In this document: one piece after another, positions 1 through 64,000 of the stretch
How positions within the stretch are numbered: the first letter of the stretch is position 1
Layout of the letters: each line of letters opens with the position of its first letter
From: Callorhinchus milii
Taxonomy: Eukaryota
Assembly (NCBI RefSeq): GCF_018977255.1
Contig: NW_024704742.1
Coordinates: forward strand, 82,214,001-82,278,000
Direction of reading: 5' to 3'
Length of the DNA: 64,000 bases
Position numbers and translations under genes: made by a program
Notes under the pieces: model-generated
Database searches by the model: none
Told to the model about the DNA's origin: nothing
Seen by the model: only the letters and a program-made list of their open reading frames with translations

Positions 1-1054
1 GCGTATATATATATATAAATAGCTTTTGTTCCTCAGCAAATAAGGCAGCAATCACGACATGTATCCAAACTACTTGCTTCTTGATACTAACCTGGAATGG
101 AGGTGGGGATGTGGCATGTTTGACAAATTTTAATGGATACAAAGACAAGAACTCGCATTTGTATAGCACTCTTCATTCAGGGTAGTGTCTTGGTTCACTC
201 AAATTGAGGCAGGAATTCTAAACCATGCACCTGTATTACATGTCTATCAAAATGAGTGCATTATTTTTCAATAAATATGTCTGTTCATGTCTGGTAAATA
301 TTATAAATCTAGGCTAGCAAACTAATCTAGTAACCTCAATGACCTTAATGTTTGTCATGGTTATTACAAGGGTAATAAAGGAACTCATCAACAAAATAGC
401 AGACAAACCTTGAAAAGGGTAAAACTCTGGGCTCCTCACATATTATATGACCTGTAATAAAAATAAGTTTAGACTAGATTTTCAAGGATAAACATGTAAT
501 GGAAAAAGTCTATTAGTTGCTGACTGACCTTCCCTTGGTCAATTCCCCACCCACTCCATGTATAATTCTGCCATACATGTGGATTCCCTAAGCTGGACTG
601 ATCACTCAGAACTGAACGACCATAGAGCTATTAGCATTCCAATCTATTCTCGCCTTATAATGGCAACAGCACACAAGGTAAAGGTCCAGCCGGTTCTGTC
701 AAATTAGTTGACAGGAACAAGTACAACTCTTCCAGTGGCACAGCTAGGAAGCCACAAACTCAATACGTAATTGCTTGTGCGTCCAGTGTTAGCCACTGGT
801 GTGAAGTCAGCCTGAATCCATTGGAATTTAAAAATCTCTGCTGCTCCAAGCCTGTGCTGGAGTCGATATTTCCTGAGGTTTTGCTCTCTCCAGCCCCTGC
901 AGACTTCAGGCACAGTATCAAACAAAGAGTTGCAAATACCCCAGATTTCCCCAAGGCTACACAGACTCAAGAGTTTCAGACCATAAACCACAAGAGTGTA
1001 ACAGCACTGTTGAACAAGAGAGATTAAAACCCTGGAGACTGAAAGTTGTATACA

Positions 1055-1265
1055 CCTCTGTCACCTCTGAGACCTCTTCTTTCACATCTGAAGAGTCCTA
1101 GCTTGTCTTGTCTCATGAGCTCATAGCTCATTCCTCTAACATTGGGGAACATACTTATTACTCTGCACTGTCTCCAGGCCAGGGCAGCTTCCTTATGTTG
1201 CGGTGACCAGAACTGTATGTGGTATTCAAGGTGCTGACCACAACACCGTACAGCCTGAGTATGAC
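1055..1265 (-). mobile_element. Old CR1/L3-type LINE ORF2 C-terminal fragment
   Basis: Reverse complement resembles the CR1 LEYCVQFWSPH..KE..LE region (gaataccacatacagttctggtcaccgcaacataaggaag); compare 8610-8780. Confidence 0.6.
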
Positions 1266-2200
1266 AACTGGGGATCTAAACTCAGGCACTGTTGCCAATA
1301 AAATCTTCCAAATGCAGCAATCAACTATCTCACCACAGACCAGGGGTCAAATATGGATCCTTATGGTATCAATGATTCAGTTTCACACAAAACAGTGAAC
1401 TTATGAACTGAGCGATCAGGGAATGAGTCTTGGGTTTGATTCATCGAAAATACACAGGCAACGTTGGATGTGTTTGGAAACTGTCAGGGACAAGAGGGAA
1501 AAATTAGGGGCAGCAACAGAATAGAGGAAAGATTCCAAGTGGCAAGACAGTGTGCAAGGCAGAGCTGAGAAAAGGAACTCGTATCATGCTCAACATGTCA
1601 AAATAATAGGAAATTAGATGACAGTTCTAGATCGGTTGACAAGATTTGCTAACAAAATTTATCGACCGGAAAGTAATTGAGACGAGCAAGGTGACACATA
1701 ACAACAGGATAATTTGGCAGAATATTAAGATGAGATGATCAAATCAATTCAAGCCAACAAATTAGGTGGCATTGATATATTTATGTAAATAGAGCTATTC
1801 TCCTGTTAATCAGCTTATTATAGAAGAGGGTAAAATTTGTTTGCTTTTAAAAAAAGGTATGCAATTTTAACATTGTATTGAGAAACCATTATTACAGGTT
1901 TCATTGCCATGTTGAGACTTTGAGCTCATATCAAAGCTGTTCCACTGGAGTGGGGGAGGGGGGATGTGGAAGAGGGGTGGAAGAGGGACATGAGGTGACC
2001 ATAATACAGTCAGAGGTAATAATATATTGTAAAGTGGATTGATTGTGTATTTTGTGGGTGAAATTTAATTAAAAGTTAAATTTATATCTAAGTAGGTCTT
2101 AAGGTGAGACTTGAAGATAGAAAAGAGCGGAAGGATGAAGAGGTCAAGGGCACAGAATTTGAAAGCACTGACGGTGGTGCGAGTAGGGCAGAGGCACAGC

Positions 2201-2512
2201 TAATAATAATAATAATAATCCTTGCATTTGATATAGCGCTTTTCACGTCTTCTCGACATCTCAAAGCGCTTCACAGAATAGACTATAAAGTAAATTGATC
2301 GTATATTTGTGGGTGAAACGCAGCAGCCAATTGTGCACAGCAGTGTCCCACAAACAGTCGTGGGTTGAAAATGGTCAATTTATTGTTTTGTTTTTTGGAG
2401 GGATTATTATTAGGCGTGTGGAATAAGGAAACTTGCCCAAGGTATCGCCCTGCCTGGAATTGAACCCAGGTGTCTCGCTTGCAAGGCGAGTGCTCTAACC
2501 ACTGAGCTACAC
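2201..2512 (-). mobile_element. Full-length tRNA-derived SINE (young family)
   Basis: A/B-box tRNA head, accttgggcaagt CORE-like motif, L2-type tail with (ATT)n; matches 5426-5751. Confidence 0.9.
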
Positions 2513-2554
2513 AGCTACCCCAAGTTAGCCTTTAGAGGAAGGGGACGACCAGAG

Positions 2555-2870
2555 TAATAATAATAATAATCATTGCATTTGATATACTGCTTTTCATGTC
2601 TTCTGAACATCTCAAAGCACTTTGCAGAATATACTGTACAGTGAATTGACTGGATATTTGTGGGCAAAACGCGGCAGCTAATTGCACACAACAGTGTCCC
2701 ACAAACAGTCGTGGATTGAAGTAAACAATTTTATTATTGTTTTTTGCCTGAGGGATTATTATCAGGCGTGTGGAGTAAGGAAACTTGCCCAAGGTTTCGC
2801 CCTGCTGGGAATCAAACCCAGATCTCTTGATTGCAAGGCCAGTGCTCTAACCACTGAGCTACAGGTCTCC
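2555..2870 (-). mobile_element. Full-length tRNA-derived SINE (young family)
   Basis: Same structure as 2201-2512, about 40 bp away. Confidence 0.9.
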
Positions 2871-3952
2871 AGGAGAAGTGAGTTAGGAGAAGATTGGAGA
2901 GACAGAAAAGTGCTAGTTTGTGAAGAAAAGGCCTGGGATGAAGGATCTTAACTATGATCAGAGAGGTTGGGTCGACCTGAGTTATATTCTTTAGGGATGA
3001 GGACCTTAAATGGTGATCTGGTTAACCAACACATTATAAGTATATCTGTATCTCCATCAAGGATTTTGCAGTTGAGTCATTCATTCTCCTGCTTAGGAAC
3101 CAAAATAAAGTGTGGCGGATGTCGCAAGCAAAGTGACAGAAGAATGAATCCAAATTGTACATTAATTAGCAACTAGTGACATGTTTACCATTGTGCTGCA
3201 TTCATACCCTTCACAGCAAAGTCTTTTGAACACTCTGATAGAATAATTTTCTGTGAAGTTTGCGACTGTTTAAAGATGGCTATTTTTGACAAGCATTATG
3301 AGCAAATTAATACAGCATTGTGCTTTCAACAAAAGGAAGTTTAAGTGAACAAGGCACCAACAAATGACTTTGGTTGTTAAAAACCTCAAGGGTGGAATGT
3401 TTAGCTCAATTTAAAATATTACATTCTGTAGATTTCCCAAATCTGTGCACGTTTATACTATAGAAACAATTTGTTATTTCTTGCTCTTAAATCATATTAA
3501 CTTGGAGGTAGAGGATTGCATTCACAAGTGCAAACACAGGAGTGGAGCCCCACTAACCAGCCCCAAAGGACATTTTATTTGTATCGTTGTCAAAGGGTTG
3601 AGAACGGAATTGGCGGAATTATACATCACAGCAAAAATGTGCCTTAACGTTCTTGTTGTCAAACTTCTGGATTTTTTTTGAGCATGTTCCAAATTTCTTG
3701 CCACCTCCTGATTTTGTACTGCAGCAAATAAACATCATGCTGAAAGAACCTCGGCCCCTTTAGAGTTGTCAGGCAGACACCTCCAGCACAAATCGCCATC
3801 CTTCACACTGAATTTGTGCTGTTTTTCACAGTAATTCCACAGTCTAAACAGGGCTTGGTTTGAAAGATACAATTTCTTACTACATCTAATGTGCGGGATA
3901 GAAATGCCATCTTTCATATCCCTACATTACATTTGCATTTGATACAACACCG

Positions 3953-4713
3953 ACAACAACAACAACTACAAAATTGCATTTGTATAGCACCTTTCATATC
4001 AGGAAAATGTCCCAAGGTGCTGGACAGACAGAGTTTCAGACCCTAGCTGGGGGTCGGGATCAGGGAGGGTGGAGGGCAGGGGGGGAAGCAGGGAGAACGA
4101 AAGCACAATCGAAGAGGAGGGTCTTGAGATGGGTCTTGAAGGTTGCAAGGGAGGGAGCGAGGTGGAGGAAGTGCAGGATGGAGTTCCAGAGGATGGGGGC
4201 AGAGTGGCAGAAGGCCCGCCCGCCAATAGTGGGGCGAGCGAGGCAGGGGACGTGAAGCAGGCCACAGCCCGCTGAGTGGAGGGAGCGAACAGGATGGTAG
4301 GGGGTTAGGAGGTCAGAGAGGTAGTGGGAAGCAAGACCCTGAAGGGCTTTGAAAGTGAGGACCAGGATCTTGAACTGTATCCTCTGTGTGTTGGGAAGCC
4401 AGTGGAGTTGGGCGAGGATGGGGGTGATAGGGTCTCGGAGCCTAGTGCGGGAGAGGACATGGGCTGCAGAGTTCTGGATGATCTGCAGCCTGTGGAGGGA
4501 GGAGTTGAGGAGGCCGACAAGCAGTGAGTTTGCATAGTCGAGCCTCAGTGTAATGAAAACATATATGAGGGTTTCGGTGGCCTGTGGTGTGAGACAAGGG
4601 CGGAGGCGGGCAATGTTGCAGATGTGGGGGAAGGCAGAGCGGGTCATGGCGCCGATGTGGGGTAGAAAGGATAGTTGAGGGTCAAACAAGACCCCAAGGT
4701 TCTGGACTGGCTT
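3953..4713 (-). mobile_element. 5'-truncated L2 LINE 3' fragment
   Basis: ORF 4060..4689 encodes the L2 ORF2 C-terminus (RLDYANSLL..LQIIQNSAA..LHWLP..RIQFKIL); (TTG)n tail. Confidence 0.92.
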
Positions 4714-5425
4714 ACATCAACTATTACATCAGGAGCATGTCTCAAAGCACTTTACAGGATATACTATAAAGTGTAGTGACACTATTTTGTAGGCGAACAT
4801 ACCAAGTGAGTTGAGGCTTTCTATGTTAATATCAGATCACTTTAGAGTATATCATGTGAAGTTCTTTAAGACGTCTTGATGACATGACAAAGTGTTATAT
4901 CAAATGCAAGGATTGTTATTATCATTGCATCCTCACACTATAGTCCAAGAGAATTCCCTGATTAATGATCTATCATTCAACTTCATTCTTTTGGTTACTT
5001 ACTAAAGAAATTGAATTTGTCTTTTTTGTGTGAAAATGTATTTGCAATATATTCTGTGAAGCACTTTGAGGTGTCTCATCAATGTGATAAGGCATTATAT
5101 CAAATGCAAGGATTAGTATTATTACTTATCGGAGGTGTTACCTGTCTTCCCTTTTTTTGCATGCAATGTCAACATCTCTCAGACAACTTCAGCACTGGTC
5201 TAATCCAGGTCACTGCTTCCCTTTGATTTCTCCGAACAAAAAAAATTCTCTGAGCCGAGGCAGAGCATTGCCCAGTGTAGTCATTTGACATTTCTTCCAT
5301 TAACCATTCCTGTGAACTCCCTGAGGGAGACCCATGAGTTTGCTGCTCGATTGACAATTTTGTGATGTGGATTCATGCTCACTGGGGTCTGGCTTGAGAC
5401 ATCGCTCACTGTTCTCAACATCTGT

Positions 5426-5751
5426 GTCCTGTAGCTCAGTGGTTAGAGCATTCGCTTTGCAAGCGAGAGACCTGAGTTCAATTCCAGGCAGGGTGAAACC
5501 TTGGGCAAGTTTCCTTACTCCTCACGCCTAATAATAATCCCTCCAAAACCAAAGATAATAATATATATTGATCATTTTCAATCTACGACTGTTTGTGGGA
5601 CATTGCTGTGCGCAATTGGCTGCCGCGTTCGCCCACAAATATACAGTCAATTCACTTTACAGTGTGTTCTGTGAAGCGCTTTGGGACGTCCTCCCGACGT
5701 GAAAAGCGCTCTATCAAATGCAAGGATTATTATTATTATTATTATTATTAT
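5426..5751 (+). mobile_element. Full-length tRNA(Ala-like)-derived SINE with 7-bp TSD
   Basis: TAGCTCAGTGG A box, GAGTTCAATTC B box, TGC anticodon loop, (ATT)n tail; atctgtg at 5420-5426 and 5750-5756. Confidence 0.95.
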
Positions 5752-6753
5752 CTGTGGCCATAATGTTCAACCTATATTTCTGCTTCAAGTCATCCTGTGT
5801 AACAAAAGAAAAGGCTTCAGATTGTAAGAGCAAGAGAAAATTGAAGGAGGTAAGACATTCCACAGTATTGGGAAACAATGAAAGAATGAGTAAAGTAGGA
5901 GTTTGTGCAATATATCTTGATTTTCATTGTTCTGTTCCACACAATTGCTCCGCTCTGTGGTCATTGACTCAGACAGGTCACCCTTTGATACCTCACCCAA
6001 TTGTCTATTTTTCATACTATATTTTCTTGAAGTTCTATCTCTTTTAAGTAGTAGTTACAGAGGAAACTCACTATGACTTAAAACCTATCTATTCGACTGG
6101 ACTTTGGTTCACCTTCTGCAACCCCCACCCCTTTTACATCAGATGCCCCCCCACCCCCATCAGACAGTATGCCAAGTCAGCTGTGTAAAACTCTCGACAT
6201 AAAACATACTACACAAATGTAAATTGTTGTTGTTGACCACTCTATTTTTCCCTTAATAGTGAGTTGCCCTCCAGTGAGCTTTGCAGTTTAGTCATAATTA
6301 GTTTAAAATGGGGAGGGGAGGCAAAGATTGTGAAGAATGTGTGAAATAGTCAATTACACTGATTAATAATAATAATCCTTACATTTGGTATTGTCGCTTT
6401 CATATTGGGCGCATGTATCAAAGCACTTCATAAGATTTATTGTTAAGGTTACTGACTGGATTTTGTAAGCAAACAATTACCGAGGTGACCACAGGTGAGG
6501 TACTAATGCAGCTCACATATCCTGATTCCATTATTTCTCACAAATGCCAAATTCTGTCAAAGAATTATATTCCCTCAGAAAAGTAGCAGATTCAGTTTAA
6601 TTTTTCATAAAAGTGCATGTTAAATCAAGGAAAACAATCTTCGTGAGAAATGTTCTTTGATCATAAATGAACATTTATCCAGGCAAAAGCTGACAGAAAT
6701 TGTATTTGTGTGATCACTGAGCACTTATTGGAAGTTTAACATTAATCAGCTGT

Positions 6754-9148
6754 TTGACGTAGTTTATATGGATTTTCAAGGATTTCTGAAATGTGTGCAG
6801 GACAACTTTCTGGATCAGTTTGTATCCAGCCCAATGAGGAAGGAATTAGTGCTGCATCTAGTTCTGGGAATAAAGTGGGGCAAGTAAAGCAGGTTTCAGT
6901 AGGAGAGCATCTGGACAACAGTGATCACAACATCATTAGGTTTAGAGTACTTGTGGAAAAAGACTTGGAGCAATCAAAGCAATTAATACTCCACTGAAAG
7001 AGGACTAATTTCACTGAGTTAAAAAGGGACCTAGCTAAAGTGGACTGGGAAGAAAGATTGGCAGGTAAAACAGCCAGCGAACAATGGGATGCTTTCAAGG
7101 AGGAGATAATTTGGGGACAGAACAAATACAGAAGGGGAAAGGTAGGGCATCCAAACCTCCCTGGACGAATAAGGAAATTGGGATTAAAATAAAACAGAAA
7201 AAGGAGGTTTATGATAAATGTAACATCCAAAATACAAAAGATAATCAAATAGAATCTAGAAAATACAGAGGATAAATGAAAAAGGAAATAAGACGGACAA
7301 AGACATTGTATGAAAAAAGATTAGCAGGTAACATAAAAGGGAACTCTAAGGTATTTTATAAGCATATAAAGAATAAAAGGTTAGTCAAAGGTAGGGTAGG
7401 TCCAATTAGGGATCAAAGAGAAAATCTGCTTGTGGAGGCAGAGGGGTTGCCTGACGTACTGAATGAATACCTTGCATCTGTCTTCACAAAACAAGAGGAT
7501 GCAGCCATTGCCACAGTATCGGAGGAGTGGGTAGAGAAATTGGATACAATAAGAATAAACCAAGAGGAGGTACTAAAGTTATGGTCAGTGCTCAAGGTAG
7601 ATAAGTCACCCAGTCCAGACAGGATGCATTCTAGTTTACTGAGGGAAGCAACGGTGGAAATAACGGAGGCTCTGACCACAATCTTTCAATCCTCCTTGGA
7701 CTGGGATGGTGCCAGAGGACTGGAGGGTTGCAAATGTTACTCCCCTGTACAAAAAGGGGCAGAAGGATAAACCCGGGAACAGGCCAGTCAGCCTAACGTC
7801 AGTAGTGGGAAAACTTCTAGAGACTATAATCTGAGACAAAATAAATTTTCACATAGAAAAATATGGGTTAATAAAGGACAGCCAACATAAAGGCCTGGTT
7901 AAAGGCAAATCACGTCTAACAAACCTGATAGAGATTTTTGATGAAGTAATGGAGAGGGTGGATGAAGGTAGTGCAGTTGACGTAGTTTATATGGATTTTC
8001 AAAAAGAGTTTGATAAAGTACCACAAAAGAGACTTGTAAGCAAAATAGAAGCCCACGATATTAAAGGGACAGTGGCAGCATAGATACAGAACTGGCTGGG
8101 AGACAGAAAGCTTTTCTGACTGGAGGGAAGTGTGCAGTGGTGCCCCACAGGGGTCAGTAGTGGGACCCACTGCTGTTTTTGATCAATATGAATGGCCTGG
8201 ACTTGTGTATAGTGATTACAGTTTCCAAGTTTGCAGATGTTACTAAGCTAGGAAATGTAATAAAGAGTGAGGACCATAGTAGCAGACTGCAAATAGACAT
8301 AGACAGACTGGTAAAATGGCACGTGGCAGATTAAGTTTAATGTGAAGAAATGCGATGTGATGCATTTTGGGAAGAAGTATGAGGAGAAGCAATATGAGCT
8401 GATGGTACAATCTTAAAGAGGGTGAAGGAACAGAGAGACCTGGGGGGTCATATAAGTAAATCTTTGAAGATGGCAGGACAGGTAGATAAAGCTGTTAAAA
8501 AACATATGGGTTACTAGGCTTTATAAATATGGGCATAGAATACAAAAGTCAGAAAGTTATGATGAATCTATATAAAATACTGGTTAGGTCTCACCTAGGA
8601 CTCACCTAGAATACTGTTTTCAGTTCTGGGCACCACACTTTAGGCAGGATGTCAAGGCATTGGAGAGGGTGGAGAGATTTACCAGGATGGTACCAGGAAT
8701 GAGGGGCTTCAGTTATGAGGAGAGGCTAGAGAAACTAGGATTATTCTCTTTGCAAAAGAGAAGGTTAAGATGAGATGTTTTCAAAATTATGAGGGGATTC
8801 GATAGAGTGAACAAGGAGAAACTATTTCCACTGGCAGGTGGGTCGGTAACCCAAGGACATTGATTCAAAATAGTTGTTTAAAGAAACAGAGGGGAGGTCT
8901 GGAGAAATTTTTTTCACACAGCGAGTTGTTCAGGTCTGGAATGCATTGCCTGAAAGAGTGGTGGAAGCCAATTCGATAACAACTTTTAAGAGAGAAGAAG
9001 ATAATTATTTGGGGAGGACAAACTTGCAGGGCTATGGGGAGAGAGCGGGGGAATGGGATTGATTTGGAAGCTCTTTTCAAAGAGACGGCACAGACATGAT
9101 GGGCCAAATGGCCTCCTTCTATGCTGTATAATTCTATGACTCTATGAT
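6754..9148 (+). mobile_element. CR1 LINE, 5'-truncated, ORF2 disrupted
   Basis: Endonuclease C-terminus (HLDNSDHNIIRF), linker (KSPSPDRMH), RT motifs (DVVYMDFQK, PQGSVVGP, KFAD), FFTQRVVQVWNALPE, ATTCTATG-type tail; several stops and frameshifts. Confidence 0.95.
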
Positions 9149-9159
9149 TAATTGATAAT

Positions 9160-9345
9160 AAAAATAATAACCCTTGCATTTGAGATAACACTTTTCACGT
9201 CTTCTAGACATCTCAAAGCGCTTAGCACTTAATATACTCTAAAGTGAATTGACTGGATATTTGTGGGTGAAACGCATCATCCAATTGTGCACAGCAGTGT
9301 CCCACAAACAGTCGTGGATTGAAGTGACCAATTTTACTGTTTTTT
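9160..9345 (-). mobile_element. SINE 3' half
   Basis: Matches the 3' half of the young SINE (tagaa loop variant). Confidence 0.8.
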
Positions 9346-10114
9346 TGTCAAATGATTGACAAATGATTCTATGATTAAATTATCATTTAGTGGTTGAATC
9401 ATAGAATTATGCAGCACAGAGGAGGCCATTCGGCCAATGATATCTTTCATTCAGTTAATAATAGATTTTTCACAAGCTTTTAGGATCATCACAAACTTTT
9501 AGGAAAACCTTTCTTCTTTCTAATCTCACCTGATGAAGGGACTTCTCTTCTGACAGCCTGTGAGAAAGTCTGTCAGCCAGCAGTTAGCTGAGAAAGCCCA
9601 GTTGGTTGAAATCATAATTAAGGCTTCACATGTTACTTTTCTGCTGATTCTTCTGATTATATTCCAATTCGATAAGCATGCATTTGTATTTAGTACATGC
9701 AATCCGTGAATTAATGATTTAACTGCAATACCTTCAATCAGAAAGATAGACAGTTGCATTATATTGAAGTTTACTGAGCTATGTGTGGTGCTTTACATTC
9801 AATTTGCCTAGGCAAGTGGTTGCAGTTGTCGAACAAAATAAATTTGTTTGATTGAATATTTCTTGATTTATGCCAATTTTTACTGAAAACACATTACTGA
9901 TTGAACACGGACTTACTGAAACTCATGCGAATGTTCTGGGGGAATGCTTTTTGAAAGCCCTATGGGCCACAAGGTGGCTTTCACTGGCCCAGGCATATGC
10001 GCACAAAATACACAGTCACTGCACTTTGCAGTAAATTCTGTGAGGCGCTTGAGTCATCCTCGTGATGTGAACTGCATTATGTCAAATGAAAGGATTATTA
10101 TTATTATTATTTAT

Positions 10115-10532
10115 GCGTCAGCTTGGCTCAGTTGGTAGGATGCTCACTTGTGAGTCAGAAGGTTGTAGGTTCAAGCTCCATGTCAGGACTTTGAACTCAT
10201 AAAGTCCAGCCTGACATTCTAATGCAGTCTTGGCATAGCACTGAAAACTGTGTCGTTCGGATGAGGCATCAAATCAAGGTCCTGTCTGCTTTTTCAAATG
10301 CATATTGAAGATGACACTTAAGGAGAAGTAAGTTTCTCATTAGGTCCTGCCCAACAATCTCTCAAATAAAATCAGTGGTTCACTTTATGGCTGTTTGTGG
10401 GACAACAATGCTGTGTGCAAATTGGCTGCCTCGTTCACCTACAAAATACACAGTGACTACACATAATTGTCTATTTTGTGAATTGCTTTGAGTTATCCTC
10501 CTGACCTGATTCTATATTAGTATAAGGATTAT
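10115..10532 (+). mobile_element. Old DeuSINE (SacSINE1-like)
   Basis: tRNA-like head gtcagcttggctcagttggtag..gagtcagaaggttgtaggttcaag, Deu domain ttcggatgag, shared 3' body. Confidence 0.8.
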
Positions 10533-11578
10533 GAGTATTAATATTTTAATTTTGTTCAACTGGCAGAATTCTAACGGTGCCCATGAAAGATAACCTGGAT
10601 ACATATTGCATTGTGATTTTGCTAACATGGATTCTGGAAGTGAAGTGCAGATTGAATGTTGTTTCACTGAAAATAAAATCTGAAAACAAGGCAATGCCAC
10701 AAGACTAAATATCATGAACTTTTGCACTCCAAAATTCCGTCCAGCATGAAGGGTGCTATGTAAATGTAAGTTGTTATTATTGAATCAAAGTCTTTCTGCC
10801 GTAAGACTAAATAAATATTTTTGGTGGCCCCATTGTGTTGAGGAATCAGATGCAAATCTTATTAATAGCAACATGAAGAAATTGGTCATGAATCTACCAT
10901 ATACAGACGAAAAATAGTTTGAAATAAAAACTGCCATAAGTTTGTTGTAACTTTCTAGAAATATCTGCGTAGAAATTCACCCAGGTCTTAGATTTTACTT
11001 TAATATAGTAGCCTTCTAGAGTGCCCAGAATTTGGCGTATTGATTCATTTAATCTTAACTTTGAAGTCGTTTTTTTGTTGTTTCTTAAAAGCAAAATAAC
11101 TTCAAAATGAAGGCTGTATTGAAGAATTTGCCAAATTCTGGATGTTCTGAAACTTTACATTAATGGAATGAACAGGTGGAATTTCTTCCCAGTGATGTTT
11201 TGAAAGGATTTGTGAAAATATTTTCATTATGCCTGAATTGTAACAAATCAATCAGAAACATTAGGCAAAAACAATCTTCCCCATGGCATATTATTGGATG
11301 GGGCAGTTCAAGTCCTCACTGGGTTTCACACAAGATTTTGTGTTGTGTGGCAACGTCCTTGTTGATCATCTTCCTGCAGCGCTCTGCCATTGCAGCAAAT
11401 CTGTCATAGGATTGATGGCAAGTTAAGTACCTTCAAGGTCTTACAGGCATTCTTAGCTTGCCTGTTTGGGGGGGAGACATGGGTTGCAGTTTGTGGGAGA
11501 TATAGGTTGCAGTTTAAAGGTAACTACTGCCTGTAAATGACAATAGCAACTTGCATAAAACAATAACAGATGTGTTTT

Positions 11579-11800
11579 CATAGAATCATAGATTATCACA
11601 GCACAGAAGGAAGCCATTCGGCCCATCATGCCTCTGCCGGTTCTTTGAAAGAGCTACCCAATCGGTCCCACTCCCCGCTCTTTCTCCATATCCTTGTAAT
11701 TTTTTCCTTTTCAAGTACCTAATTACCTTTTGAAAGTGAATCTGTTTCCACCACCCTTTCAGGCAGTGCCTTCCAGTTTGTAACAACACGCTTTTATTCA
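11579..11800 (-). mobile_element. CR1 3' end
   Basis: catagaatcataga tail and ccattcggcccatc 3' UTR motif. Confidence 0.85.
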
Positions 11801-12699
11801 CATCTCTTTGTCTTTTTCTTTTCTCCCACCCGCATTACACACGGTAGTTATGATTAAAATTATTAACATGATTAAAATCAAGGCCAACAAGAATGATTTT
11901 GAAGTTACAACTGCAAGATAGCAGATCTCAGAGCAGTTCTGGTAGAATCATGTAGGAAGCAGAGCTGAACAATAAAACAGGCAAAATGGATTTATTGAAA
12001 ACCATTTGAAGAGGTTCTGGAAGAAGAAGAGAGAAGGGAGAAACGTGTCCATACAGCTGGACTGCAGAACCAGGAGGTCACAGATAACATAAAGGCCAAG
12101 AAGAATTGTTTTAAGGTACAAGGAAACATAGGACTGGGATTCACAAAATGCTTAGTTGAGTTTTACTAAAATGAACATCGGAAGAAGTAAGAAGAATTGT
12201 CAATGGCAGAAAGTGGGATCTTCTTAACCATTATACTGTTATTGACTTCCTTATTCAGTATTTCAGCTCTGGCTGTGTTTTTCTCTCTCTGCTTAAAGCA
12301 ATTTACTACGCGCTCCCCTCTCACCTCCTGCATCTTTTAACATGTGTCTCAAAGCAAACATGCTTCTGGTTTATTAGCTCATTCCATTTACAATGTAATC
12401 TCTCAGAATCATTCCATAATTTGCTCTTCTGAAGTACTTAAAATATTCAAAGATTTTGTTTTTAGCTGTGTGAGTTAGCAGACAGTATGCTAAGGATGAA
12501 ATATGTCTGCTGCTAGCTGAGACGAGAAGGAAGCTTATGTCTGTGTATGTGTTTGGGGGGTGGGGGGGGGGTGGGGGGGGGTGAGAGGGGCAAAATATGA
12601 TGTGCAAAATTAACTCTTTACATTGGTCCTCACAAACAAAAATTCTAAGCATTCATTTATTGAGTCAGAATTCCATAAGTTAACATTAGTAGAGCGTGA

Positions 12700-12988
12700 G
12701 GTATGGAGAATTTTTTAAAGAATTGAATGTCCACAAGACTTTTACACCAAATAAGACGCACTTAGCCCAGAGGGCGATTGGATGTGGAATTCTCTTCCAC
12801 TGTAATTGAAGGAGAATGCAGCAATTCTTTTAAAAAGGAATTTGACAGATGTTTGAAGAGACTAAGTATTAAAAGGCATGGTGAGTGAGCAGCAATGCTG
12901 GAATAGATTAGGTGACTCATGTGGAGAAAAACACCTGTGTATATTTGATGGGCCGAATGTCCTGTGTCTGTGATGTGACATTCTACAG
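12700..12988 (+). mobile_element. Old CR1 3' end
   Basis: Degenerate QR..WNSLP..FKKE.D and gatgggccgaatg motif. Confidence 0.7.
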
Positions 12989-13399
12989 TGAAATCTTCTT
13001 TTAAAATTAGCAAATATCAACTAGGTACGCCAGTTTTACCGCAAAGGCGTACAGCTGTCCGACTCACTTTCTGTGCATTAGACCCTTCCTGCAAGTTGAT
13101 CATTTTTGACCGAAATGGACAACCTCCGGGTCTTCAAGTCATTGTCGATGTTACTTTGTGTTTCTGCATATGTGCAAAACAACCAGAAATTTAGATGTTG
13201 CCCGACAAAGCACTATATAGCTTGAATGTGATTTATGTGGACCTGAACTCAACTGATTCAGCAAAATAACTCAGAATCTTGTTTGCCTTGTTTATTGCTG
13301 CCTCACATTGTTTTGATATCGTGAGCAACGAATCAACGAATAGTGCTAGATCACTACCAGCTTCCCCCTTGGCAAATTCGGTCTGATCAGCATAATACG

Positions 13400-13640
13400 T
13401 GTCTCCTGTTCTTACTTTCTATATGTAATGCATTGTATTTAGCTGTATTGAACTTCATTTGCCAGTCTTCAGTTCATGTGCATATCCTATCATATTTTCT
13501 TTGAAAGATCTTTGCTGCCTCCTCTGATTCCACTGTTCACCTCAACTTGATGTCATCCTCAAATGTAATTACTTTACAAAAGGTCTTGGAAATCCAGGTC
13601 CTTTCTGTGTAGAAGGAATAGACGGGTCCCCAATACAGAT
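13400..13640 (-). mobile_element. Old CR1 RT fragment
   Basis: Reverse complement resembles the GSVLGP..KFADD.KL..W.M.FN region. Confidence 0.55.
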
Positions 13641-14156
13641 TAGTATTATATTTGTTTACCCTTGTCCAAAGGGCACAGATGGTATCAGGAGGAACAGGAT
13701 TCAGGATAGATTTACAAGCATTTCAAGCATAAGAAATTATTGGAGTTCTTTGAAGTCGTAACTGTTGGATGATGTTTATGCTCAGGAACAGTACTTATTT
13801 GGCTTTTCAGTAAGTATTTGCTGCAGTTTCACATATGAGGCTTTGAAAGAAGATTAAGACACGTGGAATTGCTAATAGATATTTATTGAGCATCTTCAGT
13901 CAATATGTAACTGTTCTCAGCAAGGATAATTGTGTTCCATAATGTATGAAAGGCACTTTGAAGGGAGAGTCAAACTTCGGTTTCATCAAAGTCAAGACTC
14001 ATGAGGTACCCCGCTTAACATTGTCTCTCCTTACTTTTCTTCAGAAAATAGATTCCAAGTCCATGTCAGACCCTTGATAAGCAGTGAGATTAGTTTGTGA
14101 AGGAGTGTTTCATGTGGTACTTTGTAAAATTTGGAAGTCCAAGGTACACTATGCCC

Positions 14157-14410
14157 CTTGGGCAAGTTTCCTTACTCCACACAGAGCCTAATAATAATCC
14201 CTCCAAAACCAAAAACAATAATAAATTGGTCATTTTCAATCTACGACTGTCTGTGGGACATTGCTGTGCGCAATTGGCTGCCGCGTTTGCCCACAAATAT
14301 ACAGTCAATTCACTTTACAGTGTGTTCTGTGAAGCGCTTTGGGACGTCCTCCCGACGTGAAAAGCGCTATATCAAATGCAAGGATTATTATTATTATATT
14401 ATTATTATTA
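14157..14410 (+). mobile_element. 5'-truncated young SINE
   Basis: Near-identical to 5500-5751, lacking the tRNA head. Confidence 0.92.
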
Positions 14411-14699
14411 TGGCTTCCTACAATCAGTTTGGGCTATCAGTTTCTCAAAAAGTCTATTAATTTGGGTAGACAAGATCTACACCTTCTCTACCCATGTTGG
14501 CAGTCATTTCTTAAATTATTTTTATACAAGTAATCTTCTATTTTCCTTCTGATAATAGCTTCCATCATTTTTCCATTTAATGAAGTCCGGCAAATGAGTC
14601 TGTAGTTCCCAGAATATGTCACCTTTCCTGAATATGGGAACAACATCTGCTTGCTTCCAGTCTGTTGTTGAAACCTCTCCAGTCCTGACTGAGTCCATT

Positions 14700-15030
14700 T
14701 TTTTTGGGTCAGTCAGGTGACTGACACATGTGAAAACCCATTACCATGTTTAAGAGTATCCAAACCAAACTGAGATTTCCATGCATCCCACCTACACATG
14801 GAAATTCCAGAGATAGATTGTTGGAATGGAATACACACTCTCCCTGCAGAGATGCTTCCTGCTTACCTAATTCTGGAAAGTATTATAATAATAATAATAA
14901 TAATCCTTGCATTTGATATAGCGCTTTTCATGTCTTCTGGACATCTCAAAGCACTTATTAGGCGTAGGTTGGCAAGAGCCAAGGATTAAGGACCCAAGAG
15001 TGTGCGTTGGGGTGCTGCTGGAGTCTGACC
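14700..15030 (+). repeat. Unclassified ~250-bp interspersed repeat (copy 1), interrupted by a SINE tail
   Basis: Aligns with the reverse complement of 33350-33600 and with 44165-44405; SINE tail at 14886-14955 flanked by tatta. Confidence 0.8.
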
Positions 15031-16261
15031 ATCTGAAACTGCTTAGTTTGCCAATGATATTGCTGGCAAACTTTCCTGCTGCTTGTCCAGCTAGGACCAC
15101 CCTAGTGCCATGACTCTCTCATAATGCCTCAACGATGTACACATCTCTTGCTGTTTTTAAGCTCTTTGAGCCTATCTAGAAACTGCAGTATCCTCAGCTG
15201 GTTCACTCAGTCAATGAAACAATTCACATTTCAATGCAAATCACACCAAACAATAACATTGCATTTCTTTAGAATTCTTCCATTCAAAATTTCCTTTTAT
15301 TTTAATATTCACTGTATCTTAGCAGAATGCTGCCTGTTTAGTTTAAAGTTCGGCCCATTTGTCTCCAAAGTATTTGTTAGATTCCTATACTGTTCCGCAG
15401 GCTACCAACTAATCCAAACACATTGCCCAGCTGCACGCCAGCTCTGTGCAAACTCCAACTGCGGAAAACAATCTAAAAATAGCAGACGGGGAGCAGGTGT
15501 GGCTGAATTGTAATGAAAAACCTGCCGACTTGTGGGATAATGCTTGTCAATTATTTTCCTTGTTGACTGATGGTACATCACACTTTCACACCCTCTTCAA
15601 AAAGCAGTTGATGGAAATCGGAAGTTGCATTTGCCTTTCTGTGGCTGCATTTGATCTTTGAACTCTCCTCCTCTATCTTTCTTTGACTAACCAAAGTACC
15701 AAAGTTTGACATATCATTATTAAAAAAAGAATGAGGACTTGCCTTCGACTCTGATAAGATCCCTCATGAGGTTGTTTTGAGTTTCACCTTTGCTGTAGTG
15801 TAATTTCATCCTGAGGAAATTTGAGGAAATGTGTTTATTTTCCTTTATTTTTTGAGCTAGAGATAATCAGCATTCCATAGGTACCACCGATAAACTAATA
15901 ACCACTGATGTGTGTATTTTCATTTCAGCCTTCACAGAAATCCCACTTGACCCATAATTTCTGATGTTCATCATTTGCCTGTGCACGCAGACCAGCTAAT
16001 TCAGATTCCCAAAGCAGTGTATGATTCTCTTTGCTAAAAGCAGTCGATACCCTCAAGGGTCCTCTCAGTTATTGAGCTGAGAACCACTTCCTGTTAAACA
16101 CTTCCGATTGGCATCATCTTAATTGTGTTGTGTTGATGAACAGGCCAAGTATCTCCGTGGTTTGGTGATCTTTAGTTGCAGCAGATATGGCTTCTGTCGT
16201 TTGGGAAACTTACCAGCCTGGACAGCTCCAGTGTGATGGTGATTTGCTGTTTTTTACAGAT

Positions 16262-16400
16262 TTTTTTTATGTGGGGGAATTGTTGGCCAGGACACCAGGA
16301 GAAACTCTCTTCTGTTTTCAAATAGTGCCATTGTAGCTTTAATGCCTTCCTGAATAGAGGGGGCCTTGGTTTAAAGTCTCATCTGAAGGACGGCATCTGA
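16262..16400 (-). mobile_element. DeuSINE central fragment
   Basis: ttggccaggacaccaggagaaact..aatagtgccat..tctcatctgaaggacggca. Confidence 0.8.
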
Positions 16401-17195
16401 ACTATACAGCAAACACAGGGGTCTCAAAGGATACTGACAAGGAGCAGTGACCGTGATTGATTTCCCTCTCCAAGTTCAAGAGACCTCACCATGGGTGCCG
16501 AGGTCCATTGCAGTACCCCATATATCACAATTGTTGTGCACAATTGGCTACTGCAATTTACCCACAAAATATACAGTCAGTTCATTTACAGTATATTCTA
16601 TGAAGTACTTTGAGCAGACTCAATAGAGACCTGAGACCTAAAATACCACCTAGTCTTATCACTTTGTCCTAAAGTTTAGAATTTAATCTTAATTAGAAAA
16701 CCATTTTTTTCACAAAAAATAACTGTTTATTCTTTAAAAGAACTGGGTTCCAAATAAAGACTGAGTTTAAGACTTCTCCACAATTTGAGGTGCTATTAAT
16801 TTTTGAGACAAACTGATCTAATAGGCTAGGAGTAGGTAGAATTCTGAGTCAATCAAAAACTTGCGGGACTTCCTGGATTGCTACAGATTATAACCACGCT
16901 TTTGCTGGCTGTGCTTGGAGTGAGCCCTGGGAATTATGTTAATGTTGAATACTCGTGCCATTTAGAGCAAATATTTAGTTAAACATTTGAAGTTATACAT
17001 TAGTAATGAAGAAATCTGTGTGATGCCAAGATTTCCTGTTTAATGCCTTTCATACAATTTGACTTATTGCGGATTCAAAGAACATGAGACACCAGCAGAA
17101 AATATATTTTTGCATTCAGAGTATACAGCATGTTTTTTTTTATCTTCAGAAAGCCTTTTTTTAAAAATCAACACAGTAACACCACTTGTGCCCAT

Positions 17196-17410
17196 ATAAT
17201 AATCCTTACATTTGATATAGCGCCCTTCGTGTCAGGAGGACATTTCACGACACTGTGTGAAGTGTAATGATGGTGGATTTGTTTTTGTAGGCAAATTGAG
17301 CAGTCAATTTGCACAGGGCAAGAACCCACAAACAGCCATGAAGCAAATAACAATTTTATTTGGGGGATCATTGGCCAGGACACGGGTAGAAACTCTCTTC
17401 TCTTTTCGAA
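17196..17410 (-). mobile_element. DeuSINE 3' fragment
   Basis: Tail, 3' body and start of the Deu domain. Confidence 0.8.
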
Positions 17411-17649
17411 AACTGCTCATAAAATATAACGTGTGACATTATTGTGCAACACAGACAGTGAATTCTTAATAAACAAGATATTAATTTATCATTATAAGGA
17501 GATTCCTAGCTTAGTTTGCCGTGGACGTCCATAGGCAACAAAATACATGGCTTGTATTGCTTGACCCAATTAATGTGGCCAGCTCAAATAGGTGAGACTA
17601 TGCTTTCTGCATGTTTAATGAATAATGCAAAAAGAACAGAATAATAATA

Positions 17650-17785
17650 AGAAACATCTGCAAATCCTGGAAATTCTGAGAAAACAGTGCACAGTGATTC
17701 GAACTCTTACTATATATGTTTACTTCTCCATCTCTCTCTGCTGCTGATCAGCCTTCTGCAGAGTTATTGCATTTTCTGTTTTCTA
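17650..17785. mobile_element. Degenerate Penelope-like terminal repeat remnant
   Basis: ctgcaaatcctggaaattctgagaaaacag and gcattttctgttt resemble 41979-42060 in both orientations. Confidence 0.4.
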
Positions 17786-18209
17786 TGCCAGAAATTTTAC
17801 TGCTTTAAGGTGTACATTTCCCAAAAAGAAAATGCAGATGGACTTGGAAAAAAAACATTTTTTTTGTATATATTCTTGCCTTAGAACATTTGCTGCTAGA
17901 ACGTGCAACGCTGTTCCTCCACCTCATTGAGAGAGAGATGTTTAAAATAGATTCTGCACGTAGCTTGTGTGCTGAAAAGTAGGTTGCAGATGTGGTTCAC
18001 TGCCATCGGAGATTTTAATCTTTAAATAAACAAGTTTGTGTTTTTTTTTACTTTCATGGGCTAGATTCTTCCCTGGTGGTTTGGTCATGCCACACTTTAA
18101 AACAATATAATACATGACCAGCCAGCCAGAAATTCCAATTGTTTGCAGATTAAGCAGTTATGAATGCAATATATGCTCTAAAGCTGTTTACCTTGAAATG
18201 ATTTTACCT

Positions 18210-18395
18210 AAGACTGTACAGCATCAAAACAGGCCATTCGGCTCAAGTAGTCAGTGTTTAGTCCTCCACATGAACCTTCAGCAAGCCTAATCCCTCCTCC
18301 ACCCAGCCTGCTCTCCCCATAACCATCTATTCCCTTCTCCCTCATGCATTCATTGAGTTTATTCTTGAATCCATTAATGCTTTCTGCTTCAATTG
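18210..18395 (-). mobile_element. Old CR1 3' end
   Basis: aggccattcggctc 3' UTR motif followed by degenerate ORF2 end. Confidence 0.6.
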
Positions 18396-18624
18396 TGTTA
18401 TGTATGTTACGTTATCTGCAAGTGAATACAGCACAAAAGTAGTGCAGTGTCTTGAAATTCACAAGGGGAAAAATTAGGAAATAGCAACAGAAGGGAAAAA
18501 TAAAGTAGGTGGTGAGCAGAAGCTTTAAGGTTATTCTTCAGGGCTGAAGAAAGCAGGAGCCGTCCAGCACTGCTATCATACACCTCCTATCTTCAGTTTG
18601 AAAGGGTGCAATTGAGGAGTTGAG

Positions 18625-19075
18625 ACGATGATTGAGGGATGGAGGGGCTGGACTATGAGGAGAGATTAAGTAAACCGGGCATGTTCACAATGGAAAAGGG
18701 AAAGTTGAGAGACGATATGATATCGTTTTTTAAGATTCTAAAGGGACTGTATAATGTAGACCATGATAAGCTGTTTTGTCCAGAACAGTAGAACCAGAGG
18801 ACATGGCCTGCAAAAGAAGGGGGGTAAATTCAAAACAAATCTGTGGAAACACTATTTCAGTGAGTGAGTAGTAAACGTAAGGAACAGACTCCCAAGGGAG
18901 ATGGTGGAAGCAAAAAGTGTTTGTTCTTCCAAAAGCAATTAGATTTCTTTTAGGGAATAATATTGCAGGATACAGTAAATACTTTGGGACATGACATGTG
19001 CATGCGACTGCTATGATGGAGGAAGGCAAACTGTATGATCCTTCTTCTTTTGTCTAGCAAATCTTATGTTCTTAT
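18625..19075 (+). mobile_element. Old CR1 3' fragment
   Basis: Degenerate GMEGLDYEERL..LRDDMI..FKILKG..RGH..FSE.VVN; tcttatgttcttatg tail. Confidence 0.75.
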
Positions 19076-19845
19076 GGTTTGCTCTGAATGTTTGGTGTAC
19101 CAAGGTAAATGTATTCCATCCCTCGAGTTCAAAGAGGTTGTGCAGCACTACCATGAGTGTTCTTGTTGCTGCCATTATTGGACTGGAGCCCATTGTAGTG
19201 ATGGTTTCTGAACAGGATCTCGTTACCAGTCTTTACTAATTAACTTGAATCTTTGCCACCTCTCCTACAGCCAAGCATTGATCCAAAGAGCTGCCACTCG
19301 AAGTCAGATAGAATAAAGAACTATTTCTGCATTGAATTAAAAATGTTTGTATCACAAATATTATTGGAAACAATACCAGTTTATTGTTGATGTCCTTTGA
19401 GGCTTCAGAAGATTTTAATGATGTTGAAGTATTAAGAGTAAGATAAGAAAATCTCACTTCTGTGGAGAAGTAAATCTCTTTTGATTCTGGTACAGAAGCT
19501 GCTTAACCCAAACATGCTGATCAGGATTGGTTTCATTGATCTTAAAAGTTTTTACTTACCAGTACTCAAAGAATGTGAACATCAGGGTTGCGAAGGATGC
19601 TTCTGAACCAGGAAGGATTTGGTATAAGAAATGGTAATAATAATCCTTTAATAATTTTGTTTTGCCCACAAAATATAGTCAATTCACTTTACAGTATATT
19701 CTGTGAAGCGCTTTGAGACGTCTCAAAGACGCAATAAAGCACTATATCAAATGCAAGGATTATTAGTATTATTATTGTATTTTGTATAGCCCTTTGACGC
19801 TGAGAGGATATCTCAATATCTGTGCTGTATCACTCTAAGTAACTC

Positions 19846-19900
19846 TTGTTGGGTTTGCTCTTTCCAATAAATTGCATATTGGAAAGAGCAAACCCAACAA
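19846..19900. repeat. Perfect 24-bp inverted repeat, 7-nt loop
   Basis: ttgttgggtttgctctttccaata-aattgca-tattggaaagagcaaacccaacaa. Confidence 0.97.
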
Positions 19901-21239
19901 AACCCCTCTCCCTTTGGTGTCCTGCAGTAAACAACAGCAAGTGCGGTCACCAGTTAATTAGAAAATTCCCCTGGTGCTCCTGAATCCTGAGTGCTGCTCC
20001 TCCAGCCTATAAAATTGATTTTTGTTTAAAAAAAGAGATTTCCTGATACACCTTATTCCCTGTTCCTTCAGATTTTGAAGGTAAATTGATTTGAAATGTT
20101 TTCTTGTTCATATGTACTGTATGTCCTATTTGAGGGCTACCATGGCAGCCTTCAATGTTGTCTCTTACTATCAAATCCCCTCTATCTCTAACCTGCTGCT
20201 TTATCTCCAAAGCACCGGGAGCATGATGTTGCTTCCCAATTAATCTGACCTCTCCCACTATTCCCTGTGCGAGACCCTCCACTCCAATAATAATCATCCT
20301 TCCATTTGATATATAGTCTTTCATGTCAGAAGAATGTCTCAAAGTGCTTCACAGAATTTACTGTAATGTGTAGTGACTGTGTATTCTGTAGACAAAATTT
20401 CTGACTCCCGCACAACACCGAGACAGCCTTGGTCGAAGTCACAAAGGAAGTCTTATGGGTCTGAGGACAGAGTTCCCTGAGCCTTCTTGGCTTCCACAAC
20501 CACTGTTCTTTCAAATTGGAATCTCCTGCACGTCTGTTGTTGGTGACCCACCTCATGTTTCTGTGATTGTGTACCACTCTATCTTCTTAATGGCTTCTTC
20601 TCTTGACCCACACAGTAATCTGACCTGTACACCAGGATTTTACTCACATTCTTCTATATGCTCTTCCTTGGTAAAATCACATGCTGGGCTGGAGTCCATA
20701 TCCGTACAACCCACCATGATTTGCCTTTATTCATACTTTCATCACTTCAAGGCTAGACACTGTGCAACCTGATTTCTCTCCCTCAATGGAATCCATGTGC
20801 TCATCGCCCCCGTTCTCACCAGGTCACACTCGTCCTCCATACTCTTCTTCCAACCTACCTCTGCAATCTCCTCCAGTAGCACTCACCCTGACATTCTCTT
20901 TTCTAAAAACTTAGGCTTGCTACAGGTCTACAACGCCCTCTGTCCCTTGAAACAGCAGCTTAGCTTTTAGCACCAATGCCACCATTTTGTGAAACTCTCT
21001 CCCCAAATCCCTTCAACTCATACCCTCTCCTTCTGTCTTCAAAACATTCCTTCAAAAACTAACCCTTTCACCATGGTTTTAATGTCATACTAAGAGCCTG
21101 TTGTGAAGGTGGAAAAATCAAATGTGTTTTGGTCAAGTGATTTGGTCATTCTTCTTTTATGTGAATTTCGATGAACCTACATCTTTAGAGTTCTGTGATT
21201 CGCAGGTATGTCTGAGCTTGCCCTCAGATTGTCTATAAA

Positions 21240-21596
21240 TAATAATAATACTAATACTTGCATTTGATATAGCGCAATATCACATTATTGTGACATCTCA
21301 AAGCGCTTCACAGAAAATATTGTAAATGAATTGACTATATATTTTATGGGTGAAACAAGGCAGCCAATTGCTCACAGCAGTGTCCCACAAACAATCAGGG
21401 ATTGAGTAGCCAAATTATTATTATTATTATTTTTGAAGGGATTATTTCCCCCAGAAAGCGCTCCACCCATTGACTAACAACTGAGTTCCTACTTACTGCT
21501 AGGTAAATAGAGGTGTGTGGTGCAAGGAAACTTGCCTAAGGTTTCACCCTGCCGGGATTCAAACCCAAGTCCTCTCGCTTGTGAGGCAAGTGCTCT
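21240..21596 (-). mobile_element. SINE, long-CORE subfamily, head split by an L2 insertion
   Basis: Tail, body, extra ~70-nt segment and tRNA head ending at gtgctct; the rest of the head is at 24938-24960. Confidence 0.88.
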
Positions 21597-24500
21597 TTGA
21601 ATCTCTCAGCCTGGACTCACTGGGACTATAACATTGTCCCCCATTCCCCATAATGACCCATTATGGGGAATGACCCAACCATGCCTCACTGACATCCCCC
21701 ACCCCTCCCCCACTGCCACTTGCCGTTCGCTCTTAGTCTCGCATGCGCATTTTGGCTGCTGCCACTGACCCAAGCTGCTTCCCCAAAATGCCCCCATTCC
21801 TATCCTCTATCCACCATTACTTCTGATTGGTCCTCCTCTCCCACCTCCCTCCCCGACTCCTATCTCTGCTCGACTGTCCCACAGCCTCCCTCTGCTCCAG
21901 CCTGCGAATCCTCCCTCGGGCCCACCATGGCAGACGCCGTTGGCTGTCCAACAGCAGCCACTCTGACTGCCCTGTCCCCCATTCTCGCCGCAAGGCTCAC
22001 CAGTCCCTGACCCGGGGGGCCAATCTCTCCTCCCTGATCTACATTCCCACCCTCCCTGTCAATCGCCCCCATTGCCCCCCAAATTCCGCCATCAGCTGTC
22101 CCCTCCGCATCGGGCTACAAAATAACCATTCCCTCTCCAACAAAACACTCACAATCCAAGACCTCATTGTCGATGAATACATTGACATTCTCGCACTCAC
22201 TGAAACCCGGATCGCTCCAGGGAACCCCTTCCCCCTGACAGAGGCCACACCACCTGGCTACACCTTCCATCACATCCCTCGACCTAACCGCTGTGCTGGT
22301 GGTGTGGCTCTTATCTCCCGGCCCCGCTCTGCCTATCTTCTTACTCCTCTGGAACTTTTCCCTCCTTTGAGCACCTTACCCTTTACCACCCCTCCAACCT
22401 TTCCCTCAAAATCCTACTTATCTATTACCACCCCCACCTTCATCCCCGACATCTCCACACTCATATCTTCCCTCTCCCTCTGCTCCAAATGCCTCCTCAT
22501 CCTTGGCGATTTCAACCTCCACTTCACCCCCTTCTGCTCTACCTCTGCTGACTTTTCCTCCCTTATCTACTGCCTCAACCTCTCACTCCACATAACACTC
22601 CAATATCCTCGTCCACAGTCATCCACTTAACCTGGTGATCACTCGTGACCTCACCGTCTCGGACCTCACCATCATCGACAAAACAATCTTGGGCTATCAC
22701 TTCATCTTCCGTAACTCCTCAGTCCCTCTCCCCACCACCACCCAACCCACCTCCATCTCCTACCACTACTGGAAAATATCTCCCCCCCTCCCTCTCGGCT
22801 GCCTTGGAGTCATCTGAACTCATTTGCCTCTGGGCTTCCTCCTATCCTCCTTGATCACTCTTCTCCACAGCTCCCTCTCCTCCACTCTCGATTCCCTCGC
22901 TTCTCTCTCTTACTTAACCGTCTCCTATTCACATAAGTCACCCTGGTACACCAACCACCTCCACTCCCTTAAAGCACAGTTGTGTGTTGCTGAACGTACC
23001 TGGCTCAAATCCAACTTAATGGTCCATCGGCATATCTGACTGGGTCTTATCAAATCCTACCGCTCTGCCCTCGCCTCCACTAAATCGTCTTTCTACTCCA
23101 AGACAATCTTGGAAGCCAAGGACAACTTTCTCCATCAACAACTGGCTTCTCCACCCATCCTCTCATGCCTTGCCCATCCTCACCTTCAATGCCAACTGCG
23201 AGGCGATGCTGGACTTCCTCGAATCGAAGGTTGAGGTGATCCGCTCAGCTACTTTTACCCTTTTGTCTACTACATCCTACCCATCTCCCCCTCCCAACCT
23301 GGCCACTACCCTGGCCTCGACATCTTTGAACCTGTCTCACCCTCCTCTCTCACTATCACTAAAATACGCATGAAATCGACCACCTGCTCCCTTGACCCCA
23401 TCCCTACTCCTCTCCTTACTCTCTAGCTCCACCTCCTTGCTCCTCTACTCACAGACATCATAAACCTCTCCCTGTCCACTGGTACTGTTCCCAACCGATT
23501 AAAAACAGCCATTATCATTCCTATTCTTAAAAAATCCTCCTTGGACCCATCGCCACTCTTAAATTACTGCCCCATCTTCATCCTTCCTTTCCTCTCCAAG
23601 GTCCTGGAATGAATTGTTGCTTCCCAGCTTTGTTCCTTCCTCCCCCGCCACTCCCTTCACGAACCCCTCCAATCGGGTTTCGGTGCCGCCCACAGCACAG
23701 AAAAAAGCCTGGTCAAAGTGACCAATGACATTCTGTCAATCTGCGACCAGAGCTCCCTCTGCCTCCTCGTCCTCCTTGACCTTTCTGCTGCCTTCCACAC
23801 CGTCGTCCACTCTATCCTTATCCACCTCAACCTTCATGGCTGTCCTTGACTGGTTCAGATCATACCTCTCACATTGCCTCCGCTTCATCTCCACAAACAC
23901 TTTTTCCTCTAGCCCCGGAATCGTCTTGAGCAGTGTTGCTCAGAGCTCTGTCCTTGGTCCCCTCCTGTTCAATATCTGTATGCTCCTTCTTGGTGACATC
24001 ATCTGCAGACCCAACTGTACCTACCTGCCTTCACACTTGACTCCAGGACCACTGCTGTATGTCAGACATCAAGTCCTTGATGTGAACTAATTTTCTTCAG
24101 TTGAACGTCAACAAGACAGATGCTCTCCTGATGTGCCTCCACACCTCAGGCACTGACAGCATCACCACCATGGATGCACACTCCACTTTATTACGCCAGT
24201 CTGGAACTGTTGCATGTTGTTTGATCCTCAACTATCCTTTCTACCCGATATCTGTACCATGACCCACTGTGCCTTGCACAACCTCTACAACATCGCCCGG
24301 CTCCGCCACTGTCTCACACCACAGGCTGCCGAAAACTCATACACGCTTTCATTATGTCGAGGCTCGACTATGCAAACTCCTTGCTTGTCGTCTTCCCCAA
24401 CTCCTCCCTCCATAGGCTGCAGATCATCCAGAACTCTGCAGTCCGTGTCCTCTCTCGCACCAGGCTCTGTGTCCCTATCAACCCCATCCTTGCCTGATTC

Positions 24501-24937
24501 CCCTGTCTTCCCATCACACAGAGGATACAGTTCAAGATCCTGGTCCTCACCTTCAAAGCCCTCCATGTTCTTGCTCCCCCCAACGTCTGCGACCTCTTAA
24601 TCCCCTTCCATCCTGCCTGCTTCCTCTGTTCAGCAGGTTCTGGCCTGCTTCACGACCCTGCCTCGCTCGCCCCACCATTGAGAGGTAGGCTTTCTGCCAC
24701 TCTGCCCCCACCCTCTGAAATTCCATCCCACAGTCCCTCTGCCTCGTCCCCTCCCTTGCCTCCTTCAAGACCCACCCTCCTCTTCGACCGTGCTTTCGAT
24801 CGCTCTACTTCTCGGCTTACCCTCCACCCTGCCCGATCCCAACCCCCAGCTCAGGTCAGAAGCTCTGAATGTCTAGCGCCTTGGGACGTCCTCCTGACAT
24901 GAAAGGCACTATCCATATCTAATTTTCTTGTTGTTGT
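21597..24937 (+). mobile_element. L2 LINE with near-complete degenerate ORF2 (APE endonuclease + RT)
   Basis: ORF 21827..22630 has APE motifs (LQN..SL.NK, DILALTET, GGVALI, ILGDFNLH); RT motifs QSGF..HSTE, LLDLSAAF, QSSVLGPLLF; L2 tail; many frameshifts. Confidence 0.93.
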
Positions 24938-24960
24938 CTAACCGCTAAGCTACAGGACTC
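24938..24960 (-). mobile_element. Displaced 5' end of the SINE at 21240-21596
   Basis: ctaaccgctaagctacaggactc completes the tRNA head. Confidence 0.85.
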
Positions 24961-26607
24961 TACAAAGCCAAGATCTTGGAGCCTAACATGGTCAGCTGAC
25001 TTTACTTGTTTGAGGCTTCAGTAATTGGCTCACTCTTAACTCTCATTAAATCTTTCCTAGGTTGCTGATCAAACACTTGGTAATTATTACCCGTGAAATA
25101 CTTTGAGCCATTTCAGCATAATAATGTGCTATAAAAAAGCAAGTTCTTTCTTCTATACTGCGGCATTATGGGCTGCTTCTCTCACTGCTGAGAGTACAGT
25201 GCCCCTTATTGTTGAACATTACCTGTGCATATCCACTAATCCAATAAAGGATCAGTTTCACCATTGCTTGTAAAGTGGAAACCTAACCTGAACTGATCTA
25301 TAAAACATCAGGATGGATGCAGAATGCATTAGTGTCTGCTTCTATTCCTATTAGCAGGATACCCATTAATCAGTAAGTCCCGTGTTTACCTTTCCACTGC
25401 TGGAACACTAAATAGGAACACTGCACAGTGAATTCACTTTACAATATATTCTATGAAACATTTGAGATGTACTCAATGACCTGATAAAGCGCTATATCAA
25501 ATGCAAGGATTATTTGCCGTTATTACTTGCCGGGTACAGAAGCCGTTTGTTTACACCTGACCTCTCAGACACCCCAGCACTTAACAGATTGTGCTGAGAG
25601 GATGTTTTTCATTGCTGGCATGATGAGCTGAATGTCTGGCTTCTGTCCTTGTATAATCTCACAAGAAAAAGGCCACTTTGTATGCCCTCGTCCCAATGAT
25701 GTAGGCAGTGTCAGTCTGTGCAAAGTGGATGCAGGCTACTGTGAGTTACATTACTCCTAAGTCTATTACATTTCTTTCTGGTGGTAATATGATAATATAA
25801 AACATAATATGGAAACCAATAATATGATGATAAGGTGCTTTCTCACATGCAAGGATTATTATTAGAATAAGCACCTACAAAATGTTATTACACTTTACAG
25901 TAAATCATGTGAAGCGTTTTGAGGCATCCTCCAGAGGTGAAAGGTGCTGTATCAAATGTAAGGATTATTCTTATTCAGTCATATGAAATATAATAATATG
26001 TAATATGTTGTGTACCACAATAGATCTGTGGAACTCATATTGTTGGTGTGTTCACTTTTTTAATAACATTTTTAATAACATCTCTTCAGTTCCCCCTTCT
26101 CCACAAATTGAATTGACTCTATGTCGATAAAGGTAATATGGTTTACATGCAGTCAATAAAATGTAAACAGTATTGCATTTTACATTGTTGAATGGCCACC
26201 TGAGCTAGGGGTCAGAGATGAGGGGGTTGAGAAGGGGAAAGATGTCCAAATGTGTGGTCAAAGAGGTACCTTTAAATAACCAAGAATACAAAACAGAAAC
26301 TTTAGAAACCAGTAGAGATCAATTGGCATCTGAAATAGAGAGATAGGGTAATGTTCCTTCTGAGCTTTTCATCAAAACTAGGCCTGTCAGTCTGGAGAAC
26401 CTGATCAGCCTAGCTTTATAAGTTGTTTTATTGGTTGTAGGTGAGCAAGAGGAACCGGAAAAAGAAAACAAAGACATCAGAAATGAGCTGAAGGATTTTT
26501 TTACCCACAAGCTAATGACCAAAATGTACAGTCAATGGGTTATTAACAAGTCTATTGAAGGGGGACATCTGAAACATTTGTGAAAAGAAAAAAACACTCT
26601 ATCTCTT

Positions 26608-26985
26608 CAATAATAATAATAATCCAAATAAAGCATTTGGTATAGCACCTTATCCCATCGGAAGGATGTGTCAAAGTGCTTCACAGGATTTATTGTGAAA
26701 TGGACTGACTGTATATTTGTAGGTAAACGTGGGAGCAAAGTCCCACAAACAGGCATGGAGTAAGTGAACAGTTGTAATTGGAGGATTGTTGGCCAGGACA
26801 CCAGGAGAAACTCCCTTCTCTTTTCAAATAGTGCCATGGGATTTTTAAAGTCCACCTGAACAGGCAGACACAACCTCTGTTTAACGTATCATCCAAAGGA
26901 CAGCAGCTCCAACAATGCAACACACCCCAGTGTTGCATTGGAGTGTCATCATAGATTATGAGAGTTCAAATCTTGACATGGGTCT
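26608..26985 (-). mobile_element. Old DeuSINE
   Basis: Deu domain ttggatgatacgttaaacagagg..aaatcccatggcactatttgaa plus tail. Confidence 0.85.
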
Positions 26986-27325
26986 TTCTCCTTCAGATGG
27001 TGGCACGGTGTATCTTTTAATCTGTAGAGAGACTGTAATTCATACAAGCCAGCGGTGCTGTGATTCTAACCTGAGTATCAAATTCCATTGTACCAGAGCA
27101 AACAACACTCTCTTCTATGTGGAATTTCTGATCCGGAATTTAGTACTAACGTATCAACTACTAACTGAAACATGCCGTCTTCATGATTGTTGATATTTTC
27201 CTTGAAGTTATGGTTAAAATATATAGCCCATGATGTGGAATTTCATATGAGAAGTCAAACCTTTTGCACGGTACAGCCTCACAATAAAACAACTGATTTA
27301 TTTTTAGAACGCATTAGTTTATATT

Positions 27326-27700
27326 TGGTGTCAGCTTGGCACAGTGTATAGAAAAATCACACTCTGGGTCTGTGTTTTGGAAGTTGAGCTCCTGGTACAG
27401 GCTGACATTGCAATGGAATACTCTGCAATGTTGGATGGGCTGTCCTACGGCATTGATATAAACTAAATTATATAAGCTAAGGCTTCCTGCCTATTCAGGT
27501 GAATGCTAAAGGTCCCGTGCCCCAATCATTCAGATAAATTGATCATTCAGTTCTTCGCTATTTATGGGTCATTACTGTGTGCAAATTGGCTGCCACATTT
27601 GCCTACAAATACAATCATTAAACTTTACAGCAGTTACTTGTGAACTGTTCTGCAACATTTTCAACAATAGGCTTTGCATCAAATACAATGGATTGTAATT
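27326..27700 (+). mobile_element. Old DeuSINE
   Basis: gtgtcagcttggcacag head, gctaaaggtcccgtg, shared 3' body. Confidence 0.7.
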
Positions 27701-29802
27701 GTAAATTGGTAATTCACCTCATGACTGTTTGTGGGACCTTGCTTTGTACAGAATGCTTTCATGCTTGTCTACTAAGACTACAGTAACTACATTGATAACA
27801 AAAGCATTTGCTGTTAGTATTTCTGACTACTCCCTGTGAGCTTCATGGGTTGGCAGCAGAACAGCAATGCTTCCTTATGTATGTATGTATGAATGAGGCA
27901 ATAACTCATGCTGATTGATGTAAGGGTTACTGAGTCAATATAATTGTGCATTTTTCCAAAGTAGAACCCATGACCCATGTCATTTTGCTGATCCACAAGT
28001 GCAGTACATTATTACATTTTGGCATTAAATCGAACTCTTTAGCGCGTCATTCTGATTTTAAACCCCCAGCGAATCTTTGAGCTGTAATGCATTTCTATTT
28101 CCATGTGCAAAACGTGTGTTTCCTGGTGTCTTGATTGTGCAGCCTACAGTTCTACTCCACAACCATCCTGTAAATAGGGGCCTTTTTATAGTTAGGACAG
28201 GAATTTTCATTGTTAGTATTTTCTGTCACTCTTCCGCATAAAAATTATGTTCACCTACAAAATGCACAGTCATTCCACAATATTTACTGTGACTGTGCTT
28301 TGGGATGTCCTCCTGGCACGAATGGTGCGATATTATATGTGAAAGTGTTTAAATATAATATATATAAATATTTATTAATCATTTTTATAATGAATTCTAG
28401 CTACGCACTGGGTAATATATTTTGCAATTAAAAACAGCACTTCAGGATTATAATTTTGTCACCTTTAAAATGACACAAATGCCATTCATTGAGAAAATTG
28501 AACTGCTGGGTTCAAACCCCCTAAATTAGGCTGCTTCCTCACATAGAAATTAAGGGAAGAAATTAACTCAGTAGAATGCAGTATAAAAATAAATTAAAAG
28601 GGCTTCATCCTCTTAAATTCAAACATTGGTTCCACTGTGTTAAATTATCCTTGATTTTGTGGAGTGCTTTAAACTCATTCACAGTTTTTTTTGGAGTTTC
28701 AATAAGGAACTTTTATTCGATAATTCTTTAAAGAAACACACACACACACACCATATATACCAGACCAATTGTGTCACAATGCAGCAGGAAAAAAATAAGC
28801 CATGATTTGCAGGGCAAGTGGGGTTTAGGGCAGCGGAAATCATTGGCTGTATTTTGATCCTCCATTAGCAGTAATGCTACACAGAGAAAGCGACAGTATT
28901 GATTCACCACTTGAGGCGCCACCAATGCAATCTCATATTTTTTTTGGTGCCACTGTGGCCACAGTCCTATGCTGCCAATGCAGGCACTTTGGATGTAGTT
29001 CCGCAGTTGCTAATTTCAAGGCACTTAATTGAGATAACCGTGCTGTCTCCTCCGCAATCCTGTCAAGGAGAGCACCTCTCCGACATGATTGGATGGCAAA
29101 AATGCTAATCAATATATTTTTAAACTAACGCTAATAAAATATAGTGTTGATAATGACGGTGCATATAATTACACGTTGCGCTAGCAGGTTTACTGGAATA
29201 AAATATAACGTATAAACCGGTGTCAAATCTATAATAGTGCATGGATCATAAAGGAATTGTGTAGCCCTTGAGGCATACGTATTTTGACTGTTCCACTTCA
29301 CACACTATTAGAATTAGGAATCACGATTACAGTAACAATGATATTTGGCTGTGTTTATAATCTTTATATTTCTCAAAGTGAGGGATGGCAGTGCTACAGA
29401 ATGATTAAATATCACATAATTTGCAGCAGGTGTCAGAGTCAAACATTCATGGTTAAGCGCCCTGGGGCACTACCTGCATGAGTGGCGCTATATAAATACA
29501 AGTTGTTGTTGCAGTTGTTGTTGAACTTCCTTCTACTCTGACCCAACAGCACGCTTTACCCCAGTGATAAAAGTGTACCCTCCACTGCACTAATGTGACA
29601 CTTTGTTATCTTTAACCATCTGCAGGAGATTGCCCACTTAGTGCTCATAAAGAAAAAGGGCTGAACTTAACCAAGTTAACTTTCTGCAAGACCTTACAAT
29701 CAACATTTCATCCCATTCTACATCCTATATGTTTGAAGAACCCTACATACCAAGAGTCAATTTAGCCTTACATTTTATCTTTCTTTGCCAGGGGCAGCCC
29801 TT

Positions 29803-30123
29803 TAATAACAATAATAATAATCCTTGCATTTGATATAGCGCTTTTCACGTCGGGAGAACGTCCCAAAGCGCTTCACAGAACACACTGTAAAGTAAATTGA
29901 CTGTATATTTGTGGGCGAACGCAGCAGCCAATTGTGCACAGCAATGTCCCACAAACAGTCGTAGATTGAAAATGGCCAATTTAATTATTGTTTTTGGTTT
30001 TGGAGGGATTATTATTAGGCGTGTGGAGTAAGGAAACTTGCCCAAGGTTTCGCCCTGCCTGGAATTGAACTCAGGCCTCTCACTTGCAAAGCGAGTGCTC
30101 TAACCACTGAGCTACAGGACTCC
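29803..30123 (-). mobile_element. Full-length young SINE
   Basis: Reverse complement of the family consensus. Confidence 0.95.
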
Positions 30124-30454
30124 ACGAGTCCCTCCACGTGTCCCTCTATTGATCTAAAATGCCATATACTTGACTTCATGAATCTCACCATTGAAGGTGG
30201 ATTGAGGAGAGGGCTTGGGGTCCACCTCCGGCACATTGAATGTAATAAATATCCAATGTGCCTATAATCAGCCCCCTGACTCATTTTTCATAAATACCTC
30301 AGGTTTGCCTCTTATAGTATGTAGTATCTTACAACTTACTGTAACTCAGGATATGTTATCGTCCGATCTTATTGATCGATTAACACGTAGTCTAAGATGA
30401 CACTCCAATGCAGTGTTGGATGTGCCGTCCTTCAGCTTTTCTTTTTTTCAATCC

Positions 30455-30925
30455 ATAGTGGATGACCTTGCACTTCTCTACATTGAACTCCATCTGCCAT
30501 AGCTTTGCCCACTCACTTAATCTGTCTAAGTCCCTTCGTACTTCCTACTCCCATCTACATAACTTATTGAACCTCTTAGTTTAGTGTCATTTGCAAACTT
30601 GGATATGAAACTTTCTAGTCCTTCATCCAAGTCATATATATATGGCAAAAAGATGAAGCCCGAGTACAGACTCCTGGGGGACACCACTTGTCACATCCCG
30701 CCAATCAGAGAACATTCCCTTTATCCCTACTCTCTGTTTCCTGCCTCCCAACCAATTACCAAGCCACATCACAAGGTTACCTCCAACTTCATGTGCTTCC
30801 ATTTTTGCTAGTAATCTTTTGTGTGGAACCTTATCAAATACCTTCTGAAAGTCCATATAAACAGCATGCGTAGACACTGTCTTATCTACCATTTTAGTGA
30901 CCTCCTCAAAAAAAGATATCAGGAA
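30455..30925 (-). mobile_element. CR1 RT fragment
   Basis: ORF 30632..30928: VYMDFQKVFDKVPHKRLL..VTSGVPQESVLG. Confidence 0.9.
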
Positions 30926-31784
30926 CATAAGAGCAAAGCGTCTTCTCCATCAGAACCTGGTGCTCACCTTTCCATGCATTTAAACATTTGCGATCTCAGA
31001 ACTGTTAGTTCCAATCTATAATTAGTTTTGGATGAGGGTAGCAATTGGTATTTTTGTGTATACAAACACCTCTGTAGTTAACTGGTCAAAAAGATAAGAC
31101 ACCAGTGATTAGATACAGCAAAGAAAGCAAACTGTATTTGAGGAAAGAAAAAGAGGCATGTCTGTAACCAATTTATAGCCCATTAATATGCAGTGAGCTT
31201 AAAATTGGGATATTTTACAAGGCAGGCTTAAACACACAAGCAGGATATGTGCATCCTCCTTGGGTTTGCAACCGGTTATCAGCAAACTAGCAAACGTCAA
31301 TCCAAGTGTGTTCTATTACGGAAATGGCACTTGTGGGTTAATGAGGTACTCGAGTCTCTGCCAGGTGGAGCTTCCGGATTTATTATTTAACAGAATATCC
31401 TAATAATGTAATTGTACTTGGTGTATTTTTAATCCTGGTGGGATACAGGAGAAATAAAAAAACCTAGTGAAAATAGTCAAGGAAAAGCTGAGGAAAGGGT
31501 ACGTAATCTTCTTGAGAAATCTGATTGTTTTCTGGGAGTGTTGATACCATGAGAGCATAATTACTGCACTTTTCACCTATATAAGGTTTTGAATCATTTA
31601 TAGAGTCTGATGCTTTATTTAGCTTGTGTGCCGGACAACATGAAACCGGTTTGCTGCATGGTTCATTGCTTTCCATTGTTTCAGAGAATGACAGAACATA
31701 TACAGGGGCCTGTTTAAACCAGCTGAGAGCTCCTACAATATCCCTAGTGATTAAAAGACATTGCCCGGTGCAACAATAGACTAT

Positions 31785-32055
31785 ACTCCATCTGGCTGGA
31801 AGGTGAATGCTAAAGATCCCATGGCACAATTCAAAAAGAGAAGGAAGTTTCTCCCAGTGTCCTGGCCAAACATTCCCCAAATAAAATTGGTCATTCATTT
31901 CATGGCTGTTTGTGGGACATTGTTGTGTGCAAATAGGCTGCCTCATTGGTTGGTAAAACACAGTCACTTCACTTTACACTATCTGCTGTGAAGCACTATG
32001 AGACATGCTCCTGATGTGAAGGGGCTATGCCAAATGTACGGATTATTTTTATTAG
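31785..32055 (+). mobile_element. DeuSINE 3' part
   Basis: gctaaagatcccatggcac..gtgtcctggccaa..ctgtttgtgggac..tail. Confidence 0.85.
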
Positions 32056-32084
32056 TAGTAGTAGTCGTAGTATATAACGAAGAC

Positions 32085-32485
32085 GATTGCGAGGTTGAAT
32101 CCCAGTTGGTGCTGAGGAAACTGATTTTAAAACAGTGCAGCGATTGGCCCCGACAGTTGAGATCAGTACTCCTGGGTTAGAAGGGTGGAAATCAATCATG
32201 TTTCTTTCTGCTGAGTGCAATCCAGAGCCCCCTGCAGGAGGCTGTGTGTGTGTGTGTGGTGGGTGGGTATGGGGGGTTATTAGGTAAATTCAAGGATGAG
32301 AGTCCACTTTGAATTATCCTATGGTCGGAGTTCTTGCCAAACCTCATTGTCATGGCTCACACATGGACAGTAGTTTCTTATGTGAGTAGGACATTTTGCA
32401 GGGCATCCTAGAGTCTGTGGGATTCTTCTTTTGTTGAAGGAAAAAAATGAGTCCAACACCTTCAGAGGAGGGAGAAAAACTGGAA
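32085..32485 (+). mobile_element. Ancient SINE-like element, family not assigned
   Basis: Degenerate B-box-like start, shares ggaaatcaatca segment with the reverse complement of 16440-16520, ends ccttcagaggagggagaaaa. Confidence 0.45.
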
Positions 32486-33349
32486 TAAAGAATTAGCAGC
32501 CAGTTTGTTGCGAATTGCATTCCAATCAGTTATTTTTTAATCTGGGTTGTAGTGACGTACTTTTAATACTCCTTGCATTTGATATAGCTACTTAATTACG
32601 GCATTGAAACATTTTAAAGCGCTTCCTTCACAGGATTTACTGTAAAGTGGTTGTGTATTTGTAGGCAAGTGCGGCAGCCAATTTGAGCACAGCAATGTAT
32701 AGAGAGAGCACTGTGGTTTTCATTGAAATCAGAGTCTGAATAACTTAACTCTGGATATATTTGGCTTGAATGCAAATTTACAAGAAATGTAAAGAAACCT
32801 TTGAATGTACTTCAGTTAATATATATATGTTTGCTTGTAATTCTCGGTCTAATGTCCGTGGATTCTGACAAATGTGCATTTTTGATACAACAGCACAGAC
32901 TAGTGGTGAGAAATAGAAATAATAACAGACAAAAAAACAAACTAAAAGTCTGGCAGCCACATTCTTGATTGTTTAAAACCAGTACGGACTGGGAAAGTGT
33001 TCAGTTGTGTTATAGGGACAGTCAAAGGACCAAATTTTTCTGGGTCAAATAGATGAGAGCAAATACTTTATCAAGTAACAGAATGATTAAATGATGAGAA
33101 GAGTGCAGTATTTCTCGCTTGTTAGTAGATCTATTGAGAGCAGCATTAAGAGTGCACGTCTGTACCTATATTACAAGTTTGTAAATACATTAAGAAATAA
33201 CAACGGGCAGTACTAGGCAAAATACATAACCAGTGAGTTTGAAGTAGAACAGGAATAACACTGACTTGGATTACCAAATAAAAGTGTATTTATTGTGACA
33301 TGCTTTGTGTTTTTGGAATGATAGATAAAATATGTTGTGGTTTCCATCT

Positions 33350-33600
33350 GAATAGTGGTGCCAAGGTTTGCACACTCTGGGGTCCCCAAGCCTTGGCTCC
33401 TGCCAACCTCTGCCTTATACTTTCCAAAAGTATGTAAGCAGGATGTGTACCTCCAGAGAGAGAGAGCGCATTCCAACAATCTGTCTCTGGAATTTCCATG
33501 TGTAAGTGGGATGTATGGAATTCTTAGTTTTGTTTGGATACTCATATACATACTGATGGGAGTTTCTGCACATGTCAAATACCCGGCTTGCCAAAAAATA
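33350..33600 (-). repeat. Unclassified ~250-bp repeat (copy 2)
   Basis: Reverse complement gagtatccaaacaaaact..acacatggaaattccagagacagattgttggaatg matches 14755-14828. Confidence 0.85.
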
Positions 33601-35429
33601 AGGTTCTTAGTGTATTGACTAGCTGCAATTGCCTAGTTGTTTCATTTGTAAAACATTAGGGATGTCATAACTGGGTACAAATTGCAGTAGAGCTCAGCAG
33701 GTTCCCTGTGCTAATTAAGACGAGATGTGTGTCAAGGATTACTACAATTTATGTCCAATATTACCTGAATATTAAAAAGCAGGTTTGCACGGGAGAGTGT
33801 TATAAATTGTGTTTAAACAAGACAATGCCTTTTCTTTTGAAAATATTTTGCCATCTCAGTCACTTGTCTTGCAAAAAATGCAAAATTACTGAATGGTAAG
33901 CAGCAGCTATTTATGATTGGGGAAAGAAACAGAGGTAAAATAAAATAGCCTTTTGATCATCTTATACCAGGAGTTTTTTTTTAATGTTTTTTGTGCTTTT
34001 ATTTTACCGACCTTATAAAAGACCTGAAATCTCTTCCCCTCCTGCTCTCATCAACAACAGTAGCACCCTCCTCCCTACCTGCTCAGAACAGAGAAAACTT
34101 CAACCAAGGTGCTTTAGATAGTCAGAGGTAACACGATTAATCCAGGAGAATTGGGTAATCAATAGGGAGCAAGCGAACAATCCAGTCCTCAAAAATGAAT
34201 GAATCCAGTAATTGTCCCTTTTATTGAGCTGCTCACTTTAAACACACTATACACCACAGACATTGGATCATCTACCTGTCTATTCGGACAATGGGCCTGA
34301 CTTGTTCCTACAAGGTGTTGAGCTCTGCACTCAACTAAATGACGCACAAGACTCCAAACCCAATTTAATGGGCGCCATGCATCACTTGATCTGCTGAGGT
34401 GCACAATTTCTTTCCAATCAAGTAGAGTAATGGGCCAATCCTGATCCAACTAGATATTTGAATGTTACTTAGTTCATTTAGTTATTGAAAACTTATTGAA
34501 TAAAGTATTGCAGGCTGTGTCCAATTTAACTGCACTTCAGTGGACCTGTAACTGAATCTGTGAAGTTTTACACTTTATCGAAATCCAGTCTGTTTGTCAG
34601 GAATGGTTTGGATTCCACCATTGATCACAGCAGTGACACCAGTAGATTGACAGACAGGGGGGAGGGTTCTGTTGGGTAGCATCTGTTTCTATTCTGCTTG
34701 ATCATGAATAAGGAAATAGGAAGACCAGGTTTTTCTGAATGGGGAAAACTGTAACAACGGTGACCCCCTGAATGGAAGTCCAAGAATGTAGTGTTAGAGA
34801 CAAAGAGCACCTATGAATGGGTTCCAGTGCAATGGCAGAGTCACAGGATTCCCTGAATGAGACACCCTGAGCTCTGTTACACAATGCCTTTACATTAGAC
34901 TTTGTCCTCAGTAGAGCAATTGTTGAATGCTGGATTTGGGACTGGAAACCTCTTGTGGATCCACACAACTCTTTGCGTTGTTAAATAAGCACCATATTTA
35001 AATATATCTTTTGGCAAAGCAGAGGGGAAGAGTGGAGGATGCAAATGGGGTGGTCTGTCTCTAAGAATAACCCTCTGATTATCTGGCAGGACCAGTGATG
35101 AGGTAAAAAGATTGTGTAACCCCTTCATTCAAGGGTTGGCCCACAGAGTGGAGGTTTCTCACTGGCTTGTGTTTTGCCTGGAACCTGGGTTGCTTGCAGG
35201 CTGTCTGAGCTCAATTACTTGGCTTCTGCCTTCTAATGAATTAAAGTTAAACTGTTTAACAACTATAGATTATAAATCAGTGAAGTATATTTGCTGGGGT
35301 GTGGTGACCCCTTTTGTACTACAGCACAGGAAGGGATATTGTTTTGTAGAAAAGTGAAGTGCTGAAGGGATTTGGATTAATTACCTTTAAACACTGTTTT
35401 GACCATGTGGTAATCATATAATACATTGG

Positions 35430-36388
35430 TTCCCTCTCTCCCCTCGTTCAACACATGTCTTAAGACCTCTTCTTCTTTAAACTTGGTTTCAGTTACCATT
35501 CCCTTCCCAACCCCCTTCAGCTCTCACCAGCCAGCTCGGGTACCCAGATAGAAATGTCAAACACTTTGGGATATCCTCTCAATGTGGTAGCTGCTGTATA
35601 AATGCAAATTGTATTGTATTCAATCCACCCGCCTCACCATTGGCGGGAGAGCCTTCAGCCACTCTGCCCCACAACCTCTGGAATTCCATCCCCCAATCAC
35701 TCCACCTCGCCCCCTCCTTAGCTTCCTTCATGTCCCGCCTCAAAACCTCTTTGACCATGCCATTGGCCATCCCCCTTCCCCTCACCTCCCTTCTCTCTCC
35801 CTGACCCCAGTTTGGGTATGAAATGCTGTACACTGTCCAGTGCCTTGGGAGGTCCTCCCGACGTGAAAGGCGCTATACAAATGTAATCACCAGGCTTCGG
35901 GACCACATCACTCCCACCCTCGCTCACCTCCACTGGCTCCCCATCCCCCAGAGGATTGATTTCAAGATCCTCATCCTCATCTACAAGGCCATTCACGGTC
36001 TTGCTCCCTCCTACCTCTCCGACCTACTATTCCCCTACCTACCTGCCCATACCCTCCGTTCCTCTGGCTCCGGTTTGCTCCACATCCCCCGCCCCAACCG
36101 CCCTACCATCGGCGGCCGGGCCTTCAGCCCCGAGGCTCTGGAACTCTATCCCCCAGTGCCTTCGCCTTGCCTCCTCCCTTTTCTCCTTCAAGGCCGGTCT
36201 CAAGACCTTTCTCTTTGACCGTGCCTTCAGCTCCCCTCTCGACTCTCTACCCCTCCTCGCTCCCTCCCTTCCCTCCACTCACCCTGACCATTTCCCCCTT
36301 GCTCGGGTCCTGACCCAACTGTACAGCGCCTTGGGACGTCCTCCCAATGTGAAAGGCGCTCTATAAATGTAATCTTGTGGTTGTTATT
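35430..36388 (+). mobile_element. Three stacked L2 3' ends (about 35430-35620, 35624-35888, 35889-36388)
   Basis: Three successive L2 tails; the last encodes TRLRDHITPTLAHLHWLPIPQRIDFKIL. Confidence 0.88.
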
Positions 36389-37435
36389 CTATGTCCCACC
36401 CTGAACCACGAATGTAATGGTTGTTCATAAGATTACATTCTCAGCAGCAGAATCAAACAACTTCATAGGTGCAATAGCTCTATAGTTTTGTTATAGAAAG
36501 GCTTACAGATTTGAATTTTAATTAAGCAGCAACATAGAAAAATGCAGTTGGTAGATTATTGTTTAAACAAACACATGTTTGCAATATCTAACCTAATAGT
36601 GTGAACAAATGGCTATCTTGGTGTGAAAAGGACCCATAGTACCATGTGTAGCTATGGTAGTTTGACATTTAAATTGGTCTATCACCTTGAGTTATCTCTT
36701 GGAAAATTGATTGTGAAAGGACACAAAGCTTGGAATTGGGATGAGTTCATTCCTGTGTATGTGCTCTTATCAGCCAGAAGCATTGAATTAAGAAGATGCA
36801 GCACACATGCTGGTTGTTAGTGAGTTGGCTTTGGTACTGCCTGGATGTTGTGGAGGAAGTAATGTACAGAGCTGATGGAAGGACCAGATGTCATTCCTGC
36901 GTGCATGCTGTTAGACATCATAATTTCAAATGCATGGCAGGGAAAATGAATAAATAACTTCACGTGTAAAGGGCTGCTGTGGGTGAGAGATAATCCAGGA
37001 GAACAGTTCAAATCACTATCATTTTCCAGTTGATTATGGTCATTATGCATTTTTTAAAAAAAGGATCTTACTCCAAGTTCTGAAGGTCAAAAAATGATTC
37101 TGTGGACAAATACTTGCTTATCTGCCGAGCATCAGTCCATGAAATAGGTTACGGCTCATATTGGGATATGAGAGGAATGCTGAACGAATGACTTAGCCAG
37201 TGAATATAAACACAACGTAATTTGTTGTGTTGCTTCACATTGAACCAAGTTACTTGGGTTGTACTTGGAGAAATAGATCTTTTTTTTAAAACAAAAATCC
37301 ATATTGCTACCTCAGCGCAATTTCAGTAATTATCAGACCGCTGACAATGTGCATTGAAGAGCAGATGAATTTCACATGTGAATCATTGGGTTTTATTTGT
37401 GTATGGGAACACAGAGAGCTGAGAAGTAGTTTTAA

Positions 37436-38068
37436 AGGAACAAAATGAGAAATCACTGGGAACACTCAGCAGGTCAGGCAGAATCTATGGAGAAAGTAAA
37501 GTGAGTTAATGTTTCGGGTCCACTACCCTTCATCAGAACTGGGGCATTTGGGAAGGGGGAGAGGCTTTTAAGGGATAACAGAGAGTGGGGAGGCAGGGCA
37601 AGGAAGAAAATGAGATAGAGGACAGGGAATGATGGGTTAAAGAGGTGTTAATTATGCAAAACAAAGGGGGGATTGCAACAAAGCAGGGGAATAGAGGTAT
37701 TAATAATAATACAAAACAAAATTGGGGGGGAGTGAGGTGGGGGGAATGCAACAAAATAGGCAGACCAGAGAGAGAACCGGTGTGTCTGGGACCCAGATGA
37801 TGTGGAAATGGTCACAGAAGAGGGGGAGGGGGAAGGTATTGAAATCAATATTGAGGCCAGAGGGCTGTAACAGCTCACCTTCCCCCTCCCCCTCTTCTGT
37901 GATCATTTCGGTCCCTATCAGATAAATGGTTCCTCGAGCTTGCGCTGTGACTCATTGGAACAAAGTAGGAGACCATGGATGGAGAGGTCAGAGAGTGAGT
38001 GGGAAGGAGTGTTGGAAGTAGTTTTAAAGTGCTTGAATTATTATTTCTAATGAACAGCAACTGGGAGA
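37436..38068 (-). mobile_element. Penelope-like element 3' fragment (GIY-YIG C-terminus plus terminal repeat)
   Basis: Minus-strand translation gives LPVAVH..SHSLSDLSIHGLLLCSNESQRKLEEP..LQPSGLNIDFNTF, typical of the PLE endonuclease end, followed by a hammerhead motif. Confidence 0.8.
37504..37540 (-). ncRNA. Minimal type I hammerhead ribozyme motif
   Basis: AGUU-CUGAUGA-A-GGGU(AGUGG)ACCC-GAAAC-AUU-AACU: core, stem I and stem II intact; palindromic stem III has a G>A change. Confidence 0.7.
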
Positions 38069-40206
38069 AGTGTGTGAATGGACTTGTAAAGTGATTTAAG
38101 GATCTAAGCTGGCACCATCTAGAGTCAATGAATGGAAGTGAATGAGTTACTTGCTGTGTAGAAGAGAAGGAACACTGAAGGGCAAGCCAATATTACACCT
38201 CTCAACAATGTCCAGGATTTCACATTTTGCCTTTGTCTTGGAAAAGGAAAACACTTTAATGTGCCCACATAAATACATAGTCACCACACTTTGCAGTGAC
38301 TCCTGTGAAGTGCTTTGAGATGCTCCTCTTCATAATTTATTATATCAATAATTATTATTATTTATTATTAATAATATATAATGTAATACTTGATAAACCA
38401 CCAGAAGCTGAATGTTAAAACAAATTAAAATTTAGCAGAATTTTGAAACAAATCTTACATTTATTCTTAAAATGAACTGAATTTAAATTTTTTCCTAATT
38501 CTACATGAAGATAAAATGTAAGGCAGTTGTCTTACGGTAGAATTCCAGGCCTTGTATTTGAGGAAGAGGAAGAGTTTGTTGACCCTCACCTGTTCCTGGA
38601 TTGATTTCCTATTAAGCTGAAGGATCTAAGGAACCTCTGAGACCTCAGCATCATTTTCTCTTTCTCTCTCTCTCTCGATATCTATGACTGAGGATCCATG
38701 CTCTCTCTCTCTCCCTCTGAGCATCCTCTCTCTCCCTCCCTTAGTATCTACTGTCTCTCTCTTCTTGCCTGCCTGAGCATTCTCTTTCTGTACCCAAAAA
38801 AGAAAGAATGTTTTTACAACACTGCAGTATGTATGTACACTATAAACGCCAAAGGAGTCACTGTATCTTTACTGCTTCAGGCTGGCTCCGTTGCTGCTCC
38901 AGACCATAAGCAAACATAAGCATCTCCTGAAACTCTTCCCCAGCCCAAGACTTACAACTTTCACATTTGTAACACTGTTCTGTGCCTTGTGATTTTTTTT
39001 CCCCTTTGAAAAATGATTGTTGTTGATCATCAAAGAGAAAATAACAAACGACTAAGCAGTGTATGGCTGGCAGCAGCCAGAGTCAATTTGTGTAAGCAGA
39101 TTTTCCTAATTCCCAGTTCCATCTGCATTTGCTAGTGTTCCATGTTAATATCCAATAGGTTTTAAGCAAACAAAGCGATGGCATAGGAATTATATTTCAC
39201 AATACTGAAAACAAGATGTAAGAATTGTTTGCCCAGTTTCTATGGAATAAAGCGGAAAATCGCTTGCTCTAGAGAGGAAAATGAATCCCCGAATGAATGG
39301 CCTGCTTAGCTATACTGCTATGAATCTCTGTTCGTGTTATATTTTTATTCTCTTGAATACTTAGTCCTCCTCTCCTTCCCCCCCCCCCCCCACCCCCACC
39401 CCCACCAATACCCACAAACTGAGACCCACACACACTGAAGAGGCAGTCAGAGAAGCTCAGTATAATATACTTATTGGCTATGACCTACATAAAACAAAGC
39501 TGAGCTTTTCTTGCCATCAGCTTTCAGAAGGGTTTCTGGCGAACTCACAAAATGCACAGCACGACGGTTTAGATTTTACTCCTGTTACTGTGAGAATTCC
39601 TGGAACACTCACATATCAGCAACATCAGAACATTAATACACACACTCTTATATGCCCAGTGAAGGGAAGAAAATCCACCATCGTTTGGATTTACGATGTT
39701 GAGGTACCCTTTCAGAGTGAAGAATTTGACAAATTGTTAAATTCAGTTTTAAGTGTGAAACTGATTTTATTGTAGAATCATTAAAAGAGCTTCAAGAAAA
39801 CTCACTTAAAAATTAAGGCTGTGTTTAAGTGTTTGCCAAATAAACTTGTTCATTCATTTCATGGCTGTTTGTGGGACTTTATTAGGCAAAACTGAATGCT
39901 ACATTTGCCTACAAATATGTAGTATGATGCTGTGAAGCACTATAAGACATCTCAAGAAGCAAGATCAAATGCAGGGATTATTACAACAACTTGCCTTTAC
40001 ACAAGATGGCATCTTGGAGTGCTATTATACAATTATAAAGTAAATCCAGACCAGGGTAAAATATTACCCCTTTAAGTCTTCTTGCAGTAGTCGATGAACT
40101 GAACATAATGGGAAATAAACATATGGGAAATAAAAATTGGATATCTGAAAGAGAAAACTAACTAATATTTTAGGTAGGACCCTTCATTGGAAGTTGTAAA
40201 GAGCGT

Positions 40207-40525
40207 TAATAATAATAATAATGATCCTTGCATTTGATATAGTGCTTTTCACGTCGGGAGGACGTCCAAAAGCGCTTCACAGAACACACTGTAAAGTGAA
40301 TTGACTGTATATTTGTGGGCAAACGCGGCAGCCAATTGCGCACAGCAATGTCCCACAAACAGTCGTAGATTGAAAATGACCAATTTATTATTGTTTTGGT
40401 TTTGGAGGGATTATTATCAGGTGTGTGGAGTAAGGAAACTTGCCCAAGGTTTCTCCCTGCCTGGAATTGAACTCAGGTCTCTCGCTTGCACAGCGAGTGC
40501 TCTAACCACTGAGCTACAGGACTCC
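40207..40525 (-). mobile_element. Full-length young SINE
   Basis: Reverse complement of the family consensus. Confidence 0.95.
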
Positions 40526-40571
40526 ACAAAATTTTGCCTACAAAATACACAGTCACTAAACCTAACAGTAA

Positions 40572-41365
40572 CAACAACAACAACAAGATTGCATTTATAG
40601 AGCGCCTTTCACGTCGGGAGGATGTCCAAAGGTGCTGGACAGTTGGGTCGGGACCCCAGCAGGGGGGAAATGGTCAGGGTGAGGGGAGGGAAGGGAGGGA
40701 GCGAGGAGGGGGTAGAGAGTCGAGAGGGGAGTTGAAGGCACGGTCAAGGAGAAAGGTCTTGAGACCGGCCTTGAAGGAGGAAAGGGAGGAGGCGGCGAAG
40801 GCACTGGGGGATAGAGTTCCAGAGCCTCGGGGCTGAGAGGCAGAAGGCCCGGCCACCGATGGTAGGGCGGTTGGGGTGGGGGATGTGGAGCCATAGGAAC
40901 GGAGGGTACGGGCAGGTAGGTAGGGGGATAGTAGGTTGGAGAGGTAGGAGGGAGCAAGGCCGTGCCTTGTAGGTGAGGATGAGGATCTTGAATTCGATCC
41001 TCTGGGGGATGGGGAGCCAGTGGAGGCGAGCGAGGGTGGGAGTGATGTGGTCCCGAAGCCTGGTGCGGGACAGTACACGAGCTGCAGAGTTCTGAATGAC
41101 CTGCAGCTTGTGGAGGGAGGTGCCGGGAAGGCCGGCGAGGAGAGAGTTCCCATAGTCCAGCCTTGAGGTGATAAAGGCGTGGACCAGGGTTTCAGCAGCG
41201 TGAGGGTTGAGGTAGTGCCGTAGTCTGGCGATGTTCCGGAGGTGGTGGAAGGCGGTGCCAGTTGTGGTGCGGATATGAGGGAGAAAGGACAGCTCAGGGT
41301 CGAACAGAACCCCGAGGTTCCTGATTGGCTTTGAGAGGTGGAGAGTGCAGCCTTGGATGCTGATG
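40572..41365 (-). mobile_element. Young 5'-truncated L2 with 6-bp TSD
   Basis: ORF 40744..41415 L2 C-terminus (RNLGVLFD..SRLDYGNSLL), CpG-rich; cagtaa at 40566-40571 and 41366-41371. Confidence 0.95.
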
Positions 41366-41978
41366 CAGTAAATCTTGTCACCTGCTTTGAAATGTACCCC
41401 TGATGTCAAAGGCACTATATCAAACGTAAGGATTATTATACTATTATTGTTTCAAATAAATATATTTGTATAGTAAATAACTGGCAAGTTGGTGGTGAAT
41501 TTACCAATGTAAATGAGTTGAACAGGGTGATGAGGGGTAAATCACATCAGGAGGATGTCACAATGTGCTTCACAGGAGTTTATGTAAAGTGTTGTGACTG
41601 TATATCTTTTTGCCAAACAAGGCAGACAAATTGTGTGCAGCAAAATCTCATCTACAACTACGAAAGTGTTTTGCCTTATTAGGAACAGAGTCTACCAATG
41701 ATTTAGTTGAACTATATCCTGCCTTAAATCTGTCAGAAGTTGCTCAATAATTCTGATGGATAAATTTGTAATACAGTATTGATCAGTGGTTTGCTCAACA
41801 GCCCAGCCTGATTTGCTAAACAGTGAAAGTCCTGAGTATAGCATGTGTGTGGTCGTTCACCTTCATTCTCATATCCTCCACACACTGAAGGGTTAGGTCC
41901 AGTTAGACTATTGGGAATGCCATACAGACACTTCCCCTTTACACTTCCTGTTACATACTAATAACCGTTTATAAGCCC

Positions 41979-42118
41979 AAAACACAAAATACTGCAAATG
42001 CTGGAAATCTGAAACAAAAACAGAGAGAGCTGGGAAAATTCAACAGGTCAGGCAGCATCTGTGGAGAAAGGAAAGTGATTCAACGTTTCGGGTTCACGAC
42101 TCTTCATCAGAAGCCCTT
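41979..42118 (-). mobile_element. 140-bp Penelope-derived non-autonomous element with hammerhead motif and 13-bp TSD
   Basis: Homologous to 37436-37540; CUGAUGA..GAAACGUU on minus; cgtttataagccc at 41966-41978 and 42119-42131. Confidence 0.8.
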
Positions 42119-42224
42119 CGTTTATAAGCCCGATTAGTATGATAGAGGAGAACAGTCTTATTCTCCTCAAAACAGCCACAAAATTATATAGGGACCTTTG
42201 AGCAGGCATTTAAACTATAAGAAG

Positions 42225-42980
42225 GGCTGTCTAGTGGATGTAATTTTCTTCGCTTTTCAGAAGGTGTTCTGTATAGTTCCACATGTAAGACGTTTACAGA
42301 GGTTTGAAGCTCATAGAGTTAAATGGCAAATTAGCTGAAGGGATAGAAACCTGGCAACACAAGGCAGAAAGTGACAGTACATTGGAAAAGCTCATCCTGG
42401 AGCAGGTAACAAGTTGATTTGCACAAGTGCTTTTTCTGGTATCCTGCTCTTTCCATGAACATCCAACAAACATAACTTGGAGGAGAACACTTCTCACTGT
42501 ATCGTAACATTTGCTGATGAAATCTAGCTGGGTAAACCACTGAATAGTATAAGAAAAACAAACAGGGTTCAAGGCCATCTGGACCATCAAGCATATGGGA
42601 CAAGGAGTGGCAGATGGATTTTAATATAGATAAATGTTTGGCAATGCACATTGGAAGAATAAGTGTATGCATTGAAGAGCTGTCTATTAGTTGAGGTGAA
42701 GAAGGGAAAATATTTTTGTGTGATTATTGATCACTTTCAGGAGGTTTACACGTAAAGTGAAGTTGCTGTCAACAAAGCTAATCAATTGCACAGCGCCTCT
42801 CAGAGGCACTAGTCAATCAAACTTTAAATTGAAGGAGGTTAATCTAACCTTGTATAGATCACTGATTTAGATTGTTTGGTGCAATTATGAGCACCTTACC
42901 TTCAGAATGAATCTGAAGCATTGAAAATGTTCATATACAAACAAATCACAATGATTACAGGTCTCAGAGCTACAAGTTAT
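42225..42980 (+). mobile_element. Very old CR1 RT fragment
   Basis: Degenerate VDVIF..FQK.F..VPH, FADE..LG, WQMDFN.DKC motifs. Confidence 0.7.
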
Positions 42981-43627
42981 ATAATAATTAATAATCCTTA
43001 CATTTATATAACACGTTCACATAAGGAGGATGTCCCAAAGTGCTTCATGGGATATACTGTAAAGTGCAGTGACTATGTGTTTTGGATTGCAAATTGAGCT
43101 TGCATATGGAGAGGTTTGAACATTTGAGTTTGAATGAGAGGAGGTTTCATTCTGATCCTGATTAGACTAAATGCACAGATGATGTACATGTATGAAGGCA
43201 TTTTGACTTGTACCATAAGAGCAGAACAGTAAAGGGCAAAGTTCAACCTTAAAAGGTTGTGGAAAGGACTGGATATTGGAAAAATAGTTTTCCCCAATAA
43301 GTATGTTAACCAGGCTCCCAAAAGATTAACGCCTTCAAAAATAAACTGACCATAAATTTCCATTAGAACAGTATTGAATTAAACAGGGATAGGTGCAGAC
43401 TGAGGTGACACATAATCCAGAGGATCCAACACATTCTCTCTGCTTGGTCTAGGGGAGAGAACCAATGTTGTCTTCAGAGTGTATGAAGCCTGGATTGAAT
43501 TTTGGGGATGTGGGGGTGGATGAATAGTCTGGACTGTTGCTTCCCTAAACTTTGGGGATCAAATGATATCAATGCAGAAGTCTTCCCTCCAAATTGACAA
43601 AAAGAGGGCAATTGTTGGCAAAATCTG

Positions 43628-43932
43628 ATAACAACAACACCAAATTGAATTTATATAGCGTTTTTCGCATTAAAAGGACATCCTAAGGCATTGGGCAGTC
43701 AAGGGTTTGAACCTGAGCTGTGGACTGGAGTCAAGAGGAGTGGAGGGCAAGTAGTGGTGGTGGTGGGACGATGACCAAAGGTGTGGTCAAAGAGAAAGAC
43801 CTTGAGATGGGCCTTAAAGGAGGTAAGGGAGAGGGCAAGGTGGAGAGGTTCTGGGATGGAGATCCAGAGGATGGGTGCAGAAAGGTTCAAGGCCCTACCT
43901 CTGATGGTGGAGCTGGCAGGGTGGGGAATACT
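43628..43932 (-). mobile_element. L2 3' end
   Basis: FKAHLK..LFD motif and L2 tail. Confidence 0.8.
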
Positions 43933-44164
43933 AAAGAAATTGGTTTGAAAATTATTGCAATCAGAATGAATTCAAGTTCCTCATGTCGATCATCTTGTTT
44001 TCCCAAAAAATACAGTCACTACACTTTACAGTTAATTATGTGAAGCACTTTGAGATGCCCTCCAAATGTGAAAGGCACTGTATCACATGCAAGGATCATT
44101 CCTATTATTATTAATAAGGTTAAAGTGTTTTTCTTATCGGCCATTGACAAACAGCTTTAATGTA

Positions 44165-44405
44165 GGGTCAATTGTTCGGTCAGTTGGATGTCTGATTCAT
44201 GCAGAAACCTATCACCATGCTTAAGAGTATCTAAACCAGAGTTCCACATATGTATTGCCACCGACACATGGTAATTTCCCCATGTCTGGAATGTACACTA
44301 GAGGAACACACATTGCTTTCCTAATTTCAGAAAATATTAAGCACAGGCTGGTGAGAGCCAAGCCTTGAGGCCTCCAGAGTGTAACTTGGACTACCACTGG
44401 AGTCT
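44165..44405 (+). repeat. Unclassified ~250-bp repeat (copy 3)
   Basis: accatgcttaagagtatctaaacca..acacatggtaattt..gagagccaagcc..ccagagtgt matches copies 1 and 2. Confidence 0.7.
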
Positions 44406-46104
44406 AATTATTGCTCTATAAAAGAGCAAATAAAATAACAAGTACTAGCATAAATTTTAATAAAGTCAATTGTTGCAATGAAAAACAATCTTACACCTCC
44501 AAACGTTTTATACAATTATGCTAACTATTGGAGATAATTTAGTAATTCAGTCAATACAATTTTACTCATGAGATTGACATAATACTCAAAGTTAAATGCA
44601 GGAGAGCATCACACTCCAAGTTCCTTCTCAGACATAGCATGGAAAAAGTTACTGTAACTTGTAACTTTCTAGACTTCTAGTAAAAAAGGCACACAAGGGA
44701 GTTTTATTATTTTCTGTCCTCGCACATTTAACTGAGGTTAAAGGACAGCATTGCATGCAAAACGAGTTGTTTGACAGGTACATGATGTGCAGATGCTGTG
44801 CTGAATGGCAACTATTTACTTATGTTGATTTAAGGAAATGTATTGTATGGAATTGTCAAGATTTACAGCAAAGACAATAAGGACAAAAGTGTCGTCACCT
44901 TATTATTGACATGGTCTTTACAGCATGACTTCTTCAGTTCCCCAAGGTGCACCAGATAGCTTGGAAATGTTCTTATTAATTCACAAGGTCTCGACACATT
45001 TGTAATTTATGATTTGTATTTAGATAAGGGTAAGCAGACTGATGTGAGGCCTTCATCATTCATGCTATATAAGGACAGAAAATAAATGTGGTTTGTCCCT
45101 TGACTGTGACAGAATTACCTCTCTAAAAGGAATTGACTGACCTTTGAATGTCACCAAAAATGCCTAATGGAAACGGAAATGAAAAAAGTATGGTTATCAG
45201 ATGTTGTCGCCAGATCATATTTTATAAGCAAATGTCACTCAATGAAGTATTGACACTGAAATCTCACCTAATTTACTAACCAAGGCAGTGGTAGTCACAT
45301 TACTAACATAAAGAACAGATGGGAGATCTAATGCATCTTAAAATTATTTCTTCAAACGTTTATTTATTATGCACTGTTCATAGTGTTGATTTAAGCATTA
45401 AAACTAAGCCAATACAAATCACCTTGCTGTCTGTGCAGTGCTGTAAGTGGGGGAGAGAGTCGGCCCTATCTGATATATTGCTATGCTCTGCACTTTGTGC
45501 ACTAGCAATTTTTCTTTAGGATAAGAATCTGTTTTCAAACTTAGTGCTCATTGAGCATTGCACCAGCTGCTGCACTAAACCCCGTTCACCTCAGCTGCGG
45601 CTTGCAATTTCTAAAAATATTACCATTGGCAGATACATTTTTAAAAAAATAACTCCACCAACCAACTTTAATTTTGCACTGAGGTAACGTCTCTTATGTA
45701 GAATAAATGTTTCGAAGCTCTTAAGCATTGTGGATCAGGTTATTTGGTTTGAGACAAATTGACCTAAAGCCATTAAACGTGGAGCCAGAAAGCAACTTTA
45801 ATGACCCTCTTTCCCAGTGGTAATTTAACTCCAGTTTCAAAAATTAATATTGATTAAGTCTCTTCGACCAATACAACACATAAAAGCATCTGGATTCATG
45901 CTATTCATTTCTTTATTTAGTCCTGTACAAGTTACGTACTATTAAGCTTGAAAAGCTTCCAATGTTGTACGAAGCAGGAGTTTCCCATCTTCATCATATC
46001 CCTATTCAATTTCTAAGAATTATCTCGAACCTTCCTTGTTTTTCAAGCTTCCTTCACGCTGTGGAAGTGTTACATTGATAAGACCCCCAATTAACCATCT
46101 CCTC

Positions 46105-46225
46105 AAAAGGCAAAATACTGCAGATGCTGGAAATCTGAAATATAAACACTCAGCAGGTCAGATAGCATCTATGCTGAGAGGAAAGGGAGTTAACGATTCA
46201 GGTCAAAACATTAACTCACGTTAAC
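46105..46225 (-). mobile_element. Penelope-like terminal repeat remnant
   Basis: caaaatactgcagatgctggaaatctgaaa..ctcagcaggtca..gagttaacg matches 41979-42090; hammerhead core lost. Confidence 0.75.
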
Positions 46226-46472
46226 CTTCTCCTGACTGAATTTCCTCTGATTTATCTTCACTCTATCTTCCTTCTCCCTTAAATGCATAAAGCTTCCTGT
46301 AGTTGAGCTTCCTCTAGTTGGACGACCCTTCAAATCATCTTCACCACTGAAAGCATTTCATTGATACAGCAGGTGCCTACTTCCTCCACTTTGCAGTTCA
46401 ACACTTTCAAATGAAACCGTGCAAGCATGAAACTGTGGAGTGGTCACAAATTAATAATATAAAATATTAATA

Positions 46473-46700
46473 TAATAATAATCCTTGCATTTGTTACAGC
46501 CTTGATCATGTTGTCGAGATGTCTTAAAGTGCTTCACAGGATAAAGTGTAGTGTTTGTGGATTTTGTGGGCAAATGCAACTGCTAATTTGCACACAGCAT
46601 TGTCCCACAAACAGCAATGTAGTGAGTAGCGAATTTTATGTGGAAGATTGTTGACCAGGTCTTTGGGAGAAATAACCTCTTTTTGAATAGTGCCATAGAA
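46473..46700 (-). mobile_element. DeuSINE 3' part
   Basis: Tail, body and aatagtgccat. Confidence 0.8.
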
Positions 46701-48053
46701 TCACTGTCAAGAGCTTGTAGCATGACTACAAATATACTGTTCTATCTGTTTTGGTACAATACATGCCTTGACCTTGAAACCCCCTTTTTAAAAGGTTTAA
46801 TAGGAAAACTTTGTTTCTGGATCAATCCAGGAATAACTTATTACAGCTTTGACCTTGATCCACACACAGCTCCAAAATTCTAATGGTCAAATGGCAACCT
46901 GCCCTCAGAAATGTAAACATTAAAAATTGTTTTCTTGAAACCATTTAGTTACCCTTCACAAAGTGCATCAAATTGCTTTGATGCAACCTTGAGAGAATGA
47001 ACAGCATATGTGTTAACACATTTTTGTTTCCTTCTCTTCGATCGAGTTCTGTTCAAAATGGAAAATACAAATCCAGCAAAAGCTTTTATTCAGCCTGTGG
47101 GAAATTTAATCATTTTCCCCTCGTTTCACATTAGATTTCTGTATGTCATACTACCATGAAGCTTCCAGTATGTAATGTTCTGGATAACTTTCATTAGGCC
47201 TGCACAAATATATATGATTGCTCAAGCTTTAAAAACTTGAATCCCAGCACACCCTGTGAGAGTTCCTAAACCCTAAAGAACAAGTTATACAATGTTACAC
47301 AGCAATAATGCAAACAGACCTTGTGGAAGTCTATGTACATTGATACATTCAGCAGAATAGCAATTTATTTTAAAAATTGAGAAAGTTGGATGATAATTTG
47401 CCAGAACCAAAATTCAGGAGACCGACAAAAAGTAGAAAAGAGGATGAGATAAAGTAATACTAATAACAACAATTCTTGCATTTGATAAATTAACCTGGCT
47501 TTTGGCCACTCAATGAACAGTGGCCCTCCTGAAGTCTCTCTGCCTCTCTCCCTCCTCCCTCCCCACTTTTAAAGCCTCCCTTAAGATCTTTTCTTTTGAC
47601 TGTGCTTTTGATCACCTTTCCCTCCATCTTTCCTCAGCTTTTCAGACCCCAGTTGGCTACGTGAAGTACTTTGAGACAAACAAATTATATAAATGTACAA
47701 TTGTGAATGTTGTTTTACGAATATTGCACATTAGGCTACTTTGGATATTCCACCAAAACTCACAATCACCTTGTAATATCCTGTGCAAACATTTCATGGG
47801 AGAGGATAAAGACTTTCAAGGGGCCTTTTTTGATTGGAGGATGAGTTGGTTCACTAGAACTGAATTTATACCTCCATGGGGAACATACACCAGTTATAAA
47901 AATCATTTTAGGACGTCCTCCTGATGTGAAGGGAGCTATATAAATGTAAATGTGTATTGTATTATAAATAGCTAAAGGATTGAATTGCTCAGATATGATG
48001 ACATAACTCAAGCAATAAGTTCTTTGCACACACTACTAAATTTATAATAAAAG

Positions 48054-48447
48054 TACTAATCCTTGCATTTGATATAGTGTTGCATCATGTCATCGAGATA
48101 TCTCCCTTCCCAGGATATTTGTAAATGTGTACATTTTGTGGGCGAACGGGGCAGCCAATTTGCATATAACAGAGACCAATAAATAGCTATGGAGTGCAAG
48201 AGCAATTGTTTTCAGGGGATTTTTGGCCAGGACACCAGGAGAAGCTCCTTCCTGTTTTGAAATAGTGCCTTGGGATCTTTAATGTTTGCCTTAACAGTGA
48301 ACAGGACCTTAGTTTAATGTCCCATCCAAAGGACAGTACCTCCAACAATGCAGTGTTCCCCTCAGTACTGCCCTGGGGTGTCAGGATTCATATGGTTCTC
48401 CAAGTTCCACAACCTTCTGACTCAACTACCAATTGAGATAACCGACA
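48054..48447 (-). mobile_element. Old DeuSINE, near full length
   Basis: Tail, Deu domain and head remnant cacaaccttctgactc. Confidence 0.85.
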
Positions 48448-49292
48448 TACAGTGACAATTCCTTCACGTTAATTTTGAAGTGGATCTTCAGTGGATGGAC
48501 CACAAAATTTTAAGGAAGCAGTTTCATTTAAGTGCCAATTGTCATTTGTGAGTTGAAAAAGCTCTCTTCAGTACCCAGCCAGTGCTACTTCAGAATAAAA
48601 TATCATATAAATGTAATATATAAATTACAATATAAAATGAATTATAAATTGTGCAACCTGCTTAAAATAGCTTCGGATAAATTGGGCACAGCTTTCTATG
48701 TTTGCATGTGCATAGTACACTGGGGAAGAATTATCCATATTTGTCATTCACCAAACCCAAGAGAAGTGAGAAATTTTAGCCCTTCTTTCCAGCCACACTC
48801 CCCCAATCCATAAGTTGGAAATAGTTATAGCCTCAGAATTGCAAGCGTGTGAAACATCTGCTTGTTCAGAATGATTTATGACTATCTATTCCCTAGTTCC
48901 TATGCTACTTGCTTGTGTGAAAGTTAATATGTACGCAGTACATATAATGACATTATTGTAGATCATAGATGGACCTTGGCAACTGGTGTGACCAGGTGAA
49001 ATGTTCCCAGCGGAGTCGTTTGCTTGTTGCAGCTTGAGAGATGGAGACAAAAAAAACTGCCTAAATCAGTTATATATTAAGCCCAAAACATAAAGCTGCC
49101 TTTTTCTTATACTGATAGACACGGTGTGCATTTTCTATTTTATTTTAGATCTGATTGATTCTAGTTCAAGGTCTTCATGCTGGATCAAGAAATTTAAGAC
49201 TACTTTCAGCACCTTTGTGAGAAACTTTTTCAATGCAATTAAACAAATGGAGAGATTACGAGAATTCTTTTAAGATTTCTTTCTCACACACA

Positions 49293-49890
49293 GACAACAA
49301 CAACAAAAAAATTATGCTTATAGAGCGCCTTTCACGTTGGGAAGACATCCCAAGGCACTGGACAGTCAGGGGTCAGGACCCGAGCATGGGGGAGGGGTTA
49401 GGTAGGGATGAGGGAAGGCAGAGAGGTGGGAGGGCGACCGAAGGCACGATTGAAGAGCAGGGTCTTGACATTGGCTTTGAAAGGAGGCAAGGGAGGAAGC
49501 GAGGCGAAGGGACGTGAGATGAAGTTCCAGAGTGTGGGGGCAAAGAGGCCACCGATGGTAGGGCAGGTCAGGTGGGAGATGGCCAGTAGCTGGAAATCTG
49601 TGTTGGGTTAAGGGAAGGTTTCTTCAAGGTGGGGGTGATAGTGGCCATTTTGAGGGGTGTAGGAACAGTGTTAGATGACAGGGAGAGGTTGATGATGTCG
49701 GCGAGTAGCGGGGCAAAGAGGTGGAGCTGGGATTTAAGGAGAGGGGTGGGGATGGGTTCCAGGGAGCAGGTGGTGGGCTTCATAAAGAATATGGTGGTGA
49801 TGATAGAGGAGGGGGTGGCAGGTTCAAATGGAAGGAGGGATGGGTAATGTGGGGGTTGTAGGGAAAGGGTGGAAGTTTGAGGTATTGTTT
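49293..49890 (-). mobile_element. L2 with internal deletion
   Basis: 3' tail region fused near 49570 to a pre-RT segment (MKPTTCSLEPIPT..IINLSL..TPTLKKPSL). Confidence 0.85.
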
Positions 49891-49904
49891 GAGGCAGAAT
49901 CCAT

Positions 49905-50072
49905 AATAGCTTTCAAATGGGAACTAGATAGATATATTTAAAAAATAGGAGTAAACTGCAGGGGTATGGGGAAAGGGTGCATAAATGGAACTGAAACAAT
50001 AGCTCTTAAAAACTGTCAGCACCAATATGATGGGTCGAATGGCCTTCTTCTGTATTGTAAATTTCGATAGTT
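49905..50072 (+). mobile_element. CR1 3' end
   Basis: FKWELDR..QGYGE and gatgggtcgaatggcct motif. Confidence 0.8.
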
Positions 50073-52049
50073 CTAAACAAACATTGGAATCTGTTAAGAA
50101 AGGAAACTGTGCTTAAACCCAGCAATCTCTAATGAGATGTCTTACTATAGATAGGTTAAACTTCTGGACAGTATTGAATGTATCACATTTGGTCCTTTCG
50201 GCCACTAATGAGATGCCCATGTGCATCACCAACGGTATGACATGTAACACTGAATGGAATTTCTACCCTAGAGCCCTAAAATGAGCTTTGGCTCCAGTGA
50301 ACAGAAAATTATTTACTTATGAAGCAGATTTCCCATGAGATTACATCACATAGTTTGGTTACTGAACTTAATCTCCATTTAATAATAATACCCAAAGTCC
50401 CAAATTTGAAGTATTTGTGAGTGTGAAGCGTTAAATAAAGACTAGTTGCTAGAATTGGTGAGTCTGAACTCATTTGATTACAATCGCAGCGATTTGTCAT
50501 CTTCTGGCTCAGGAATCAGATTGCACATTTCATTTTTAGCAAAGCGTTTAAAGGATCGCTTAAAGAAAATATAGAGTGGTCTCAAAGTGGAGAAAGTTGA
50601 TTAAAATCTAATTTTGTAATGATGTTTCAGGGCAATCCGGAGTATAATATAATAATATAATATAATTTATGTAAAAAAGTATTTATATGAATAATGTAAT
50701 ATATTATAATTAATATATTTAATTCAACACTGCTCCAAAGCCCTACCTTGTGAGATGGGTGTTATATAAGTGCAAGCTGTTATTGCTGCATTTAGCATAG
50801 CACTTTTGGACACTGCTGAAATGTCTCAGGTGCTTCATGGGATTTTTTTTAAAAATCCTGAAACTCTTTCAAGTTGTAACAAATAATTTCTTAATGATTT
50901 GGAAATAATTGGTCATTTTCCTGATGAACCTGATTGTTATCGATCCACTTGGTCTTAAATTCTGGGCAGCGTTCCACATAAGGCCTTGAATTGAATCGAC
51001 TACGGAATCGGATTTCTCCCTTTACGGTCTCTCATCGCCAAAAGTGCTAGGCATCATGTGCACTGGAATGTCAGCATAGCTGTGGTCAGGAATCTTTTAC
51101 ACCAAAGGCTGGAGAAATGTCACCTGTACAGTGATTGTTCTACTTTTGGGCAAAATCCTGAGACACTATAATTGTAACAGACCTTAGGGACATTGCAGAT
51201 GAAGAAATTTAGATGTTCACCATGAAAATAGTGGCAGTAACAAAAATAAATGGGCTTTGACTGTGCAATTGTACAGATTCACAATATGAACTTTACAAAC
51301 TTAAAATAACTCATGGATATTAGGATCTACTTAACTCTGATTCCTAAGAATCACAATTTTTCATTGCAGGTTTGTAAGGGATGCAGTGTTTTCAGGTTTC
51401 TGTTCAGATTTACAAAATTATACAACTTGTGGCTTCGAGTGATATTAAGTCCTTTGAGTGTGTTCCAGTTGTTATGTATTCTCCATGCAACATATTAGTA
51501 ATATCTGAATTTTAAAATATTGACACTTTGTTTATTTGTGTTTTGCAGAAAAACCTTGGAGGAGCTTCCATTTGTGATTGGATGCTTGTCAAGTTCTTTC
51601 CTCTGTGGTAAGATATCCACATGTGTTTCTGTTCAGCTTATTGACATTATGGGGCTTTCATTGTTTGTTCCAGCCTTACTCAAGAACATGCGTTTGACTG
51701 TCATGTTGGGAATATTTATAAGGAATTATAGAAATTTACAATGCAGAAGGAACCCATCAGGCTGCACTGGCTCTCAGAGCAAGTTGTTCATTCAATTCCA
51801 TTGTTCTCTGCCTTATGCCGATATTTCAAAAGAAGAAAAATAATCATAATAATCCTTACATTTGATATAGCTCCTTATCTCATCTTCAAGACGTCTCAAA
51901 GTACTTCACAGATTATACTGTAAAGTAAATTGACTGTATATTTTGTGAGCGGAATAACAATTGTCATTCAGTTGGGGAGAGGAGAACTGAGACTGGATGG
52001 TCTGCTGATATTCTTAGTTGGCTTTACTACAATTCTCAGTGATATTACA

Positions 52050-52532
52050 CAACAATCATAATTTGCATTTTTATAGCACCCTTCATGCTGGTTTCATCTT
52101 GGAGTGATGAAAATTAGAGGTGTTTCAGCCGGGATAAAGGGGAGGTGACAATAGGCACGGTCAAATAGAAAAGTTTTCAGGTCCATTTTGAAGACTGGTA
52201 AAGAGGGGGCAAGGCAGAAGGATTGAGGCAGAGAGTTCCAGAGAATCAAGATGTCATGGCTGAAAACATGGCTGCTGAGGTGGAGCAGAGGGTTTGAGTG
52301 ATGCACAAAAAGCCCAAACTGGCCAAGCAAAAGAGATGGGAAGAGGAGTGGAGTGCGCAAAATTTGGAAAGGTAGTAAGGTACTCGGGCATGAAATGATT
52401 TGTAGGTGAGTGTGAGGATCTTGAAAACGAGCTGTTCTGTGACAGGCAGCTAATGGAGGCTGGTAAGGATTGGGTGAGAATGATGCAGAGTTTGGTACAG
52501 GTGAGGATACGGGCGGTGGAGTTTTGATTCAT
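52050..52532 (-). mobile_element. Old L2 3' fragment
   Basis: QNSTARILT..LWNSLPQS..FKMDLKTFLFDRAY. Confidence 0.8.
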
Positions 52533-53692
52533 TTATCAGTGAATAAATATTTATCACTATCATTTGTCGGTAGTCGTTTGACATCCAACAAACGTAGATT
52601 TGAGCCCTCACTAGATGGATAGTGGGTACTAGGAACTCCCTGCAAGCTTCCTGGTGGGCAACGTATCTCAGCATGAAATGTGTGAGAGCTTTGTCACTGT
52701 CTTCCTAACTTTAGCTCGAGCACACGTGACTTCCCAAATAAATAGTGCATTGACTAGCAATTGACCAATAATGCACTATAAACTTGCAGCTGGCAAATTC
52801 AGCCAGATTGTTTTACTTTAAGGTCAGAAGTTCAGTAACTCAGAGTAGATTTATTTTGCATAAAATGAGTGAATCTACTGGCGTCTTGAAGACATCAACG
52901 CTTAGTTATTGCTCTGATATAATTTATCAGGTTAATAAACTTTTGGAATTTATTTTAAACTGAAGCACATGAATGTTTGTTGGAGGATGAAATACTGTGG
53001 TTAACATTTCCTATTTGGTAATAAAAGCAGATGTTTCTCTTGGCATATGAGCTCTGCTTGTTTTTTTACGTTGCCTTATGGAATTTGATATAATCTAGTG
53101 TTATTGCTGCATGGATCAAATGGCACACTCCTTTGTATTGTCATTAATCCAGAATAAGACCTCTGATTCTGTTCAATTTCAGAATCGTAGAGTTAGAGAA
53201 CAGAGGTCCAAAATTGTCCTTATCTTAGCCATAACATCATTTACTTAATATTTAGGATTGGGGTGGAATTTTCGAACAGTCTTAAATTCTCCTTAAAAAA
53301 TTCCCAATTAAGACTGAATTTGAGGCTTTTAAAGATTCCACAGAATTTTAATTTTAAGACTTAAATGTTTTTCTGTCAATATTCAGGCGATGTTTGGTGA
53401 AATGAACTTCCTTACTTTCTGTTTGATCATTATACAGAATTAGAAGTCTTGTGCTGCATCATCCAGCTGAGTGAAATCTTGACCAGGATTGTCAACCTGA
53501 AGTTTTTTACAGCAGTGTGGATGTCATGCTGTGAGAAACATGGCAAAATATTGATTTGTTGTTAGCCACAGTCCAATTAGTTGGTTTGGGTGACATTCAA
53601 TTACTGGGAAGCACTATGTATAATTAATCCTCTTTATTCTAATGCAAGCAAGTTCATCTCCATATGAAGTATCCCAAGAAACACATAATATT

Positions 53693-53812
53693 ACAACAAG
53701 ATTATATTTGTATAACGCCTTTCACGTCGGGAGGACGTCCCAAGGAGCCGGACAATGTACAGCATTTCAGACCCGAGCTGGTGTCAGGAGGAGAGAGGGG
53801 AGGGGAAGTGGG
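53693..53812 (-). mobile_element. L2 3' tail
   Basis: Matches the reverse complement of 35780-35888. Confidence 0.8.
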
Positions 53813-53822
53813 TTAATTAAAT

Positions 53823-54256
53823 TAATAATAATCCTTGCTTTTGATATAGCACCTTATATTGAGACATTGTCAAAAAGTTTACTCTAAAGTGGGGTCACTA
53901 TATTTGTAAGCAAACAGGCAAGTTCATTTGTCTCACAAAGAGCTAGGAAGTTAGCCCCTATTTTTTATTTGGGAGATTGTTGATCAGTATACAAGGAGAA
54001 ACTCCCTGCTTTCTTTTAACAGCATCATGGGATTAGTAGTATGCAGTGTCCACCCAACGAGGTAGACAAGAGTTTAACAACTCATCCAAAGGACCATACC
54101 TCCAACAATGCAGTCCTACCCGAGTACTCCACAAGGACTGCATTGGAGGGTTAGCTTATCTTATGAGACTATATGAGCTCAAAGTCCTGACCTGGCTTGA
54201 ATCCACAAACTTCTGATTCAGAGGTGAGAGTGCTACCAACTGAGGCAGACTGACAT
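53823..54256 (-). mobile_element. Old DeuSINE, near full length
   Basis: Head ttctgattcagaggtgagagtgctaccaactgagg, Deu domain and tail. Confidence 0.8.
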
Positions 54257-57146
54257 TAAAAACATACAGATCTTTTTCACCAGATAAGTACAGGATCATA
54301 TTGATACAATATATATTGTACTTCACCTAAATTAGATATGTCATTTTGGTTTATTGTTATTGATTTGTTTGAAAATGTTTGCAGATACATACACTATCAA
54401 CATATTGTATCAAACCAATTGCATTATTTTAGTCCTAAGGGATTACTTTACAAAATCAGCCATAATAGAATCATGTTCTATATAAAGAATCACTGGCAAT
54501 GTAGACAGCTCTGTTATGAAATACAGTTTGCGCTGCATGACTATCTGTAGTGCAACAGACAACAAATTTGATCTCTTGTCCTGTGTTTTTGAAATTGTTC
54601 AAAAAACATTATTTTACAATCTGTGCTGTCTGCTACTATTTCATCATCACCTTTGGGTACCTGGATTCCACACATGGAAATTTTGAGCGTGCAAGTCAGA
54701 GTCTCCTCGTGATTTGGCCCTTCTACTTGGCAGTGAATACAAAGATATTTGAGAAATGTCCCTAAGGTGACACATAGGTTGCTCTTGTAAAGGTGGCAGA
54801 TCAGACTATTTCAAGACTGTGCCAAGACCTTTGGTATTGCTGCTCCCATATACCCTTCCTGACCTGAATTATTTAGCTGTGAATACACGATGAATATTCA
54901 TTCTTGGAATATTAATTCACAGCATCGACAAGCCCTTCACATCTTATCCTCCAAGTGAGCAGATAACAACAATTCAGACAGTGAAATCCTGTGTATGTTG
55001 CATACAAATGAAGCCTATTCACACAATGGGGATAAACCATTCCCTCTGCCTGTTCCTATCCCTCTCAGGGGACTCAAGGGGTGCATACTAAACATCTGTC
55101 TTCCTGATAATTATTTGTTCCGGTGTATAAATCTGACCGTAATTTTACATGTGTTGACCTGTGGAGGATATGACTCAATGATGGTCCTATATATTTTTGA
55201 CCAACGCTTAGACTCCCAAAGACTTTCTTTGTCTAGGTTCCTGACTTAACCAATCCAAATAAAGGTACAGTCAACAGAGTGAAAAGTGTTCCAAGTAGGT
55301 TGTGACAACAAGCCCATCTTCATGTGAGACTCCAGCACATCTATCTACCAATATGTTATTAAGTCAGTACAGTGCAATAAACAATGTCTGCTCGCTACAT
55401 TTAAGAGTAAATCACCCTGTTTTTATGAATTTCAGACCTATTTTTGATAACTGAAAATGACCAAAAGCACAGTCGAAATGATAGGTCTTCATAACTCTCT
55501 GTGTAAATATATTGTTTCTGTCCTAATATTACTCTTCACAACTTATCTCTATGCTTTGGTGCATCTGAACATACTGAACTGTTTGTTTTATCTATCCTGG
55601 TAAGTATCATTTATATGATACAAATTTACATTCATACAGTATCTTTCACATTGAGAGGATAACCCAATGTGCTTGACAATCCTGGCTTGGCACCTGTGCT
55701 GGGAGGGAAAAGAGGAATGAAAGCACAAAGAGGTACGTCTTGAGGCAGATCTTGAAAGAGTGAGTCGTGGGGACTCCAGGTGGAGGTCCAGAGAGTGGGA
55801 CTTATATATATTCATAAAACTCCCTTTGAGTGACCTCTTATTCGAGATTGATAATCTCTAGTTTATCTAATTGTTCCTCATAGCCCACAAAATACACAGT
55901 CAATTCACTTCACAGTATATTCCGTGAAGTGCTTTGAGATGTCTCAAAGACGTGATAAGGCACTATATCAAACCCAATTATTATAGCATATCCCTCAAAC
56001 ATTTGGGGATCTGTTTCATCCCTCTCCTTCACACTACCTTGAGATCCTGGGTAGACCTCTACATTTTGGCAACCATAACACGATGCAATACTCTCAGTTC
56101 TTGCCTGAAGACAGCACTGTACAGTTTGAGCATGATGTCCGGGGAATCTAAACTTACCTATTTTGCTGGAGCAGCTCAGCACCGTGTTTATTGCTGAAAG
56201 TGTTTGTATTTGTATATATTGTGCTAACGGCCCATGTGTACATCAATTGACTTTATCCTCCAGATAATCCACACGGCTCTGCACAACTGTTGCAAACAGC
56301 TGATTCCACATGGGTTGCAACCAAGCCTTGTGCTAAGTGCTTGGCTCGATCCACAGTTTTTTTTTATATGATTTCCCTCAGCTATATTTTCCTTTTGCTA
56401 ATGTAAGTAAATAACAGCTTGATAAGCATTACATGTTTTCCTCATTTGGAAGACTGGGGCTTTCCACGCTGGACTTTCATCTCCAGTTCCTGGGTTTTAA
56501 TCCAGAAAGGTGTATAGGATGAAAGTGCTAGTACCTCACTTCCCAGCAGATGCAACGCCACATCTCAATATTGTCTGAATTCCATTTCATTTTGTGGAAC
56601 TCACTGTTTTGCTTGCCGTTGATCTCAGTTAACTTGCTGCTCTCATTTGTCCTGGAGAATAGATTGCTTGTCAGTCAGAAAAAGTAAAAAAGGAGGGAGC
56701 CCAAAAGAGAGAGCAAATGTGAACAAAATAATTTAAAGGAATGGGGACTTTATCCTTGCGGCCTCGATAAATTCTGCTTTCCCATGCGGCATAAAAGCAC
56801 ACGGAAATTAATTGACGGCAGGCATCGATTGTGTGCATTGAGCGCTGCCAGTATAATCAGTATGGTCTGCGTTGTATAGCTTCTGACAGTTTTGTAGCTC
56901 TTTTACCGTTCATCCTCGTAAAGTCTGGTCATAATCTTAACACTGAATGCAAGTGTTTGATCTTAACTTGTTACAAAACTTTCACAAAAGGGCCCTTTTC
57001 CCTTTTTATCCCTTTGATCAAAATAAAGTCTAATTCACCTCAGATGCTGCAAATTTGTGGTGGGCCCGAAGGTGAGGAATTTATTTGTTAAGATGATTAC
57101 TGTATTCTCTAGAGTTATTGAACATTGTTTTCTGTCCTATTCATTT

Positions 57147-57425
57147 GGTGTCAGCCTGGCTCAGTTGATAGCACTTTCGGCTCTGAGTCAGAAGGTTGTG
57201 GGTTCAAGTCCCACATCAGTCCATGGATCCCATGTTGTCTATACTGACACTTCTAATGTGGTCTTGGATGTACTACATTGTAGGAGGTTGAGTCCTTTGG
57301 ATGAGATGTTAAAACAAGGTCCCAGCTGCTTTATTCATGTGGATCTTAAAGATCCCATAGCACTATTCGAAAAATGAATGCAGGTTTTTGCTGGTATCCT
57401 GGAAAACAATTCCCCCAAATGAAAA
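57147..57425 (+). mobile_element. Old DeuSINE 5' part
   Basis: gtcagcctggctcagttgatagcact..ctctgagtcagaaggttgtgggttcaagtccca..ttggatgagatgttaaa..aaagatcccatagcactattcgaa. Confidence 0.85.
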
Positions 57426-57569
57426 TATACTGTTATTGCATTGTTGTTTCTTTCTGCAATTCACTGGTTAATAATTGTAATAAAGCTAACCTGCTGTGAA
57501 AAAGCACCACTCGGTAAACATAAAACAATGGAAGGTGCAGATCCATTTGTGATCTGTACTGAGTTAACT

Positions 57570-57891
57570 GAATCCTGTAGCTCAGTGGTTAGAGCACTCG
57601 CTTTGCAAGTGAGAGACCTGAGTTCAATTCCAGGCAGAGGGCGAAACCTTGGGCAAGTTTTCTTACTCCACACGCCTAATAATAATCCCTCCAAAAACAC
57701 CAAAAACAAAAATAAATTGGTCATTTTCAATCTACGACTGTTTGTGGGACATTGCTGTGCGCAATTGGCTGCCGCGTTCGCCCACAAATATACAGTCAAT
57801 TCACTTTACAGTGTGTTCTGTGAAGCGCTTTGGGACGTCCTCCCGTTGTGAAAGGCGATATATCAAATGCAAGGATTATTATTATTACTAT
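57570..57891 (+). mobile_element. Full-length young SINE
   Basis: Matches 5426-5751. Confidence 0.95.
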
Positions 57892-59139
57892 CTCAGCCGT
57901 CACAATAGTTTGGGAGCGACAGTTGTCTTCTGTGCCATTGGGGAAAGGACCATCAGCCAGAGTTCTTGCTCCTAATCACCAATCAAAGATCCTTAGTAGA
58001 CAGTTTACATGTGTCGTTTAAGGCAGGCAATGAGCTCATCTCGATCCACATCTGATCAATAACAACAAAATTACATTTATATAGTGCCTTTCATGTTGGG
58101 AGGACATCCCAAAGTGCTGGGCATGATGCCCAAAGGCACTGAATCAAATAACCAGCAATACTTTGCCCCCAATCTCTGAAACTCTCTTCTGATATCCATC
58201 TGCCTCTCCTCCTTTCCCTCTGCTTTCAACTCTCTAACTACTGAACATATCTCTTTGACTACGCATTTAACCACATTCTACCTTCCCCCATGCCTCCCTC
58301 CTAACAAACTGAGACCTTGTAAAGCATTTTGAGACTTTCTCCTATATAAGTGCAACCTGTTGTTATTGACCTTTCCTAAAGCTAACATCAACTGTGGTGA
58401 GGTGGTGAATGATCTGGAGGATCCCTTTAAGAAAGTTGTGGTGTTAAACAGTATATTTTGTCAGGCAACCTTCCACAATTCTATTGTGATAAATTCACAT
58501 TCTGGAACATATTTTTACTTCTTTTCCCCCTCTATTCAATCACCGTGTTGACTGCTGTCTATAGATACAATAGAAGACTTATTTATTGTGCTTATTATAT
58601 TTCCAAGCTCTATTTTCTTTGTCCCAAGTCCCGTAAAGTTTTTTTTTCAAAACTTGCTGTTTTATTATTGAGCCCTTGACAAGTTCAGTTTTACAAATTA
58701 CCAAATGCTGACTTTGTGGATGATATCTTTCACCTCTCATTATCAACTAACCAAGGGCATTTTGGGGTAAATTGCCTCCAGTCAATTTATCTTCAGCCTC
58801 TGATTGATAGCAGCTCCTGTGTTCGCATTGAATGTGATGGACAACTTCCAGTCATTAATACCAATCACACTTCCTTACGCTGCTCAACTTTCAAAAATCT
58901 AAATTCTGTCTCAATCCCATCAAATTGGCTGTGATCATCATCTTGTTTGATTGAAGGCTATCTTACTAAGCTCTTTCTTTTTTAAGAAAACTGGAGAGAT
59001 CCCAATTTTGTTCAAACTTCAGATCAGAAAAAGAAATTGCCTTAGACAGAGAGTGCTCTCAGAAGTATTCCAGGAATACTGCACTGAGAATTATTTTGTG
59101 CCACCTTGCAGGTTTAGAAGAAGGAGTCAGAAATGATAG

Positions 59140-59645
59140 GCTCACAAGGTCTTTTACAGCACTGGATAGCATCTGTAACAGTGGTGGGATTGGTTGCCGA
59201 ACAAGGGAGAGAGGAAAGGTTAGGTGACCAGAGGCCATAGGTTGAAGAGGTAGGTCTTAAAGTGGGATTTAAAGATAGATAGAGAGAGATGGAGAGATTG
59301 AGGCAGGGAGTTCCAGAGGTTAGCGGTACAGTAAATGAAGGCTCGGCCATCAAAGAAGATGCAGAGGGATTACAGGATGCGCAGAGGTCTGTCCCATCTG
59401 ATTGAAGGGGGCGAGCAGAGGAGTGGGGTATAAGCAACTTAGAGAGGTAGGAAGGTGCTTGGGAGTCAAGGGATTTGTTTGTCAGGGTGAGGGTCTTGAA
59501 ATTGATCCTTTTGGAGACAGGGAAGCAGTTGAGCCTGGTGAAGATTGGGGTGATGGGTAGGCAGAGTTTGGTGTGGGTGAGGATATGGGCAGTGGATGAC
59601 CTGATCTTTTGGATAATGGAACTGGGAAAATCAGTGATCAGAGTG
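59140..59645 (-). mobile_element. Old L2 3' fragment
   Basis: Degenerate ITPI..L..LP..RI.FKTL..LWNSLP..FK.HLKT.LF. Confidence 0.7.
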
Positions 59646-60431
59646 GATTTGAGAAATCAAAAAAATCCCCCTTGCAAAAATGTCCTTATGGATTCCTTCA
59701 GTTGTCCCTTCTACCACAGTTAGTTTTTCAGATATATTTTGTGTAGATAGGCATGAAAGCACCTTTCCAGGTTCAGTACCAATTTAGGCTTTGTATTGGT
59801 TCTATCTGATTTTACTGGGAATGCTCCACTGACTTCCTTGAAGCCAATGGACTTGTTCTAGAATAGAATTGTATACATACCAATACCTCTGAAGAAATGG
59901 AACGGGGGTAAAGAATAGCAATCTACTACTGTATTTAACATCGTTTCACTCTGGGATACTGCCTTCAATGACAAAAAATTCCCTTCGATCCTTCATAGCC
60001 AAGCATTAGCCAACAAGCCACGAATCACTGGAACTCTCTTCCCAAATCTCTTCACCTTGTGTCTGCTTTCAAATTCCACTTAATCAATTAATTTTGTTCA
60101 ACACCTTTAAATTTCCCCTCCTCTCCTCACACTTGTTGATTCCTGTCGTCTCTTTGAAACACTTTAAGAAATTCATCCTGCATGGGATACACAATGTAAA
60201 GGCAAATTATTGTCCTTGTTGCTGCAAAACCTTGCTCGACCCCCTCCTTCAGGAGCTTGGGATGATATCCCAAAGACTTCCTCCTAGACCTGTGTTTGAA
60301 AATCTTTGTTGCATTGTGGAAAAGTTTGGACTTTTCTATTTGTTTATTTTCAGTGGTGTGCAAACTCCATAGTGTGATTATCTGCAGGATTCCTGGTTGA
60401 GTTTCTCTGGCCTAATCCATGGTGATATTGT

Positions 60432-60715
60432 GGAGTCCTGTAGCTCAGTGGTTAGAGCACTCGCTTTTCAAGCGAGAGACCTGAGTTCAATTCCAGGCAG
60501 GGCGAAAGCTTGGGCAATTTTCCTTACTCCACACGTCTAATAATAATTTTCAATCCATGACTGTTTGTGAAACATTAATGTGCGCAATTGGCTGCTGTGT
60601 TCGCCCACAAATATACAGTCAATTCACTTTACAGTATATTCTGTGAAGCGCTTTGGGACGTCTAGAAGACGTGAAAAGCGCTATATCAAATGCAAGGATT
60701 ATTATTATTATTATT
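60432..60715 (+). mobile_element. Young SINE with short internal deletion, tagaa loop variant
   Basis: Complete head and tail; lacks the ccctccaaaacc..ggtc segment. Confidence 0.93.
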
Positions 60716-61414
60716 GCCAATTATAATGGCTCTTGGGCCACACTAACTCACATCAACTAATTCTGAACAGACCATGAAACAAACATGGGACTATTGCCAT
60801 CAGCTTGACTCAGCTACTATCTGGATAAGCTTGTCAGTTATCAGGGTAACTAAATTCTGTTTCTAATATTGAATGAATGTGGAAGGATTGTACCAAATAA
60901 AGCAGAATGCCTTGATCATGTTTTCTCTTGAGAATAGTGCAATTGGATGGCAAAGAAAATCCCATGAAAATACATAAACATTAAAAACCAGAACAATTGT
61001 AAAGCTTCAAAGTAGATTAAATATTTAACAGAGAATTATTTTGACAGTAATTTGTTTTATGTTTGATATTTAAAATGCAAATCAATGATAAAATATCTTT
61101 CATAACCAGAAGGATGAAATGTATACATTTTTAATTACAGTTGTTTCTTCGACTGTCTTCAGCCAGTAGGGAAAATATTAATTAAACAAAGAAAATGAAC
61201 AAAATCATGTTGAGCAAAACATGTGATATGCTTTCCCAAATAATGCATTTGATGTTTCTTTGCAAAATGGTTTTAGCATCACATCTCTTGACAATACAAG
61301 ATGAATAAATTCAAGTTCATTACAGTTTAATAACTGAAAAGTTCCAATATTTCCACTTCAAACTGCATTATATTGTGGTTATCAATTTAGTCAATCTATT
61401 AAAGAGAACAGAAT

Positions 61415-61795
61415 CTAATGATAGCTCCATATTCTCACCCGAACTCTTCGGCCTCCTTTCAACCACGTTGGCTCGGGTGCTCCATCCCCCACTTATTGAG
61501 CACTGGCTGGCTTCATGAATCTCCACCAATATTCTCCCCTTTATCAGTGACGAGTTTTCAGCCATTCTGCCCCGGTCTCTGGAACTCCATCCTGGAGTCC
61601 CTCCAACTTGTTCCCTCTCGCCCCTTGTTCAAAGCAAGTGTCAAAAGGTGCCTCTTTGACTATATTTTTTGGCCATCTTTCCCCATTTCCTTCGGCTTCC
61701 ACTCCCAGCTCAGGTGCCGATATAGCATTATTAAGCATTTTCAGACATCTTCCCGACTTGAAGGGTGTTGCTTCAATGTAAATTGTATTGGTTTG
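61415..61795 (+). mobile_element. Old L2 3' fragment
   Basis: LWNSI..SL..FKA.VK..LFD and L2 tail. Confidence 0.7.
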
Positions 61796-61901
61796 TAAAA
61801 TCCAAATTCATGACAAAGTTCTTATAGAGGTCTGTCTCAATGTCTGGGATTACAAACTTATGCTTTATTATGTGAAGTGATGGTCGTATGATGGAACCAG
61901 T

Positions 61902-62205
61902 GGAGTCCTATAGCGCAATGGTTACAGCACTCGCCTCAATCGCATGAGTCTCCACTTATTCCTTACTCTGTCCCATATCTTCCTATTCCATGCATCGTGG
62001 TTCACGTGAGGATCTCGGTTTGATTCCCAGGCAGGGTGAAACCTTGCTCCATGTTTCCAAGCAAGCCAAGTTTCCTTAATCCACATGCCTTTGTTTGCCT
62101 AGCAGTAAGTAGGAACTTGGTTGTCAGTCGATTGGCGGATAATTTTTCTGGGGTAATAACACATTAAAAAAAAATTGGTCACTCAGATGCAAGGATTATT
62201 ATCAG
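61902..62205 (+). mobile_element. SINE, long-CORE subfamily, with 64-nt insertion in the anticodon loop
   Basis: Head interrupted at 61939-62002; carries cctagcagtaagtaggaact as in 21240-21596. Confidence 0.8.
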
Positions 62206-62268
62206 TATTAATAATAAAATTTACTGTATTTGGTATGGAGCCTTATCATGTTTATTGAAACACTGAAA

Positions 62269-63559
62269 AAAGTGGAAGAGGGCTAACTTCAGTGAGTTAA
62301 AAAGGGACCTAGCCAAGGTGGACTGGAAAGAAAGATTGGCAGGTAAAACAACTAAAGAGCAGTGGGAAGTCTTCAAAATGAGATAGCTCGGGGACAGAAC
62401 AAATACATTCCTACGAAAGGGAAAAGTAGGGCATCCAAACCTCCGTGGATGACAAAGTTAATTGTGTCTAGAATGAAGCAGAAAAAGGAGGCGCATGACA
62501 AATGTCAAACCCAAGATACAGAAGACAACCAAATAGAAGAAAGGAAATACAGAAGAGAACTGAAAAAAGAAATAAGAGGGGCAAAAAGATTATATGAAAA
62601 AAGATTAGCAGGTAACATTAAAGGGAATCCTAAAATATTTTACAAACATATCAAGAAAAAAAGGTTAGTCAAAGGTAGGGTGGGGCCAATTAAGGACCAA
62701 GGCGGAAATCTTATTGTGGAGGCAGAGGGCATGGCTGATGTGCTGAATGAGTACTTTGCATCTATCTTCACAAAAGAAGTGGATGCACCAAATGCCGCAG
62801 TATCGGAGGAGAGGGTAGAGGAGATGGATAGGATAAGTATAAACAGAGAGGAAATACTGCAAAGGTTGAATGCGCTGAAGGTAGATAAAGCTATAAAAAG
62901 GGCATACTGGGATATAAGGCTTGATAAATAGTGGCATAGAGTACAAGAGTCAGGAGGTTATGATTAACCTATATAAAACACTGGTTAGGCCTCAGTTAGA
63001 ATACTGCGCCCAGTTTTGGGCACCACACTATAGAATGGATGTTAAAGCATTGGAAAGGGCACAGAGGAGATTTACGAGGATAGTACCAGGAATGAGGGAT
63101 CTTGATTATGAGGAAAGGCTAGAGAGGCGGGGAATATTCTCATTGGAGCAGAGAAGGTTACGAGGAGACCTAGTAGAAGTTTTCAAAATCATGAGGGGAT
63201 TTGATAGGTTAGAAAGGGAAAAACTATTTCCACTGGTGGGTGTGTCGGTGACTCGAGGTCACAGATTTAAAATAGTTTCCAAAAGAAGCAGAGGGGAGGT
63301 GAGAAGAAATTTTTTCACGCAGCGAGTTGTTCAAATCTGGAACGCAATGCCTGAAAGGGTGGTCAAGGCCGATTCGATAACTACTTTTAAAAACGCGGTG
63401 GACGGGTATTTGAGGAGGACGGGTTTGCAGGGTTATGGGGAAAGCACTGGGGAGTGGGATTGACCTTACATTGTTCTTTTCAAAGAGCCGACACAAACTC
63501 GATGGGTCGAATGGCCTCTTTTTGTGCTGCACGATTCTATGATTCTACGATTCTATGAT
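62269..63559 (+). mobile_element. Young CR1 lacking the RT core, 6-bp TSD
   Basis: ORFs 62362..62931 and 62921..63463 are the CR1 ORF2 linker and C-terminus; (GATTCTAT)n-like tail; ctgaaa at 62263-62268 and 63560-63565. Confidence 0.93.
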
Positions 63560-63825
63560 CTGAAAGTGCTTCACGGAATTCTGTTGAAATGCAGTGACTG
63601 TGTATTTTGTAGGCGAAAGTAGCAGGAAATTTTGCATACAGCAATGCCACACAAAAAGCAACAGGCCAGGACACCAGGAAAATCTGCCTTCTTAATCACC
63701 ATATGCTGAGAGCCGAACACATTGTTGCTCATGTGGATGAATGGTGGTAATATGGATGAGTGATAAAATAACCCTAGCTGTGCCTGGTCTGCTTTTGACA
63801 TGTGACAAGTACACTGTTGAGCTAG

Positions 63826-64000
63826 GGAGTCCTGTAGCTCAGTGGTTAGCGCACTCACCTCGCAAGCGAGAGACCTGGGTTTGATTCCTGGCAGGGTGAA
63901 ACCATGGGCAAATTTCCGTACTCCACAAATCTGATAATAATCCCTCAAGATGAAAAAAACAATAAAATTTGGTCACTCAATCCACGACTGTTTGTGGGAC
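63826..64000 (+). mobile_element. Young SINE, cut by the window end
   Basis: ggagtcctgtagctcagtgg head and body. Confidence 0.9.

Follow-up and report, generated by a model that had tools for sequence, protein, structure and literature searches.

Results

A truncated Penelope-like element with a hammerhead motif at its 3′ end

The window, by which we mean the whole 64,000-nt stretch of DNA that was analysed, carries on its minus strand a 577-bp insertion (copy A) bounded by an exact 15-bp direct repeat. Copy A is a 5′-truncated Penelope-like element (PLE) composed of an endonuclease C-terminus, a pyrimidine-rich spacer, a hammerhead motif and a tailless 3′ end. The features of the insertion are:

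37438-38014, minus strand: copy A insertion, 577 bp, 5′-truncated PLE
37423-37437: left target-site duplication of copy A, 15 bp, exact repeat
38015-38029: right target-site duplication of copy A, 15 bp, exact repeat
37930-38013, minus strand: GIY-YIG endonuclease C-terminal remnant, piece 1, 28 codons, from tblastn and profile matches
37871-37909: 39-nt insert separating the two remnant pieces
37832-37870, minus strand: GIY-YIG remnant, piece 2, ending in a P-x-G-L-N motif and out of frame with piece 1

The boundaries were supported in three ways. An exact 15-bp duplication has a rough chance of 4e-4 in the grid searched, the depth of sequencing-run contigs steps up and down in the bins containing both ends, and the protein match starts at 38013, one base inside the boundary. 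No contig of the empty site was found among the 15 of 96 joints listed.

Identity of the endonuclease remnant was established with both pieces together. Piece 1 alone matched 5 of 40 PLE proteins by tblastn (E 0.002-0.05). Direct searches with it for a PLE protein returned nothing in Pfam or by word search and nothing usable in the ESM Atlas; the PDB gave only a match at E 1.7, and the representative proteins gave a single match in seven stretches, which looks repetitive and is no PLE. As a reference we used a 595-aa ORF from a metagenome contig (L032), whose own matches to RVT_1 and GIY-YIG are weak and below curated cut-offs, and 40 relatives fetched with it. In a first profile, built from the last 190 residues of 32 of these 40, piece 1 was the top match in the window at 10.0 bits, while 10 shuffles reached at most 6.2. 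A tighter trimmed profile of the 25 proteins retaining the terminal motif scored piece 1 alone at 6.9 bits, which 4 of 20 shuffles equalled, so that piece 1 alone is not secure. With both pieces joined by X across the break (the last 41 residues), the score rose to 26.5 bits, versus at most 8.0 bits outside the locus when joins of the same geometry were scored at all 127,600 positions, and the peak fell at 38013. This difference, with its peak at the boundary, identifies the remnant as the end of a PLE endonuclease cut at the insertion edge. The sequence-only reading, which had placed the hammerhead downstream of a Penelope GIY-YIG remnant, was thus correct on this point, the motif lying 296 nt behind the end motif of the remnant.

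The GIY and YIG motifs themselves were lost to the 5′ truncation, as were the reverse transcriptase (RT) and CCHH region beyond 38014; a search for PLE RT gave no match in the window. The remnant aligned to three of four ORFs with a CX2-5CxxC linker (E 2e-7 to 2e-3) and to none of four ORFs whose C-terminus is of a different kind (best E 17). Its source was probably an endonuclease-bearing PLE of Neptune/Nematis type, a clade assignment drawn from 41 residues, with the linker itself absent here.

The break in the remnant consists of the 39-nt insert and a short loss. Within the insert, 37877-37909 repeats the 33 nt of 37805-37837 in reverse orientation at 97% identity, and a hairpin results. 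Contigs in three of four runs skip 37871-37928, and the listed ones of two runs have 26 other letters there. The hairpin therefore appears to be particular to copy A and, as other copies lack the inverted duplication, looks like a one-off template switch rather than a miRNA. The miRNA-like Rfam matches at 37785-37923 were rejected, as all fall below the gathering score and arise from this duplication.

Layout of the hammerhead motif

The quoted minus-strand sequence is present at 37540-37504 with its stems and boxes as described by the sequence-only reading. This minimal type I hammerhead motif of copy A (37504-37540, minus strand, read from 37540 to 37504) is laid out as follows:

37540-37537, minus strand: helix I, 5′ strand
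37536-37530, minus strand: core, C3-A9
37529, minus strand: extra A after A9, between positions 9 and 10.1
37528-37525 with 37519-37516, minus strand: helix II, 4 bp, with a 5-nt loop
37515-37512, minus strand: G12-A15.1 (GAAA)
37511, 37510, 37509 and 37508, minus strand: C15.2, A16.2, U16.1 and U17
37508/37507, minus strand: predicted scissile bond
37507-37504, minus strand: helix I, 3′ strand, 4 bp

Both the CUGANGA and the GAAA boxes are intact, helices I and II each have 4 bp, and helix II is closed by G10.1-C11.1 (G37528-C37516). The cleavage triplet is AUU, or GUU in a second copy described below (copy B), and both conform to NUH. The palindromic 15.2-16.2 pair through which two motifs would form an intermolecular helix III is absent from copy A, which has C-A and hence the strand ACAU, which is not self-complementary. 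Self-complementarity in helix III is confined to ACGU (A15.1-U16.1); in AACGUU, the first letter is A14 and the last is U17. Predicted as a monomer, the hammerhead fold has a probability of 0.024 for copy A and 4e-10 for copy B.

Taken alone, the bare core pattern is weak evidence, since its two matches in the window (0.39 expected) were reached by 5 of 100 shuffles. Nor did Rfam recognize the motif: a search of the window gave 25 matches at E ≤ 1, with hammerhead families contributing none. Rfam hammerhead models expect a helix III. As Rfam misses the motif entirely, such copies stay unannotated. Both results would suit a chance resemblance within an ordinary repeat. Against this, the helices, the extra base, G10.1-C11.1 and NUH are all in register, and at the usual location of the PLE motif, which leaves coincidence barely credible.

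A covariance model from metagenome motifs

As a yardstick, metagenome contigs were scanned with a short core pattern that leaves out helix I, giving at least 121 loci. Helix I of at least 3 bp was present in 57% of 100 distinct flank pairs, versus 6.7% for cross-paired flanks; many of these loci are kin, so the pairings do not count as independent events. From 110 distinct motifs, 52 passed a paired-stem filter and 35 of these were hand-picked, aligned and used for a covariance model. In the motif scan that the sequence-only reading had proposed, this model ranked copy A first in the window (29.7 bits, E 2.4e-5) and copy B second (15.2 bits, E 0.17, no helix aligned), with the best remaining match at 11.7 bits. 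This ranking is circular in part: the copy A motif served as template for the pattern that fetched the loci, and a stem filter followed.

No close relative of the copy A family was present among the fetched loci, as blastn of L001-L130 against copy A gave no match at E 0.01. DNA patterns specific to the family had no match in metagenomes, none in viral contigs and three in prokaryotic genomes; a looser pattern found six viral loci. The order of endonuclease end, spacer and same-strand motif recurs in L032, L085 and L020, with spacings of 132, 115 and 66 nt.

Several of these loci are of separate interest. L032:1060-3609 is a near-complete PLE in a metagenome contig, with a 595-aa RT-endonuclease frame flanked by an opposite-strand hammerhead upstream and a same-strand hammerhead 132 nt downstream. 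In one metagenome PLE family (L028, L048 and L083) the open frame extends into the hammerhead; the Neptune-like type has a spacer of 66-296 nt. Viral and bacterial contigs L001, L005, L006, L007 and L009 contain hammerhead-like cores in which helix II is paired; their sequences are not related to the copy A family. These are possibly genuine phage or bacterial hammerheads.

Related copies in the window

Two further loci of the family were found:

41979-42118, minus strand: copy B, solo 3′ end, 140 bp, between 13-bp direct repeats (41966-41978 and 42119-42131)
about 46100-46240: copy C, head-to-head pair of truncated ends, without a CUGANGA box

Copy B lies on the same strand as copy A, 4,574 nt away, and is 82% identical to it over 100 nt, with its core at 42110-42082. 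It begins 8 nt before C3 and extends 33 nt (a tail) beyond the 3′ end of copy A. Its core boxes and ACGU are intact. It is damaged elsewhere, with helix II mismatched at two of five positions and helix I reduced to 2 bp. The sequence-only reading had this sister copy keeping a palindromic stem III; this holds for ACGU, while the AACGUU that it named is too wide, as its outer letters belong to A14 and U17.

Of the 8 nt that precede C3 in copy B (42111-42118), six match the beginning of the target-site duplication of this copy. The 5′ strand of its helix I may thus be target-derived, through microhomology or re-copying at the 5′ junction. At its 3′ end (41979-42030, minus strand), a pyrimidine tract is followed by CAG twice, which is splice-acceptor-like by sequence. 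PLE pLTRs are known to hold introns.

In copy C, the minus-strand piece starts in the 3′ strand of helix II, has a tail similar to that of copy B and a changed A14, whereas the short plus-strand piece runs from about 46205 and starts near G12. No convincing target-site duplication was found for copy C. The window thus holds three loci, each single, and both core boxes occur only in A and B. The count of three to four related remnants in the sequence-only reading is corrected to these three loci, C being in two pieces. A DNA profile of copies A, B and C found no further copy in the window at E < 0.1, and no tandem array of the motif is present there. A near match at 4309-4331 was rejected as part of another element, one with an ORF that resembles a LINE end, presumably of L2/CR1 type.

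About 27% of the window is self-repeated. It contains LINE remnants in 21827-24937 (an AP-type endonuclease at 21827-22627 and an RT piece at 23613-23846, both plus strand), a LINE RT piece at 30635-30949 (minus strand) and a 218-aa ORF in 4060-4716, which we take to be an L2/CR1-type 3′ end. Eight tRNA-like matches (2445-2516, 2797-2868, 5425-5496, 30050-30121, 40456-40520, 57575-57637, 60434-60505 and 63828-63899) stand at the heads of dispersed repeats and are most likely tRNA-derived SINEs.

Variation of the family in sequencing-run contigs

Contigs of four sequencing runs were aligned at 80% likeness to a 1,151-bp stretch around copy A. The runs gave 5,810 (X1), 335, 1,629 and 325 contig pieces, nearly all inside the copy A insert. 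The copy A family is plainly very abundant, though summed contig depth is no copy number. No RNA run was listed as containing the locus; X7 and X12 are RNA runs by a tentative label only, and contigs preserve neither transcript ends nor strand. With 5,810 pieces in X1 and two window copies bearing target-site duplications, the proposal of a family dispersed in this genome was borne out. To call that family self-cleaving, as the sequence-only reading did, overstates the case.

Percentages below are shares of depth in X1, X7 and X12, in that order. Run X6 was left out: C>T and G>A dominate among its changes, which suggests a base-converted library, and G at 16.2 there is 0.3%. The variant tables listed 40 of 124 rows, and their letters are not linkable within one copy. 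No invariant core position figures among those 40 rows. With the majority letter at 37524, helix II regains its fifth pair (89%, 84% and 55%), and with that at 37507, U-G replaces U-A as the first pair of helix I (78%, 81% and 53%). Position N7 (37532) varies (48%, 67% and 62%), and C11.1 is replaced by U in 17%, 25% and 46%. One loose-end consensus has A10.1, which with U11.1 would be a compensatory pair if the two were linked in one copy. As N7, 11.1 and the fifth helix II pair are CpG sites, decay explains part of this variation.

The palindromic state, G at 16.2, accounts for 33%, 46% and 39% of depth. A16.2 is therefore the majority state among contigs and may not be a private mutation of copy A. 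Instead, it could have been inherited from the source element, with a non-self-complementary subfamily having spread and dimer cleavage being dispensable for mobility or the C-A pair tolerated. In favor of such inheritance, A16.2 has a share of about 54-67% in X1, X7 and X12 and is found in the inverted piece of copy C, and the opposite CpG change (37511) is absent among the 40 of 124 variant rows listed. The mutant insertion data from Anolis cited in the next section point the same way. However, 16.2 is a CpG site in CpG-depleted sequence (observed/expected 0.32 in the window), and the other CpG sites of the motif (37516, 37524 and 37532) vary alike. The contigs were chosen for likeness to copy A, which biases 16.2 toward the copy A letter, and the comparison covers only the 40 of 124 variant rows listed. 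Among the published alignment rows examined, 15.2/16.2 is self-complementary (PMC4209133). On balance, we regard inheritance of A16.2 as distinctly unlikely and favor decay within copy A, in keeping with the original suggestion that a CpG mutation, here the one leaving C-A at 15.2/16.2 in the helix III site, probably impaired this copy.

From 37532 to 37548 depth drops about six-fold. A consensus of 61 loose-end records departs from the copy A sequence immediately past the 5′ strand of helix I. These observations raise the possibility that the short copies are not random 5′ truncations of a complete PLE but belong to a non-autonomous family that begins with the hammerhead and is moved in trans, in the manner of SINEs or retrozymes. 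Such a family would be compatible with a PLE origin of the motif. Copy B, beginning 8 nt before C3 with a 13-bp duplication of its own, would be such a copy, and solo pLTRs are described as acting in cis in rotifer PLEs (PMC3846280). Yet copy A continues into the endonuclease, the three loci begin at four different places, and the window is without a tandem array. The depth drop may also reflect a poorly conserved pyrimidine-rich spacer, and summed depth again gives no copy number. Across the scissile bond, depth changes without a sharp step (40.7k at 37507 versus 34.7k at 37510), which speaks against such a family and leaves copying from a 3′ cleavage product, also considered, unsupported. 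A separate family of this kind is unlikely, though somewhat less so than inheritance of A16.2.

A combined scenario, in which a subfamily with the ACAU junction was amplified to high copy and many insertions start exactly at the 5′ edge of the ribozyme, also seems improbable. If it were true, this genome would be a natural experiment on whether cleavage by the PLE hammerhead matters for transposition in vivo; alternatively, the folded motif might merely stop reverse transcriptase and so set the 5′ ends of short copies.

Helix III pairing and the likely inactivity of copy A

The usual 15.2-16.2 pair of hammerheads is C-G, with U-A as a variant (PMC1636495). Metazoan minimal hammerheads have no built-in helix III; one motif alone showed no cleavage, while dimers and trimers cleaved weakly (PMC4209133). 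The motif of an Anolis element cleaved only with the element's own protein, uncleaved RNA was the main template, and ribozyme mutants still inserted in vitro, at a level that was not reduced (PMC11167929).

Against this background, a copy A dimer would have mismatches at two of four helix III positions, and an A/B pair at one of four (A-C). By eye, helix I formed across A and B contains a G-A mismatch. Since the helices of copy B are broken, A and B do not form a working pair. The claim that the two copies together rebuild an intact motif therefore applies to the ancestral layout only, as the A/B combination keeps its A-C mismatch.

Could copy A nevertheless still cut a host transcript, as an active or co-opted motif, whether unaided, paired with copy B or assisted by a PLE protein supplied in trans? 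Every core base, helix I and helix II are intact, copy B is on the same strand, and one of the two A/B junctions retains A-U and C-G. On the other side stand the helix III mismatches, the broken helices of copy B and the silence of a lone minimal motif in PMC4209133. In addition, the 217 unique-sequence ORFs of at least 55 aa in the window matched LINE domains only and none from a host gene, in a search that short exons would escape; nothing thus points to a transcript for copy A to cut. Activity of this kind is very improbable. As its family fits the PLE minimal hammerhead and copy A is without the palindrome, copy A is better described as a defective member.

Our preferred reading, to which we assign a probability of roughly 0.88, is that the motif is the known PLE minimal type I hammerhead in the 3′-end pLTR of an endonuclease-bearing PLE, and that copy A is inert. 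Where an element is active, helix III would form between the ACGU strands of two motifs carried by one partial-tandem transcript, and cleavage after GUH would proceed at a low rate, probably helped by the protein of the element (PMC4209133, PMC11167929). Copy A probably arose by target-primed reverse transcription from the 3′ end of the element at a staggered nick in A+T-rich DNA. Reverse transcription would have ended after 577 nt, giving the 15-bp duplication. As copy A contains an uncleaved motif, it would have been copied from uncleaved RNA. Neutral decay would then account for A16.2, by CpG deamination, and for loss of the fifth helix II pair, and further decay for the frameshift and 39-nt insert in the endonuclease. 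Without an intact partner nearby, copy A is most likely inert.

Comparison with known systems

Minimal hammerheads in the pLTRs of metazoan PLEs were described in 2014 by Cervera and De la Pena (PMC4209133). The arrangement is thus known, and copy A, as a decayed copy at a single locus, matters little. The family is modestly useful: it offers many natural examples of PLE hammerheads from a lineage seemingly unlisted in the 2014 alignment, and its copy ages, 5′ ends and CpG states could show whether selection acts on cleavage. Supplement file 2 of PMC4209133 nowhere mentions shark, Callorhinchus, milii or Leucoraja, so the copy A family may be missing from that list. Within the accessible literature no paper treats this particular family, though Repbase, Dfam or paper supplements may already name it.

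Copy A matches the published consensus row of PMC4209133. Shared features are the type I fold without a helix III loop, GAAA, NUH, a short helix I, and CUGANGA with one extra base followed by G10.1-C11.1; according to that paper, the extra base after A9 and G10.1-C11.1 lie outside its descriptor. Also shared are the pLTR position and mostly single, dispersed copies tied to truncated elements, of which coelacanth and Xenopus have thousands per genome (PMC4209133). Unlike those motifs, helix II here is at the short end (4 bp in copy A, 5 in the family majority), and copy A has lost the palindromic 15.2-16.2.

Non-LTR retrozymes also carry a type I hammerhead, and their origin from PLE pLTRs has been proposed (PMC7229834, bioRxiv 10.64898/2026.07.22.740005); they are reported from one chondrichthyan (bioRxiv 10.64898/2026.07.22.740005). 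Retrozymes are tandem repeats with a motif per unit, in contrast to the window copies, which are single and dispersed, and to copy A in particular, which keeps coding sequence. The tandem repeat with a hammerhead per unit that defines non-LTR retrozymes does not occur within the window.

The Poseidon element PAc of Anolis carolinensis (Frangieh et al. 2024, PMC11167929) likewise has hammerhead stems I and II in its pLTR, an A+T-rich target and uncleaved RNA as template, the last of which we infer for copy A. An optional 30-40-bp tail (PMC11167929, PMC8557442) corresponds to the 33 nt by which copy B exceeds copy A. In contrast to copy A, PAc is an intact element of the Poseidon clade with measured, protein-assisted cleavage (PMC11167929). 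The endonuclease end of copy A, known here from sequence, instead resembles proteins with the CX2-5CxxC linker, which is tied to Neptune and Nematis (PMC8557442). With PLEs of that type, copy A shares a C-terminal GIY-YIG, 5′ truncation and a one-sided tail (PMC8557442, PMC3846280), and the adjacent inverted truncated copy, here copy C, is a PLE trait as well (PMC8557442, PMC3846280, PMC11167929). Target-site duplications of variable length are another common property (PMC8557442, PMC3846280), those found here (13 and 15 bp) exceeding the 8-10 bp given for the elements of rotifers.
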